Positions 1 to 64,000 of a stretch of 64,000 nt of DNA are shown in pieces; the stretch's first letter is position 1, and each line of letters begins with the position of its first letter. The notes beneath the pieces are model-generated. The model saw only the letters and a list, made by a program, of their open reading frames with translations. It made no database searches and was not told the DNA's origin. This stretch comes from Flavobacteriales bacterium (GTDB taxonomy: Bacteria; Bacteroidota; Bacteroidia; Palsa-965). A program made the position numbers and the translations under genes. The stretch covers positions 139,685 to 203,684 of the forward strand of contig JBEIPA010000008.1 in the NCBI GenBank assembly GCA_040377305.1, written 5' to 3'.

Positions 1-657
1 AAAGTTTTTGATGTGACCACGCTCACTGACAACGAACTTCTGCAGATGGCGAAAGATAATCCTCATGGTTTTTGCGGACAGTTTCGCAAGGATCAACTGA
101 ATCGTGCGATAATAGAAACACAATTCAAAAACAAATCGCGATTGAATGCATTTGTTGCCGGCGTGTTTGTCGCACTTGGCGCAGGAACTGCTTCTGCACA
201 ATCGGCTCCATCGCATACGGTCCAAACACAAGTGATCGATGAAAAGCATCCGACTGGTGCTGTTTGTGTTCGTGATACAACCAATGCTGGTTTGAGCGAT
301 GTACAACTCACCGTGATCGTTCATGCTGATAGTCTCACAGGTGCACTTTTACAAACAGCACAAGTTTCATTGGAGGGAACAGGCATTTTCGCTTATACAG
401 ATTCAACTGGCAAAGCAGTTCTCACCATTCCGGGTGCGCAGGTTACCGATTCAATGTCCATCCGTGTTGGATACATTGGTTACGCAGACGTATTAGTTGC
501 AGTGTCTCCATCTCAAACTCTTCCTGCAATGGAAGTTGCACTTGTAGAACACGAATGGATGATGCTCGGTGGTGCTGTTGCGTACGATTACGAATGGGTC
601 GAACCGAAAAAAGAAGAAGAAGAAAAGAAGAAATCAATTTTCCGCAAGAATAAATAA
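1..657 (+). CDS. Carboxypeptidase-regulatory-like domain protein with N-terminal Cys motif (5'-truncated by window edge)
   Basis: Frame is open from base 1 (KVFDVTTLTDNE..FCGQF). C-terminal 'AQVSLEGTGIFAYTDSTGKA..VGYIGY' fits CarboxypepD_reg-like. Paralogue of the next gene. Confidence 0.75.
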   Translation, partial: KVFDVTTLTDNELLQMAKDNPHGFCGQFRKDQLNRAIIETQFKNKSRLNAFVAGVFVALGAGTASAQSAPSHTVQTQVIDEKHPTGAVCVRDTTNAGLSDVQLTVIVHADSLTGALLQTAQVSLEGTGIFAYTDSTGKAVLTIPGAQVTDSMSIRVGYIGYADVLVAVSPSQTLPAMEVALVEHEWMMLGGAVAYDYEWVEPKKEEEEKKKSIFRKNK

Positions 658-663
658 CGCAGT

Positions 664-1413
664 ATGAGCCGCAAATCGATATCAATCCGCATTGAAAAAC
701 CTTGTACAGAAGACTGGGACAAGATGACGCCAACTGATCACGCCCGCCCGGATGGCTCGGTCGGACGGGGTAAGTTTTGCGCTGCTTGCGAGAAGAACGT
801 AACCGACTTCACCGGCATGACCGACAATGAAGTGTTGGAGTTTATCCAACATCACACGGGCAAAATGTGTGGACAGCTACGCGGAAGTCAGCTCAACAGA
901 TTGATTGTACAAACAAAATTGCAAGGGAAGAATTACAGACTCAATGCATTCTTCGCTACACTTCTCTTTGCAGGTGGCGCAGGCTCGTTGGCAGCACAGG
1001 ACACAATTCCTCCGGCACCACGGTACAATCCAACCGTGGTCATCAACGAAAAGCATCCGACTGGTCCGGTCTGCATCAATGTTCCTTCAAAGAAAGTGCA
1101 AACCGTACTGAAGGCGACAATCATGGATACGGTGATTGGAAAGCACGTTGATTATGCTGTTGTCACTTTGCGTGGAACCAATATTTCCGCCGAGACAGAT
1201 AACAAAGGGAGATTTGAAATGATCATTCCGGATTCACTTGCCGGAGATTCAATCGTATTGATGGTTCATGCTCCTGGCTATTTCCGCGAGTGGATAACCA
1301 TTCCTGCCGGGCAAATTGCAAAGACTTCTGTTATAGAAGCTGCGTTCAATGAAATGATCATGAAAGGCGATATGATCATTGAAGAGCGTCCACGGAAATG
1401 CGGAAATGATTAA
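664..1413 (+). CDS. Carboxypeptidase-regulatory-like domain protein with N-terminal PC..W..MT..GKFC..C..V.DFT motif
   Basis: N-terminal Cys-rich motif typical of this Bacteroidota family, an internal hydrophobic segment, then 'VTLRGTNISAETDNKGRF..APGY'. Confidence 0.8.
   Translation: MSRKSISIRIEKPCTEDWDKMTPTDHARPDGSVGRGKFCAACEKNVTDFTGMTDNEVLEFIQHHTGKMCGQLRGSQLNRLIVQTKLQGKNYRLNAFFATLLFAGGAGSLAAQDTIPPAPRYNPTVVINEKHPTGPVCINVPSKKVQTVLKATIMDTVIGKHVDYAVVTLRGTNISAETDNKGRFEMIIPDSLAGDSIVLMVHAPGYFREWITIPAGQIAKTSVIEAAFNEMIMKGDMIIEERPRKCGND
743..769. repeat. 27-bp imperfect palindrome inserted in frame in CDS 664-1413
   Basis: CCCGCCCGGATGGCTCGGTCGGACGGG; removing it gives GAT CAC GGT AAG (MTPTDHGKFC). 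Confidence 0.7.
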
Positions 1414-1567
1414 CCACATAGAATCATAGAAATTCTTTGTTTGCTAAGCGTGCCGAGCAAACTCGTCCGTCATAGTACACAAGAGTGAAATCGCTGGGCG
1501 ATTCCTCGTGTGAACTATGTAATTCTTGACCAACGCAAGAAAACAAAGGGCTATGTTACTATGTGGT
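1413..1567. mobile_element. Nested inverted-repeat (REPIN/MITE-like) element E1, halves X+Y
   Basis: Outer IR ACCACATAGAATCATAG / CTATGTTACTATGTGGT; inner IR CATAGTACACAAGAG / CTCGTGTGAACTATG; central hairpin. Homologous to 27175, 33268, 44049, 63720. Confidence 0.85.
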
Positions 1568-1572
1568 AAAAA

Positions 1573-2226
1573 CTAGTAGTAACGGCCACGCATATAGAAG
1601 CACACACCTGCCTGAATCACATGATTGTGCGTTTGCTGGGTATTGAATTCCGTGATATCATACGGCAAAACATTCCTGCGTAGAATAGGATTGATTGAGA
1701 ATGAATAACGCATGTCGAAATACATGTTGTTATTGATTCGTAAGTGCGCTCCAAACAATGCACTCAAATCATATTTATCGGACCACACTTCATTGAATGC
1801 AATCTGTTCGCCATTCTTAAACATGCGTGGTGAAATCAATCGTGCGTATGATAATCCCAGGTCAATACCAACCCGTTGTTCTCTCGCGCGCGATGAGAAC
1901 GCGAAACTCTCGAAACGATAGAACACAGGAATCTCAATATAATGTAAGCTGAGATTGAATTTGTTTGGATTGTCGTCTACCGGTTTGCGAAATGCGCCTT
2001 TGCGGATGTAATTAATTTCCATCTGCATATAGTTCTTGTACTTATCTCGACGAGTGATGATGAATCCAGCCGTTCCGGAAACTTTGTTAAAACCAGCGTT
2101 CGAAAAGTCGGGTAAGTGACTAACGAGTGCGCCACCGTGTAAACCGAAATCAAATTTTGGTTGTGCGCCAAGGAAAGTAATTCCTCCGAAGAAAAGCAGA
2201 AGAGATAGGGTGATTCGCAGCTTCAT
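1573..2226 (-). CDS. Outer-membrane beta-barrel protein (PorT/OMP_b-brl-like)
   Basis: Signal peptide, 'FGLHGG', 'EINYIRKG', 'LHYIEIPV', aromatic-rich C-terminal strand. Confidence 0.75.
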   Translation of the reverse strand: MKLRITLSLLLFFGGITFLGAQPKFDFGLHGGALVSHLPDFSNAGFNKVSGTAGFIITRRDKYKNYMQMEINYIRKGAFRKPVDDNPNKFNLSLHYIEIPVFYRFESFAFSSRAREQRVGIDLGLSYARLISPRMFKNGEQIAFNEVWSDKYDLSALFGAHLRINNNMYFDMRYSFSINPILRRNVLPYDITEFNTQQTHNHVIQAGVCFYMRGRYY

Positions 2227-2258
2227 GCGGGCAAAAATACAAGAAACATGCCTACCGC

Positions 2259-2415
2259 AATGTGCTAATATGGTAATGTGATAATTTGCTAAAAAGAGAC
2301 TATAAGAGGGCAGGTGGACTTCACAAGTGGTATATTCTTCTACATATTTATTGTGTTGGAGAACAACTCGTAACGGAATCAGCTAATCAGACATCAGAAA
2401 TCAACTAATCAGATT
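2259..2415. repeat. Degenerate 8-nt-period repeat pair
   Basis: AATGTGCT-AATATGGT-AATGTGAT-AATTTGCT, followed by AATCAGCT-AATCAGAC..AATCAACT-AATCAG. Confidence 0.5.
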
Positions 2416-2429
2416 GCGTATATTGTAGA

Positions 2430-3545
2430 GTGAGAACGCTGCTCATTTCTACATTCATTTTTCTTGCTTCGCATCTTCATGCACAGCAAGACTATTTCTA
2501 TGCGGAAAATCTCATAGAAAACGGTCAAAAAGCAGAAGCCATTCGGGTTCTGGATCATTTAATTGATTCCGGTGCTTACGTTGATCGACCACGATTTGCA
2601 ATGATGACACTGAATCTTGCCGGAAGTACTAAGCGAGCTTTAGGTGATACCGCTGGAGCCAGAAAATGCTTCGAATCGGTAATGCACTGTTATGATACTT
2701 TGAGCGGCCCACGCAAATCAGACAATTGGAACCGGAGAGAGTATTACAAGGGAGCTTTCTATCTTGCTGAAATGCATTTTCATGAATTAAAGCAATGGAG
2801 TACGTCAAATGCTATTCTTGCGAATATAGGTGAGCCGGGTGATTATTATTCAGCCACGGGTTCAGATGTTCTGCTTGCACAGGAACGCTACTGCAAGTTA
2901 CGGACTTCCATCTTTCAGAAACTGAATCAGCCCGACAGTGCGTTTCAGTACATCCGACAGATTCGCGATCGGGAAAATGTGCCCGTGCAACTCCTCGACA
3001 GTATTTTTGATGTTTCCACGAACTCTATCCGCCAGGTGCAATTCGTTTCCTACTCGGCGACAAGTCAAAACACAAATAATATTCCAGGCTGTCTCTATTT
3101 CGTGGCGTGGAATGACGAAACCAACAATCAACATTCCATTTGGTTTATTAATCCGGAGAGGGGTCAGATACAGATTCTCAATCATTCGGTTTTCAACAAT
3201 AACGATTCACAGAACTTTCCGGCCAACTGCTACGATATGTCTTTGTCTACCGATGAAAAATATCTGGCGGTAACATGCTATACCGAAGGAAGCAACTTCA
3301 TAGACATTTACAGTTTTCCGGAAATAATCAATGAGCAACGTTGTGTAGAGAAGCATTCTATACTTGCTTATCCGTCATCGGTTGAAATCAAAGGCTGGGA
3401 AAGTTCCATGCTCGTGGTTGAATGTGATCAGGATCTCACCCGACTCAATAAAAAGATGCATCCGAACTGGGATGTTTCAGAGAATCCCGATGTGAAACTT
3501 TTGTACTTATTTGATCCGGAGAGTGGAAAGTATTCGAAGAAATAA
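2430..3545 (+). CDS. Hypothetical exported protein, TPR-like N-terminal helices
   Basis: 371-aa ORF, signal peptide (LHA-Q), helical TPR-like pattern. Confidence 0.6.
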   Translation: MRTLLISTFIFLASHLHAQQDYFYAENLIENGQKAEAIRVLDHLIDSGAYVDRPRFAMMTLNLAGSTKRALGDTAGARKCFESVMHCYDTLSGPRKSDNWNRREYYKGAFYLAEMHFHELKQWSTSNAILANIGEPGDYYSATGSDVLLAQERYCKLRTSIFQKLNQPDSAFQYIRQIRDRENVPVQLLDSIFDVSTNSIRQVQFVSYSATSQNTNNIPGCLYFVAWNDETNNQHSIWFINPERGQIQILNHSVFNNNDSQNFPANCYDMSLSTDEKYLAVTCYTEGSNFIDIYSFPEIINEQRCVEKHSILAYPSSVEIKGWESSMLVVECDQDLTRLNKKMHPNWDVSENPDVKLLYLFDPESGKYSKK

Positions 3546-4661
3546 TTACTTCCACTGAATCGTAGTCGCAATCGTAAATGCCGCGCCATCGAAGTCGAGA
3601 CTCAACTGCTCTTCCCAAATCGGAACAATCGTTTCTACGAGCGCAAATCCACCTGACTGTTTGTGATAAACGTAATAGCGATACGTCGTTGTTGCATTTC
3701 CCTCCAATGAAACATAACGATAAGTAGCTGCAAATACTTCTACTCCGGGTTGCGATTCAATTTTTCGGAATGTGGTTCCTTCTCTTTCTTTGACATCGAG
3801 TGAATCCGAATAAATTTTGAAGTCATTTCTCGCGGCAATGCTGAAGCTGTCTTCGATCGCAAGGCGCGTGTAGTCGATGTTCACTACATACGGAAATCCT
3901 GCAGGCCATACGGTTTGATGCGTTTCCTTATACTCGTCAACACGCCATCCGAATGGTACGCAAAAGGAATAGCCGTAATCACACGTGTACATCAAGTTAG
4001 ATTGACCACAACCTTCGCTGATTACCAATGACGCCGGAACGTATGAAGTAGTTGTGTTCGATTGCTCAATGAACCAGAAGTAATCCATGAAGTAACTTCC
4101 TGCAAGATCAACGTGGATTCCAACTTCATCACTCAATGGAGCTACATACGGAACCGACAACACAAGTTGTTCGTTAATGGAGAAATCGTATTGATTCGTT
4201 TCCATGTTGCGTTCAACACGAATGCTGTTCAAACCGTCGCCACTGTAGGCGTAGTTGAATGAATTCGGAGAAACTACAGCGAGCTTTCCTTTCACTTTAT
4301 TCTCGAAGATGAAACTACCGTCGCCATACACAAGAAATGCCATGTATGTTGAGTCATTGTCCGCACGACCCCACACGAGTCCAACGCCTTTGTTAGCTCC
4401 TACTCCACTGTCGCGCTCGATGTTGGTTTCAATCCGGAAATGTTTTTCGAATCCGCCTTTAACAGCGAATGTGTGACGAAAATATCCATCGTTTTTTGAT
4501 TCGAGGTTGTAACGACCGTCTTTAACGTAAACAGTATTTGCGTCGGTTAGGGATTCGGGCCAGCCGTTATCGTTGTTATCGAAGCCGTCGAAGATGTTGC
4601 GTTGCGCGTTTAGCGACAGCGCACAGCAGATTGAGAGAAACAGCGAGTAGAATTTCAGCAC
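3546..4661 (-). CDS. Hypothetical exported protein (lectin/DUF1080-like beta domain plus C-terminal domain)
   Basis: Signal peptide (LNA-Q), 'DGFDNNDNGW..GLVWG..FSINEQLV' beta-sandwich pattern. GTG start follows TATCTTTG. Confidence 0.6.
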   Translation of the reverse strand: MLKFYSLFLSICCALSLNAQRNIFDGFDNNDNGWPESLTDANTVYVKDGRYNLESKNDGYFRHTFAVKGGFEKHFRIETNIERDSGVGANKGVGLVWGRADNDSTYMAFLVYGDGSFIFENKVKGKLAVVSPNSFNYAYSGDGLNSIRVERNMETNQYDFSINEQLVLSVPYVAPLSDEVGIHVDLAGSYFMDYFWFIEQSNTTTSYVPASLVISEGCGQSNLMYTCDYGYSFCVPFGWRVDEYKETHQTVWPAGFPYVVNIDYTRLAIEDSFSIAARNDFKIYSDSLDVKEREGTTFRKIESQPGVEVFAATYRYVSLEGNATTTYRYYVYHKQSGGFALVETIVPIWEEQLSLDFDGAAFTIATTIQWK

Positions 4662-4712
4662 GGTCAAAGATAAAGCAAATCCAATGCCTAGATTGAGATC
4701 TCCCGTGGCTTA

Positions 4713-4805
4713 ATGCAACGCGAATTTTGATGCCCAGGGCGTGTTAGTCCTCCTCTCGGATCATCGCGGTAGATAGAAAAACCGGTTATTGGATTTTATG
4801 AGATA
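4713..4805 (-). repeat. Left inverted end of the GxxExxY locus
   Basis: Reverse complement reads TATCTCATAAAATCC-N26-ATGATCCGAG-N7-CTAACA-N10-ATCAAAATTCGCGTTGCAT, matching the units at 5239, 5355 and 5514. Confidence 0.85.
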
Positions 4806-4818
4806 AACTTGGTTGGGC

Positions 4819-5217
4819 TCAAGATGCCTTACGATCATTTTCAAAAATCTTACGTTTGAAACTTGGTTCTTCACCAAAATTCAAGAGCATCCCCACTTCC
4901 ATTCTTGTCGCTCTCAAATAATTTAACAATTGGACCTCATTCTCTGGCGCTAATTTGGTTGCCGCTTTCAGTTCAACAATTACCTTTTCTTCAACAACCA
5001 TGTCAGCGAAATAAATTCCTATCTGCTGATCTCTGTAATAAACAGTAATTGGTTCTTGCGTTTTGAACTTAACTTTCATCTTCTGAAGCTCAATTGCCAT
5101 GGCTTTCTCGTAGTTCTTTTCAAGAAATCCATATCCCAATTCATTGTAAACGTTGTAATACGCACGCAGAATTTTTCCTGTAACATCGCTGTGTAACATA
5201 ACATCTGTATTTATCAT
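4819..5217 (-). CDS. GxxExxY protein (PD-(D/E)xK nuclease superfamily)
   Basis: 132 aa with LGYGFLEKNY (GxxExxY), 'ADMVVEEKVIVELKA' catalytic-type motif and 'QLLNYL..GMLLNFG'. Confidence 0.95.
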   Translation of the reverse strand: MINTDVMLHSDVTGKILRAYYNVYNELGYGFLEKNYEKAMAIELQKMKVKFKTQEPITVYYRDQQIGIYFADMVVEEKVIVELKAATKLAPENEVQLLNYLRATRMEVGMLLNFGEEPSFKRKIFENDRKAS

Positions 5218-5228
5218 TCATATAAAAC

Positions 5229-5607
5229 CTAACGAGCCTATCTCATAAAATCCCAAAATCTAAACGAACTATTCACCCTACTGATCCGAGATCACCGCTA
5301 ACACCAAACACACATCAAAATCCGCGTTCCATTCATCCTCAACTTTAACAAGCCTATCTCATAAAATCCAATATCCAGCCTTTCAAATTTACCGCACTGA
5401 TCCGAGCGATAACCTAACAATTAACGTATATCAAAATCCGCGTTCCATGTTCACCGCTAACACCAAACACACTTCAAAATCCGCGTTCCATTCATCCTCA
5501 ACTTTAACAAGCCTATCTCATAAAATCCAATATCCAGCCTTTCAAGTTTACCGCACTGATCCGAGCGATAACCTAACAATTAACTTATATCAAAATCCGC
5601 GTTCCAT
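5229..5607 (+). repeat. Right-end array of the GxxExxY locus: three full units plus one partial, including a 159-bp-period duplication
   Basis: Units at 5239-5332, 5355-5448 and 5514-5607; 5292-5448 is repeated at 5451-5607 with 3 substitutions. Confidence 0.9.
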
Positions 5608-5608
5608 T

Positions 5609-6685
5609 TCAAAACAGCGACAACTGCGCAGCCCCAGCCTTCGGATTAAAGTCCTGCGTATTCCAGGGCATGGGATCCTGATTCAACCCAAGACGACTTG
5701 CCGTTAGCTTAAACAGTTTCGCAATACTCTCCGCCATCTGTCCTTCACCAGTCATGCGAACTCCGTAACGCGTGTCGTTGACTTTTCCACCGTGAGCGCC
5801 TTCGATGTGATGCAGGATTTTTTCAGCACGATCAGGATACGATTTGCGTAACCAGTCGCGGAAGATATCGCCAACTTGTCCGTTGAGACGTACCATCGTG
5901 TAGCCAGCGCTCCGAGCTCCGTTGGCTGCTGCAGTTTCGAGTACTTCCGGAATCTCGTGTGAGTTCAATCCCGGAATAACCGGTCCGAATAAAATTCCGG
6001 TTCTGATACCTGCTTCGGAAAGAATGCGCAATGTCTCAAAACGATTCTTGTATGTAGAAGTTCTCGGCTCGAGTTTCTGACGAACATCTTCATCCATTCC
6101 GGTAATGCTGATCATCACATGCACGAGATTTTTCTTCGCCATGTCCGCAAGAATATCAATATCGCGACAGATGAGAGAATTCTTCGTGATCATTGCTGCA
6201 GGGTGACGAAACTTCAGCAAAACTTCCAGCATCTTCCGCGTGAGTTGAAGCTTTCGCTCAATGGGTTGATAGCAATCGGTGTTGCCGGAAAACATCATCG
6301 GCTCTGCTTTGTGACGAGGATTGCTGAGCTCTTTCTCGAGCAATTCAAATGCATTCATCTTCACAATCACCTTGCGTTCGAAATCGAGCCCAGCGCTATA
6401 TCCCCAGAACTCGTGTGAATTTCTCGCATAACAATACACACACCCGTGCTCACAACCCTGATAAGGATTCAACGACAAGTTCATCAGATCCGGGCTATCG
6501 ACTTTATTTATAATCGTCTTTGGAAACGTCTGCAGATACTCCGTCTTGTCATCGAGCAGCATGGGCTCATCAATTACCTCGATGTGCTCCATAACTCGTT
6601 GCTGCTTGAAGAAACGGTTGTTTGGATTTATCTGCGCACCGCGCCCGTGAAATGTTTGATTGTCGTAAATGTTGCTCGCGATCAT
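5609..6685 (-). CDS. PA0069/Rv2578c-family radical SAM protein (SplB-like)
   Basis: 'GRGAQINP.NRF', 'NPYQGCEHGCVYCYAR' CxxxCxxC, 'NTDCYQP.E', C-terminal QLSLF. Confidence 0.92.
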   Translation of the reverse strand: MIASNIYDNQTFHGRGAQINPNNRFFKQQRVMEHIEVIDEPMLLDDKTEYLQTFPKTIINKVDSPDLMNLSLNPYQGCEHGCVYCYARNSHEFWGYSAGLDFERKVIVKMNAFELLEKELSNPRHKAEPMMFSGNTDCYQPIERKLQLTRKMLEVLLKFRHPAAMITKNSLICRDIDILADMAKKNLVHVMISITGMDEDVRQKLEPRTSTYKNRFETLRILSEAGIRTGILFGPVIPGLNSHEIPEVLETAAANGARSAGYTMVRLNGQVGDIFRDWLRKSYPDRAEKILHHIEGAHGGKVNDTRYGVRMTGEGQMAESIAKLFKLTASRLGLNQDPMPWNTQDFNPKAGAAQLSLF

Positions 6686-6773
6686 GGCTTTCCCTCTTTT
6701 GATCAAAGCTAGAGAGGCAGGAAGCGGACGGCAAGGTATTTAACGCATAGCTAAATTTTTTAGCCAGGATGGC

Positions 6774-6923
6774 TAACGCTGCAAGGGTTACGCGCGCGCG
6801 TACGCGAACCCTGCAGGAGTTAAACGCTTGCGGGGTTCGAGATTCAGACACGCTCCAAGGGTTAAGCCCTTGAAGGGTTACACGTGCGCGCGAACCCTGC
6901 AGGAGTTAAACGCTTGCAGGGTT
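6774..6923. repeat. REP-like palindrome cluster (AACCCTGCAGGAGTTAAACGCTTGCRGGGTT x2 plus degenerate copies)
   Basis: 31-bp palindromic units at 6807-6837 and 6893-6923, each preceded by a CG-alternating tract. Confidence 0.8.
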
Positions 6924-6991
6924 AAAAAAAAGATGCCTTCGTTCTCTCAAACAAAGGCATCAGAAATAATAAACTGTATAATCAGTTCAGC

Positions 6992-8395
6992 TTACTCTTT
7001 CACCAGCTTCGCAGTACTCACCATCTCTTCTCCTTCTATCATCACAGAGTAAATTCCGCGAGCTAAGTCTGCAGCAGGAATTTCAAGGATAACAGGCCCA
7101 GCCGGAACACTTTCAGTTGCTGAAAGCACCAAGCGACCAGTTGCGTCGTACACACTCCACTTCACGTTTTGTGAATGTGTTGTGTTCATGTTCACGAAGA
7201 AATTCGAGTTGAATGGATTTGGATACGCTGTTAGGTCGACTGCCGGTGTTGCGAATTCAGATGCCCCAGTAATCGCGGCGGTAATGTCCAGTATGAACAA
7301 TCCGTTCTGCATATCAGAGCAGATGATCAAGCCTGAAGGAAGATCGGTGTAAGCGCCCCAACATCCGTGGTAAGCCTGCGTATAGTTTGGAAAATTGATC
7401 AGCGTATCCGTATCGAAATAGCCAGTGCGCACAATGTTCGAAGGATTACTGATGTTGAACACTTGCAGTCCATCTGTATAGTTCGCACCAATGAGAATGT
7501 CATTGCCCATGATATACGGATTGTGCGGTGTGTTGCCGGTGTTTGAACGGAAAGTTTGATTCACAGAAATGTTCCCCATGTTAGAAACATCAATTGATTT
7601 GATTCCACGACCTGCGGGAACTTCATCCATAAAGATGAGCGTGCTTCCGTCGGAGGTTAAGAAACTGCTGTGGTTGTAACCGCTCTCGGGGTACGAAGTC
7701 AGAATTCCGATCTGCTGGAACGTGGTTGAGAATCTGTAAATGAACAATCCGTCGTAACCACCTGACGCGTACACCGTGTCATTGCGCACAAACATATCGT
7801 GAACTGAACCCGGATTGTTGTAATCCTGACCAAGGTGACGAATCAACGTTGGCGTAGTTGGATCGGCAGAAAGATCGTACACAGCCATTGAATAGAAGAA
7901 CGCGTTGTTATCGCCGGTTACACTTCCGCACCAGAGGTTATCGCCATCAACATAAATTGTGTGACAACGTTCGAAGATGGAATTGTCGTTACGTACTATG
8001 TGAACTGAATCCGGCAGGTAACTCATATCTGCAATGATGAAAGAGTTTGGTGCAGCGTCATCTGATACGATGTAGCAATAGTTCTGATACGTTTTGACTT
8101 CGTGCCAGATCAGATCACCATGCGTCGCAGGAATGAAATCGCACAACACAGGTAACGCAGGATTTGTAATGTCGATAAAGAATGTTCCGTCAGATGCACC
8201 CATGATTGCGTACTCGCGATTGTTCACGGTGTCTGCCCAACCCCAGATACCCTGGTACTGGATGCCGTAAACCGGTTCCGGATCCTGTGTAGGATTGAAC
8301 CAATGTCCGATCATATTGACATTCTGTGAAGCATACGATTGTGCGTTCACTGCGAAAGGAAGCAGTGCTAATAGGAAAAAGTAGATTTTCTTCAT
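6992..8395 (-). CDS. Choice-of-anchor B family protein with T9SS C-terminal domain
   Basis: 'IWGWAD..REYAIMG..GT.F', 'HD', 'HNPY', 'GCWGAY..LPSG'; CTD 'AYPNPF..GIY...KLVKE'. Confidence 0.9.
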   Translation of the reverse strand: MKKIYFFLLALLPFAVNAQSYASQNVNMIGHWFNPTQDPEPVYGIQYQGIWGWADTVNNREYAIMGASDGTFFIDITNPALPVLCDFIPATHGDLIWHEVKTYQNYCYIVSDDAAPNSFIIADMSYLPDSVHIVRNDNSIFERCHTIYVDGDNLWCGSVTGDNNAFFYSMAVYDLSADPTTPTLIRHLGQDYNNPGSVHDMFVRNDTVYASGGYDGLFIYRFSTTFQQIGILTSYPESGYNHSSFLTSDGSTLIFMDEVPAGRGIKSIDVSNMGNISVNQTFRSNTGNTPHNPYIMGNDILIGANYTDGLQVFNISNPSNIVRTGYFDTDTLINFPNYTQAYHGCWGAYTDLPSGLIICSDMQNGLFILDITAAITGASEFATPAVDLTAYPNPFNSNFFVNMNTTHSQNVKWSVYDATGRLVLSATESVPAGPVILEIPAADLARGIYSVMIEGEEMVSTAKLVKE

Positions 8396-8429
8396 GATGA
8401 GATATTGAGAGGTCAAGATACGAAATCGC

Positions 8430-8524
8430 GGGAGAAGGAATTAGGGGATTAAGGGATTGGGGGATTTGGGACTACAAGTGGTATGAACCGCCCAAATCCC
8501 ACAATCCCCCAATTCCGCATCTCC
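8430..8524. repeat. 8-nt-period inverted doublet (GGGATTNN / NNAATCCC)
   Basis: GGAATTAG-GGGATTAA-GGGATTGG-GGGATTTGGG ... CCCAAATCCC-ACAATCCC-CCAATTCC. Confidence 0.8.
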
Positions 8525-8554
8525 TCAACGACTAATAACGAGGGAATGCTTTTG

Positions 8555-9370
8555 TTATAACTCCGCTACCATTTGGGCAATAATCTTCGTCATCTTCTTC
8601 TCTGCAATTGCCGCCACATGCTGCACTTCTTCGTGTGAAACCACAACAATTTTTCCGGGAACACCCAAATCTGTGATCACCGACATGGCAAAACAAGGTA
8701 GACCCATGTGACGCGCAACGATGACTTCAGGAACAGTACTCATTCCAACTGTATCAGCGCCGATATTGCGAACGTATTTGTATTCAGCCGGTGTCTCGAA
8801 TGTTGGACCGCTTAATCCAGCATAAATACCGTGCACAACATTAACTTGCAATGATGCTGCAACTTTCTCGCACAGTTTCACCAATGATTTGTCGTATGCA
8901 TCACTCATATCCGGAAAACGCGGACCGAATCGCTTATCGTTTGGACCAACGAGCGGATGTGCAGGAAATAAGTTGATGTGATCGGTAATGATCATGAGAT
9001 CACCGATTTCAAAATCAGGATTTACGCCACCGGATGCATTCGAAAGGAACAGGCGCTGTATACCGAGAACCTTCATCACACGAACCGGAAAAGTTACTTC
9101 CTGCATTCCATAGCCTTCGTAGTAATGAAAACGACCCTGCATAGCAACTACATTCTTTCCGCTGAGCTTGCCGAAAATCAGTTTTCCTGAATGACCTTCC
9201 ACGGTCGATACCGGAAAATCAGGAATGGTGTCGTACGGAATTACAAAATCAGCTTTGATTTCATTAACGAGTCCGCCTAAACCGGTGCCGAGAATAATTC
9301 CGGTTTCAGGAACGAATCCGTTGGTCTTCTCATTGAGAAACTTTACGGTTGATTGAATGCGATCGAACAT
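8555..9370 (-). CDS. punA: Purine-nucleoside phosphorylase
   Basis: 'GIILGTGLG', 'STVEGHSG', 'QGRFHYYEG', 'GPTFETPAE', 'VGMSTVPE'. Confidence 0.95.
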   Translation of the reverse strand: MFDRIQSTVKFLNEKTNGFVPETGIILGTGLGGLVNEIKADFVIPYDTIPDFPVSTVEGHSGKLIFGKLSGKNVVAMQGRFHYYEGYGMQEVTFPVRVMKVLGIQRLFLSNASGGVNPDFEIGDLMIITDHINLFPAHPLVGPNDKRFGPRFPDMSDAYDKSLVKLCEKVAASLQVNVVHGIYAGLSGPTFETPAEYKYVRNIGADTVGMSTVPEVIVARHMGLPCFAMSVITDLGVPGKIVVVSHEEVQHVAAIAEKKMTKIIAQMVAEL

Positions 9371-10427
9371 ATTCAGTTACTTGGAGGTTAAAATCTTCTG
9401 CGTCATCATGAAACGCAATTTCAATCGGAATGTAGTAAAGCGGAAGATCGCCGATGTATTCTTTGAGTCCCGGTTTCTCCAGACGCATCGCATCCTTCTC
9501 GGTCATCAGCACAATCTTCTTATGATTCGTGTTAGCTTTAAACAATTCCTGCAAACGTAGCAGATCGGCAGGAGAAAACTCGTAATGATCACGAAATTTA
9601 TACGGGATCAATTCCTTGACCTGATCCTGAAGATAATATTGAAGCGAATCTGCGTTGGCGATACCCGTCATCAGGAAAACAGTATAGCCTTCGCTTGCAA
9701 TCTGTTCACGAGGAATTTCGTTCAGTCCTTCCATGCCTTTCAACGGAATGATATTGCCATAGCGAATCGTAGAGAAATAAATTTTCTGGTACGGTTCAGC
9801 TTTCAGATCTTTCATCACACGTTTTCGCTCAAGCGGAGAAAACATCTCAGGCGTTTTCGTCACGATGATAATGTCGGCACGCTTCGATCCTCGTTTTGAT
9901 TCCCGAAGATTCCCGGTTGGAAGAATATAATCTTCGTAATACAGCTGCGAATAATCGGTAAGCAGAATCTGCAAGCCGGGTTTAATTCGCCTGTGCTGAA
10001 AAACATCGTCGAGTAGAATCACCTGACGATCCGGAAATTGTTCACGCAGTTTTTTCACACCACGCACACGGTTTCCATCTACAGCCACAGGAACGTCCTC
10101 CGGAAAACGGTGACGAAATTGTTTGGGCTCGTCACCAATATCCAAAGTCGTCATGGAACGATCGGCAACAAGAAATCCAGAAGTCTTTCTTCCGTAGCCG
10201 CGACTCAGTGTTGCAATTCGGTACTTCGGGTGCAGCAACTTCACGAGATATTCAACGTGCGGGGTTTTTCCTGTTCCGCCAACTGTAAGATTTCCCACTC
10301 CGATCAAAGGAATATCACGAAACTCTGTCACTGGAAAAATTCCGAGATCAAACAGCTTGTTGCGAAGCCAGGTAGCAAAGCCGTAAATTATGGCGATTGG
10401 GAAAGCGAGTATGCGGAGAAGTTTCAC
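9330..10427 (-). CDS. lpxK: Tetraacyldisaccharide 4'-kinase
   Basis: 'VGNLTVGGTGKTP', 'LSRGYGR', 'GDEP', 'LLDDVFQHR', 'TEKDA'. GTG start lies 5 nt after TATCTTCG. Confidence 0.95.
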   Translation of the reverse strand: MKLLRILAFPIAIIYGFATWLRNKLFDLGIFPVTEFRDIPLIGVGNLTVGGTGKTPHVEYLVKLLHPKYRIATLSRGYGRKTSGFLVADRSMTTLDIGDEPKQFRHRFPEDVPVAVDGNRVRGVKKLREQFPDRQVILLDDVFQHRRIKPGLQILLTDYSQLYYEDYILPTGNLRESKRGSKRADIIIVTKTPEMFSPLERKRVMKDLKAEPYQKIYFSTIRYGNIIPLKGMEGLNEIPREQIASEGYTVFLMTGIANADSLQYYLQDQVKELIPYKFRDHYEFSPADLLRLQELFKANTNHKKIVLMTEKDAMRLEKPGLKEYIGDLPLYYIPIEIAFHDDAEDFNLQVTEYVRSHSINRKVSQ

Positions 10428-10614
10428 TAATGCGAAGATAGCGGTTAGGCCGGAGTTAAGCTGCCTGAAACGCAGACGTACTTCAATCTTACACGAAACA
10501 ATGGCCTTTCTACACAATTATACAATCACGATTTACTACTAGACCGTCAAAGGATATAATGAGTAAATTAGTTCATTCAGATCAGCTTGTCAACTTCCGA
10601 AGAACAGGATTCCA

Positions 10615-11475
10615 ATGAGAAAACTTCACACTATTTTCCTGTTCGCCACGTGTAGTTTTTCTGTTGGGTTGTTTGTTCAACAACTAACACCTGATCAATA
10701 CATTCCACTAGACGCTACACTGAGCAAAACGAAGAATGTTTCATTGGGTAAAGACGATTATTTAATAAAGAGAAACACGAAACCTGTGCCGGATATTAGT
10801 CGCAAGTTCATATTACTCGAAACCGGAGTTTCCAGGCTTTCAATTCCAAACCACATGCTGCAGCTCGATAGCACAGTCCCATCACAAGGATTGTACGCTC
10901 CGATTGTATCTTTCACTTGGGCCACTCAGAAAAGGTTGCATTGCTTCTTTAGTCAATCAGTGGTGATTGCGACGTTTGCACAGACAAGTTCTTATGGAAC
11001 GGGATATTCGAATGATCCGCACTCTCCGGGATATTCTGTAAAGGAACGTATCGCAATATTTTCACGACTGTCTTTCACGGGATGGACAGCTAATCTTAAT
11101 CTGGAATTTGGGAACAGATTTTACTGGGGAGCCAAGTTCTCTGCTGGACTTGGATTAGGAGGTTTTTATGACCGCTATTGGCAACATTATTACAAAAAAA
11201 CTACTTTCAGTCCTCAAGCCACTACCGTCTTAACTGAGGTAACCAGCGGAACAATGGCAGTTGGATTGGCATTCGCATTTTATGGCGGTGCTGCAATACA
11301 TCTAGGTTATGCCCTGAACGATCAATTCGCAATATCGTTTACAGCTGCAGAGAATATATGGTTATTGCCAGGTCACGCTTTGGTTGAGGGATATTACCTT
11401 GAAGATGGGATGATCGACAGGCTCGATCCTGTAGCACAGGTAGGAGTTCGCTATACTTTCCGTAAAACGGAGTGA
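10615..11475 (+). CDS. Hypothetical protein, probable outer-membrane beta-barrel
   Basis: 286-aa ORF with amphipathic strands and C-terminal 'QVGVRYTF'. Confidence 0.55.
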   Translation: MRKLHTIFLFATCSFSVGLFVQQLTPDQYIPLDATLSKTKNVSLGKDDYLIKRNTKPVPDISRKFILLETGVSRLSIPNHMLQLDSTVPSQGLYAPIVSFTWATQKRLHCFFSQSVVIATFAQTSSYGTGYSNDPHSPGYSVKERIAIFSRLSFTGWTANLNLEFGNRFYWGAKFSAGLGLGGFYDRYWQHYYKKTTFSPQATTVLTEVTSGTMAVGLAFAFYGGAAIHLGYALNDQFAISFTAAENIWLLPGHALVEGYYLEDGMIDRLDPVAQVGVRYTFRKTE

Positions 11476-11540
11476 GATTAATTTAAAGCTCTGCCACTTC
11501 CGCTTTCTCTGTTTGTACTCCTCTGGCCTATCTTTACCGG

Positions 11541-12638
11541 ATGAAAATCTCCGAAGTAATATCTAATCTCGAATCGTGGGCTCCGCCATCACTCCAGGAA
11601 TCGTACGACAATTGCGGACTCATCGTGGGTAATGCGCTTACGGAAATCACCGGCGTGCTTGTTTCTCTCGATTGCACAGAAGCCATTATCGATGAAGCTG
11701 TGAAGCATGGATGCAACCTTGTTGTTGCTCATCACCCGATTGTATTCTCCGGATTGAAAAAGTTCAACGGAAAAAACTACGTCGAGAGAACAGTTATTTC
11801 TGCAATCAAAAACAACGTAGCCATTTACGCCATTCACACCAATCTAGATAATGTTCACAACGGGGTGAACAAGAAAATTTCGGACGTGCTTGGATTGCAG
11901 AACGCAAAAATTCTTGCGCCGAAGTCGGGCTTGTTAAAAAAGTTTGTGACGTTTTGTCCGGCTGATTCTGCGGAGAAAGTTCGTGAGGCATTGTGGGAAG
12001 CAGGCGCAGGCACCATTGGAAATTACGACAAAGTGAGTTACAATCTGGATGGAACGGGAACGTATCGCGGTAATGAGCACTCGAATCCGGTTGTTGGTGA
12101 AAAAGGAAAGATGATGCGTGAACCGGAAGAGCGAATCGAAATCATATATGCAACTCATCAGGAAGGAAAAATTCTGCAGGCGTTGCGCGCTTCACATCCG
12201 TACGAGGAAATTGCATACGATCTTTACCCGATGACTAATCAGTGGCAGCAAGTGGGCTCCGGAATGGTCGGTGATCTTGCCGTTCCTTTGGGTCAGAATG
12301 AGTTTTTAGGTCTGGTTAAAACCATGCTCAAGGCGCCCGTGATCCGGTACACACCAACGCCCGGAAAACAGATCAAAAAAGTGGCAGTTTGTGGTGGATC
12401 GGGCAGTTTTTTGCTTCCGGATGCAATTCGGGCCGGGGCTGATGCATTCGTCACGGCCGACTTCAAATACCACCAGTTCTTCGACGGGGAAGGAAAAATC
12501 CTGATTGCTGACGTGGGACACTTTGAAACTGAGCAGTTTACAATTGACCTTATCAGCGACAGGCTAAGGGAATTTATCACTACATTTGCAGTCCGCAAAA
12601 CGGAAATTGTCACAAATCCGATAAATTACCACGTATGA
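11541..12638 (+). CDS. Nif3-like dinuclear metal centre protein (YbgI family)
   Basis: 'ESYDNCGL', 'AHHP', 'HTNLD', 'VCGGSG', 'GHFETEQ', with a PII-like insert. Confidence 0.95.
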   Translation: MKISEVISNLESWAPPSLQESYDNCGLIVGNALTEITGVLVSLDCTEAIIDEAVKHGCNLVVAHHPIVFSGLKKFNGKNYVERTVISAIKNNVAIYAIHTNLDNVHNGVNKKISDVLGLQNAKILAPKSGLLKKFVTFCPADSAEKVREALWEAGAGTIGNYDKVSYNLDGTGTYRGNEHSNPVVGEKGKMMREPEERIEIIYATHQEGKILQALRASHPYEEIAYDLYPMTNQWQQVGSGMVGDLAVPLGQNEFLGLVKTMLKAPVIRYTPTPGKQIKKVAVCGGSGSFLLPDAIRAGADAFVTADFKYHQFFDGEGKILIADVGHFETEQFTIDLISDRLREFITTFAVRKTEIVTNPINYHV

Positions 12639-13462
12639 ACATGACGAAGGCGAAAAAGGCCGATGAGAAATCGGACATCCCGGTAGAAGAAAAACTCAAA
12701 GCACTTTACGAATTACAACAGATCGATTCACAGATCGACCGTATCCGTACAGTACGTGGAGAATTGCCGTTGGAAGTTCGCGATCTTGAGGACGAAGTAG
12801 CAGGTTTGCAGACGCGTGCAAACAACCTCAACGACGAAATCAAGGCGTTGGAAGATTCAATCAACGATAAGAAAAACGTTTCGAAAGACGCGTTAGCTGC
12901 AATTAAAAAATATGAAGGTCAGCAAGGGAAAGTTCGCAACAACCGCGAGTTTGATTCCCTGAGCAAAGAGATCGAGTTTCAGAACCTCGAGATTCAGCTT
13001 GCTGAGAAGCGTACTAAAGAGTTCAAAGCTCAGATCGCTGCGAAAAAAGAAATCATTGACGGTTCACAAGCTACTCTCGACGAGCGTAAAGAAGATTTGC
13101 GTTTGAAGAAAGAAGAGCTCGAAGACATCGTTGCAGAAACACGCAAGGAGGAAGAAGAATTGCTTGAGCACTCAAAAGTTGCTGAGCAGAAAATCGAAGC
13201 TCGCTTGCTGAATGCATACCAACGCGTTCGCCAGAACGTTCGCAACGGCCTCGCTGTTGTACACGTACAGCGTGATGCTTGCGGAGGATGTTTCAATAAA
13301 ATTCCACCACAGCGCCAGTTGGATATCCGTACACACAAGAAAATTATCGTGTGCGAACATTGCGGACGCATCTTGGTAGATGCTGATTTCCTACTCGGAA
13401 ACGGTCGCCCGGTTGAGCCTGTAGTTGAGAAGAAAGTTACTCGCTCACGCGCTACAAAATAA
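12635..13462 (+). CDS. Coiled-coil protein with C4 zinc ribbon (DUF164 family)
   Basis: Long coiled coil, 'CGGCF..IPPQ..CEHCGRIL'; usual partner of Nif3-like genes. Confidence 0.92.
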   Translation: MNMTKAKKADEKSDIPVEEKLKALYELQQIDSQIDRIRTVRGELPLEVRDLEDEVAGLQTRANNLNDEIKALEDSINDKKNVSKDALAAIKKYEGQQGKVRNNREFDSLSKEIEFQNLEIQLAEKRTKEFKAQIAAKKEIIDGSQATLDERKEDLRLKKEELEDIVAETRKEEEELLEHSKVAEQKIEARLLNAYQRVRQNVRNGLAVVHVQRDACGGCFNKIPPQRQLDIRTHKKIIVCEHCGRILVDADFLLGNGRPVEPVVEKKVTRSRATK

Positions 13463-13506
13463 TTGACAGTTGTGCCGAAAGGCACTCTGCAGTCAAAGTA
13501 AATAGG

Positions 13507-13541
13507 AAGAGGAATCGTGAAAGCGGTTCCTCTTTTTGTTT
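13507..13541 (+). terminator. Intrinsic terminator
   Basis: AAGAGGAATCG-TGAAAG-CGGTTCCTCTT followed by a T tract. Confidence 0.7.
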
Positions 13542-13659
13542 AAGTAACTTCCTTGGAGCGGTGCGAAATTATTTCAAGTAGCAGATACACGCTGCACGAT
13601 GACATTCGGGGAAGGTGAAAAATTTATCGAACATCTTCTCGAACAGATGAAGCAATAAC

Positions 13660-13712
13660 CGTTGCTTACATCATTATCGCCGTTCCTTACATGTGGCGTG
13701 CGTACGTTACAT
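13660..13712 (+). promoter_or_regulatory. Three 12-bp direct repeats (CGTNNNTTACAT), LytTR-like operator candidate
   Basis: Copies at 13660, 13681 and 13701 (21/20-bp period) upstream of a T9SS gene. Confidence 0.5.
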
Positions 13713-13765
13713 GTGCCGAGGTGATGCGATAATAGAGAGTTAGGTTTAACAAATAAACCTACTCT

Positions 13766-15967
13766 ATGAAAACAACAAACTCAAAATCTAAATGGCTAAG
13801 CCGTGCAACGTTATTAATTGCGCTGGTAGCAAGCACACTCACTCATGCGCAGGCGCCATGCGATGTCTACGATTGTAACGCTGCTCCAGGACCATGGACC
13901 CAAGTGGGCACAGGTGTCTCACTTAGCGGTACCAATATTTCCATGTCCGCGGCGGGATCTGGTGGACCTGCACGATATGTGCACACAACCCTAACTGGTG
14001 GTGTGCTCAATAACAATTGGGTATGCGATTTCGAATTCAAGGTAAGTAGTGGTTCGGGACCCGCTCATTCTTTAGTTTCGTTTACGGAAGGGTCAGGTGC
14101 AGGTGTCGTGAGCGCTCATGGTTATTGGTCTGGTGCAACTTTTCAGTATTACCGGACACATTGCATAGAAGCATATCTGATCGCTCCATACGGCACCTCA
14201 AATCCTAATTCGTGGGAACTGCGCGGGCAATCAAAATTGCGTGTGGGTGGTGCATATGGATCCACTACGACTACGCCAATTCCATGGGCAAGTTCAGCTC
14301 CCATTTCTCTTGGGCCGAGTTGGAGCAGTTCAAAAATATACTACGGACGTTTGCAACGACTCGATGCGACCCACGGTCTAATAAGTCTATTTTCCGATCC
14401 TTTGCGCACGGTATCGATGGGATCACAATGCTTTCCAATTGATCCAGGTATAACAGGACTCACAGCTGTTCAGAACGGAACATTTGCTGAAGGATCGGTG
14501 GGTCGGTGGGTTACGGGTAGTGTGGATAATATCAGCGTGTGTAAACTTTCTCCAGTGATAAGTGGACCAACTTCCATTTGTGCTTCTGGTACGGGTGTAT
14601 TCACGATGTGGAGTGGAAACTCGGCCATTACGGGTGGTATAAATGGTTTTCCCGGATCCACTGGTATTACATGGTCAGGAGGATCTTCTTACTCACCCGG
14701 TCCAGGTGGAATTTCGAGCACAAGTCCTCCCGGACTTCACAATGAATGCACCATTAGTATGACTGCTACCGGATGGATCAGTTGTACAATTAACTATCCA
14801 TGTGGTGCTTCCGTTACCTATTCCAAATACGTCATCGTAAATCCGCTGCCCACCTCCGTCATAACGGGCCCAGCTATGTTCTGTGCAGGTGCACCAATCC
14901 TACTCAATGGATCCGGATCAACCAATGAAACTTCACACCGCTGGAAAGTAATTGAAACAGATGCATTCGGAGTGCCAGTTGCTGGTGCTTTATGGTGCGG
15001 TTATCCTACATGGACTCCTGGACCGGCAGGTTCGGTGAACATTTCTGCAATTCTACCTTGTTTATTTCCTTGTGGCAAACATTACAAAGCACGACTAGAA
15101 ACACAAAACAGCTGCGGTAATGGTTCTGCTGAACACATATTTTTTGTGGCTTGTCCTCCAACTATCACAGTAACAGGTCCACCAGCGATCTGTGCAGGAT
15201 CATGTGCTACGCTGACCGCTTCTGGTGCAAGTCCGTTCTCGTATGTGTGGAGTCCATCAACCGGGCTCAGTTGCACCAATTGTGTGAGTCCGACGGCATG
15301 TCCAACATCAACTCAAGTTTATACTGTGCAAGGGACTTCTCTATTTGGTTGTACGGGTACTACAACCTATACACTGAATGTGAATCCAACCCCTACAGTT
15401 ACACTTGGTCCGGATATGTTTATCTGCTGTAGCAATTACTCGAACATCGACACCATCCCTCCTCCTACCGTAACCGGAGGTACCGGTCCATATTCATGTG
15501 TATGGACGTCGACTCCTGCCGCTGCCACCAGTATGTTGGCGTGTTCTCACTCGGGAGCGCATACGGGTACAACTTGTCACGCTCCAATGTTTCTCTGGCC
15601 TTGTCCTACATCTCCAATAACGTATACAATGACAGTTACGGATGGAAACGGTTGTACCGGGATGGATGTTATTGTTCTCACGAATGATCCTGGCTGTCGC
15701 ATGGCACAACACGCAATCGACGATCAAGATGACACGCATCCAGCTTCGATCTTCCCTAACCCTGCCACCAAACTAATCACGGTGAACACTACAGAGGTTG
15801 CGAATCAGATCTTCATTACGGATGCAATGGGACGTTCTGTACTAACGGTACAACCAGTAGCTGAACAAACACAGATTGATATCAGCACACTGTCGCCTGG
15901 AATTTACTTCGTGCAGATCATGCAAGGTGAAGTCATTCAGACGGAACGATTGATCATTGAAGAATAA
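13766..15967 (+). CDS. Cys-rich T9SS type A cargo protein (Ig/PKD-like modules)
   Basis: Signal peptide, repeated 'ICAG..LTASG..Y.WSP.TGLSC' modules, CTD 'IFPNP..PGIYFV..RLII'. Confidence 0.85.
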   Translation: MKTTNSKSKWLSRATLLIALVASTLTHAQAPCDVYDCNAAPGPWTQVGTGVSLSGTNISMSAAGSGGPARYVHTTLTGGVLNNNWVCDFEFKVSSGSGPAHSLVSFTEGSGAGVVSAHGYWSGATFQYYRTHCIEAYLIAPYGTSNPNSWELRGQSKLRVGGAYGSTTTTPIPWASSAPISLGPSWSSSKIYYGRLQRLDATHGLISLFSDPLRTVSMGSQCFPIDPGITGLTAVQNGTFAEGSVGRWVTGSVDNISVCKLSPVISGPTSICASGTGVFTMWSGNSAITGGINGFPGSTGITWSGGSSYSPGPGGISSTSPPGLHNECTISMTATGWISCTINYPCGASVTYSKYVIVNPLPTSVITGPAMFCAGAPILLNGSGSTNETSHRWKVIETDAFGVPVAGALWCGYPTWTPGPAGSVNISAILPCLFPCGKHYKARLETQNSCGNGSAEHIFFVACPPTITVTGPPAICAGSCATLTASGASPFSYVWSPSTGLSCTNCVSPTACPTSTQVYTVQGTSLFGCTGTTTYTLNVNPTPTVTLGPDMFICCSNYSNIDTIPPPTVTGGTGPYSCVWTSTPAAATSMLACSHSGAHTGTTCHAPMFLWPCPTSPITYTMTVTDGNGCTGMDVIVLTNDPGCRMAQHAIDDQDDTHPASIFPNPATKLITVNTTEVANQIFITDAMGRSVLTVQPVAEQTQIDISTLSPGIYFVQIMQGEVIQTERLIIEE

Positions 15968-15985
15968 CACAACCAGATAAAACGT

Positions 15986-16018
15986 AAACGTCCGGAAGAT
16001 TATACTTCCGGACGTTTT
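15986..16018. terminator. Bidirectional intrinsic terminator
   Basis: AAACGTCCGGAAG-ATTATA-CTTCCGGACGTTT between convergent genes. Confidence 0.85.
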
Positions 16019-16040
16019 ATTTTTTTACATCAGTTGATCA

Positions 16041-17507
16041 TTACTCCGTCACCGGCTGTTCGCCAAAGCGAAAACCAACCGTAAGCAGAACATTGATTGA
16101 CTTCCACTTGTTCTCTACCGGTTTTGCCAGCGACTGATCATAGAAGAAATAATTCTCCGTGTAACGCTGTGATACAAATCCAAGATCAACATAGAATGCA
16201 TCGTTCGGATCGCGGTAACCCACACCACCTGTGATATACAAGCGGGCAACTTCGTTATTCACTTGCGGATTATACGGTGATCCATAGTAACCCATCCCTG
16301 CACGAACACTAAACGGAACAAATTTCATTTCTACACCCGCACGGATATTGCTCGCAGCTTTGTACTTCATTCGCACCTGCGCATTCTCGTCGAAAAAATT
16401 GTAGTCGGTCGATTTGAGTTTGCCGTCTGAGTAATCGACCATCTCATATTCCGCACTGATGAGCGCAAACTTTCCTACCACAACCGCAACGCTACCGGTC
16501 ACACGCATTGGTGTACGAATGGTGTAATTATAGTTTCCACTTGGCGATTCATACGCACGTAACGTATCACCAAGAATGGACTTCATCTTCGAGAAATACG
16601 TATCGCTGAGTTTCAAATTCGTTGGTGAAGCAAATGCAAGTCCCACTCGTAACCAATCTGTCGCACGGAATATCACTCCGGCCTTGAAGTTGATACCGCG
16701 GCCTTTAGTTTCGAGATACTGCTGAAACTCCAGATAGTCGAAATTCGAAACAGTATCGTACACTTCCTCTTCGGTGTAGAAAGTCGTTTCTTCATACTTC
16801 ACGGTGGGAATACCAATGCTCGCGCCGATGTAAAGTCGGTTATCGTAATTCGCGCCACCACCAAATGTCCACTCGCCCATTCCTCCGCGCATTTCAACCT
16901 GCTTGAACTGCCGAAGTGAATCTCCATCCGGAACACGATCGATGTAGTGAGTCGTATCCATGTACGGATCCATGAGATATGTTTCCCAGGCCAGACCTTC
17001 GTTGAAATAATCGAGACTTGAAGGACCAGTACCAGCTGCACTTCGGGTCCAACTGTCGAGCATTGAAGTGTTCGAAGTTCCGGTCATCATCAGATTCGCC
17101 TGGAACGAATTGGTGCGGTTGTATGAAATTCCCATGGCGAGCATCTGCCAGCCGTGATCGGTTCGTATTTCAGGACGGGTAGCAACAACAAAACCGAACT
17201 CATCAACTTTCATGTTGAAGCGTTGGTCGCTGCTCATTGTGTCGTTGTAAGTCGAATTTACCGTCATGTTGTAGAACGACGGCGTGAACGAGAAATCGCT
17301 TTTGCGGAACACAGCTATGCCGGCAGGATTGGTCGACATGGTTGAAACGTCGCCACCTAATGCACCGAATGCCCCGCCCATTGAAACGAACCGTGCTGTG
17401 CCGCCAAATCCCTGTCGGGAATAACGCAACACATCCTGTTCATTCTGACCAAATGCAAAAAGGGAAAGTAGTACGGAAGCACCGCACAGGATTAACTGCT
17501 TCATCAC
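16041..17507 (-). CDS. OmpP1/FadL-family outer-membrane transporter
   Basis: 'GTARFVSMGGAFGALGGD..NPAG' N-terminal motif and a beta-barrel C-terminus. Confidence 0.88.
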   Translation of the reverse strand: MMKQLILCGASVLLSLFAFGQNEQDVLRYSRQGFGGTARFVSMGGAFGALGGDVSTMSTNPAGIAVFRKSDFSFTPSFYNMTVNSTYNDTMSSDQRFNMKVDEFGFVVATRPEIRTDHGWQMLAMGISYNRTNSFQANLMMTGTSNTSMLDSWTRSAAGTGPSSLDYFNEGLAWETYLMDPYMDTTHYIDRVPDGDSLRQFKQVEMRGGMGEWTFGGGANYDNRLYIGASIGIPTVKYEETTFYTEEEVYDTVSNFDYLEFQQYLETKGRGINFKAGVIFRATDWLRVGLAFASPTNLKLSDTYFSKMKSILGDTLRAYESPSGNYNYTIRTPMRVTGSVAVVVGKFALISAEYEMVDYSDGKLKSTDYNFFDENAQVRMKYKAASNIRAGVEMKFVPFSVRAGMGYYGSPYNPQVNNEVARLYITGGVGYRDPNDAFYVDLGFVSQRYTENYFFYDQSLAKPVENKWKSINVLLTVGFRFGEQPVTE

Positions 17508-17520
17508 TCGTAAATTCTAA

Positions 17521-18822
17521 TTACCGCGGACGATTTCCGGCGCCACCTGCGTTATTTCCACCACCACCACCAGAACCACCATTGTCTCTTCCACCATTGT
17601 TGGCAGGCGCAGGAGAATTACCTCCATTGTTATCGCGACCACCCTGATAAGAAGGTGTAGGTTCCGGAGCTGTAGTATTGCTTGGACGACTGAAGTCTGG
17701 AGCCGGTGGTGTCTGGTCGCGTTGCTGCGAAGTACCGCCGTTCGAGAAATCAGGTGCTGCAGGAACACCGTTACCTTGCTGCTGTGTATTTGTCGTTGTT
17801 GGAACTCCATCGCGACCCACATTCGTACTTCCTGGCTGCGCATTTGTAGGTGCATTCGCATCGCGTCCTGTATTCTGCGCTTGCGTTGCTACATACGTCT
17901 CGCGCGTTACACGATTAACGTCTTCAATAGTTGCATCCTGAATTCCATGTGATTCAGCAATAGCCGTAGTGTAGCGCTCACCAAATGCCGGACCGCCCGA
18001 ACCAGCTACACGACCATCAGTCGCTGTTGGTTGATGACGTGGACCATAGTAGTCGCTATTCTCGTCGAATGAGTTGTAGTAATAGTTGTTATTGTTGCCA
18101 TTACCGTAATTGTTCCCGTTACCATAGCCGTAACCATTGCCATAGCCGTAACCATAAGGGTTATAACCATATCCATACGGATTGTACCCGTAATTGCAGT
18201 AACCACTATTCCATCCCGGATTGTAGCTGTAGTAAGGATTGTATCCCCAACCTTGGTTTGCCCATGGATCATAATATCCACCATAACCATAAGGATTGCC
18301 ATAATACATTCCCGTTCCCCATGCCCAACCACTGTTGTAATAGAAGTAGGCCGATGGGCAGTAGTTATACGCGTAAGCGGAAGGTCCCCAGAAGCTGTAG
18401 CTGTTGTACAAGCTTGTTCCGTAGTAATTCGGATTCTGGTTGTAGTAGTACGAGTTCGTGTAATAGTTGTCGTAATAGTTCGTCGCAGGAGCCGAAGAAT
18501 GGAAACGTCTCAGGCGTGCAGCGTATTCGTAATCGTAATAATCATCGTAGTCAAACGGCTGATCGTAATAGTCAGTACCCGGTGAAGTAGCCATTGCTTT
18601 GGCATTATTCGCCTGAATCTGTTTTTGAGCAGCCTCTTCTTCCTTACGTTTTTGATCAGCTTCTGCTTTTTTCTTCTCAGCAGCACGTTCTTTTTTCGCG
18701 TCCTTCATTGAGAAGTACACATCGTCCCCATCCTTCTGTTTCGAAAGATCCTTGAACGATTTGCAGGAACTATAGCCTATCAGCAATACTGAGGCTAAGA
18801 ATATTTTCACGGCAGTTTTCAT
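17521..18822 (-). CDS. Tyr/Asn/Gly-rich lipoprotein, divergent from proS
   Basis: Lipobox YSSC, 'DDVYF', '[13 protein letters not shown]', low-complexity Y/N/G tail. Confidence 0.8.
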
Positions 18823-18936
18823 TTGGATCAGATTACCTTTGAAATTCAGCAAATTCGCACAGGGGATGATAATGTGCTATTTTTGCATTCTATTCTAGTA
18901 AAGTTACAAAAATCATTCCAAAAAACACCCGGATTT

Positions 18937-20418
18937 ATGTCCAAGATATTGACAAGCCGCAGTCAGGATTACAGCCAATGGTACAATGATATTGTCATGA
19001 AAGCTGACCTTGCCGACCATTCTGCCGTCCGTGGCTGTATGGTCATTAAACCAAGCGGCTATGCTGTATGGGAAATGATGCAACAGGCGCTGGACAAGAT
19101 GTTTAAGGACACAGGACATGTCAATGCATACTTCCCGTTATTAATCCCGAAATCTTTCCTGAGCAAGGAAGCAAAACACGTTGCCGGATTTGCTCAGGAA
19201 TGTGCTGTTGTAACACATCATCGCCTGAAAACAGTTGGCGATACTCCTGAAACACGTCAGGTGGTTGTTGACGAGACTTCAAAGCTGGAAGAAGAACTGA
19301 TAATTCGTCCGACTTCGGAAACCATCATCTGGAATACATACCGCGACTGGATCAAAAGCCACCGCGATCTGCCTTTGCTCATTAACCAGTGGGCAAACGT
19401 AGTTCGCTGGGAAATGCGCACGCGTTTGTTTCTTCGTACTGCAGAATTTCTCTGGCAGGAAGGTCACACTGCGCACGCAACCAAAGCAGAAGCGATAGAA
19501 GAAACAGAAAAAATGCTTGGCGTGTATTCCGATTTTGCGGAACAGTTCATGGCTATCCCGGTGATACGCGGAATTAAGACGGAGAGTGAACGTTTTGCAG
19601 GAGCAGAAGAAACCTATTGCATCGAAGCATTGATGCAGGACGGAAAAGCTTTGCAGGCGGGAACATCCCATTTCCTTGGACAAAATTTTGCAAAGGCATT
19701 CGAAGTGAAGTTTGCAAATAGCGAGAACAAGCTCGAGTACGTTTGGGCAACCTCCTGGGGTGTTTCAACACGTTTAATGGGTGCGCTCATTATGAGTCAC
19801 TCCGATGATAACGGATTGGTTCTTCCGCCGAAGCTGGCTCCTACACAGGTAGTGATCGTTCCGATTTTCAAAACCGATGAGGAGCGTGCTGCTATTGGAG
19901 AAGCTGCTGAAAAGATCATGCTGGAACTGCGTGCGAAAAACATCACGGTGAAATTTGACAAGCGCGACAAAGAACGTCCGGGCTACAAGTTTGCAGAACA
20001 TGAGTTGCGCGGAATTCCTGTGCGACTTGGAATCGGACCAAAAGACCTTGCCAACGGCAGCGTGGAAATGGCTCGTCGCGACACACTGACTAAGGAAGTA
20101 GTTCCGATGGATGGTCTTGCTGACCGCATTGCGACGATGCTGGAAGATATTCAGTCATCACTATATAAGAGAGCACTTGAACGTCGGGAAGCAATGAGTC
20201 ACTACGTAAATACGTGGGAAGAATTCGAAGCGGCCCTCGACAAAGGCGGATTCATTTTCGCTCACTGGGACGGAACAGCTGCCACTGAAGCCAAGATTAA
20301 AGAAAGAACGAAAGCGACCATTCGCTGTATTCCTTTGAACAACAAACAGGAAGAAGGAAAATGTATTCTTACCGGTGCGCCTTCGAAAGAACGCGTTGTA
20401 TTTGCACGCGCGTACTAA
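18937..20418 (+). CDS. proS: Proline--tRNA ligase (archaeal/eukaryote-type)
   Basis: 'IRPTSET', 'QWANVVRWE', 'EFLWQEGHT', '[12 protein letters not shown]', C-terminal 'ATIRCIP..FARAY'. Confidence 0.97.
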
Positions 20419-20449
20419 ACCTTAAAGGTTTTTAAAACCTTTAAGGTTT
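20417..20449. repeat. 33-bp near-palindromic REP-like element
   Basis: AAACCTTAAAGGTTTTTAAAACCTTTAAGGTTT; exact reverse complement of 30698-30730. Confidence 0.85.
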
Positions 20450-20473
20450 AACCGCGCAAACACACCCCATCGT

Positions 20474-21157
20474 ATGCCGACAACAAACGAAATGATCCTG
20501 AAAGTCCTCAAAGAGAAATCTTCCCTTAAGCAGGACGTATTCGCCAAGAACCTTGCTGTCTTCAAGACGCTGAAAGAAGTGTGCCGCGATCTGGCGAAAG
20601 AACTCAAACCCAAGGCCAACGAAATCGACAAGCGTCTGGTCGTTGAATTCAAAGACAAGAGCGAGTTTGAATTCGAAATGCGCGTTGCCGGCGATGTACT
20701 CGTCTTCAGCATGCACACCAACGTGTTTGAGTTCGATTCAAGTCACCAGATGTGGAAGTCCTCGTATGTCCGCGATAATGAATCGGCTTCCTATTGCGGG
20801 ATGATCAACATTTACAACTTCCTCGCCGATTCGTTTAAGTATAGCCGCAGCAATGACCTTGGATACCTGGTGGCACGCATCTTCGTGAACTATGAAGATC
20901 ACTTCTTTGTGGAAGGTAAACGTCAGCTCGGATTCCTTTACAATGACTTCCAGAACAGCGTGGTTAGCCGGGAGCAGCTTCTCAATATTGTGGAGTCGGC
21001 AATTCTTTACTGTCTGGATTTCGACCTCTTCACGCCACCATTCGACGAGGTCAAGGTGATCAGTCTCGGCCAGGTTGAAGAAGCCAGCGCCATGATGTCT
21101 GTAAAGACCGGTAAGCGCCTCGGATTCCGTTTTCAGGCCGACACTGACCTTGAGTAG
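20474..21157 (+). CDS. Conserved hypothetical Bacteroidota protein
   Basis: 227-aa ORF with 'MHTNVF', 'YNFLADSFKY.R.NDLGYL.ARIF.N'. Confidence 0.8.
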   Translation: MPTTNEMILKVLKEKSSLKQDVFAKNLAVFKTLKEVCRDLAKELKPKANEIDKRLVVEFKDKSEFEFEMRVAGDVLVFSMHTNVFEFDSSHQMWKSSYVRDNESASYCGMINIYNFLADSFKYSRSNDLGYLVARIFVNYEDHFFVEGKRQLGFLYNDFQNSVVSREQLLNIVESAILYCLDFDLFTPPFDEVKVISLGQVEEASAMMSVKTGKRLGFRFQADTDLE

Positions 21158-21255
21158 CCAACAAAAATTAAAATCGCTCTACGGCCATTTCTGGAAGTCG
21201 CAATATTTTGTGGGCAACCTCGTGTTTGATTTTTTGTTGGAATTAAAAAAACAGC

Positions 21256-21263
21256 TACATTTG
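21256..21263 (+). promoter_or_regulatory. Bacteroidota sigma-70 -7 element (TACATTTG) for the tRNA
   Basis: Exact TAnnTTTG with an upstream TTTG, ~40 nt before tRNA-Glu. Confidence 0.7.
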
Positions 21264-21305
21264 CGCTCCCTAATTAAAAAAAGGGAGTCGTTCTTACAAA
21301 AAATT

Positions 21306-21380
21306 GGCCCGTTCGTCTAGGGGTTAGGACAGCAGATTTTCATTCTGTAAACAGGGGTTCGATTCCCCTACGGGCTACCA
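21306..21380 (+). tRNA. tRNA-Glu (anticodon TTC)
   Basis: GGCCCGT acceptor stem pairs with ACGGGCT, anticodon arm GCAGA-TTTTCAT-TCTGT, GGTTCGATTCCC T arm, encoded CCA. Confidence 0.97.
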
Positions 21381-21382
21381 CG

Positions 21383-21412
21383 AAAGCCGCTCTCTTCTGA
21401 GCGGCTTTTTTT
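21383..21412 (+). terminator. Intrinsic terminator after tRNA
   Basis: AAAGCCGCTC-TCTTCT-GAGCGGCTTT plus T run. Confidence 0.85.
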
Positions 21413-21834
21413 CATTTTCTGCATTTCGGTTTTCATTGACACCACCCTCTGTATCCCTTGCTGCATAAGGCTTTCAGAGGCGCGACCATTTTTACCAATG
21501 AAAAAATCCGGTTTGCCTTCGTCACAACAGCGAAGTAGAAAAATCTCCATTGGGGAGCAGGATTTTTTCATTGAGAAGTTGCTTTTCTGACACACAAAAA
21601 CAGCGACTTTTTTCATTGGTAAACCGTACTTTTTCATTGGAGACCGGAACGGCTGAAAAGTGTTTCTCCAATGAAAAAAGACACCTAAGAGCGGTTTTCA
21701 GAAGAGAAAAATCAAAAAAGTTTTCAATACTCTAAGAGAAGAAACGGTTGATAACATTCTACGTTCTCCTATTGTGCGCTATAGAGTAGAAACTATTTTT
21801 GACTCAACACTTAACTAATTAATCAAAAGTAACC

Positions 21835-22185
21835 ATGGCTAAAAAAGCAGCTAAGAAAAAAGCAGCTCCTAAGAAGGCAGCAGCTAAGAAAAAGGCAGCG
21901 CCTAAAAAGGCAGCAGCAAAAAAGAAAACAGCACGGAAACCAAATCCTGCGTTCATGAAGCCTTTGACTGCATCTGCAGCACTCGCTGAAGTAATCGGAA
22001 GCAAGCCGATGCCACGTACTGAGATCGTTTCTCAGATCTGGAAGTACATCAAGAAGAACGGTCTTCAGGACAAAAAGAATCGCCGCATGATCAATGCTGA
22101 CGCGAAACTGAAGCCAGTATTCGGAAGCAAGTCGCAAATCTCTATGTTCGAGCTTGCGAAAGTTGTTTCTAAGCACGTGAAATAA
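21835..22185 (+). CDS. SWIB/MDM2-domain protein with histone H1-like Lys/Ala tail
   Basis: (KKAAAKKKAAP)n repeats then 'FMKPLT.S..LA.VIG..PRTE...IW.YIKK..LQD'. Confidence 0.92.
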   Translation: MAKKAAKKKAAPKKAAAKKKAAPKKAAAKKKTARKPNPAFMKPLTASAALAEVIGSKPMPRTEIVSQIWKYIKKNGLQDKKNRRMINADAKLKPVFGSKSQISMFELAKVVSKHVK

Positions 22186-22201
22186 GCCTTAACAGGTTAT
22201 T

Positions 22202-22243
22202 AAAAAAAGGGTTTTCTCTTCGGAGGAGACCCTTTTTTCTTTT
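22202..22243 (+). terminator. Intrinsic terminator
   Basis: AAAAAAGGGTTTTCTC-TTCG-GAGGAGACCCTTTTTT. Confidence 0.8.
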
Positions 22244-22267
22244 GGGGCCAACAGCGAACTTCGGTCG

Positions 22268-22362
22268 GGGCATTAGGGCATTAGGGTATTTAGGTTAGAA
22301 ATCGTTTTCAATTTGTGTTGCCCATTTGCCACAATGCCCTAATGCCTTAATGCCTCATTCCC
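22268..22362. repeat. 8-nt-period inverted doublet (GGGCATTA / TAATGCCC)
   Basis: GGGCATTA-GGGCATTA-GGGTATTT ... AATGCCCT-AATGCCTT-AATGCCTC. Confidence 0.8.
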
Positions 22363-22374
22363 TATCTTCGTTCT

Positions 22375-23787
22375 ATGGAATGGATCTCCATTATACTTTC
22401 TGTTTTGTGTCTTCTCGCGCTTGTGGTTCTCCTCGTGCGCAAGAACAATTCCTCCACAGAAGGAATCGCTTCCTTATTAAAGGACAATCGCCAGGAGGTT
22501 ATGCAGCAATTGAAGGAAAACCGAACGGAACTGAACCAGACCATTGGGGAATTCCGGAAAGAACTCACCGAATCAATGGGTGGACTTTCGAAACAACAAC
22601 GCGAATCGCTCGACAAACTCGAAGAGAAATTCAAGACACTTACTGATAAGAACGACGCTCAACTCGAGAAAGTGAATACCAAGCTCGAGGAGAAACTGGC
22701 GGATGTTACTAATCAAACCAGAAGCGAGAATAAGCTTTTGAAAGAATCGCAGGAGAAATCGCTGAAGGAATTCCAGGGCAGCTTCGATAAAAACGTACAG
22801 TCGTTTAATGACTTGCAACGTGAGAAGTTCGCTCAGATGGAAAACCAACAGAAGGAAATGGTGCAGCTGACAGAGAAGAAACTCGAAGAAATGCGGGTGA
22901 CTGTTGATGAGAAGTTGCAGAAGACATTAAATGAGCGAATCAGTCAGTCGTTCGAACAGGTGAGCAAACACCTGGAGAACGTACAGAAAGGTTTGGGCGA
23001 AATGCAAACGCTTGCGCAGGATGTTGGCGGACTGAAGAAAGTCCTGAGCAATGTGAAAATGCGTGGAGGTATAGGTGAAGTTCAGTTGGCCATGCTGCTA
23101 GAACAGATTCTCGCTCCTGAGCAATACGAAGCGAATGTGAAAACGAAGAAAGGTTCTTCCGAACTCGTGGAATTCGCAATCAAGCTTCCGGGAAAAGAAG
23201 AAGACGGTTCTCAGGTCTGGCTTCCTGTCGATGCGAAATTTCCACAAGACATGTACGCGAAACTGCAGGAAGCATACGATGTTGGTGATGTCGCTATTAT
23301 TGAACGGGAAGGAAAAGCGTTGGAGAATACAGTTCGCGTGATGGCGAAAGACATCCGCGATAAATACCTCGATCCTCCGGGCACAACAGATTTCGCAATC
23401 ATGTTTCTGCCCTTCGAAGGAATTTACGCAGAGATTATTCGTCGCTCAGGATTTGTAGACATGCTCATGCGTGACTATAAAGTCGTAATCACCGGACCAA
23501 CTACTTTCGCAGCCATACTTAATAGTCTGCAGATGGGCTTCCGCACACTCGCAATTCAGAAACGTAGCGGTGAAGTTTGGGAAGTTCTGAAAGCTGTAAA
23601 AACGGAATTCGGAAACTTCAGCACCGTTCTCCAAAAAGCGCAGAAGAATATTCAGGACGCAAACGACGAAATTGAAAAACTCGTCACTACACGCACACGA
23701 AAAATTCAACTTCGTTTACAGGATGTCGAGAAACTCAGCAATGAGGATGCGACCAAGGTTATCGGCGCCAGCGAACCCGAACCATGA
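22375..23787 (+). CDS. rmuC: DNA recombination protein RmuC
   Basis: N-terminal TM segment and coiled coil, 'RGGIGEVQL', 'LPVDAKFP', 'TTDFAIMFLPFEG', 'GPTT..LNSLQMGF'. Confidence 0.95.
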   Translation: MEWISIILSVLCLLALVVLLVRKNNSSTEGIASLLKDNRQEVMQQLKENRTELNQTIGEFRKELTESMGGLSKQQRESLDKLEEKFKTLTDKNDAQLEKVNTKLEEKLADVTNQTRSENKLLKESQEKSLKEFQGSFDKNVQSFNDLQREKFAQMENQQKEMVQLTEKKLEEMRVTVDEKLQKTLNERISQSFEQVSKHLENVQKGLGEMQTLAQDVGGLKKVLSNVKMRGGIGEVQLAMLLEQILAPEQYEANVKTKKGSSELVEFAIKLPGKEEDGSQVWLPVDAKFPQDMYAKLQEAYDVGDVAIIEREGKALENTVRVMAKDIRDKYLDPPGTTDFAIMFLPFEGIYAEIIRRSGFVDMLMRDYKVVITGPTTFAAILNSLQMGFRTLAIQKRSGEVWEVLKAVKTEFGNFSTVLQKAQKNIQDANDEIEKLVTTRTRKIQLRLQDVEKLSNEDATKVIGASEPEP

Positions 23788-23875
23788 TGAGATGATTGGA
23801 TTATAAAATGATCGGATTATATTAGTGGTGCTAACCCAATCCTATCATCCAATCATCAGAGCATCCCATCATCAT
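23784..23875. repeat. 8-nt-period inverted doublet (GATGATNN / NNATCATC)
   Basis: ATGATGAG-ATGATTGG-ATTATAAA-ATGATCGG ... CCTATCATCC-AATCATCAGAGCATCCCATCAT; fills the whole gap from the rmuC stop to the next ATG. Confidence 0.75.
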
Positions 23876-24869
23876 GAGCAAACTCATCTTAACCGCCGAC
23901 GACTACGGTGCCTGCAATTACATCGATAGCGGCATCATTAAAGCACTGAAAGAACGCCGATTGAATTCCGTTGCTGCGTTTGTTTGCTTTCCCGATTCTC
24001 ACGATCGTATTGAGCAATTGGTGAAACTTCGGAAAGACGAAGGGCTGAGCTTTGGAATCGGTTTGCACTTTTCCGCAACAGCGGGTTTTCCATTAACAGC
24101 AGCAAAAACTTTGCGTAGAGATGCGAATAATCCCGCTTCTCCGTTCAAAGGTCCTGATACATTCTTCGACGGCACGAATTATAATCGCGATGAGCTGAGT
24201 GGTGAAATTGAAGCACAAGTTCATGCGCTGGAAGCAATTCTGCAGGACGCCGGGTACGACAAGAATTCCAGGCAGATTGATTCTCTGTCGAATCATCACG
24301 GCGTTGTGTATATCGACAACAAATTATTCCGTGATTACATTCGACTTGCAGAATTCTTTGCGATTCCGATCCGCAGTCCGCAACCGTGGAGCACATCGAA
24401 GCTTAAGAAAATGAACTTCGATGGGAAGATATTCAATGCTGCTGTGCGTGAAGGTATGAAGCTTGGATTTCTCCAGCGATTCTGGTCGGCACCCGGATCA
24501 AAAGGTCGTGTAAAACTTGCTGATGAACGCGGACTTTTGTTTCCGTACTGCTTGCTCGACGAGTTTTATGGTCAGCCGAGTGCGGGATACCTGCAATACC
24601 TGCTGAACAATTACACGTCGAAAACATTTGCATCGGAATTCATGTTTCATCTTGGTGATCCTGCTTTGCGCCACGAGATGCATGCGTTGAAAAATGCCGG
24701 CACCGATGATAAAGTTCTGCCCGGAATTAACTTCGCGTACTTCGATAGTCGTGAACGTGAACTGGCGGAGTTGGTTTCTACTCCACTTCCATCGTTGGTG
24801 AAGAACAACAAGATTACGCTGTGTACGTTCCGGGATCTGGATGTTGATGATTCTCTCGAACCGAGATAA
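23874..24869 (+). CDS. ChbG/HpnK (YdjC) family deacetylase
   Basis: 'LILTADDYG', 'IGLH', 'EIEAQV', 'SNHH', 'EFMFHLG', 'RERE'. Confidence 0.85.
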   Translation: MSKLILTADDYGACNYIDSGIIKALKERRLNSVAAFVCFPDSHDRIEQLVKLRKDEGLSFGIGLHFSATAGFPLTAAKTLRRDANNPASPFKGPDTFFDGTNYNRDELSGEIEAQVHALEAILQDAGYDKNSRQIDSLSNHHGVVYIDNKLFRDYIRLAEFFAIPIRSPQPWSTSKLKKMNFDGKIFNAAVREGMKLGFLQRFWSAPGSKGRVKLADERGLLFPYCLLDEFYGQPSAGYLQYLLNNYTSKTFASEFMFHLGDPALRHEMHALKNAGTDDKVLPGINFAYFDSRERELAELVSTPLPSLVKNNKITLCTFRDLDVDDSLEPR

Positions 24870-25002
24870 AATATTCAGCACAACGTTCACGAAGACACAA
24901 AGAAATTCCTTCTGAGAACCTGAATCGTGGCCTTCTTGTGAGAACCTAGATCTTCATGGTCAATAACCACAAAGGCGCAGAGACGCAAAGGACCGCAAAG
25001 AA

Positions 25003-25860
25003 TTAAATGTGCTGTTCCGCGTGATATGAACTTCTCACCAGCGGTCCGCTCTCCACATAACGAATTCCGATTTCCAAACCGATTCGCTTGTAGAGTGCAA
25101 ATTTTTCCGGATGCACGAATGCCTTCACCGGCAAATGCTTTTTGGTTGGTTGTAAGTACTGACCGATCGTCATAACGTCAACGCCAACCCTGTGAAGGTC
25201 ATGCATGGTCTCGAAAACTTCTTCGTCAGTTTCTCCGAGTCCAACCATGATTCCGGATTTTGTTCTGCAACCACCGTCGTGCAAGTATTTCAACACGGCA
25301 AGACTGCGATCGTATTTCGCCTGGATGCGAACTTGTTTTGTAAGGCGTCGAACTGTCTCCATATTGTGAGAAACAATCTCAGGCTTTACATCAACAATGT
25401 TCTGCACGTTATGCATTTCTCCCTTGAAATCGGGAATCAAAGTTTCGAGTGTTGTTCCCGGACTCACGCGACGCACTGCACGAATTGTTTCTGCCCAGAT
25501 TTCGCTTCCGCCATCTTTCAGATCATCGCGATCAACAGAAGTGATGACACAATGTTTCACTTCCATGAGCTTCACCGATTCTGCAACACGTTCCGGTTCT
25601 TTCCAATCGGCAGCAAGCGGACGACCTGTTGCAACTGCACAGAAGCCGCATGAACGCGTACAGATATTGCCGAGAATCATAAACGTTGCGGTGCCTGCGC
25701 CCCAGCATTCGCCCATGTTCGGACAATTTCCACTCTCACAAATTGTATGAAGTTTGTGGTCCTCAACGAGCTTGCGAACCTTGAGATAACTCTCTCCGGT
25801 TGGCAATTTAACTCTGAGCCAGTCTGGTTTTTTGATTTTTGATTCGCGTACTTCTGCCAT
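25003..25860 (-). CDS. lipA: Lipoyl synthase
   Basis: KPDWLR, CX4CX5[16 protein letters not shown]. Confidence 0.97.
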
Positions 25861-25916
25861 TTTCCTAATCTTGTTGCTTGCGAATTGTCAGACCGAGCGG
25901 AGTCGAGGGTTGACAA

Positions 25917-26687
25917 TTAAAACCACTTTCTACCCATGCTAAACTGCAAATACAGCGACATCAGAACGATCTGATCTTTATCCTGAGCCATGATTTTAAC
26001 AGGAGTGATATACACGTCTGTAATGAATCCAATTTCGACTGAACGAATTTCTGTGTCGAGTGGTCCGTATTCGAAATTCAATCCCACTTTTCCGTAACCA
26101 CCCGGACGAATTCCAATTTCACCTAATCCGCGAACGAATGGTGCACGGCCGTAGATATTATCCGGATAGTGTTTGTCGGGATCGTACTTTTCCGTGACTA
26201 CAAGTTTGGTTCCTGGCATTTGATTGTCGTAAAGAATTTCCAGGTAAACCGGTTTTGCAATTCCAACAGACACCCCAAAGAATGCCACGTAACGAATTTC
26301 AACTCCGTTCTTCTCCGGCTTTGTGTAAATGACATTCTGAATTCCCACACCCGTTCTGAAAATGAAGAAGCTGTTCAACTTTCCGTAGTAGTAACCTTTC
26401 GCGTTATCGTAAAACGGATTGGTCACTTTAACTTCTTTCGGGTGCTTGTAATTCGTCACGTCGAATTCCCAAATGCCTTTGCGCGCAGCAGTAACATGTT
26501 TGCAACGACGATAATTCAATCCGAATCCGTGAGAGTTGATGATAATTCCACCATTTGCTTCGTTGCGGTACAACAAGCCGGCATCTTCATACAGGTTGGC
26601 ATTTGTTTGCACGATTTGCGTATCGACCTGCGCGAACAACGCGGGCGAAGCAACAATCATGAACAAAAAGAGAAGTTTAAATCTCAT
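25917..26687 (-). CDS. Hypothetical outer-membrane protein
   Basis: Signal peptide, 'KHPKE', 'YYYGKLNS', 'KPVYL', C-terminal 'GRKWF'. Confidence 0.75.
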   Translation of the reverse strand: MRFKLLFLFMIVASPALFAQVDTQIVQTNANLYEDAGLLYRNEANGGIIINSHGFGLNYRRCKHVTAARKGIWEFDVTNYKHPKEVKVTNPFYDNAKGYYYGKLNSFFIFRTGVGIQNVIYTKPEKNGVEIRYVAFFGVSVGIAKPVYLEILYDNQMPGTKLVVTEKYDPDKHYPDNIYGRAPFVRGLGEIGIRPGGYGKVGLNFEYGPLDTEIRSVEIGFITDVYITPVKIMAQDKDQIVLMSLYLQFSMGRKWF

Positions 26688-26764
26688 ACAAATACCGAAC
26701 TTTGCCTGCATTAGCTTACTAACAAAGTTAGCAAGAAAATTCATCGATTTTACACCCATAACTC

Positions 26765-27175
26765 ATGTCGAAAATTGCCGAAACAGAATACCTCGGAGGG
26801 CTTAGAACCTCATCCATACATCAACGTTCGGGCCAGTTAATTATTACTGATGCTCCACCCGATAATAACGGAAGAGGTGAAGCTTTTTCCCCTACCGATC
26901 TCATGTCAACCTCGCTTGCCTGTTGCATGATGACGATTATGGGAATAGTTGCAAATCGTCACAATATCAACCTTGATGGAATGAAAGCCGACGTTTCCAA
27001 GATCATGGGTACAGAACCAAGACGTGTGACTGAAATTGTGGTTGCTTTGAGCGTGCCGGGAAAGGATTTGACGGATAAAGACAAGCAGATATTGGAGAAT
27101 GCGGCGTACACGTGTCCGGTGGCTAAAAGTCTGCATCCGGATCTGAAGCAGACTGTAAGCTTTGAGTGGATCTAA
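26765..27175 (+). CDS. OsmC family protein
   Basis: 'TDAP.DN.G.GEAFSPTDL...LA.C', 'CPVAKSL'. Confidence 0.92.
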   Translation: MSKIAETEYLGGLRTSSIHQRSGQLIITDAPPDNNGRGEAFSPTDLMSTSLACCMMTIMGIVANRHNINLDGMKADVSKIMGTEPRRVTEIVVALSVPGKDLTDKDKQILENAAYTCPVAKSLHPDLKQTVSFEWI

Positions 27176-27319
27176 ACACATAGAATCATAGCCCGTTATT
27201 TTCCAGCGTTAGTCAAGAATTACATAGTTCACAGGAGAATATCGCTCAAGCGATATTCTCCTGTGAACTATGATCGCGAAGCGCCTTAACACCAAGCACA
27301 AACTATGATTCTATGTGTT
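27175..27319. mobile_element. Nested inverted-repeat element E2, halves Y+Z
   Basis: Perfect 17-bp outer IR AACACATAGAATCATAG; perfect inner IR CATAGTTCACAGGAGAATATCGC around a TCAA loop. Confidence 0.88.
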
Positions 27320-27369
27320 AATAAAAAAGCCCTCCGGTCTGGAAGGCTTTTCATCAAGAATGAACTTGA

Positions 27370-27498
27370 TTAAGAATTTCTCTGCTCAGCTTTAGAGCTA
27401 GTTGAAGTGTATGCCTCACACTTTTCTTTGCTCTTGCATGATGAAACAGAAACAGCAATCACGAAAAGAGCAAGAGCTGTGATGAATACATTTTTCAT
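27370..27498 (-). CDS. Small 42-aa lipoprotein (absent from ORF track)
   Basis: Manual translation MKNVFITALALFVIAVSVSSCKSKEKCEAYTSTSSKAEQRNS*; lipobox VSSC; hairpin terminator at ~27323-27352. Confidence 0.8.
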   Translation of the reverse strand: MKNVFITALALFVIAVSVSSCKSKEKCEAYTSTSSKAEQRNS

Positions 27499-27675
27499 TT
27501 TCCTCGGGTTAGTTGTTTTGTATGTGTTTGCAAATACCGTGCAAATTTACGCCGAATCATGTTACTACATGAATTATAAATGCGATTTTTTATTCACACG
27601 CATAAAAATTACATTTACTACCCTTTTTGGGGCATTTTATATACGGAGTTTTATCATTTAAGATTTTATCAGATC

Positions 27676-28365
27676 ATGAGTACTACTGTTTCCAACGCAC
27701 CACAGATTCACGAATCGTGGAAAGCTGCGCTAAATATCGAGTTTGCGAAACCCTATTTCGCGGAACTCAAGCAATTTCTTCTGGAAGAAAAACAGCAATT
27801 TCCGGTGTATCCTCCAGGTCCGCTCATTTTCAATGCATTCAATCACACGCCATTTGAAGACGTGAAAGTGGTGATTCTCGGACAAGATCCTTATCACGGA
27901 AACGGTCAGGCGAACGGAATGTGCTTTTCAGTTTCACAAGGAATCAAGCATCCACCTTCCCTCGTGAATATTTTCAAGGAGATGCAGAAAGATCTGAATG
28001 TACCTTATCCGAAAACTGGTGACCTGACTGGTTGGGCAAAGCAAGGTGTGTTGCTTATGAACACAACGTTAACCGTGCGTGAAGCAACACCAGCATCGCA
28101 TCAAGGTCGTGGCTGGGAAGAATTCACTGATTCTGTGATTCGCAATCTGAGTGAGAAACGAGAAGGAATTGTTTTCATTTTGTGGGGACGTCACGCGCAG
28201 AATAAGAAACCACTGATTGATATCAGCAAGCATCATATTCTGGAAGCGGCACATCCGTCTCCGTTCTCTGCGAATGGATTCTTCGGTTGTCGCCATTTCT
28301 CGAAGGCGAATTACTATTTGATGCAAAACGGACAACAGCCAATCAACTGGATCGCACTTGGGTAG
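27676..28365 (+). CDS. ung: Uracil-DNA glycosylase
   Basis: 'VILGQDPYH', 'PPSLVNI', 'QGVLLMN', 'HPSPFS'. Confidence 0.97.
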   Translation: MSTTVSNAPQIHESWKAALNIEFAKPYFAELKQFLLEEKQQFPVYPPGPLIFNAFNHTPFEDVKVVILGQDPYHGNGQANGMCFSVSQGIKHPPSLVNIFKEMQKDLNVPYPKTGDLTGWAKQGVLLMNTTLTVREATPASHQGRGWEEFTDSVIRNLSEKREGIVFILWGRHAQNKKPLIDISKHHILEAAHPSPFSANGFFGCRHFSKANYYLMQNGQQPINWIALG

Positions 28366-28417
28366 TGAACATGCCGAAGCGCTCAGTACTATACGATCAT
28401 AATTTACACATCAGGAT

Positions 28418-29917
28418 ATGTTAAGCATTCAGAAAGTTGTGGCTTTGCTTGGAGAAGATCATCTCCGGGAATTTCGCGACTATCTGAAAAAGAATGGTGC
28501 TGAATTGCCTCTCAAACTGGTTGATGCCGTTCACACACACGGATGGAAAGAAGCCGACTCCGATGAGCTGTGCAAAATGATTTACGGTAAAGCAGGCGCA
28601 CAAGAGAAGAGAAAGTTCTTTCAGCTCGCTCACCACACATTTAAGCTCACCGGTTTTCTCAGCCGGAATTACCCTTCGTACTTACAACATAACGTTGGCA
28701 AGATCGAAGTTCTGGTGAATTCAGGAAATCTGAAAGATGCAAACGTGCTGGCGGAAGTTCTCGTTGACATTGCAGAGAAAATTGAAGACTTTTCTACGTC
28801 GCGATCGGTGTTGCAGTTTCTTGCGCAACAATCGAACGTCCGCGAGAAAAAGACAGAATCTGTCCGTTTCCTCGAGACCAATTCACGTGTGATTGATTCG
28901 GAGAAAGCCCTCAACGATATTCATCTTTACCTGAGAAGTTATCTTCACTTCAAAGACAAAACTTCCGGTGACGATCTTGTTGCAGAGAAACATCTTTCCT
29001 ACTTCAAGTCGTTTCAGCAGCACACTTCTTTTGCAGTTCGCATTCTGAGTCGTTATGCCTGGTGCTATGCAATGGATTTCATGAACGACGAGCGTTTCTA
29101 TTCGCAGGAGATGCTGGACGAGCTGAATAACATCAGTGATGAGCTGGAGAAATCGCCGTATGTAATTTTCTCCTTCACCGATGATATTGAACTCAATGTT
29201 GATTACCTGAAACTGAAACTGCTCATTTCCTGGGTAGAGAAAGATGAGTTGCAGAAGATTGCATCCACGCTGCTCAAGAAAAGAGAAACACCGAAATTCT
29301 GGCGCAACTATCTTAACTCCGCACAGATTGCTTTCATCAGCATTCAAACCAGCTTGCTTGCGAGTAATTACGGTTTCTGTTACCGCAAAGGCTGGTACGA
29401 AAGCCGAAGCAACGAAGTAGCAGAAGAAATTGCGCTGTATAAAAAGTCCTGCGAAGAAATTCTGGCGAATCCGATGTGGGAAGAAGAAAGCCTGCATGTG
29501 CGCTATATCAACATCAGCAATATTTTCTGTTGCTTGTTGTTGATGAATAGCTACGAAGATGTAAAACGTGTTCCTCCGCTCATTGAAGGATTACTGTTCA
29601 ACTATCAGCAGGTTGCATTTCACAGAATGTACGATCAGATTTTCGCAACGTTGATTATGTCGTATTTCATTCTGGAAGATTACCAGAAAGTGCAGGAATG
29701 CTACAAGCGTTACGAGAAACTCACGGCGAATTCCACGAAGAACATGGAGAATGATCTTACGATTAAGGCGTACTACTATGCTGCACAGTGGATCAATTCA
29801 GGCAGAAAGCAGTACCAGGATAAGATGAATGCGCTGCTGGAAAAATCGGAGGGCGTGAAGAATCTGGAGAATGTTCGCTCGCTGGTGGTTGACATGAAAG
29901 AGTATTTCTCTTTCTGA
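28418..29917 (+). CDS. Hypothetical all-helical (TPR-like) protein
   Basis: 499-aa ORF, no signal peptide, helical pattern; no recognised catalytic motif. Confidence 0.7.
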   Translation: MLSIQKVVALLGEDHLREFRDYLKKNGAELPLKLVDAVHTHGWKEADSDELCKMIYGKAGAQEKRKFFQLAHHTFKLTGFLSRNYPSYLQHNVGKIEVLVNSGNLKDANVLAEVLVDIAEKIEDFSTSRSVLQFLAQQSNVREKKTESVRFLETNSRVIDSEKALNDIHLYLRSYLHFKDKTSGDDLVAEKHLSYFKSFQQHTSFAVRILSRYAWCYAMDFMNDERFYSQEMLDELNNISDELEKSPYVIFSFTDDIELNVDYLKLKLLISWVEKDELQKIASTLLKKRETPKFWRNYLNSAQIAFISIQTSLLASNYGFCYRKGWYESRSNEVAEEIALYKKSCEEILANPMWEEESLHVRYINISNIFCCLLLMNSYEDVKRVPPLIEGLLFNYQQVAFHRMYDQIFATLIMSYFILEDYQKVQECYKRYEKLTANSTKNMENDLTIKAYYYAAQWINSGRKQYQDKMNALLEKSEGVKNLENVRSLVVDMKEYFSF

Positions 29918-29928
29918 TTCTCGCGCAG

Positions 29929-30087
29929 ATGTTTTGCCCCTACAGGGCAATTTTCATTCCGGCGATCATTTTTTGTATGCATGTTTGGCCTCGCTGAGGC
30001 CATCGTGAAAAATAGGCTCCATAGGAGCCAAACATGCATACAAAAAATGACCAAGACCCGTAGACTTGCCCTGTAGGGGCAAAACAT
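29929..30087. mobile_element. 159-bp REPIN-like element with nested perfect inverted repeats
   Basis: Outer 22-bp IR ATGTTTTGCCCCTACAGGGCAA (29929/30066); inner 24-bp IR (29966/30027); four small GC hairpins. Confidence 0.88.
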
Positions 30088-30093
30088 GTGAAT

Positions 30094-30684
30094 TCAGGAT
30101 TCGCCACGATCCATCCACTTCTCTTCCGTCTTCACATCAAACGTCTTCATCTTCTCCATCAAGCCTTCAACTGTAGAATCAACAATCATCAGCTTGCGAT
30201 TATTCGTGCTGAGAAAACCTTCCTCCACCATCTTGTCCATTTGCGCCACTAGGTGATCCCAGTATCCATTCACATTCAGAATTCCTATCGGCTTGCGATG
30301 TAATCCCAATTGCGACCACGTGAGCATTTCGAAAACTTCGTCCATGGTTCCGTAACCGCCGGGAAGGACAATTACTCCATCGCACAAGGTTTCCATTTTC
30401 GCCTTTCGTTCGTGCATGGATTGTACCACGTGTATTTCAGTAAGACCGCTGTGACCAACTTCTTTCACGTTGAGAAAATCAGGAATAACGCCGATCACCT
30501 TTCCGCTTGCTGCGAGAACTGTATCCGCAATGATTCCCATGATACCGATTGAGCCGCCACCGTACACGAGTGTTTGATTATTCTTTGCGAGATAATTTCC
30601 GAGTTCAATGGCAGCGTCGCGGTAAATGGGTTTGTTGCCAGCGTTGGCACCGCAATAGACGAGGATGGATTTTAGATCGCGCAT
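30094..30684 (-). CDS. LOG family nucleotide phosphoribohydrolase
   Basis: 'VYCGA', 'LVYGGG..GIMG', 'MHERK', 'LPGGYGTMDE'. Confidence 0.93.
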   Translation of the reverse strand: MRDLKSILVYCGANAGNKPIYRDAAIELGNYLAKNNQTLVYGGGSIGIMGIIADTVLAASGKVIGVIPDFLNVKEVGHSGLTEIHVVQSMHERKAKMETLCDGVIVLPGGYGTMDEVFEMLTWSQLGLHRKPIGILNVNGYWDHLVAQMDKMVEEGFLSTNNRKLMIVDSTVEGLMEKMKTFDVKTEEKWMDRGES

Positions 30685-30697
30685 GGCTAAATGTAGC

Positions 30698-30730
30698 AAA
30701 CCTTAAAGGTTTTAAAAACCTTTAAGGTTT
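30698..30730. repeat. 33-bp near-palindromic REP-like element
   Basis: AAACCTTAAAGGTTTTAAAAACCTTTAAGGTTT, followed by a CG-alternating tract. Confidence 0.85.
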
Positions 30731-30745
30731 ATACGCGCGCGCGAA

Positions 30746-33127
30746 CTAAAAATCTATCTGATAATAAAACAACGGCAAAAACCCAAGCTGATACTGTTCC
30801 TGAATCGGACTCTTTCCGGGAGTTGAACTCGGTGAATACGTCAAGCCAAGAATGTTCTTTTGCCCGGTGAGATTGAGCAAGTCAATTCCAACTTCGTGAG
30901 TGACCTTCTTCGCATTGTATTTCCAGACTACACGAACGTCGAGTCGGAAATACGGTGTGCTGAATTGCTGTGTATTGCGAAGAGAATCGATAAATGTTTC
31001 TTCGTTCTCCAATGCTGAAGCAACAGTATCTATTGGTGTGTACCAGCGTTTGCCAGCCATGGTAACTTTTGTCCCGAACTGAAGTGTTTGCTTTTCTCCA
31101 ATCTGGAATTCATAAGCACCGAGCAAGTTCATTGCATAACGCGTGTTGAAATCTGTATCGCGGGTGATTCCGTCGCTACCCGTGTATTTGGCATCGAACA
31201 CAGAAGCTGTATACATGAAGAAGAATTTCTTGCTGAAGAATTTTTCGAGTGTAAACTCAACACCTACATTGCGGCCTGTTCCTGTATTCACCAATGTATC
31301 GGGGAAGAATCGGGAGAATCCGGATCCCTGGTTGAGCACCGAGAATGAAGATGATTTCTTCTCGACCGGAACGTTGTAGAGATACTGATAGTAACCCTCC
31401 ACTTTCACGCGCATGTTGTTGCCGATGGTAAGATCATAACCAACAACGGAATGAATGCTCTTCATGAAGTCGACTTCCTTATTATGTAAACGTTTCAGTG
31501 AATCTCCTGCAACGTGCGTGTAGTATACATACGCGGGTAACATCTGGCTGTGCATTCCGCCCGCAACCTGTACAGATTGCTTGTCGGTCATCTGCCAACT
31601 TACGCTCAAGCGAGGTTCAACCGCCAGGCTTCCGTTCAACGTAAAATATTGTCCGTGAACACCACTGTTGATCGTCACTAAATCAGTTGGACGGAATTTC
31701 CACTGTACGTAAGGCTGAAACAACATCGAATTGCCTGTGTAGTCCTGTCGCACTTGCCATTCCTGTGAAACGAGGGAATAAATACTATCGTGCAGGTCGT
31801 TGATGTAAAGATCATTGAACATCCCCGCTTTGATTGTGTGTTTTGAATTCACACGAGTCAGGAAGTAGAAGTTGAACGAATATCGTTGTTCATTGTTTCT
31901 GTAACCCATCTTTGCGGTAATTGAATCGACTGCGAATGTTGAATCGCGCCACACGAGATCGTGATTCGCAGCCGAGTAACGTGCGCTACCTGCAACTACT
32001 CCACGGAAAAATGTTTTATCGCTGAGCGACTTTGCATACACAATTCCGCTGAAGCCCATTCCCGTTCGGAAATACTGATCGCGATTATCAACACCGTACA
32101 ATTCATCGTTAGGTTCGGTGAGATCACTCACCCTGATATCGATCTTACTGTTTCCAGCTATTCCGAACCACGAGAGGTTTCCACCGTTCTTCAAGGGAAA
32201 ATTCAGTTTGAAAGCACCGTCCATGTAAGAAGGAACGGCTCCCGTACCAATTGGCATGTTCAGGGCCTCGAACATCTTCAGCGTTGAATAGCGATAGTTT
32301 ACAAGAAACGACGAACCTTTCTTTCTGTTCATTGGACCTTCTGCAGAAAGTTCTGTCCCAAGAAATCCGAATTGACCGTTGAACTCAAATTTCTCATTGT
32401 TACCGTTGCGCAATTTCAAATCGAATGCGGCTGCAATACTATTTCCGTATTCCGCCGAGAACGCGCCTGTGTAGAAATCTGAATTCGCGAGTACTTTATT
32501 GTTCAGCATGCTCACAGGTCCACCGGTAGTTCCTTCAATTGCAAAGTGATTCGGATTCGGAATATCGACTCCTTCTACTCTCCACAAAACTCCTGCTGGA
32601 GAATTTCCACGCACGACTATATCGTTGCGGGAATCATTTGCTCCCTGCACACCCGCAAAGTTCGACGCCATACGCGCAGGATCGCCACGACTTCCTGCAT
32701 AACGATTCGTTTCTTCTACCGAAAACATGCGGCCACTTCCCGCCCCCATTTCGTTGACTGTTCCGTCTTTCTTCTGTCCAACAATTACAACTTCATTTGT
32801 AGTTGCGACACTCATCTCCAATTCGAGATTGAGAATCGTTTCCTTTCCGGTATTCACAATCACGTTTGGAATCACTTGCATGAGATAACCCGTGAACTGC
32901 ACCCGGATGGTGTATCGACCTACATCAACATTGTCAATTCGAAAATTGCCATCAACGTCTGCAGCCGCTCCGCCTTTCATGGTGGAGTCGCCGTACAATT
33001 GAACTACGGCTCCCACAAGTGGTGCGCGCGTGTCCTTATCTAAAACTTGTCCGCGAACGGAAGACGTTCCTTGGGCGAATGATCCGATTGTGATCAACAG
33101 AAGGAGGAGCGTGCAGTGAATTCTCAT
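30746..33127 (-). CDS. TonB-dependent receptor with CarboxypepD_reg-like N-domain
   Basis: Plug 'GDPARMASNFAGV..RNDIVVRGNSP..IPNPNHF', beta-barrel, C-terminal Phe. The ORF-track 5' extension runs into a repeat. Confidence 0.92.
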   Translation of the reverse strand: MRIHCTLLLLLITIGSFAQGTSSVRGQVLDKDTRAPLVGAVVQLYGDSTMKGGAAADVDGNFRIDNVDVGRYTIRVQFTGYLMQVIPNVIVNTGKETILNLELEMSVATTNEVVIVGQKKDGTVNEMGAGSGRMFSVEETNRYAGSRGDPARMASNFAGVQGANDSRNDIVVRGNSPAGVLWRVEGVDIPNPNHFAIEGTTGGPVSMLNNKVLANSDFYTGAFSAEYGNSIAAAFDLKLRNGNNEKFEFNGQFGFLGTELSAEGPMNRKKGSSFLVNYRYSTLKMFEALNMPIGTGAVPSYMDGAFKLNFPLKNGGNLSWFGIAGNSKIDIRVSDLTEPNDELYGVDNRDQYFRTGMGFSGIVYAKSLSDKTFFRGVVAGSARYSAANHDLVWRDSTFAVDSITAKMGYRNNEQRYSFNFYFLTRVNSKHTIKAGMFNDLYINDLHDSIYSLVSQEWQVRQDYTGNSMLFQPYVQWKFRPTDLVTINSGVHGQYFTLNGSLAVEPRLSVSWQMTDKQSVQVAGGMHSQMLPAYVYYTHVAGDSLKRLHNKEVDFMKSIHSVVGYDLTIGNNMRVKVEGYYQYLYNVPVEKKSSSFSVLNQGSGFSRFFPDTLVNTGTGRNVGVEFTLEKFFSKKFFFMYTASVFDAKYTGSDGITRDTDFNTRYAMNLLGAYEFQIGEKQTLQFGTKVTMAGKRWYTPIDTVASALENEETFIDSLRNTQQFSTPYFRLDVRVVWKYNAKKVTHEVGIDLLNLTGQKNILGLTYSPSSTPGKSPIQEQYQLGFLPLFYYQIDF

Positions 33128-33267
33128 ACGGTGTGCTTTGTTTCGGTCAAATATAGAACACGCAGCTGTCGCGTCAAGACCACTTGAAATATCAGCAAAA
33201 GTTTTGAGATGAGTGGGCAGAATCTGCAAGTTAAGGTTAGCCCGATTTGCAAAATCTGCAAACGTAA

Positions 33268-33425
33268 ACCACATAGAATCATAGATATTTCTGTGTTTGC
33301 TAAGCGAGCCGAACAAGTTCGGCCGTCATAGAACACAAGAGATCATCAGCAAGCTGATGATACTCATGTGACCTATGTAGTTCTTGACTATCGCTAGAAA
33401 ACAAAGGACTATGATCCTATGTGGT
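33268..33425. mobile_element. Nested inverted-repeat element E3, halves X+Y
   Basis: ACCACATAGAATCATAG...CATAGAACACAAGAG-ATCATCAGC-AA-GCTGATGAT..CTATG...CTATGATCCTATGTGGT; colinear with E1. Confidence 0.88.
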
Positions 33426-33429
33426 GAAT

Positions 33430-34458
33430 TTAGAAGCGGAAATTCTTAACAACATCCACGAAAAATTTCACCTTCTCTTTTTCGAGATCAGGATAAAGGC
33501 CGTGTCCAAGATTTGCAATGTGACGATCAGGTCCGAATGCGCGCAGCATTTTTTCTGTCTCCGACTTGATGGTATCGAAATCGGCATACAGCAAACATGG
33601 ATCTGCATTGCCTTGTAAAGTTTTTCCGTTGCCAATGAGCTTGCGCGATTCTGCAATGTCCATAGTCCAGTCGAGACCGATGGTGTTGCATTTTAGTTGC
33701 GACAATTCCTGTCGAACGAAGAATGCATCCTTCGCGAAAACGGTGATTGGTGCGTACCCATGAAGTTCGTCGCAGATTCGTGCAATTGCGGGAAGTGCAA
33801 ATTGTTTGTACTGAGCCGGAGAAAGGACGCCTGCCCATGAATCGAAAATCTGAAGCATGTCGGCACCCGCTTTCACTTGTGCTTTGAGATAGTGAATCGT
33901 ACTCTCCACAATTTTCTCAAGCAACATTTCGGCAAGTCGAGGCTCCGTATATAAAAACTTCTTCGCTTTCGAGAATGTTTTTGATCCGCTTCCTTCAACC
34001 ATGTATGCGAGTAACGTCCAGGGCGCTCCGGCAAAACCGATCAAAGGAACTCTGTTTGAAAGAGCAGCTTTGGTTAGACGAATTGCATCACACACATACG
34101 AAAGATCATCTTCACCATTCGCAACACGCAATTTATTGATGTCCGCTTCACTCTTAATTGTATTCTCAAACCACGGACCTTTCGCTTCCACCATGGTGTA
34201 AGGAAGACCCATTGCTTCCGGAATCACAAGGATATCCGAGAAAATAATTGCTGCATCAACACCGAGAATGTCGACCGGTTGTACAGTTACTTCACACGCG
34301 AATTCAGGAGTTTTTACGAGTTCAATGAATCCACCCATCTTCGCTCGTACTTCGCGGTATTCAGGTAACACACGTCCTGCCTGACGCATTAGCCAGACTG
34401 GAGTTCTTTCCGTTTTTTCACCGCGTGCTGCACGAAGAATGAGATCGTTTTGTAACAT
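33430..34458 (-). CDS. hemE: Uroporphyrinogen decarboxylase
   Basis: '[14 protein letters not shown]', '[10 protein letters not shown]', 'IGFAGAPWT', 'NLGHG'. Confidence 0.97.
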
Positions 34459-34574
34459 AGTGCAAAGGTAGTGAGACGACAGACTGGAGACGGGGGACGG
34501 GAGTAAAAAGTTGTGAGATATATTGGAAATCATTGACGCCCTTGTGACAATTCGTAAAACGAATAACTTTAAGC

Positions 34575-34826
34575 ATGCTCACACGAATCAGACCCAAACA
34601 CGTTATGATCTTTGGTATTGTTGCCATGCTGTGCGGAATTGGAATTTACGCCTTGTGGAATCACACAGAATTGCCTCGTGGCTTTCGCAGATCAGATTTG
34701 GGCAAGTGGATACGAAAAGACCTTGGGCGATATTGGATTTGCGGAATCTATTTCTTTGGTGGGCTGGTAGCTTTCCTGCGTGGATATATGGGAATGCGGG
34801 TAGAAGAACGCACTCGTATTCGCTAA
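34575..34826 (+). CDS. Small hypothetical membrane protein
   Basis: 83 aa with two hydrophobic segments. Confidence 0.55.
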
Positions 34827-34928
34827 CTCTGACGATTTAACGATTCTGGAAGCAAGTCGTCGGTTTTGGGGATTGGAAATATGTGATTTTATTAATTTCA
34901 CAACACCGATACCTAAACAAACCTGAAA

Positions 34929-37160
34929 ATGAAATTCCGCTTCTTACTTTCTCTATTCGTAACCCACTTTCTTTCTACATCTGCTCTTGCGCAATTGCCT
35001 TTTGAATGGGCGACGAGCACAGGCTCATCAAATACCATGTTCCGCGATGATGGTAATGCGATTACGACAGATGCATCGGGCAACGTATATGTTACCGGAA
35101 CATTTGCCGGAGCAACAGATTTTGATCCGGGCCCGGGAACATACAACCTAACTCCGGCTGGCACCGCAGACGTGTTCATTCAGAAACTGGATGCAGCGGG
35201 CAATTTTGTGTGGGCCATCAACTTTGGTGCAGCAACAACCGTGCACGACGCAGGCTATGAAATTAAAATCGGACCGGACGGAAATATTTACACCTCAGGT
35301 TTATTTAACAACACCGTCGATTTTGATCCCGGTATGGGTGTGTACAATATGACCGCTAATGTTGTTGGTGGATCAGATGTTTACCTGCTGTGCCTAGATG
35401 CGAATGCAGGATTTCTTTGGGCTGCACGCTTTGGCGGAACCGGTGGTGGTGAACACATTTACACAATCACATTTGACGACGACAGCAACCTCCTTGCCGG
35501 TGGCGATTTTCAGGCGACCGTTGATTTCAATCCCGGTGCAGGAACATACACCCTGACATCATTCGGCTCATACGATGGCTTTGTATTGAAACTCGATCTC
35601 GCCGGCAATTTCATTTGGGCAGGACGGATCGGTGGTTCCGGTGGAAGCGAAGTCGTAAATGAAATAGCAACCGACAGTGCAGGGAATGTGTACACCAGCG
35701 GCACATTCGAAGGCCTCACTGATTTTGATCCAACAGTTGGAGTATCGAATCTTGCGTCTGATGGAAACGGAGAACCGTTCCTCGCCAAATGGACAGGCAA
35801 CTGCACGTTGGTGTGGGCGCGACAGATCAGAGGCATTCCGAATGCGAACGGCACTTCAATTGCAGTGGATGCAGCCGGGAACGTGTACGGTACAGGTCGC
35901 TTTTGGGGAATCTCCGATTTCGATGGAGGTCCGGGAACAGCTACTACTGCATGGCATGGCGACTATGACATTTACGTGATCAAACTCGACCCTGCAGGTT
36001 TATTTCGCTGGGCAGTCGGCATCGGTTCAACCACTGAAGATTATGGAAGACGTTTAACGCTGGATGAAGAAGCAAACATTTACGTTGCCGGATATTTCAC
36101 TGGTACCGTAGACTTTGATCCAGGTGCGGGCACGACAAGTTTGTCCGGCCCAGGTGCATCCTACGATGCGTTTCTGTTAAGTCTTGATTCCGCCGGTAAT
36201 TTCTTATGGGCAAAGGATCTCAGCGGAACCGGCAGTGTTCAGATCTTTGATATACATCGGGATGAAGCGGGAAGCATTTATACTACCGGTGTCTTCGGCA
36301 TCACCACGGATTTCGATCCAGGCGCAGGAGTTTTCAATCTCACCTCGAATGGAGGAGGAGATTTCTTCGTTCAGAAATATTACGAGTGCAACAATGCTGG
36401 ATATACGATCAGTCCCGTGACCTGCGATAGTTTTACTTCACCAAGCGGACTGCACGTATGGAATACTTCAGGCGTGTATTACGACACGATTGTGAATCCT
36501 GCAGCATGTGATAGTGCACAATACACTATAGTCGTCAATCTCACGATTACGCAACCGAGCTCGGGCACAATCAATCCGACTGCATGTGGAAGTTATCTTG
36601 CTCCGGACGGCGCCATTTACAACATGAGCGGAACTTACACTGCAATAATTCCAAACGCTGCCGGATGTGACAGTACAATCACAATAAACTTAACGATTGA
36701 AACTGTGGATGTTTCTATCACGCAAAACGGATTGACACTAACCTCCGGAGCAAGCGGCGCGCAATATCAGTGGATCAATTGCAGCAACAACTCCGCAATT
36801 CCCGGAGCAACCAATCAGAATTACACAGTAACGGTGAACGGTAACTACGCGGTTGTGGTGACACAGAATAATTGCACCGATACATCCGCTTGCTTCCTCG
36901 TAAATAGTGTTGGAATTGATGACGCATCTCAAGCTGCAGTGAAGGTTTATCCGAATCCGGCTGGAGACGTTTTGAATGTTGAGTCGTTTGGGTACGGTTT
37001 ACTCACGCTGGTGAATGTTGCCGGAGAAGTTGTGTTTACTACATCGATCACCAAAACAAATACCCAACTTGATGTAACCGGATTACCAAATGGAATCTAC
37101 TTCCTCCAGATTAACAGTGCGCAAGGAATCGCAGTACGTCAGGTGGTTATAGCCCGATAA
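34929..37160 (+). CDS. SBBP beta-propeller repeat protein with T9SS C-terminal domain
   Basis: Seven 'D..GN.Y.TG.F..T.DFDPG.G' repeats; CTD 'VYPNP..GIYFL'. Confidence 0.9.
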   Translation: MKFRFLLSLFVTHFLSTSALAQLPFEWATSTGSSNTMFRDDGNAITTDASGNVYVTGTFAGATDFDPGPGTYNLTPAGTADVFIQKLDAAGNFVWAINFGAATTVHDAGYEIKIGPDGNIYTSGLFNNTVDFDPGMGVYNMTANVVGGSDVYLLCLDANAGFLWAARFGGTGGGEHIYTITFDDDSNLLAGGDFQATVDFNPGAGTYTLTSFGSYDGFVLKLDLAGNFIWAGRIGGSGGSEVVNEIATDSAGNVYTSGTFEGLTDFDPTVGVSNLASDGNGEPFLAKWTGNCTLVWARQIRGIPNANGTSIAVDAAGNVYGTGRFWGISDFDGGPGTATTAWHGDYDIYVIKLDPAGLFRWAVGIGSTTEDYGRRLTLDEEANIYVAGYFTGTVDFDPGAGTTSLSGPGASYDAFLLSLDSAGNFLWAKDLSGTGSVQIFDIHRDEAGSIYTTGVFGITTDFDPGAGVFNLTSNGGGDFFVQKYYECNNAGYTISPVTCDSFTSPSGLHVWNTSGVYYDTIVNPAACDSAQYTIVVNLTITQPSSGTINPTACGSYLAPDGAIYNMSGTYTAIIPNAAGCDSTITINLTIETVDVSITQNGLTLTSGASGAQYQWINCSNNSAIPGATNQNYTVTVNGNYAVVVTQNNCTDTSACFLVNSVGIDDASQAAVKVYPNPAGDVLNVESFGYGLLTLVNVAGEVVFTTSITKTNTQLDVTGLPNGIYFLQINSAQGIAVRQVVIAR

Positions 37161-37216
37161 ACCTTCATCCGGAATGCGTACCGATTCTTTATCTTCGCAG
37201 AACTAAATTTCAAGCT

Positions 37217-38434
37217 GTGAATCATTCGTTCGATGTAGTTGTAGTTGGCGGAGGTTGCGTAGGCCTCGCCGCTGCATATAAAATCAACACGCGTTATCCT
37301 CACCTCAAAGTTGCTGTACTGGAAAAGGAAGATCATTTATCTCCTCATCAGACCGGACACAACTCGGGCGTAATTCACTCCGGCATTTATTACAAACCAG
37401 GTTCATACAAAGCGAAACTGTGTGTGGAAGGACGGCGCGAATTAGTTGCATTTGCCAAAGAGCACAACATTGCACACGATATCTGCGGTAAGATCATTGT
37501 CGCGACTCACGAAAGTGAAATAGCGCACATGACCAAAGTGTTCAACAACGGGAAAGCAAATGGCGTGGAAGACATTGAGCTCATCGATGCAAAACGTATT
37601 AAAGAAATCGAACCCTTTGTTGAAGGCATTGCCGGAATCTGGGTTGGATGCACCGGCATTATTGATTTTCCCGGAGTAACACGAAAACTTGGTGAACTCC
37701 TTGAGAAGAATTTTCCGGGAAGCAAAGTCTTCACCAAAACAGAAGCCAAAGATTTCGAACACAAGGGTGCAACAACAGATATACTCACGAACAACGTAAC
37801 GTTCACAGCGAAGTACATTGTGACTTGTGCAGGATTGCAGAGCGATCGCATTGCGAAGAAAGAAGGAACGAAGTCGGATGCGGCTATTGTTGGTTTCCGT
37901 GGAGACTATTACGATCTCACGGAAATCGGAATGAAGAAAGTGAAGAACCTGATTTACCCTGTGCCGAATCCGAAATACCCTTTTCTCGGTGTTCACTTCA
38001 CTCGCATGGTTCACGGAGGCGTTGAGTGCGGACCCAATGCAGTTTTCGTTTTCAAACGCGAAGGCTACAAGAGAACTTCATTTAGTTTACGCGATACACT
38101 ATCCGCTTTCACTTTCTGGGGCACGTGGAAATTCTTCGCGAAGAACATGAAGTTCGGTCTTGATGAATACCGTGGTGCATTCTCGAAGCGCTACTTTCTG
38201 AAACGTTTGCGTACACTCATTCCGTCATTGCAATCGGAAGATATTGTTGCATCACGCAGCGGCGTTCGTGCAATGGCGCTTTCTCCGGAAGGAAATATGC
38301 TCGACGATTTCAAGATTGAACATCGCAACAATGCGATTCACGTATTGAATGCTCCTTCTCCTGCAGCGACTGCTTGTCTTTCCATCGGAAAAGCGATTGA
38401 AGAGATGGCGACGGAGAAGTTCGGCTTAAAATAA
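37217..38434 (+). CDS. lhgO: L-2-hydroxyglutarate oxidase
   Basis: GGGCVG FAD motif, 'QTGHNSGVIHSGIYY.PGS', 'PFLGVHFT', 'NAPSPAATA'. Confidence 0.93.
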   Translation: MNHSFDVVVVGGGCVGLAAAYKINTRYPHLKVAVLEKEDHLSPHQTGHNSGVIHSGIYYKPGSYKAKLCVEGRRELVAFAKEHNIAHDICGKIIVATHESEIAHMTKVFNNGKANGVEDIELIDAKRIKEIEPFVEGIAGIWVGCTGIIDFPGVTRKLGELLEKNFPGSKVFTKTEAKDFEHKGATTDILTNNVTFTAKYIVTCAGLQSDRIAKKEGTKSDAAIVGFRGDYYDLTEIGMKKVKNLIYPVPNPKYPFLGVHFTRMVHGGVECGPNAVFVFKREGYKRTSFSLRDTLSAFTFWGTWKFFAKNMKFGLDEYRGAFSKRYFLKRLRTLIPSLQSEDIVASRSGVRAMALSPEGNMLDDFKIEHRNNAIHVLNAPSPAATACLSIGKAIEEMATEKFGLK

Positions 38435-38479
38435 TGTGCTAATCTGCTTCCGCCGCGGCGGAGGGTTAATGTGCTAATG
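38432..38479 (+). repeat. Left arm of cargo-flanking 8-nt-period inverted repeat
   Basis: AATGTGCT-AATCTGCT-[TCCGCCGCGGCGGA]-GGGTTAATGTGCTAATG. Confidence 0.8.
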
Positions 38480-39046
38480 AAGACGAGAGTAAATTTGATC
38501 ATTGTACTTCTTTCACTTGTCTTTGTTTCGTCGTGCGCACCACCGGCGAAACCTCTTGAGTATGGCGACATTATTTTCGATATAGACTCTGCCAAAGCTA
38601 TCAGAGAAGCGATCAAGGATGAACGTAAATCGCGTTTTGATTTGTTCGGTCAATATGCAGGTGTGAGCTTTGATACCACCGGAAAACAGCTCGATACATT
38701 TTATTTGTACGATGTTCATTTCGCATGTACCTGTCCAAACTGGGCAGATACGGTTACTTGGAAAGACAGTACTGCATACTACTACCTCGATCCCGCAGAC
38801 CCTTCTATTGAGCTCCCATATGAGTTCACGTTTCCTACGAATACTATTCGGTTTTATGGTACCCTTTTACCCAACTGGGGTCTGCCTAAATACGAGGAAT
38901 TATACGGTCATCCTCAAGATGGGCCGGTAATTGTTTATTACGGTTACGAAATGATTCGCCCATGGACTTTCTGGGGTCCGGAAGTAACGACGTACGAAAG
39001 AGTCGAAGACACGACGAGCATGGCTTCTCAATTAATCGTGAAATGA
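38477..39046 (+). CDS. Hypothetical lipoprotein (paralogue 1)
   Basis: Lipobox VSSC; shares NT.RFYG..P and YYGY..I..WGP motifs with the next gene. Confidence 0.75.
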   Translation: MKTRVNLIIVLLSLVFVSSCAPPAKPLEYGDIIFDIDSAKAIREAIKDERKSRFDLFGQYAGVSFDTTGKQLDTFYLYDVHFACTCPNWADTVTWKDSTAYYYLDPADPSIELPYEFTFPTNTIRFYGTLLPNWGLPKYEELYGHPQDGPVIVYYGYEMIRPWTFWGPEVTTYERVEDTTSMASQLIVK

Positions 39047-39606
39047 AAAATAAATTTCAGATGCGCGTAACGATATTATCTGTGAGCATTACACTTGCGA
39101 CTATTCTCATCCTTTCGTGTGGTACAGAGCCGCAACTTAAAGATGGCGACACAGTATTTTTCCCAGATACAATTGCATTCAAGCAGGAATGGAAAATGGA
39201 AGAACAGCAAATGCTAACAGAAGTGTTTGCAGCAGATACTTCTTACAATCAACTCGGTCTTGACACAATTGACCTTACTTTCAAGTTTAGCAGTGGTCCC
39301 GACTGGATTGATACTTCAAAACTGGCACTTGACTGTAAAGAGTGCAGTGAATTCTATACCGAACCCGCAGTATACAGCTTAATGTTCCCAACAGCATTCT
39401 TATATGATGGAAATACGGTGCGATTTTATGGAGTTCGGATACCAGGTGTGAATGTGCCGGCTGGGAGAGAATTCAGCCCTCCGTCAGCAGTATTTCGATA
39501 TTACGGTTATGACGTGATTGGTACTTTCAAGGTATGGGGACCTACAATGAGCATAACTCAAAACCAAGACACAGTAGAACAACAGGTGATCTTGGTTTTT
39601 GATTAG
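39043..39606 (+). CDS. Hypothetical lipoprotein (paralogue 2)
   Basis: ATGA overlap with the previous gene (alternative start 39061); lipobox ILSC; same motifs as paralogue 1. Confidence 0.75.
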   Translation: MKNKFQMRVTILSVSITLATILILSCGTEPQLKDGDTVFFPDTIAFKQEWKMEEQQMLTEVFAADTSYNQLGLDTIDLTFKFSSGPDWIDTSKLALDCKECSEFYTEPAVYSLMFPTAFLYDGNTVRFYGVRIPGVNVPAGREFSPPSAVFRYYGYDVIGTFKVWGPTMSITQNQDTVEQQVILVFD

Positions 39607-39650
39607 CGCATTAACCCAGCACATTAGCACATTAACCCATTAGCACATTG
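39605..39650 (-). repeat. Right arm of cargo-flanking inverted repeat
   Basis: CATTAGCACATTAACCC (39622-39638) is the exact reverse complement of 38463-38479. Confidence 0.8.
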
Positions 39651-40187
39651 CTAGGTGGTCTTCTCCCCTACAAACTGATCATCCTTATCCTGAAACAACA
39701 CATTAAACGTTGTGAGGCTTCCGTAAATTTTCGTGATGTATTGTTGCATCTCCACCTTGTCTTCGTCGGTGAGTTTCTGATGCGCGTTAATTTTCTGTTC
39801 GAGTACACGCAGGCGATCGCGCAACATAACAATCTTGTGGAAGAACGATTCGATAGAAACTTCCTTCGACTTCAGTGAAGTATCACCCGGTTCCATAATC
39901 ATGTTTCCGCCCTGCCATTTCCCGGCGAGTTCAACGTTACTGCCAACATGATAGTCATCCAGAATACGGCGCAATGTTTTTTCGAGTTCGTCCATGGTGA
40001 AAGGGTATTGACTGTTTTCCTCGCCGGGAGCAGCGAGTAATGTGAGAAGTTCTGCTTTTCGTTTCGAGACTTCCATGATTCCGCGAGCACCGAAATCGAT
40101 GGTCCAGAATACCGGTTGATCTCCGGTAATTTTTCCTTTACCGTAGTGTTCGTGATCGACAATTGCACCTACTGTGAATTCTTCCAC
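39651..40187 (-). CDS. Conserved hypothetical protein
   Basis: N-terminal 'G..V.H..YG.G.I' SH3-like motif; C-terminal 'FFHKIVM.RD.LRVLEQ.IN..YGSLTTFN.LF'. Confidence 0.8.
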   Translation of the reverse strand: MEEFTVGAIVDHEHYGKGKITGDQPVFWTIDFGARGIMEVSKRKAELLTLLAAPGEENSQYPFTMDELEKTLRRILDDYHVGSNVELAGKWQGGNMIMEPGDTSLKSKEVSIESFFHKIVMLRDRLRVLEQKINAHQKLTDEDKVEMQQYITKIYGSLTTFNVLFQDKDDQFVGEKTT

Positions 40188-40235
40188 GGTTCTATTTTTG
40201 CTTAGGTATCAATGTTGTTTTGACTCAGGTGCGTT

Positions 40236-41120
40236 TTACCAACGCGATTTTGCTTTCTGCACGTCAAATATTTCTTTCACCTGCTTCTTTATCTTGTCCG
40301 CAATTTCGTCTGTCGGTAAGTCATTCGCGTCATGTCCAAACGGATCTTCAATTTCCTCTGCAAGTAACTCAAGACTGGCGAATGCGTAGAAAATAAATCC
40401 TACGATCAGGACTGTCCAATAGCCATAAGTCGTAGAGATACCGAACGGAATAGTTATGGTATAGAAAAAAACGATTTTCTTAATGAACATACTGTATGAG
40501 AATGGAATCGGGGTTGAGTGAATTCGTTCACAGGCTCCCATATTCTCAGCGAAAGAACGGAGTTCATCATTGAGCATAAGCATCTCTACATCTGTAATGA
40601 CACCGCGATCCTTCAACATGTGTACTTCACTAATAAGATCAGCCAACAACACGTTCGGCACATGTGACGCATTCTTGTAACGATCCATCTGCACGCCGGG
40701 AATTTCTATCCAACCTTCGGTGGACATTTCCTTTCTTAAATGATCCTTACACGCGTAGAAATAATTCGTAAGCAGTGCCCGAATTCTGAGCGCATCCTCT
40801 TTGGTTAAAAATGCCGCAATCTTCATGGAAAAGCTTCGGCTGTGATTCACAAATCCACCCCATAGCTTTCTTCCTTCCCACCAACGGTCATAAGCAGTGT
40901 TGGTTCTGAATACCAGCATCAGGGAAATCACAAATCCGATCAAGGAGTGAATCGCAATAGTTCCTTCAAAGGTCCAGCCAAAAACAGTTTTAATGAGATA
41001 CACAATTCCTGCAGTGTAGAGGGAAATTCCAATCATGATTGGAATGAGCATGCGGAACGTATCGCTCTTGTGGAAAGAGAGGATGAACTTGTAGCGGTCT
41101 TTAGGGTTGTAAGCGATCAT
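40236..41120 (-). CDS. Bestrophin family ion channel (YneE-like)
   Basis: 'LVFRTNTAYDRWWEGR..WG', 'CERI..TPIP', 'EIEDPFG.D.NDLP'. Confidence 0.93.
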   Translation of the reverse strand: MIAYNPKDRYKFILSFHKSDTFRMLIPIMIGISLYTAGIVYLIKTVFGWTFEGTIAIHSLIGFVISLMLVFRTNTAYDRWWEGRKLWGGFVNHSRSFSMKIAAFLTKEDALRIRALLTNYFYACKDHLRKEMSTEGWIEIPGVQMDRYKNASHVPNVLLADLISEVHMLKDRGVITDVEMLMLNDELRSFAENMGACERIHSTPIPFSYSMFIKKIVFFYTITIPFGISTTYGYWTVLIVGFIFYAFASLELLAEEIEDPFGHDANDLPTDEIADKIKKQVKEIFDVQKAKSRW

Positions 41121-41163
41121 GGTTGCGAATATAACTGATTACATCATTTCGTAAATTCGAAAC

Positions 41164-41535
41164 ATGAGTGAAAATCACCGCATAGACAAATGGCTTTGGT
41201 CGGTACGCCTCTTCAAAACACGCTCCGAAGCAGCGGAAGCGTGTCGCGGAGGCAAAATCAAGTTGAACGGTGATGCTGTCAAAGCGGCAAAAGAACTGAA
41301 ACCAAATGACCTGATTTCCTTCCGAAGTGGCACGATCCAGCGTACAATACGGGTCGTGGATTTTCCTAAATCGCGGCTGGGAGCGAAACTCGTGGCAGGT
41401 TATTTTGAAGACCTAACGCCTCCCGAAGAGTATGAGCGACAAAAGCTTGAAAAAGAGTATGAACGCCCGTTTTTTTACACCGGAAAAGGACGCCCTACGA
41501 AGCGGGACCGAAGAAAACTTGACGGTATGACTTGA
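41164..41535 (+). CDS. hslR: Ribosome-associated heat shock protein Hsp15 (S4 domain)
   Basis: 'RIDKWLW.VR.FKTRS', 'GRPTKRDRR'. Confidence 0.92.
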   Translation: MSENHRIDKWLWSVRLFKTRSEAAEACRGGKIKLNGDAVKAAKELKPNDLISFRSGTIQRTIRVVDFPKSRLGAKLVAGYFEDLTPPEEYERQKLEKEYERPFFYTGKGRPTKRDRRKLDGMT

Positions 41536-41576
41536 TTCGAAATTAGAAGATTCGAATTGCTAACTTCGCTAGCGAA

Positions 41577-41849
41577 ATGGCAGAAATTAATTACGACGAT
41601 CTACGCGCCAAGCTAAACGCAGGAGGTTCCTGGCCCCAGCTTTACATGTTCAAGTTCATTGTTCCATCCGACAATCAGAAAATTGCGCTGGTGGAAAGAC
41701 TGTTTAACGACGAGGCGGAAATCAAACTGCAACCGAGTTCGAAGGGTACATACACGTCTTTGACCGTTCGTGTAGTAATGCTGGACGCCGAGGCCATTAT
41801 CACCGTATACAAACAGGCGTCTGAAATTGAAGGAATCATCTCTCTATAA
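41577..41849 (+). CDS. DUF493 family protein
   Basis: 'WP..YMFKFIVP', 'SSKG.YTS', 'IEGIISL'. Confidence 0.88.
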   Translation: MAEINYDDLRAKLNAGGSWPQLYMFKFIVPSDNQKIALVERLFNDEAEIKLQPSSKGTYTSLTVRVVMLDAEAIITVYKQASEIEGIISL

Positions 41850-41855
41850 ATCGAT

Positions 41856-44045
41856 ATGAAGAAGTACATCGCTGTATTGTTCACCGCATTGCTGTTTGTT
41901 ACTGTTAACGCGCAGAAAAATCTAACCCTGGATGAAGTGGTCATGAGCAGAGCACGACTCTCTCCTACCGGCTTGCTCAATCTGCAATGGATCGCGGGCA
42001 CCAATAGTTATTCGTGGATTCGCACAATTGGCGTGGGTGAGGAACTATGTTCTTCCAGCGGCGATGGCAAGAAAATTAAGACGCTTGTTACACTCGTCGA
42101 ACTGAATGCTAAGGTGCAGCAGAAACAACTCACCGCTCTCGGGCCAGAGAAGTATTTTCCTGCTGTGCATTGGATTGACGCAAACAAGTTTTACTACGAC
42201 GCACAGGATTATCGTGTAACGTTCGATCTGAAATCGAGAACGGCTACTGCTACTAAGCGTGAGCTGTTCCCAGGTGGCGCAGAGAATCACGACCAATCCG
42301 ATGTTTCGGGTTACACCGCATTCACGACCAACAACAATTTGTTTGTGATGATGGATGGTCAGCAAAAACAAGTTACGAATGATCTGAATCCGGGAATTGT
42401 AAACGGAAAATCGTACCACCGTGAAGAGTTCGGAATCTACAAAGGAACTTTCTGGTCGCCTTCCGGAAAATCATTGGCTTTTGCACGCATGGATGAAACG
42501 ATGGTGACCGAATATCCCATCATGGAAATCGGTTCTATTCCTGCAACGGCACGAATGATTCGCTATCCGATGGCCGGACAAAAAAGTCACCAGGCTACGA
42601 TTGGAGTTTACAACACCGTAACGGGTAAAACTGTATTCCTTCAAACAGGAGAACCCGTTGAACAGTATCTCACAAACATTGCGTGGAGTCCCGACAACAA
42701 ATGGATTTACATTTCAGTTGTCAACCGCGGACAAGATCATTTGTGGCTGAATCGTTACAATGCAGAGACCGGTGCATTCGACAAAACTCTTTTTGAAGAA
42801 ACGGATAAAGAGTGGGTGCAGCCGATGTACACCTTGAAATTTGTCCCTGGGCATGATGATCAGTTTGTGTGGAATTCGGAACGTGAGGGGTACAATGCAT
42901 TGTACTTGTACAAAACCGATGGGACATTGTTACGACAACTAACACCAACCTATCCTAAACCTTCTGAGGGACAAGCCTTCATTGTTACCGAAGTCTATGG
43001 TTTTGATCCAAAGGGTAACACTTGTTTTTTTCAATGTGCTCCTGAGGGCTCCATCAATCGTATAATTTGCAGGGTTGATTTGGCACAAGGAATTCCATCC
43101 TTCAAACAATTGCCGACATTGGGCGGAACCGCGTCGGCGAAATTTTCCAAAGACTTTTCTCAATTCATTTGCGACTTCAGCAACCTGACAACGCCTAAAA
43201 CAATTTCGGTAGTCAAAAGTACAGGTGATCTTCTCGGAACGATTCACACAGCACCCGACCCGTTGGCGGCGTACACAAAGTGCAATGTGAAGTTGTTCAC
43301 GATCATGGCAGCTGACGGAAAAACACCGCTCTGGTGCCGCCAAATTACACCAGCAAACTTCGACTCCACGAAAAAATATCCTTCACTCACGTATGTGTAC
43401 AACGGACCCAACGTGCAGACTGTTGTGAACACGTGGATGGCAGGGAACGATTTGTTCCTCTACTACATGGCGCAGCAAGGATATGTTGTTTTCACTGTGG
43501 ATGGTCGTGGTTCAGACAATCGCGGAACTGAATTCGAACAAGCGATTCACCGTCATCTGGGTACTAATGAACTCGCTGATCAGAAAAAAGGAAGCGATTA
43601 CCTCAAGTCGAAATCGTGGATCGATGGAAATCGCATGGCGGTGTACGGCTGGAGCTACGGTGGCTTTATGACAACGTCAATGCTTACACGTAGTGATGTG
43701 TATCGTTGCGGAGTTGCGGGCGGAGCAGTAATCGACTGGCAGTATTATGAAATCATGTACACAGAACGTTACATGGATACTCCTCAGGAAAATCCGGAAG
43801 GATACAAAGAAGCGAACACGCTGAACTACGTCCAGAATCTGAAAGGAAAACTGCTGGAAATTCACGGAACTTCAGACGATGTTGTTGTGTGGCAACACAC
43901 GCTTGCTTACACGCAGCAGGCGATCAGCAAAGGTGTGCAAACAGATTACTACATGTATCCTGGACATCTGCACGGTGTGCGTGGTAAAGACCGCATTCAC
44001 CTGTTGACGAAGATTTCGAACTACGTGATTGAGAACACGAAATAA
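41856..44045 (+). CDS. Dipeptidyl peptidase IV-like S9B peptidase
   Basis: DPP-IV N-terminal propeller, GWSYGG nucleophile motif, 'YTERYM..P', 'HG.SDDVV', catalytic His. Confidence 0.93.
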   Translation: MKKYIAVLFTALLFVTVNAQKNLTLDEVVMSRARLSPTGLLNLQWIAGTNSYSWIRTIGVGEELCSSSGDGKKIKTLVTLVELNAKVQQKQLTALGPEKYFPAVHWIDANKFYYDAQDYRVTFDLKSRTATATKRELFPGGAENHDQSDVSGYTAFTTNNNLFVMMDGQQKQVTNDLNPGIVNGKSYHREEFGIYKGTFWSPSGKSLAFARMDETMVTEYPIMEIGSIPATARMIRYPMAGQKSHQATIGVYNTVTGKTVFLQTGEPVEQYLTNIAWSPDNKWIYISVVNRGQDHLWLNRYNAETGAFDKTLFEETDKEWVQPMYTLKFVPGHDDQFVWNSEREGYNALYLYKTDGTLLRQLTPTYPKPSEGQAFIVTEVYGFDPKGNTCFFQCAPEGSINRIICRVDLAQGIPSFKQLPTLGGTASAKFSKDFSQFICDFSNLTTPKTISVVKSTGDLLGTIHTAPDPLAAYTKCNVKLFTIMAADGKTPLWCRQITPANFDSTKKYPSLTYVYNGPNVQTVVNTWMAGNDLFLYYMAQQGYVVFTVDGRGSDNRGTEFEQAIHRHLGTNELADQKKGSDYLKSKSWIDGNRMAVYGWSYGGFMTTSMLTRSDVYRCGVAGGAVIDWQYYEIMYTERYMDTPQENPEGYKEANTLNYVQNLKGKLLEIHGTSDDVVVWQHTLAYTQQAISKGVQTDYYMYPGHLHGVRGKDRIHLLTKISNYVIENTK

Positions 44046-44048
44046 TTC

Positions 44049-44212
44049 ACCACTTAGGATCATAGTTTGCCTTAGGTGTTAAGGCGCTACGCGATCATAG
44101 AACACACGAGGATCGAAATCGCAGGCGATTTCTCTCCTGTGAACTATGACGGACCGGCTTGCCCGGCTCGCTTCGCAAACAAATAAATAAATTTTCTATG
44201 ACCCTATGTGGT
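44049..44212. mobile_element. Nested inverted-repeat element E4, halves Z+X
   Basis: ACCACTTAGGATCATAG...CATAGAACACACGAG...CTCCTGTGAACTATG...CTATGACCCTATGTGGT. Confidence 0.88.
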
Positions 44213-44216
44213 AAAA

Positions 44217-44423
44217 CTACGTCAGAAGAATTTCCTGATCGCCGACTTTAACTTTCATGCCCGGTCTAAGCTTCGCGCGCTTCCTCAATTCAATTACACC
44301 ATCAACCATTACTTCACCTTGTGTGACGAGAATTCCTGCTATGCCACCTGTGTCGGCGATGCCGCTTACTTTCAGCAATGCGATTAGCTCGATGTATTCT
44401 CCTTTAATTTTGAAATCTTCCAT
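44217..44423 (-). CDS. S4-domain RNA-binding protein (YbcJ/YaaA-like)
   Basis: 'EYIEL..LLK..G...TGG.A......G.V.VDG..E.RKRAKL'. Confidence 0.88.
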   Translation of the reverse strand: MEDFKIKGEYIELIALLKVSGIADTGGIAGILVTQGEVMVDGVIELRKRAKLRPGMKVKVGDQEILLT

Positions 44424-44463
44424 TTTCTGTGTGTTATTCGAGGTATCGGGAGAAGGCTGACAA

Positions 44464-45567
44464 TCAGATGAGCTGATACCACTTATTATCATTCAGTGAG
44501 CGATACAATCTTCCCTTGCGCATTTTGAACCGGTAACCGAAGTTGAAATCAATTGAATGATAGCGCGGTTCAATTCGCATTCCGGTATTTACGTAAGAGT
44601 TGTAATCTACGCGATAAGTCAGTGAGAAAAACATTCGCTTTCCGTTCAAACCCATCGCTGCACGAAAATCTGCTGCTGCTCCTACACGCCACTTTTTCGA
44701 AGAGAATGAATTATCGAATGTTGTAATGTTGCGATGCTGGAAATCAAATCCACTGGTCAATGTGAGGTTGAGATAAAGCGTTTTGAAAATTACAAGATTA
44801 AATGAATAACCAGGTCCGATAGAAATTCCCTGCACGCGATACTGGTTCATCATACCATACATTCCGTAAAAGGGTCGGGATGCCACCGGAATCATCGACG
44901 TATCGGATGTGAAATTGTAATCGTAGATATTGCTCACTGCAAGTAATGATCCTGCTGACTTCAATTGGCGTTGCGTATTAAAGTATGCCGAGCTGTATGA
45001 GAACTTCCGCTTATTGAACACGAAAAGTGTTTTCACGCGAATGGAACGCACCGTCATGGAAGGATTCTGAAAATAGACACCATCGTGCTGGAAGGTTGTA
45101 TCATACACAGGTGTCTTCACATCATAAAAGCCATTGTACTTGCGATACGACGATTCAAATCGAAAGCGATAGAAAGTAAACGACAGACTATACGAGCTGT
45201 ACTTTGTTTTTCCTCTGCGCGCAATGATTGTATCTGTTGGAGGAACAGAACGTAATCCGAAACAGAATGAAATTTTATCGAAGTCGATGGAGATTCCGGT
45301 AACTGCATTGCCATCCGCAATCATTTTCGGTGCACCAATTCCTGCTGTATCAGACATCAAGGTTTGACTGAAACGCACATCATACTGACGATATGACTGT
45401 GAAAGCGTTACAATAAACCGATCGGGATACTTCTTGACAAAGTTCGTATCCACTGTGTTGTGGTAACGACGGAGTGAATCGCGCCCGGACCTATCGGGAC
45501 CTGTTCCACCAGCGTTAAGTTCTAGTCCTACAATCAGCAGCAGGACAAATATTGGACAAGATTTCAT
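44464..45567 (-). CDS. DUF4421-like outer-membrane protein
   Basis: Signal peptide, 'FN..KFSY..A.....RQLKSAGS', 'GPGYS.N.V', 'FGYRF'. Confidence 0.8.
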   Translation of the reverse strand: MKSCPIFVLLLIVGLELNAGGTGPDRSGRDSLRRYHNTVDTNFVKKYPDRFIVTLSQSYRQYDVRFSQTLMSDTAGIGAPKMIADGNAVTGISIDFDKISFCFGLRSVPPTDTIIARRGKTKYSSYSLSFTFYRFRFESSYRKYNGFYDVKTPVYDTTFQHDGVYFQNPSMTVRSIRVKTLFVFNKRKFSYSSAYFNTQRQLKSAGSLLAVSNIYDYNFTSDTSMIPVASRPFYGMYGMMNQYRVQGISIGPGYSFNLVIFKTLYLNLTLTSGFDFQHRNITTFDNSFSSKKWRVGAAADFRAAMGLNGKRMFFSLTYRVDYNSYVNTGMRIEPRYHSIDFNFGYRFKMRKGRLYRSLNDNKWYQLI

Positions 45568-45646
45568 GGGATCACCGCGAAACTAAATTATTTAAGTCAT
45601 TCCTGAAAATGGCAATCCGAACTAACCATTTAGTGACGTAAATCAT

Positions 45647-45660
45647 TCTACATATGTAGA
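45647..45660. promoter_or_regulatory. 14-bp perfect palindrome TCTACATATGTAGA, candidate operator
   Basis: Lies in a divergent intergenic region, just upstream of a TACATTCG -7-like element. Confidence 0.45.
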
Positions 45661-45861
45661 CAAATAGCCATACATTCGCAACTTGAATAGGAATAACCCC
45701 GAATTAATAACGTTCATATCTCACTGATTTTTGTGTATTCCTTAAAGACCTTCGGGATTTAGCGGACAGGCACAATATTTCGAATAGTACCTATTGGGCA
45801 ATCTCAGATGCTCGGATAAACGTAGTTACAATACACAGATCCACAAATTAACACAACACAC

Positions 45862-48138
45862 ATGAAAAACACTTTACGCAATAGTCAGAGAGTGCCCCGA
45901 CTATTTGCACTATTACTTGGTTCATTCATAATGAGCCAGGTGTGGGGTCAAACACTTGTGCAATACGATGCATCTGCATTGCCTAATGCCGCAAATACGA
46001 ACATTCCTGTTTTTTCCAATAATTCCAATGTAACAGCTACCACAGTTACACGTGGTGCCGGATTATCAGCAGCGGTATCCTCGGGCTCCCTTTCCTCTAC
46101 CGGATGGCCTGTTGCTGCTACCGCTCCTGCAGGCAGTGACTACTACACGTTTACGATAAACGCGAATAGTGGATTTGTCCTTGATGTGCGCGGAACGGTG
46201 CTCAGTTTTGGGACACAGCGTACAACTAATGCCGGGGTAACAAAGGTGTATGTGTACACGAGTGCCGACGGATTTACTGCGCCGTTGAGTACAACTACAC
46301 TTAACACAACAAACGTGTTCAATGTCACGTGTACATTGCCGAACACAGGTGTATACAATAACCTGTTTAACCTTGAGGTGCGTATATATGGAGATGCTGC
46401 AACCAATGGTGCAATTCCGTTGCTGCTTCGCGATCCATCTGCAGGCCCAACGAATATTCAACTTAGCGGTGGCGCTGTAGTGAACTGTATTCCACAGTTG
46501 ACCTTCATTTCCAGCCAACCTCCTATTTGCGATGGAGACGACATCAATCTGACCGCAACTTTCACTTCTCCTATTACGCCAACTTATAGCTGGGTTGGAC
46601 CTAGTGCATTCTCATCAGGAATTCAGAGTCCAAGTATTTCAGGTGCAACGGGTGCTAATGGCGGTACGTATACCGTAACGGCTACTTCTGCTGGTTGTGG
46701 CTCTGCAAATGCTACAACTACTTATAACGTTTCTGATATTCAATCTACGATCAACAGTACACTTGAAACTTGTCCGGGTACCTGCGACGGAGCGAGCATT
46801 GTAAATCCAGGCGGTGGTATCGGACAGTATACATTTTCGTGGTCACCATCTGGTGGTACTTCAGCCAGCGCAACAGGATTATGCAGCGGTCACTACACCG
46901 TTACAATTACTGATGGCATTGGTTGTACTGCAACAAATTCAACGGCGATTTCAGCTAACGATTGCAGTAACTCGACACAACTCAACAGTGTGTGGTGCGA
47001 GGCTACAAATTGCAACCTCTCACAAACAATTGCTTGTGTTGCTGTACCAGGTGCAACGAATTACGAATATCGTTTCACCAATAACGCGCTTGGTTACAGC
47101 TACAGCCGCGTAAAAGGTAACGGAATGAATAGCATTCCTTTGTCGTGGATCCTGGGCTTGCAATATGGATATACTTACCAGGTTCAGGTTCGTCCATATG
47201 TAAACAATATGTGGCAGAACTATGGTCCGGTTTGTAACCTGAGCATGGCTGCAACTGTACCTAATACACAGTTAAACGGAACGAGTTGCGGTGCAACAAA
47301 TCATACGCTATCCAGCGCATTATATGTTGTTCCTGTTGGAGGTGCTGCTAACTACGAATACCGAATCAGCAACGGCACGCAACCGTATAATTATACACGG
47401 CAGCGCGGTGCTTCGACTACATCCATTCCGCTTTCATGGTTTCCAGGACTACAGTATGGCCAAACTTACGACGTAGAAGTGCGCGCGCTAGTTGGTGGCG
47501 ACTGGGGCACATTCGGGCCTGTCTGCACATTCTCCATGCAAGCGAATCCACCTTCACCAACCGTTACAACTTGCGGTGGACCATTTGCACTCACGCAGCC
47601 ATTGTATTGCACAGCGGTTGTTGGTGCTCAGGATTATGAATGGAAATTCGTAGGTGCGCAAACGTATACCCGTACTCGTGGCAATAATTCAACCAGCTTC
47701 TACGTGAGTTCAATCGCAGGCTTCGTTCCAGGCACCTATATGGTTTCTGTACGTGCTAAAGTTGGCGGTGTCTGGTCGAACGTGTACGGATCCGAGTGCT
47801 CAGTTACTTTCAGCAGCCCTGCGCGTATGCAGAATCCTGAAGCAACCAATCCGGATGCAACCACCATCGAAACGGTTCCTATGTCGTTGTTAATTTATCC
47901 GAATCCGGTAGGCCAAGGAATTACTCCAACAATAAACTTGCAAGGAGCAGACGGACAAGTTGCAACGATAACCGTTGTGGATCTTTCAGGTCGCCTTGTA
48001 ACAAGCTATCAGGTAACTGTAGCGGGCAATGACTTCAACACACCATTGGTAAACTGTGAAGGCATCCCGTCAGGAATGTATTTCATGACAGTAATCATTG
48101 GCGAAGAAGCTTTGAATTCCAGATTTATCCAGGATTAA
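45862..48138 (+). CDS. T9SS type A cargo protein (SprB-like and three Fn3-like repeats)
   Basis: Signal peptide, SprB-like module, three 'V.GA..YE...Y.V.VR..V.G.W' repeats, CTD 'IYPNP..SGMYF'. Confidence 0.85.
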   Translation: MKNTLRNSQRVPRLFALLLGSFIMSQVWGQTLVQYDASALPNAANTNIPVFSNNSNVTATTVTRGAGLSAAVSSGSLSSTGWPVAATAPAGSDYYTFTINANSGFVLDVRGTVLSFGTQRTTNAGVTKVYVYTSADGFTAPLSTTTLNTTNVFNVTCTLPNTGVYNNLFNLEVRIYGDAATNGAIPLLLRDPSAGPTNIQLSGGAVVNCIPQLTFISSQPPICDGDDINLTATFTSPITPTYSWVGPSAFSSGIQSPSISGATGANGGTYTVTATSAGCGSANATTTYNVSDIQSTINSTLETCPGTCDGASIVNPGGGIGQYTFSWSPSGGTSASATGLCSGHYTVTITDGIGCTATNSTAISANDCSNSTQLNSVWCEATNCNLSQTIACVAVPGATNYEYRFTNNALGYSYSRVKGNGMNSIPLSWILGLQYGYTYQVQVRPYVNNMWQNYGPVCNLSMAATVPNTQLNGTSCGATNHTLSSALYVVPVGGAANYEYRISNGTQPYNYTRQRGASTTSIPLSWFPGLQYGQTYDVEVRALVGGDWGTFGPVCTFSMQANPPSPTVTTCGGPFALTQPLYCTAVVGAQDYEWKFVGAQTYTRTRGNNSTSFYVSSIAGFVPGTYMVSVRAKVGGVWSNVYGSECSVTFSSPARMQNPEATNPDATTIETVPMSLLIYPNPVGQGITPTINLQGADGQVATITVVDLSGRLVTSYQVTVAGNDFNTPLVNCEGIPSGMYFMTVIIGEEALNSRFIQD

Positions 48139-48158
48139 GCTTCCGGAAAAAATGAATT

Positions 48159-48192
48159 AAAAAAGGGATGCAGAAATTGCATCCCTTTTTTG
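48159..48192. terminator. Bidirectional intrinsic terminator
   Basis: AAAAAAGGGATGCA-GAAAT-TGCATCCCTTTTTT between convergent genes. Confidence 0.88.
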
Positions 48193-48209
48193 TTGAACAA
48201 AACTTAAGA

Positions 48210-50477
48210 CTATGCCTTTACGTTTGCGCGAATGATATTCAACGCACCGCCTGCTTTGAACCATTCAATCTGCTGCGCATTGTACGTGTGATTCACTTTG
48301 ATCGAATCAGAAGTTCCGTCTGCGTGATTGAGCACAACTGTAAGTGCAGTGTTTGGTGTAAATGAAGTCAACCCGATGATGTCGATAGAATCGTTCTCCT
48401 GAATCTTATCGTAATCCGCTTTGTCGTTGAACGTAAGCGCGAGCATTCCTTGCTTCTTCAGGTTTGTTTCGTGAATACGTGCGAACGACTTAACAAGCAC
48501 CGCACGAACTCCAAGGTGACGTGGTTCCATCGCTGCGTGTTCGCGTGAAGAGCCTTCACCATAGTTTTCATCTCCAACTACGATTGAACCGATCTTATTC
48601 GCTTTGTACGCACGCTGAACTTTCGGAACACCTTCGTAAGTACCGGTAAGCTGGTTCTTCACGTTGTCTGTTTTCTCGTTGAAGAAATTCACAGCACCAA
48701 TCAACATATTGTTTGAAATGTTGTCGAGGTGACCGCGATATTTCAGCCACGGACCTGCCATTGAAATGTGATCGGTTGTACACTTACCTTTTGCTTTGAT
48801 GAGAAGCTTCAATCCTTTCAGATCAATTCCTTCCCATGGAGCGAATGGATCAAGAAGCTGAAGACGATCTGAAGTTGGTGATACAGCTACTTCAACATTG
48901 CTGCCATCTGCAGCGGGTGCCTGATAACCTGCATCTTCCACTGCGAATCCGCGCGTTGGTAATTCGTCACCAGATGGTTCGTCGAGTTTTACTTTCTCCC
49001 CTTTTTCATTCACGAGATAATCTGTGATCGGATTGAAAGTAAGATCGCCGGCAATTGCAAGTGCTGTTACCAATTCAGGTGACGCAACAAATGCGAACGT
49101 GTTTGGATTTCCATCAGCGCGTTTTGCGAAGTTGCGGTTGAATGAGTGAACAATCGTGTTTTTTTCTTGCTTCTCTGCTCCCACACGATCCCACATTCCG
49201 ATGCAAGGACCGCACGCATTCGTAAATACTTTTGCGCCGATCTCATCAAATATTTTCAGGAATCCATCGCGATTGATTGTGAAGCGGATTGTTTCTGATC
49301 CCGGGTTTATGCAGTATTCTGCTTTTGCTTTCAGTCCTTTTGCAGAAACCTGCTTCGCGATTGAAACCGCGCGTGATATATCTTCATACGAAGAGTTGGT
49401 GCAGGAACCGATCAGACCAACTTCTACTTTCGTTGGCCAGCCGTTTGCAGCAGCAACTTCTTTCATCTTGCTGATTGGTGTTGCCAGATCCGGAGTGAAT
49501 GGACCATTCAGGTGAGGCTCGAGATCAGAAAGATTGATTTCAATTACCTGATCGAAATATTTATTCGGAGATGCATATACTTCCGGATCAGCAGTAAGGT
49601 GAGCTTTCACGCCATTGGCAAGATCAGCCACTTCATTGCGTCCTGTTGCACGGAGGTAACGCTCCATCGATTCATCGTAACCGAATGTTGAAGTAGTTGC
49701 TCCGATTTCTGCACCCATGTTACAGATCGTTCCTTTACCTGTGCAGCTCAATGCGATTGCACCTTCACCGAAGTATTCTACGATTGCTCCAGTTCCACCT
49801 TTCACAGTGAGAATGCCAGCCACTTTCAGGATGACATCTTTCGGTGCTGTCCAGCCGCTTAGTTTTCCGGTAAGCTTTACGCCAATGAGTTTCGGAAACT
49901 TAAGCTCCCAGGGAAGTCCAGCCATTACGTCGCATGCATCAGCACCGCCAACACCAATAGCAACCATGCCGAGACCGCCTGCATTTACCGTATGAGAATC
50001 TGTACCGATCATCATGCCACCCGGGAACGCATAGTTTTCGAGAACAACCTGGTGAATAATTCCAGCACCTGGTTTCCAGAATCCGATGCCGTATTTGTTG
50101 GAAACAGAAGCGAGAAAGTCGAATACTTCACGGCTCTCTTTCGTTGCCACTGCTAAGTCCGGAGAAGCTCCGTCTTTCGCAGTAATCAGGTGATCGCAAT
50201 GTGCAGTAGAAGGAACAGCAACTTTCTTGCGTCCGGCCTGCATGAACTGCAGCAATGCCATTTGTGCTGTTGCATCCTGCATCGCCACGCGATCCGGATT
50301 AAAATCAACGTAATCTTTTCCGCGCTCGAATGGCTTTGCAGGCATAGCATCGACTAAGTGCGAGTAAAGAATTTTTTCTGTGAGTGTGAGCGGACGTCCA
50401 GCGAGTTTACGTGCAGCTTCAACTTTCGCGGGCAAAGCGCCGTAGACCCGCTTAATCATGTCAAGATCAAAAACCAT
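48210..50477 (-). CDS. acnA: Aconitate hydratase (mitochondrial-type)
   Basis: '[13 protein letters not shown]', 'GTDSHT', '[11 protein letters not shown]', 'NACGPCIG', '[11 protein letters not shown]'. Confidence 0.95.
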
Positions 50478-50533
50478 TTTGAGAGGATATAGTGTAAGTG
50501 AGAAATCTCATTTGAGTGGTACAAATTTAACAA

Positions 50534-50630
50534 TTAGACGGGAGACGACAGACGGGAGACGGGAGAAAAAGACCGAGAACTCATGAACTTTTAAACTACT
50601 CCCGTCTGGCGTCTGATGCCTGTCGTCTAA
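50534..50630. repeat. 7-nt-period inverted doublet (AGACGGG / CCCGTCT)
   Basis: TTAGACG-GGAGACG-ACAGACG-GGAGACG ... CCCGTCT-GGCGTCT-..-GTCGTCTAA; a solo arm of the same family lies at 34471-34503. Confidence 0.8.
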
Positions 50631-50648
50631 ACCGTACCTTTGTACGGT

Positions 50649-51887
50649 ATGAATTCCCGCTCGCTTGAGAATATCAGGGTTGCTTTGTCCTCCATTAAGG
50701 GGCAGATGCTTCGGGCTGTACTTACTATGATCATCATTGCGCTTGGAATTGCAGCACTGGTGGGCATCCTCTCATCGATTGACGTGATTAAAGGCTCGCT
50801 GAACAGCAACTTCAGTAGCATGGGTGCAAACACCTTTACCATTCGGAATAAAGAAACGGTAGTACGTATTGGCAGAAGCGGTAAACAGCCCCGCCGTCAC
50901 AAGTCAATTAACTTTGAGGAAGCAATGGCTTTCTCGAATCAGTTCGAGTTTCCGGGGACGGTTTCAGTTTCTACAATTGCTTCCTGGTCTTCAACGCTCA
51001 AATACAAATCAGAGAAATCGAATCCGAATGTGCAGGTTTTCGGAACGGATGTAAATTACCTCGACGTTTCCGGATACTCGCTCGACAAAGGACGCAATTT
51101 CACTCCGCAGGAAGTTCACGATGGTACGCACGTAGCCATTCTTGGAAAAGACATGGTGAGCGAGCTTTTTAAAAAAGAAGATCCGCTCAATAAAGTAATC
51201 AGTGTGGGTGCCAACAAGTATGTGGTGATCGGTGTGCTCGCTGCAAAAGGCAATTCGATGGGAATGGGCGGAGATAAAATTGTGCTCCTACCCATAGAAA
51301 ACGTACGCGTGTATTTCTCTCGTCCTGATATGACGTATACGATCAACGTGCTTACGGAAGGACCCGGTCTCATGGATGCAACAATCGGTGAAGCGATCGG
51401 CGAGTTCCGTACAATCCGCAAGCTGCAACCTCAGGATGAAGACAATTTCGAGATTACCAAAAGCGATAGTGTTGCAACCACACTTATCGATAATCTCCAA
51501 TATGTTTCCTGGGGCGCAACCATTATCGGAATCATAACGCTACTGGGAGCGGCAATCGGATTGATGAATATCATGCTGGTTTCAGTCACTGAGCGTACCA
51601 AGGAAATTGGCACCAGAATGGCTTTGGGTGCAACCCGAAGAGCAATCCGAAATCAGTTCATCGTAGAAGCTATTGTAATCTGTCAGCTCGGTGGTTTGAT
51701 CGGAATTCTACTTGCAATGATTTTTTCGGGATTGATTTCTTACGGCATGGGCGGCGCTTTTCTTATGCCTTGGATGTGGATTTTCCTCGGATTAGGAATC
51801 TGCTTCGTGGTAGGCATGATTTCCGGAATTTACCCTGCTGTTAAAGCCTCAAATCTTGACCCAATTGAGGCTTTACGCCACGAATAG
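50649..51887 (+). CDS. MacB/FtsX-type ABC transporter permease
   Basis: 'GLMNIMLVSVTERTKEIG.R.ALGA', 'YPA.KAS.LDPIEALRHE'. Confidence 0.93.
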   Translation: MNSRSLENIRVALSSIKGQMLRAVLTMIIIALGIAALVGILSSIDVIKGSLNSNFSSMGANTFTIRNKETVVRIGRSGKQPRRHKSINFEEAMAFSNQFEFPGTVSVSTIASWSSTLKYKSEKSNPNVQVFGTDVNYLDVSGYSLDKGRNFTPQEVHDGTHVAILGKDMVSELFKKEDPLNKVISVGANKYVVIGVLAAKGNSMGMGGDKIVLLPIENVRVYFSRPDMTYTINVLTEGPGLMDATIGEAIGEFRTIRKLQPQDEDNFEITKSDSVATTLIDNLQYVSWGATIIGIITLLGAAIGLMNIMLVSVTERTKEIGTRMALGATRRAIRNQFIVEAIVICQLGGLIGILLAMIFSGLISYGMGGAFLMPWMWIFLGLGICFVVGMISGIYPAVKASNLDPIEALRHE

Positions 51888-51961
51888 GCCGCTTGAGAAT
51901 TCGCTGATAAAAAACTCTGTTTCCATAATATCCAGTCAATCCGCTTCTACTATATTTAACC

Positions 51962-53545
51962 ATGGCTCCACTAGTTACTCTTTACTTTATACCGATCGGC
52001 TTAATTATTGTCGTGATCATTGCAATCGTTCGTTTGATTATTCGTGCATCCAGCGGCGGCAACTCAAATGCGAACAACACGAATTATACAAACTATCGTC
52101 AACCGCCGAATACCGGACAGCCTGGTCAGCAGAATCCGTATAACACCGAACAAAATCCTTATGGGCAAAATCCGAATCCGTATCAGACGAATCCAAATCC
52201 GTATGTGAATCCGGCTGATCCGAACGCACCTCCTCCACCTCCGCCTGCATGGCAGAATCCGGGAACGTATCAGCAACCTGATTACACACAACCGAACTAC
52301 ACACAACCTGATTACACGCAGCAGAATTACACACCGCCGAATCCGAATCAGCCCAACTACGTTCCACCCACGTACTCACAACCCGGAACGTATAATCCAC
52401 AAGGAAATACGCGCAGTACCAGTATTGGTAACACGAACTATTCAACACACGTTGGAGCACCGGCGGACCAGAAGAAAAGTCCTGCAATAAAAATTATTCT
52501 CATTATTGTTGGTGTCGTTGTTGTACTTGGAGCCTCGCTTGCTTATGTTGCTTATCAGCGAAGTGCCGGAGGAGCAGGTCTGGTGAGTTCAGAATTCCGT
52601 CTGGCTTATGATAATCCAACAGAGAATACATACTACATCGTACTTGATGAGTGGGACACTTTAAAAGTTGAGCCATACACATCTTCAGAAGATCTTGACT
52701 ACATGCATCGCCGCGATCTTACTACACATCATTGGCAAATGCTGGATGAAGATCGTAAGGTGATTGCAGACACTACAGTGTCGAAAGAAGAAATGGAAGA
52801 CTGGGAAAGCACGCGCACTGCTTACTTCTGGGATTATTCCACGGTAATTTTCAATCCATCGGGAACGCAGTATGTGTACTACAACTCCTGGTTCGATGAA
52901 GTTGGTCTTGACTACATGGACGACATTAAAGTGGGCGACAGCAGTTATTATGCTGATGCGTATACAATCAACAGCATGTTCATTTTCGACGGCCGCGATC
53001 CGGAATACCAAACCGACCTTGCGGAAGCAACGGAGACGAGTACAGAAATGCAACAGCAATTCCTGTTGAACCAGTACGACTTCGCTGCATTGTATCACAA
53101 GCTCAACAACAGCAATGGCCAGAATGATAAGATGGAGGAATATCAACTCCAGCTTTCATTGCTGTATGAAGTTGCTTACGCCGAAGTTTTGGCAAGCAGC
53201 GCGTATGATGTAGACGACATGGGAACATGCAATACGCTCGACAGCTTAACTCCATCGTGGGTTGATGAAGACACAGAACCTCGTGATTTTATTCCAGCAA
53301 TAGATTACGTGAAAGCGAATGCCTCTTTATTCAGAGCTACAGCACGTGAATACTACGATTACGTAATCGATAGTGCAGATGCATTGCTGAAGCATTCTTA
53401 TACAGTGCAGGATCGTCCGGAAGAGTTCATGGCCATGACCGTAATCTCTTACGATGTAGACGCAGAAGGAATATTCAACGATGAAGGACGCCGGGAAGAG
53501 AGCTGGACGTACGAGAGAGATCCGCAAACGGGAAGCTACTATTGA
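51962..53545 (+). CDS. Hypothetical membrane protein with Pro/Gln/Asn/Tyr-rich linker
   Basis: Two TM segments flanking QNPY/QPDYT repeats; acidic C-terminal domain. Confidence 0.75.
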   Translation: MAPLVTLYFIPIGLIIVVIIAIVRLIIRASSGGNSNANNTNYTNYRQPPNTGQPGQQNPYNTEQNPYGQNPNPYQTNPNPYVNPADPNAPPPPPPAWQNPGTYQQPDYTQPNYTQPDYTQQNYTPPNPNQPNYVPPTYSQPGTYNPQGNTRSTSIGNTNYSTHVGAPADQKKSPAIKIILIIVGVVVVLGASLAYVAYQRSAGGAGLVSSEFRLAYDNPTENTYYIVLDEWDTLKVEPYTSSEDLDYMHRRDLTTHHWQMLDEDRKVIADTTVSKEEMEDWESTRTAYFWDYSTVIFNPSGTQYVYYNSWFDEVGLDYMDDIKVGDSSYYADAYTINSMFIFDGRDPEYQTDLAEATETSTEMQQQFLLNQYDFAALYHKLNNSNGQNDKMEEYQLQLSLLYEVAYAEVLASSAYDVDDMGTCNTLDSLTPSWVDEDTEPRDFIPAIDYVKANASLFRATAREYYDYVIDSADALLKHSYTVQDRPEEFMAMTVISYDVDAEGIFNDEGRREESWTYERDPQTGSYY

Positions 53546-53572
53546 TAGCTAATTAGTGATAGCTGATAAAAG

Positions 53573-53607
53573 AAAAAGTCCCGTGACAATTAAGTCCGGG
53601 ACTTTTT
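53573..53607. terminator. Bidirectional terminator nested in TGATAGC/GCTATCA arms
   Basis: AAAAAGTCCCG..CGGGACTTTTT between convergent genes. Confidence 0.75.
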
Positions 53608-53638
53608 AATTATGTAGCGTGTAATAAGCTATCAGCTA

Positions 53639-54088
53639 TTACTCTGCAACCACTTCGAACTGGAAAGTAGCAAGCACTTCTTTGTGAAGGCGAACTTTTC
53701 CAGTGTATGAACCTACAGTTTTCACTGTGTCAGCTGCATCAACTGTGATGTTACGGCGATCGATATCGAATCCAAGTTTGCGAAGTGAATCAGCAAGTTG
53801 AACTGAAGTGATAGATCCGAAGATCTTGCCATTGTCACCAACGCGTGTAGAAACTTTCACCACGAGATCTTTCAGTTTGTTTGCGCTCTTTTCAGCTTCG
53901 TCTTTCACTTTAGCTTCTTTGTGCGCACGCTGCTTTACGTTCTCTGCGTGAATTTTCTTCGACTGGTTGTCAGCGAGAATTGCGATACCACGTGGGATAA
54001 GGAAATTACGGCCATATCCGGGGCGAACCTTCACGATATCATTTGCATATCCGAGGTTTCTTACGTCTTGTTTCAGGATTACTTCCAT
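53639..54088 (-). CDS. rplI: 50S ribosomal protein L9
   Basis: 'MEVILKQDV.NLG...V.V.PGYGRNFLIP', 'KIFGSIT'. Confidence 0.97.
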   Translation of the reverse strand: MEVILKQDVRNLGYANDIVKVRPGYGRNFLIPRGIAILADNQSKKIHAENVKQRAHKEAKVKDEAEKSANKLKDLVVKVSTRVGDNGKIFGSITSVQLADSLRKLGFDIDRRNITVDAADTVKTVGSYTGKVRLHKEVLATFQFEVVAE

Positions 54089-54100
54089 GTTTCGTCCTCC

Positions 54101-54370
54101 TTATTTAAGCTGGTCAGCCACGTATGGCATGATTGCGATGTGACGAGCGCGCTTAACAGCAGCACCCACTTTACGCTGGAACTTTACAGAAGTACCAGTT
54201 AAACGGCGCGGAAGAAGTTTCCCTTGCTCGTTTACAAACTTCAAGAGGAAGTCTGCGTCTTTGTAATCGATGTAACGAATGCCTGCTTTTTTGAAGCGGC
54301 AATACTTTTTCTTCTTTACCTCAACCGAAGGTGGGTTCAGGTAGCGAATTTCAGAGCTATTTTCTGCCAT
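54101..54370 (-). CDS. rpsR: 30S ribosomal protein S18
   Basis: '[22 protein letters not shown]...AVKRAR'. Confidence 0.97.
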
Positions 54371-54387
54371 GTCTTTTCGGTTTTAGA

Positions 54388-54759
54388 TTAAGCGTTTTCA
54401 GTTTTAGCAGCCGCGTCTTTCTTAGCAGCTTTTACTTTTGTACGGCGTTTCTCAGCGTAAGCAACTCCGTGTTTATCCAGAGCTACAGTGAGGAAACGCA
54501 ATACGCGCTCATCACGCTTGAATCCAACTTCAAGATCAGAAATGATGTTTCCGTTCTTAGCAGTGAATTCGAACAGTGTGTAATGGCCGGTAGACTTCTT
54601 TTGGATTTGGTAAGCCAGCTTTCTTAGGCCCCAAGATTCCTCATGAACTAAAGTGCCGCCGAACTCTTTTACGAGTTTGCGAAACTTGCCTACCGCCTCC
54701 TTTGCCTGATCCTCAGACAAAACGGGAGTCAAAATGAAGACGGTTTCGTAGTGATACAT
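54388..54759 (-). CDS. rpsF: 30S ribosomal protein S6
   Basis: '[11 protein letters not shown]', '[10 protein letters not shown]...G.Y'. Confidence 0.97.
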
Positions 54760-54832
54760 GATCAATTGTGATTTTTGATTAATAATTTATGATTTACCCC
54801 TTTTTTATCGGGACGGCAAAGATATGAAAAAC

Positions 54833-55050
54833 AATGTGCCGATCTGCCAATATGCCGATTTCCGATGAAAAAAGAGTGCAGTTAAGACTTTAGCAACTCA
54901 TTTATTATCAGCCGATTGCAATATGCCTCATAAATGATGTTAGACCTATGGCACATTTTACGTTCCAGGTCAGGCAAATATTGAACGAAAACTAACTTTG
55001 TCGGCTGTACGCCCGCCTCATGCAATAGGCATATTGGCACATCGGCATAG
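54833..55050. repeat. 8-nt-period inverted pair (TGCCRAT / ATYGGCA) with ~160-bp interior
   Basis: AATGTGCC-GATCTGCC-AATATGCC-GAT ... GGCATATT-GGCACATC-GGCATA. Confidence 0.7.
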
Positions 55051-55055
55051 CGAAT

Positions 55056-55874
55056 ATGGGATTTTGGTCAGATTTCGGAAAAGGAGTTTCAAGTCACGTC
55101 GACGGCTTAAAGTTCGTAGCTAAGAACAATCTCTGGCACTACTTCATTTATCCGGTCCTCATCCTGATTGTTCTTTTCATTGCAGGATACTGGTCGATTC
55201 TTGGTCTGGCCGATTGGGTGGTTGATTCTACGCTGGAATATTATGGATGGACCGACACCGGAAACATGGAAGAGTGGACGGGCATTCTCGCCATGGTAGG
55301 ACGACTGGTGGTCGGAATAATCCTGAAGGTTTTCTTCCTGATCATTCTCACATCGTACATCAAATACATTGTGCTCATTATATGTTCGCCTATACTGGCG
55401 TTGCTTTCAGAGCGTGTGGATGAGATCATCAACAACAAAAAATACCCGTTCAACTTCGGGCAATTCATTCACGATATGCTGCGTGGAATTCTCGTCACCT
55501 TACGCAACATGGCATTTGAAACACTAATCATTCTCGCATGCCTGATCATCGGTTGGATTCCGGTAATTGGTTGGCTCACGGTTCCGTTCCTGTATATCAT
55601 AGCGTGGTACTTCCTGGGTTTCGCCATGATGGACTATACCTACGAACGTATGCGTTTCTCCATTGGTGAGGGGGCGCGATTCACCCGAAAACACAAAGGC
55701 ATTGCAGTCGGGAACGGATTTATATTTTCTATGATACTTTTGCTGCCGTTCATCGGCGTGATTATTGCCCCTATTCTTTCCGTTGTTGCTGCAACATTAG
55801 CGGTGCTGCAAGTAAAGAATGAAGAAGCGATCAAGGGGCAAAACATCGCCGGACAAGGAATGATTCAGCAATGA
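55056..55874 (+). CDS. EI24/CysZ-like membrane protein
   Basis: Multiple TM segments, 'SP....LSE.V', 'YF.GF..MDY..ER'. Confidence 0.85.
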   Translation: MGFWSDFGKGVSSHVDGLKFVAKNNLWHYFIYPVLILIVLFIAGYWSILGLADWVVDSTLEYYGWTDTGNMEEWTGILAMVGRLVVGIILKVFFLIILTSYIKYIVLIICSPILALLSERVDEIINNKKYPFNFGQFIHDMLRGILVTLRNMAFETLIILACLIIGWIPVIGWLTVPFLYIIAWYFLGFAMMDYTYERMRFSIGEGARFTRKHKGIAVGNGFIFSMILLLPFIGVIIAPILSVVAATLAVLQVKNEEAIKGQNIAGQGMIQQ

Positions 55875-56599
55875 AAATCTCAGTAGTATCGTATCTCAAT
55901 TCCAAGCCATTCATTTTCGGATTGCAGAAGAAGTCATTGCCGGGTTGGGATGTTTCTCTCGACATTCCCTCTGAATGTGCACGCAAGTTAATCGCCGGTG
56001 AAGCAGATCTGGGACTCGTTCCGGTTGCAGCGTTATTAGCGATTCCTGACTACCAGATTGTAAGTCCATATTGCATTGGTGCCGTAGGAAAAGTCGATTC
56101 CGTGAAACTTTATTCCGAAGTTCCCGTTGAAAAAATTGAGAACGTATTGCTCGATTATCAGTCGCGCACATCCGTCAATCTTGTGCAAGTGTTGGCTCGT
56201 GAGTTGTGGAAAATCTCTCCTTCGTGGACCAATTCTGAAAGCGGGTTTGAATCGAACATCAGCGGAACAACTGCCGCTGTGGTGATTGGGGATCGTACGT
56301 TTTCCATGAACGGAAAATTCAAATACGAGTACGATTTGTCCGAAGGCTGGCAGTCGCTCACCGGATTGCCGTTTGTATTTGCAGTGTGGGCATCCAGAAA
56401 AAAAATGTCGCCTGAAGATGAGGCAACCTTCACGTCAGCGTTACGTCATGGCCTGGAGAATATGGATGAAGTAGTGAAGTACAATGCTGTGCATTACCCC
56501 GGTGTTGATGTGAACGGATACCTGACCAGAAGTATCAGCTATAATCTCGATTTGGAAAAGCGCAAAGCCATTGAACTTTTCCTGATGAAAATAGCCTGA
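55871..56599 (+). CDS. mqnA: Chorismate dehydratase (futalosine menaquinone pathway)
   Basis: 'VSYLNSKP', 'G.V.SV.L', 'SRTSV.L', 'IGD', 'W...TGLPFVFAVW'. Confidence 0.9.
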   Translation: MKISVVSYLNSKPFIFGLQKKSLPGWDVSLDIPSECARKLIAGEADLGLVPVAALLAIPDYQIVSPYCIGAVGKVDSVKLYSEVPVEKIENVLLDYQSRTSVNLVQVLARELWKISPSWTNSESGFESNISGTTAAVVIGDRTFSMNGKFKYEYDLSEGWQSLTGLPFVFAVWASRKKMSPEDEATFTSALRHGLENMDEVVKYNAVHYPGVDVNGYLTRSISYNLDLEKRKAIELFLMKIA

Positions 56600-56714
56600 G
56601 CCCGTCGGTCTTTGGGCCCGTTCGATTATATTTGTTAACCTTAGAAATCGGACCCCATGAAATCCTGCCGCTTACAGTTAGGATTCACGCATTCGGTTGA
56701 AAAAACTTAAACCT

Positions 56715-58337
56715 ATGAGTAAACGTTTATATCCCCTGCTCGCGCTATTATTTTTTGTGATGGTGACTCCTGCTTATGCGCAGAACGCAATCGACAAAGG
56801 AGCTGACGAAATCAAGCTGTTCAATGCAAGTCAGGCATTCAATGCAGGAGATTATCTCAAAGCGCTGAATCTTTATAAAGAAGTTCAGAATACAAATCCG
56901 AACGATGCGGCAATTGCATTTCACGTGGGTGAGTGTCTGTTCTATCTGGATGAACCCGAGAAAGCAGAAGATGCTTTTGAGAAAGCAAAAGGATTGAATG
57001 CTTCGGCACATCCGGATATCAACTTTATGCTTGGACGTTGTTACCAGCGTAAAGGCCAGATCGACGAAGCAATGACTGAATACACGGCTGCGAAAGCTCT
57101 GAACATGTCGAACGCTGTAAAGTCAAAAGAAATTGACTACTACATGAATCAGTGTCAGACTGCAAAAACCATGATGGCGAATCCAAAGGCCGTTAAAGTT
57201 GCGAATGCTGGTGCTGCTGTAAATAGTCCTTATGATGACAAGCGTCCTTCAATCACTGCAGATGGAAAGACCATGATCTTCACTTCACGTCGTCCGGAAG
57301 GAAGATCAGATCGTGTTGATGATGAAGGTGACCAGAAGTACTTCGAAGATGTTTACGAGTGTCCGTGGGATTCTATGAACCTGACATGGGGAGCAGCGGG
57401 TCTTGCAAAAGGTTCTGTGAATTCAGAAGGACATGATGCATCCTGTAGCATTGCGCCCGATGGCAAACAGCTTTTCATGTACGTGAACAGCGCTGAAGCA
57501 GGTGGCGGTGGAGAAATTTACGTTTCGAAAAAATCAGGTTCCGGAAAATGGGGCACGCCAAAGAACATGGGTAAAGGCATCAATACTTCTTACTTCGAAG
57601 ACGGTGCAGTACTTTCTCCTGACGGCAACACACTTTATTTCATGAGTGAGCGCGGGCAAGATCTTCCTTACAAAGGACAAAAAGGTTACGGCCGTTCAGA
57701 CATCTGGATGTCGAAAAAAGAAGGAAGCAAATGGGGCGAGCCAACGAATCTTGGTCCGACAATCAATACCGAACACGATGAAGGCGGAATTTACCCTGCA
57801 CCAGACGGAAAGACCTTGTACTTCTGTTCGAATGGTCACAACAGCATGGGTGGTTACGACATCTTCATGACGCGTTGGGAAAACGGTGCATGGACAACTC
57901 CGGTGAACATGGGTTATCCGATCAATACAATTTCAAACGAGCGTATGTTCCTGCTTGCGAAAGACGGGAAGTCGGCATACGTTGACAGCGATCGTGAAGG
58001 CGGACTTGGAGAGCGCGACATCTGGATCATTGATATGACCGGAATGATGGCGAAGAAGAAAGAAGGTCCAGTAACATCATTGATCACGGGAACAGTTTAT
58101 AACGGCGACGGAAAAGCAATTGATGCCGACATCAGTGTAACTGAAAACGGATCAGCAGTGAATACATCGAAATCTACTTCAGGAAATTACCAGCTTGAAC
58201 TTGTTGGAGATAAGACCTACGAAATCACAGTTTCTGCACCGGGATATAAAACGGTGAAAGAAACGGTGAAACTCGAAGCAGATAAAGAAGGCGGGACGTT
58301 TGAGACGGTGAAGCATTTTATTCTCTATAAGGAATGA
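56715..58337 (+). CDS. TPR + PD40 beta-propeller + carboxypeptidase-regulatory domain protein (PorE-like, no OmpA domain)
   Basis: N-terminal TPRs, five 'N.G..INT..E..P..DG.TLYF.S' repeats, C-terminal 'Y.I.VSAPGY'. Confidence 0.85.
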   Translation: MSKRLYPLLALLFFVMVTPAYAQNAIDKGADEIKLFNASQAFNAGDYLKALNLYKEVQNTNPNDAAIAFHVGECLFYLDEPEKAEDAFEKAKGLNASAHPDINFMLGRCYQRKGQIDEAMTEYTAAKALNMSNAVKSKEIDYYMNQCQTAKTMMANPKAVKVANAGAAVNSPYDDKRPSITADGKTMIFTSRRPEGRSDRVDDEGDQKYFEDVYECPWDSMNLTWGAAGLAKGSVNSEGHDASCSIAPDGKQLFMYVNSAEAGGGGEIYVSKKSGSGKWGTPKNMGKGINTSYFEDGAVLSPDGNTLYFMSERGQDLPYKGQKGYGRSDIWMSKKEGSKWGEPTNLGPTINTEHDEGGIYPAPDGKTLYFCSNGHNSMGGYDIFMTRWENGAWTTPVNMGYPINTISNERMFLLAKDGKSAYVDSDREGGLGERDIWIIDMTGMMAKKKEGPVTSLITGTVYNGDGKAIDADISVTENGSAVNTSKSTSGNYQLELVGDKTYEITVSAPGYKTVKETVKLEADKEGGTFETVKHFILYKE

Positions 58338-58380
58338 TTCGATGATACAATGATTCGATGATACAATCGAGATAAAAAGT

Positions 58381-58413
58381 AAAAGACCATCTGAGAAGGT
58401 GGTCTTTCTTTTT
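58381..58413 (+). terminator. Intrinsic terminator
   Basis: AAAGACCATCT-GAGA-AGGTGGTCTTT plus T tract. Confidence 0.8.
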
Positions 58414-58601
58414 AAAGAAAATTCCGCGCGATTCACAAACTTGATTCAACTGAGTTGCAGATTCCGCAATAATTTCTCCTTCTCCGATTCAAGCCTGCAA
58501 TTTGTTGCGTCATTCGATACGCATAAAAATTTCTACAGGTAAAACCGTTTTCCCTTGCAAGCTGGTGCGTGTTCCTTTACAAAAAACTAAAAGGAACAAC
58601 T

Positions 58602-59156
58602 ATGAAACTACTGACCGCACTCTTCGTTTTATTCTCCATTACTCTTTCCGCGCAAACCTATGATGGAACAACTGAATGGGATGACTACTTCATGCCAGGC
58701 GCCGGATACAAAACCTACACTCCTAAGAACAGCGATTCACTAGGAACATTTCAGGGATTTGTCACCGAATTCATCATCTACGCCAAAGCGAAAGAAACCG
58801 AAGGGCGACGAAGAGGTCCGGGTCGTGTGAAAACATTCACCAATCTGAGTATCATGAAAAGCAACAAAGAAGGAGTGAAAGATATTTTCTTCTCCAACTT
58901 TGGTTTGAATCTCTCCTTTGAAGGTGCTGTACAACGCAAATTTCTCATACCCATGTTCGGTCTTGAGATCGGTGGATTATACAGTCGGAACTTCTCCACG
59001 TTTCATTCAACACCAACTGCAGGGTTGCAGCTCATCTCCAACCGGCGCATGCTTTGGACCGCATACGGAGGTTATCAATACACCACGAAACGATTCGATG
59101 AGTACAGTGGTTTTGTAGGAGGAAGCACGTTAAACGTTTTGCTCTGGAATAACTAA
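58602..59156 (+). CDS. Hypothetical exported beta-barrel-like protein
   Basis: Signal peptide MKLLTAL..LSA-Q; amphipathic strands. Confidence 0.7.
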   Translation: MKLLTALFVLFSITLSAQTYDGTTEWDDYFMPGAGYKTYTPKNSDSLGTFQGFVTEFIIYAKAKETEGRRRGPGRVKTFTNLSIMKSNKEGVKDIFFSNFGLNLSFEGAVQRKFLIPMFGLEIGGLYSRNFSTFHSTPTAGLQLISNRRMLWTAYGGYQYTTKRFDEYSGFVGGSTLNVLLWNN

Positions 59157-59237
59157 ACGAATTTCATTGGAACACTAAAGTGCTACACTTGTTCAAGTGA
59201 GACTATCGCGTAGTAGCGAATGAAATAATATTGCCAC

Positions 59238-60332
59238 ATGCGAGCTGGCCTAATCATCGTAGGAATTGTTTTCTGGTTCTGCGTGAGCTGGTCTCCGTTG
59301 GGTGAATTGGCGTGGAGAAAAGGCTGTGAAGCTGCGCAGTCGAGGAGATATTTGAATGGGGAGTATACGAGTGTATTTAATGGGTTGTTGAATCGCGGTG
59401 AAGGAATGAAAGCGACATTTTCAATTCTGAAGCAGAAACCGTTTTATTATTTCGCGACTGAATCGGATACTGTTCGTTTGAAAGGTTTCAACGACGACAG
59501 TTTCCATCCGTTAAACCGAATTGACTTCGAAATGACTTTTTCCTCATTCGACATTTATGATGAGCAAAGCATTCGTTATATGCTGAACTATTCATGGGAA
59601 CCATCTGATCGTTTTCTCATGGAAGTTCGTGATGAGACATTCCACTACGTCGCTGCTGCGAAAATTGTCGAAGCTCAACTGGATTTTGATCCGGAGACAG
59701 AAAGAATTGTTTACGTCAACGACGGTTGGATTCACACTTACATATTCTATGAAGCATACGGAAGCTATTGGCAACACGCTGGCACTGTTTCCGTAATTGA
59801 TCATAGTGGTTACAACGAACCGGATCTTTCGTTACCCGGCTTTGTTGCTCTGACGCAGTGGTCGCACGGTACTTATCAAAGTGCCATTGACAAAAATTAT
59901 TACAGGTTGCTCAATGGTCGCTTGGAGGAGGCGTTCAGTATCAACGCATCCGCGTTTCAGGGAATAATGTATTACATAGATAGCATTCACGTTGGTGTAA
60001 CCTCAGAAACCGAGTTGGTGTTTGTTAACGCTTCTGAAACCTTCGTTGAACATCACATCAAAGTGTTTGCATACAGTCCTGAACAGGATTCAATTGAGCA
60101 CATCATTAAGGAAGAAATCGTAACCTACAGTCTCATGGCAAATTCCGAAGGCAAATTCTTGCCGAACAAAACCAATATCGGATTTAACTACGATGACTAT
60201 CGCGACAGCACTTATTTCTTTCCCGAAGCATACGCCTACGAAGAACTACGAAAAATGAAAGATAATGGCAGCGCAAAACAAAAAGAACTGCTCAAAGATT
60301 TCGTTTACGATTCAACGGCGACTTTCCGATGA
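59238..60332 (+). CDS. Hypothetical protein
   Basis: 364-aa ORF with an N-terminal hydrophobic segment. Confidence 0.65.
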   Translation: MRAGLIIVGIVFWFCVSWSPLGELAWRKGCEAAQSRRYLNGEYTSVFNGLLNRGEGMKATFSILKQKPFYYFATESDTVRLKGFNDDSFHPLNRIDFEMTFSSFDIYDEQSIRYMLNYSWEPSDRFLMEVRDETFHYVAAAKIVEAQLDFDPETERIVYVNDGWIHTYIFYEAYGSYWQHAGTVSVIDHSGYNEPDLSLPGFVALTQWSHGTYQSAIDKNYYRLLNGRLEEAFSINASAFQGIMYYIDSIHVGVTSETELVFVNASETFVEHHIKVFAYSPEQDSIEHIIKEEIVTYSLMANSEGKFLPNKTNIGFNYDDYRDSTYFFPEAYAYEELRKMKDNGSAKQKELLKDFVYDSTATFR

Positions 60333-60355
60333 AACACAAACTGATCAGCTATCAG

Positions 60356-60694
60356 TTATAGCTCTTCTTTGAGTTCCAACAAAAAACCCTTCACCCGCTC
60401 CAACGATTTCACCACCTCCACATTTGCGTTCGCCTCATCAGTCGTGGTGCCTTTCAATTTGTCCTTCGCGCCTTGAAGCGTGTAGCCGCGTTCTTTCACA
60501 AGATGAAAAATGAGACGGAAGTTTTCAATGTCGGCTTTCGTGAACATGCGATTGCCTTTGTTGTTCTTCCGCGGCTTGATGATGTCGAATTCCTTTTCCC
60601 AGAAACGGATGAGTGAAGAGTTCACGTCAAACATTTCGGAGACTTCCCCGATGCTGTAGAACAGCTTTTCCTCGACTTTTTCTTTGTACGGCAT
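60356..60694 (-). CDS. MerR family transcriptional regulator
   Basis: 'KLFYSIGEV..MF.VN.SLIRFWEKEF..IKP.K..KGNR.F'. True start is MPYKEK; the ORF-track extension to 61105 overlaps the NlpC gene. Confidence 0.92.
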   Translation of the reverse strand: MPYKEKVEEKLFYSIGEVSEMFDVNSSLIRFWEKEFDIIKPRKNNKGNRMFTKADIENFRLIFHLVKERGYTLQGAKDKLKGTTTDEANANVEVVKSLERVKGFLLELKEEL

Positions 60695-60868
60695 TCGCAA
60701 ATGATCCAGTGATGCAATGATACGATGATACAATCTGGAGAAAGCGAGGTGTTGATAAGCGTTGAAAAATCTGTGAAAATCTGCGAATCTGCGGCAAAAA
60801 AGACGGGAATCGGCTCTGTGAAAAACTAATCGCCTGATCTTCCGATGGTTTGTCGTAAATTTGCGCCC

Positions 60869-61420
60869 ATGTTCGGAAAAGCTCTGGCGTTTATTGCGGT
60901 TGCATTTTTTCTGATTCCTTTCGGAGGCGTTGGAAATCAAGCGGCTGCGTATGTACCATTGAACGACACGGCTGGTGTTTCTGACTTTGCTATCAATCAG
61001 AAGTACATCGATAGTGTAAACCGGATTTGCATAACAGACAGCGTTATCGCCATCTGCAAGCAGTCGCTCGGACTTCCTTATAAGTACGGCGGCAATTCCA
61101 CTCAAACCGGGTTTGATTGCTCACACTTTGTAGCGTATGGATTCGGCAAGCTTGGAGTTTCTCTCCCTTGTTCAAGCGCTGGAATGGCAAGTGCAGGCGA
61201 AGAAGTTTGTCTGGAAGAGGTTCAGCCAGGGGATATCCTTCTTTTCAAAGGACGTAACGAAGCCAATACTCGTGTTGGTCACGTGTCGCTTGTGATTGAA
61301 GTTGGTCCGGGTGTGATTAAGATGATTCACTCCTGTAGCCGTGGAGTTGTGATAGACAACTACTACGACATGAAATATTACACTGCGCGATTCCTACAGG
61401 CGAGACGGATCAAGTACTAA
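60869..61420 (+). CDS. NlpC/P60 (C40) peptidase
   Basis: 'LGLPYKYGG...GFDCSHFV', 'PGDILLF', 'VGHV', 'MIH'. Confidence 0.92.
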   Translation: MFGKALAFIAVAFFLIPFGGVGNQAAAYVPLNDTAGVSDFAINQKYIDSVNRICITDSVIAICKQSLGLPYKYGGNSTQTGFDCSHFVAYGFGKLGVSLPCSSAGMASAGEEVCLEEVQPGDILLFKGRNEANTRVGHVSLVIEVGPGVIKMIHSCSRGVVIDNYYDMKYYTARFLQARRIKY

Positions 61421-61436
61421 TCAAAATTTTCTTTTG

Positions 61437-61501
61437 ACCACAAAGCACACGAAGACACAAAGGTCTATGCTGTTTCTTTGTGCCTTAGTGAACTTAGTGG
61501 T
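61437..61501. repeat. Short inverted doublet with ACCAC/GTGGT termini
   Basis: ACCACAAAG-CACACGAAG-ACACAAAG ... CTTTGTGC-CTTAGTGAA-CTTAGTGGT; solo related arms at ~24888-25000. Confidence 0.8.
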
Positions 61502-61505
61502 GAAA

Positions 61506-62591
61506 CTACTTTCGCTTAATAGTACCATCATCGAGGATCTCGATTTTGGTCTCCGGGAAATCTGCTTTGGTGAGCATCTGCATCTCCGTAATCACCTGCT
61601 TTTTCGGATCAAGTGAAGGACCACCCTCACCCAGCTGAACAATCGGAATAATTTTTCCCGAGAGAAACTTTCCGGTCTTACGATCGAGGTTGGCGTGAAT
61701 GATCGGCGCATAACCCGCGTTGCCTTTCAGATTGAATCGCGAATACGTGCAGAAGTTGCCCATGCTGTAAACGATGAGACGATCATTGTACAATTCAATC
61801 GCTCGTGTTACGTGCGGACCGTGTCCGAATAATATATCAGCGCCGGCATCAATAACTGCGTGCGAGAACGCGTACGGGTTACCGCGATTTTCTCCGAGGA
61901 ACATTTCCGTTGCACGGGTTACGTGTGTCTTCGTCGCTCCTTCTCCACCCATGTGACAGGAAACAATCACGATGTCGCAAGAATCGTTGAGCATACTCAC
62001 TACTTTTTTTGCGGCTTCAATATCGCGCACATCCTGCGTTCCGGTGTTCGGTGCAAATGCTGTGAATCCGTATTTGATTCCGTTGAGCGTGAAAATCACA
62101 TAAGGTTTTGTAACGAGTCCGGCCCACTGCAATCCGGCTTTCGAAAGTGTTGCCCCACTCGAAGTTCTTCCTGCTTCACCGAAGTCACCCACGTGGTTAT
62201 TCGCCATACTCATCAGATCGAAACCGGCATCGGTGAGATACTGCGCGTACCGTGTTGGCTGACGGAATGCATAACACTTCGTAGGATCTGAACAGCTTTT
62301 CATTTGTCCGCCGGAATCAAGAAAAGTTCCTTCTGCATTTCCGAACATGAGATCGGGAGAAGTAAGATATTCTTTCACCGGATCGAAAATGAATTTGCCG
62401 TCATCCGGTGGAAGATGTCCTGCCGGATAATTCGTGCCGATCATGATATCACCAACTCCACCGAGAGTGATTGTATCATAAGCTGGAAGCTCACTTCCAC
62501 TCGTAGTCACAGTAACCGGATCTTTGGTCTGCGCATTGACTGCACCCACTACCAAAAATGAAATAACCAAAAATCGAGTTACGAGCAACAT
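61506..62591 (-). CDS. CapA family metallophosphatase-like protein
   Basis: 'VGDIMIG', 'GNAEG', 'ANNHVGDFG', 'H.G.E', 'GHGPHV', 'YSMGNF'. Confidence 0.92.
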   Translation of the reverse strand: MLLVTRFLVISFLVVGAVNAQTKDPVTVTTSGSELPAYDTITLGGVGDIMIGTNYPAGHLPPDDGKFIFDPVKEYLTSPDLMFGNAEGTFLDSGGQMKSCSDPTKCYAFRQPTRYAQYLTDAGFDLMSMANNHVGDFGEAGRTSSGATLSKAGLQWAGLVTKPYVIFTLNGIKYGFTAFAPNTGTQDVRDIEAAKKVVSMLNDSCDIVIVSCHMGGEGATKTHVTRATEMFLGENRGNPYAFSHAVIDAGADILFGHGPHVTRAIELYNDRLIVYSMGNFCTYSRFNLKGNAGYAPIIHANLDRKTGKFLSGKIIPIVQLGEGGPSLDPKKQVITEMQMLTKADFPETKIEILDDGTIKRK

Positions 62592-62735
62592 ATATATTTA
62601 GCTTCTATATTCCAGTGAAAGAATCGAGCAGTACGACGCTGCGACGCTGATTGGAAAGGAGGCGTACTCTTGTACGTCGACTGACCAATCGAGGAAGCAA
62701 GGAAGTAATGCGATGATTATTTCGCTGGAATGACA

Positions 62736-63707
62736 TTAGTCGAACGATTGATTAGACTGGCTCGATTGCTTAATGATTTCCTGGTACTCGAGTGGCGTAA
62801 GATCAAGGAAGTAATAACTGATCGGATTAATCTTGTTTCCGTTACGGATTACTTCATAATGCACGTGTGGTCCGCTCGATTGTCCGGTGTTTCCAACTTC
62901 TCCAATAATCTCGCCACGTTTTACTTCCTGACCTGGTGTGACCAGAATCTTATTCATGTGACCGTACAGCGTTTCGTAACCAAATCCGTGATTGATGACC
63001 ACGTGGTTTCCGTAGCCCGACGCTTCTGCATCTGCACGTTCAACAACACCATCGCCGGTTGCATAAATCGGAGTTCCGATCGCAGCGTTGAAATCCATTC
63101 CGGTGTGCATTCTCACGATTTTGAAAATCGGATGCGTTCTGTAGCCGTAACCGGATGGTGTTCCCTTGAGATTCAGGATTGAAATCGGGATGATAGCGGG
63201 TATAGATGCCAGGAGTTTTTCTTTATTCTCGGCTAGCTTGATTACTTCGTCATACGATTTCGACTGAATGTACATCTGCTTTGCGAGCTTATCAATCTTC
63301 ATTGTGGTGGAAGTCATCAGCTGAGAACTCGAGTAACCCTGCAAATCAAGATAACGGTCGGCACCACCGAATCCGGAATGACGAATATCATCCGGAATAG
63401 AATCCGTTTCGAAAATGGCACGGTAGATATTGTCGTCGCGGTCTTCAAGGTCATTGAGGACGAGTGAAAGATTGTCCAGACGTCTGTTCAGAAGATCGTA
63501 CTGCGTGTTCATCTTCTCGAGTTCACGACGCAGCTGCTTCTCTTTTGGAGAATCGAAGTATTTGAAGGCGATGATGACTGAAATAACTCCGATTACCGAG
63601 GCCGTTCCAAGGAAAGATATCACACGGAAAATCTGTGTACGGATAGGCGTTACGGCCTTTTCGTAAGAGAGTGTTTTCGTGTTGTATTTGTATCGGACCT
63701 TTGACAT
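62736..63707 (-). CDS. M23 family metallopeptidase
   Basis: 'MHTGMDF' (HxxxD), 'GYGNHVVINHG', 'GPHVHYEV' (HxH). Confidence 0.95.
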   Translation of the reverse strand: MSKVRYKYNTKTLSYEKAVTPIRTQIFRVISFLGTASVIGVISVIIAFKYFDSPKEKQLRRELEKMNTQYDLLNRRLDNLSLVLNDLEDRDDNIYRAIFETDSIPDDIRHSGFGGADRYLDLQGYSSSQLMTSTTMKIDKLAKQMYIQSKSYDEVIKLAENKEKLLASIPAIIPISILNLKGTPSGYGYRTHPIFKIVRMHTGMDFNAAIGTPIYATGDGVVERADAEASGYGNHVVINHGFGYETLYGHMNKILVTPGQEVKRGEIIGEVGNTGQSSGPHVHYEVIRNGNKINPISYYFLDLTPLEYQEIIKQSSQSNQSFD

Positions 63708-63717
63708 CAGCTTAATT

Positions 63718-64000
63718 TAACCACATAGAATCATAGAAAAAGACACCCTTTGTTAAAGTAGTTCGGACAAGTCCGAACTTACATAGTTCACAAGAGAGCA
63801 ATCTACGATTGCGAACAAATTGACAACCCCTTTACTCTATTTGCACCTAACCTTTGACATGCTTTCGACTCATATTAACCACATAGAATCATAGAAAAAA
63901 GACACCCGTTGTTCAAGGAGTTCGGACAAGTCCGAACTTACATAGTTCACAAGAGAGCAATCTACGATTGCGAACAAATTGACAACCCCTTTACTCTATT
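63718..64000 (+). repeat. Tandem unpaired half-elements (type W) of the E family, 158-bp period, truncated by window edge
   Basis: CCACATAGAATCATAG at 63721 and 63879, each followed by a GTTCGGAC-AA-GTCCGAAC hairpin, CATAGTTCACAAGAG and GCAATC-TAC-GATTGC. Confidence 0.88.

Follow-up and report, generated by a model that had tools for sequence, protein, structure and literature searches.

The tandem repeat at the right edge of the window (the whole stretch of 64,000 nt analyzed here, G000:C60:139685-203684, with contig C60 ending at window position 64000) is, in our judgment, probably a gene-less, REPIN-like hairpin element that lies between an M23-family peptidase gene and alaS, and that carries two or three tandem heads and one closing arm. 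Amplification likely occurred in place and took in about 40 nt of the left flank as well, and the family to which the element belongs has likely spread in trans through a GxxExxY nuclease encoded elsewhere. An earlier note on this DNA had predicted a nuclease gene just beyond the window; this prediction is refuted, as the closing arm runs straight into alaS both on contig C13, where the array continues, and in the unitigs of sequencing run X1. For the edge locus itself, the outcome is modest, namely a gene-less repeat whose amplification broke the assembly.

Anatomy of the array and its continuation on contig C13

The features of the array and its surroundings are as follows (window positions, unless a contig is named):

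62736..63707, minus strand: M23-family peptidase gene, 323 aa, matching M23 endopeptidase models, all below curated cut-offs
63719..63827, plus strand: copy 1 (head A), without closing arm
63721-63736: end motif of copy 1
63761-63778: hairpin of copy 1
63782-63796: inner motif of copy 1
63798-63812: central hairpin of copy 1
63760..63822, plus strand: 63-nt segment identical in all copies, a single unitig in run X1 (depth 32.5)
63828..63876, plus strand: spacer between the copies, holding a decayed duplicate of the left flank
63837..63860, minus strand: decayed copy of the M23 5' end in the spacer, reading MSKVRCK-stop where the gene has MSKVRYKY (identity at 19 of 24 nt)
63877..64000, plus strand: copy 2 (head B), followed by the beginning of a second spacer, truncated where the contig ends and continued in C13
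C13 (locus L001): head B at 33-137, closing arm at 150-165, alaS from 236

The M23 gene is the left neighbor of the array, with its start codon 11 nt from the first repeat. Direct copies of the repeat begin at 63719 and at 63877, a distance of 158 nt (159 with a 1-nt indel allowed for), and aligning the two gives exactly 3 substitutions and 1 indel, in agreement with the 158-bp period and roughly 3 substitutions and 1 indel described previously. The end motif of the element is CCACATAG-nnn-CATAG and the inner motif is CATAGTTCACAAGAG, with a small central hairpin besides. The palindrome GTTCGGAC-AA-GTCCGAAC was recovered at 63761-63778 and in copy 2, as was the parallel hairpin of the element at 33265, and the edge copies align with four other elements in the window. 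The copies had been described as left halves only, whereas each holds about 105 nt of the approximately 131-nt closed variant and lacks the closing arm alone; nor are they unpaired, as the last copy is closed on C13. With DNA parameters, a single folding of the closed unit gives end pairing at -22 kcal/mol.

The likeness drawn to a 159-bp duplication at a GxxExxY locus holds insofar as the duplication at 5285-5602 is real, but that repeat belongs to a different motif family (GGAACGCGGATTT), so that the equal period is no evidence of kinship, which we reject. Array periods in the edge-repeat family itself differ (near 162 on C53 and 188 on C35), and the period thus follows element size. Tandem Repeats Finder reported no repeat at the window edge, probably because fewer than two full copies are in view there.

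BLAST of the repeat unit identified the start of contig C13 as its continuation. This contig opens with the last 32 nt of the spacer, followed by a head identical to copy 2, such that its first 137 nt are repeat; the closing arm, CTATG..CTATGTGG, comes next, and alaS is reached 70 nt past this arm as an ORF of 871 aa (TIGR00344, 940 bits, cut-off 457). The inverted closing half that had been anticipated, CTATG..CTATGTGGT, is therefore indeed what follows the heads (L001:150-165). Between the repeat and alaS on C13 there is no other credible ORF, and none for a nuclease; the next stretch of sequence, proposed as the check on the earlier prediction, thus yields the closing arm and alaS without a GxxExxY or other nuclease ORF. 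The gene order is M23 gene, head A, spacer, head B, (probably a further spacer and head B), closing arm, and alaS.

Two public sequencing runs, X1 and X2, were used in the form of contigs and unitigs. Run X1 is probably the source sample and hence not independent of the assembly, and its 31-letter unitigs cannot phase the loop; run X2 is a related strain from another study. In X1, the locus is represented by a unitig with the left flank and head A (depth 9.7x), the 63-nt shared segment (32.5x), a 156-nt unbranched loop of spacer and head B (20.6x, 0 differences), and a 410-nt exit via the closing arm into alaS (16.3x). The loop unitig crosses the junction between spacer and copy 2 exactly, on which grounds we reject an assembly artefact and take the duplication to be real. 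From the shared segment, only two exits are listed, one into the loop and one through the closing arm to alaS; apart from short matches to other family copies, the X1 graph has no joint or loose end leading elsewhere. The ratio of shared to loop depth (32.5/20.6 = 1.58, where 1.5 is expected for three heads and 2.0 for two) suggests three heads, and the start of a second spacer is also visible in the assembly; two heads are possibly also compatible with the single-copy depths, which are unequal on the two sides of the array (9.7x vs 15.5-16.3x). Run X2 gives a single 511-nt contig (2.7x) that leads from the M23 5' end through one closed element to the start of alaS.

It is extremely improbable that the edge array is the amplified end of an autonomous copy whose nuclease gene is hidden in the C60-C13 gap. 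No nuclease ORF lies between or beside the arms on C13, no branch leads out of the X1 loop, all eight GxxExxY genes of the source genome (99.99% complete) map away from the gap, the related strain is contiguous across the site without such a gene, and the M23 loci of 28 relatives (1.5 kb on each side where present) contain no GxxExxY match. What the hidden gene has in its favor is that no single X1 record spans the whole array, and that there is a GxxExxY-bearing copy of the family at G000:C53:26580-26987, whose downstream tandem array also breaks the assembly. A gene-containing copy with an amplified end thus exists in the family, as had been supposed, but not at this locus, and the rule that an amplified end means an autonomous copy fails, as five of the six tandem arrays of the family lack such a gene. 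A nuclease gene close by cannot be predicted from an amplified end.

The M23-alaS site in relatives and the duplication of flanking sequence

Orthologues of the M23 gene are found in 28 of 30 relatives, and alaS is its divergent neighbor at 21 of these 28 loci, with two of the other seven ending at a contig edge. A single element of the edge-repeat family is present in one of the 21 M23-alaS spacers (G015), and the site is accordingly seen in three states: empty, single, and amplified. In G007 and G013, the empty sites have diverged too far for the insertion junctions to be placed. The unpublished genome G012 contributes one row to the tallies of relatives, motifs and homologues, and no claim hinges on it. 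We note in passing that the M23-alaS spacer of G003 (L022) is 808 nt long, the only long one among the 21, and seems to hold an unrelated ORF, and that other GxxExxY genes appear, by their coordinates, just downstream of alaS in two genomes (G029:C48:148410-148760 and G018:C323:9269-9613).

The decayed M23 copy in the edge array lies in register with the element. The presence of this 5' end in the spacer implies that element and flank were duplicated together, and the repeated unit is most likely, judging from the alignments, the element plus its flank. A piece of a GxxExxY gene, or some other genomic repeat, was considered as the source of the 49-nt spacer and rejected, as BLAST returned no genomic match longer than 18 nt beyond the locus. 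The score of the alignment between spacer and left flank was reached by 1 of 20,000 and 4 of approximately 30,000 random windows in a test devised after the match had been seen, and the match is weaker if the entire array is the query (score reached by 6 of 600 nulls).

The flank copy has diverged at 6 of 26 nt, plus an unalignable stretch, in comparison to 4 of about 105 nt in the heads, and a single neutral duplication does not explain this greater decay. The flank copy also keeps an AGG codon that is found in four relatives, where the source genome has CGA; it may descend from an allele that is older or foreign, or else homogenization may have affected the heads. Duplications that carry flanking sequence also occur at sister loci, as judged from their sequences:

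C35:53192: 42 nt of left flank (0 of 600 nulls)
C48:32336: about 60 nt of right flank (0 of 600 nulls)
C28/C52 junction: 54 of 57 nt

All three are far less decayed than the one at the M23 locus, and none has a nuclease gene. Flank capture was not detected in four long single elements (C7, C26, C45 and C52:127158), nor in the C11:137265 and C53/C11 arrays, and the upstream element on C53 matched only a further partial unit of itself in this test.

Taking these observations into account, we infer an order of events in which a single element of about 131 nt came first, as in the X2 strain, and the closing arm and the M23 5' end would then have recombined unequally, or slipped on short homology, so that element and flank were copied and the closing arm was lost from all but the last copy in the same event. 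For the spread of the family, the GxxExxY protein would bind the 8-9-nt-phased CATAG repeats at the element ends and cut there, after which host repair would copy the element to new sites.

The element family and its association with GxxExxY genes

The end motif occurs 90 times in the genome (up to one mismatch), compared with 4 in the shuffle, and forms 46 clusters, 30 of which are simple inverted left-right pairs. Clusters that also carry the inner motif amount to 39 loci (7 dropped), of which 36 are intergenic (overlap with long ORFs of 25 nt or less) and 15 lie between convergent genes, with elements in every gene orientation. This is, then, a family of about 40 loci, nearly all intergenic, one copy of which flanks a GxxExxY gene. 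The tetranucleotide TTAA precedes 19 of the 39 loci, but may be part of the element end; the element ends may either target or supply TAA stops. About 12 elements of the 39 loci begin directly after the stop codon of a gene. No excision, insertion intermediate or target duplication was seen in the contig-level data from X1 and X2 or at the strongly diverged empty sites in G007 and G013.

Six loci are tandem arrays (the edge locus, C35, C48, C28/C52, C11:137265 and C53/C11), one of which adjoins a nuclease gene. Contig edges fall in family arrays at the starts of C28, C52 and C13 and at the ends of C60, C53 and C11, and tandem arrays of the family account for three assembly breaks; such arrays are thus probably under-counted in short-read genomes. 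The M23 start codon on one side and a conserved box matching the Bacteroidetes -7 promoter consensus (PMC6847099) on the other enclose the edge array, which probably lengthens the M23 leader by 0.3-0.45 kb. This position, together with the intergenic placement of the family, the 15 convergent loci, and the many elements starting at a stop codon, would suit host regulatory elements (terminators, mRNA stabilizers, or binding sites of the GxxExxY protein), with the array kept for tuning M23 or alaS expression. We give this only a slim chance, since the site is empty in 20 of the 21 relatives' spacers and a close strain has just one copy there, the elements show no restriction to any gene orientation, and the motif is absent from 20 of the 31 genomes searched.

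The source genome encodes eight GxxExxY genes:

G000:C53:26580-26987 (region C53:26241-27357 and the end of C11; L008, L069): GxxExxY gene flanked by the edge-repeat family
4819-5217 (region 4776-5602 of the window): second GxxExxY gene, flank family GGAACGCGGATTT, with the 159-bp upstream duplication at 5285-5602
C19:138075, C10:136969, C11:48989, C10:11485, C56:73351 and C50:74871: six more paralogues, with their own inverted 8-9-nt-phased repeats

Each of the eight is bracketed by its own inverted repeat, and each flank repeat, picked by eye from the flanks, recurs in the genome, with exact counts of 5 to 106 compared with 0-1 in shuffled sequence; the GGAACGCGGATTT family provides the upper value (106 exact copies vs 1). 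At the C53 gene, a closed element lies upstream, and the downstream tandem array ends both C53 and C11, which probably join at that array. The C53 protein scores above curated cut-offs for TIGR04256 (126.9 bits) and PF13366 (125.5 bits), and the gene at 4819-5217 also passes the curated GxxExxY cut-offs. Residues G27, E30, Y33, D70, E80 and K82 are invariant in 41 aligned proteins, of which D70, E80 and K82 in the C53 protein are catalytic-type residues. The model of this protein is confident (pLDDT 96), and its nearest folds appear to be 4ic1 (SSO0001), Hjc and lambda exonuclease, all weak matches (best E 1.7e-3, TM 0.54), which gives the protein a faint likeness in fold to PD-(D/E)xK nucleases; we take structure entry 4ic1 to be Cas4. 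Foldseek with this model gave no match at E 0.001 or better, and the best match in a sequence search of solved structures reached only E 0.35.

Among the best 80 of 563 GTDB homologues of the C53 protein, the motif lies at most 300 nt away in 61, and 50 have the left arm upstream and the right arm downstream, compared with 5 motif matches in 134 kb of distal flanks used as control. Once 9 of 130 rows had been removed as fragments or duplicates, the motif was within 300 nt of 66 of 86 close C53 homologues (20 lack it) and of 0 of 35 other GxxExxY genes. The motif label needs 7 changes on the tree compared with a shuffled mean of 40; this is a quick tree, in which the 86-row branch has an SH-aLRT of 82, and we claim clustering of the motif on one protein branch, not a single origin. 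The motif tracks this branch across Bacteroidota, Ignavibacteriota and Acidobacteriota. Of 31 genomes, 8 contain at least three exact motifs, and all 8 have a C53-like gene, compared with 2 of the other 23 (54% identity or more, one broken by a stop), counts that include kin, so that rows are not independent. For two of the eight motif-rich genomes, G007 and G029, the C53-like gene that was recovered is flanked by a variant instead of the exact motif. The flank of G007 is a CACTTAG variant, and in a sub-branch of the C53 clade, mostly Flavobacterium (L104, L105, L108, L112, L114, L120 and neighbors), the flank has switched to a CATATAAG variant. These two variants are natural pairs for finding specificity residues.

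These tallies establish a statistical tie between motif and protein branch at the level of sequence, and provide a candidate protein together with a 16-nt candidate substrate. The GxxExxY gene at C53 is likely the partner of the edge-repeat family, which we infer that its protein would mobilize; that the protein acts on the arms in trans has, on this comparative evidence, about even chances. The anatomy described above would also stand if the gene were a passenger, with the elements owing their spread to host recombination or to some other enzyme, for instance a RAYT. The genome does contain 10 Y1 transposase matches (PF01797), and motif and gene clade could be co-inherited as a cassette without the protein acting on the motif, in a protein family that PMC3424549 lists under PF13366 as function unknown. 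We nevertheless find the passenger reading rather unlikely, in view of the breadth of taxa over which the motif follows one protein branch, and of the eight paralogues each having an inverted flank repeat of its own with further genomic copies. A RAYT as partner is rejected, as no motif occurs within 8 kb of any of the 10 Y1 matches, 4 of which are on contigs free of the motif.

With the GxxExxY protein as the preferred partner, a broader proposal can be framed, which we regard as possible while leaning slightly against it: GxxExxY proteins may be the mobilizers of an undescribed class of REPIN-like selfish DNA that relies on a PD-(D/E)xK nuclease and not a transposase, with each paralogue recognizing its own end motif, and with repeated arm cutting leading to repair that copies element and flank in tandem, giving rise to the empty, single and amplified states at one site. 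Should the C53 protein prove to bind and cut the arms, this would give REPIN-like repeats a second way of spreading, one that needs no transposase.

Comparison with REPINs, MITEs and other repeats

The closest described system is REPIN/RAYT (PMC3116915), which likewise comprises short intergenic hairpin elements with inverted ends, mostly doublets. A genome has several sequence classes of them, each with a gene of its own alongside, and there are also ordered tandem clusters with flanks, most of them away from the gene. In Pseudomonas, according to the same source, ordered REPIN clusters are tandem repeats that include flanking sequence (16 in one genome), and three clusters adjoin a RAYT gene. 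As in REPINs, the conserved end motif here forms an inverted doublet that folds to a hairpin, in 30 of 46 clusters as a simple pair, and is over-represented (90 motifs vs 4 shuffled) and extragenic (36 of 39 loci). In contrast, no cluster lies beside a cognate RAYT (0 of 10 PF01797 matches within 8 kb): where REPINs have a Y1 HUH transposase, the linked gene is a PD-(D/E)xK-fold GxxExxY gene (PF13366, TIGR04256). CATAG units, short direct repeats in phase, make up the ends in place of small palindromes, and a second pair of motifs lies further in. In its workings the array resembles a REPIN cluster, but the RAYT criterion keeps it outside the REPINs.

Like MITEs (10.1101/2024.01.18.576219, PMC9769881), the elements are small, gene-less and intergenic, with inverted ends, and are presumed to rely on an enzyme encoded elsewhere. 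Unlike in MITEs, their interiors are mosaic hairpins and not a fixed core. No target-site duplication could be discerned from the diverged empty sites, no IS transposase was found to share the ends in a search that covered Y1 transposases, and the sole enclosed gene is GxxExxY. With regard to GxxExxY/PDDEXK_3 proteins (TIGR04256, PF13366), the C53 gene and the gene at 4819-5217 belong to this group, whereas the M23-alaS locus has no such gene. One published mention of GxxExxY concerns a gene adjoining a reverse transcriptase. Neither a link between GxxExxY and palindromes or repeats nor the edge repeat itself was found in the literature searched, which lay mostly outside subscription journals. 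The family is apparently unpublished, and the M23-alaS locus is an ordinary one within it.

Other repeats were seen in the same genome. Several ORFs contain coding repeats, and there are short intergenic repeats of the ATACA/ATGAT type (window 35118-36337, 21846-21911, 52274-52333, 58333-58376 and 60700-60743). A CCCTGCAGGAGTTAAACGCTTG-type repeat family recurs between genes and at contig ends (L001:5110-5380, window 6803-6923, and the ends of C8 and C29), and may belong to one of the Y1 transposases.
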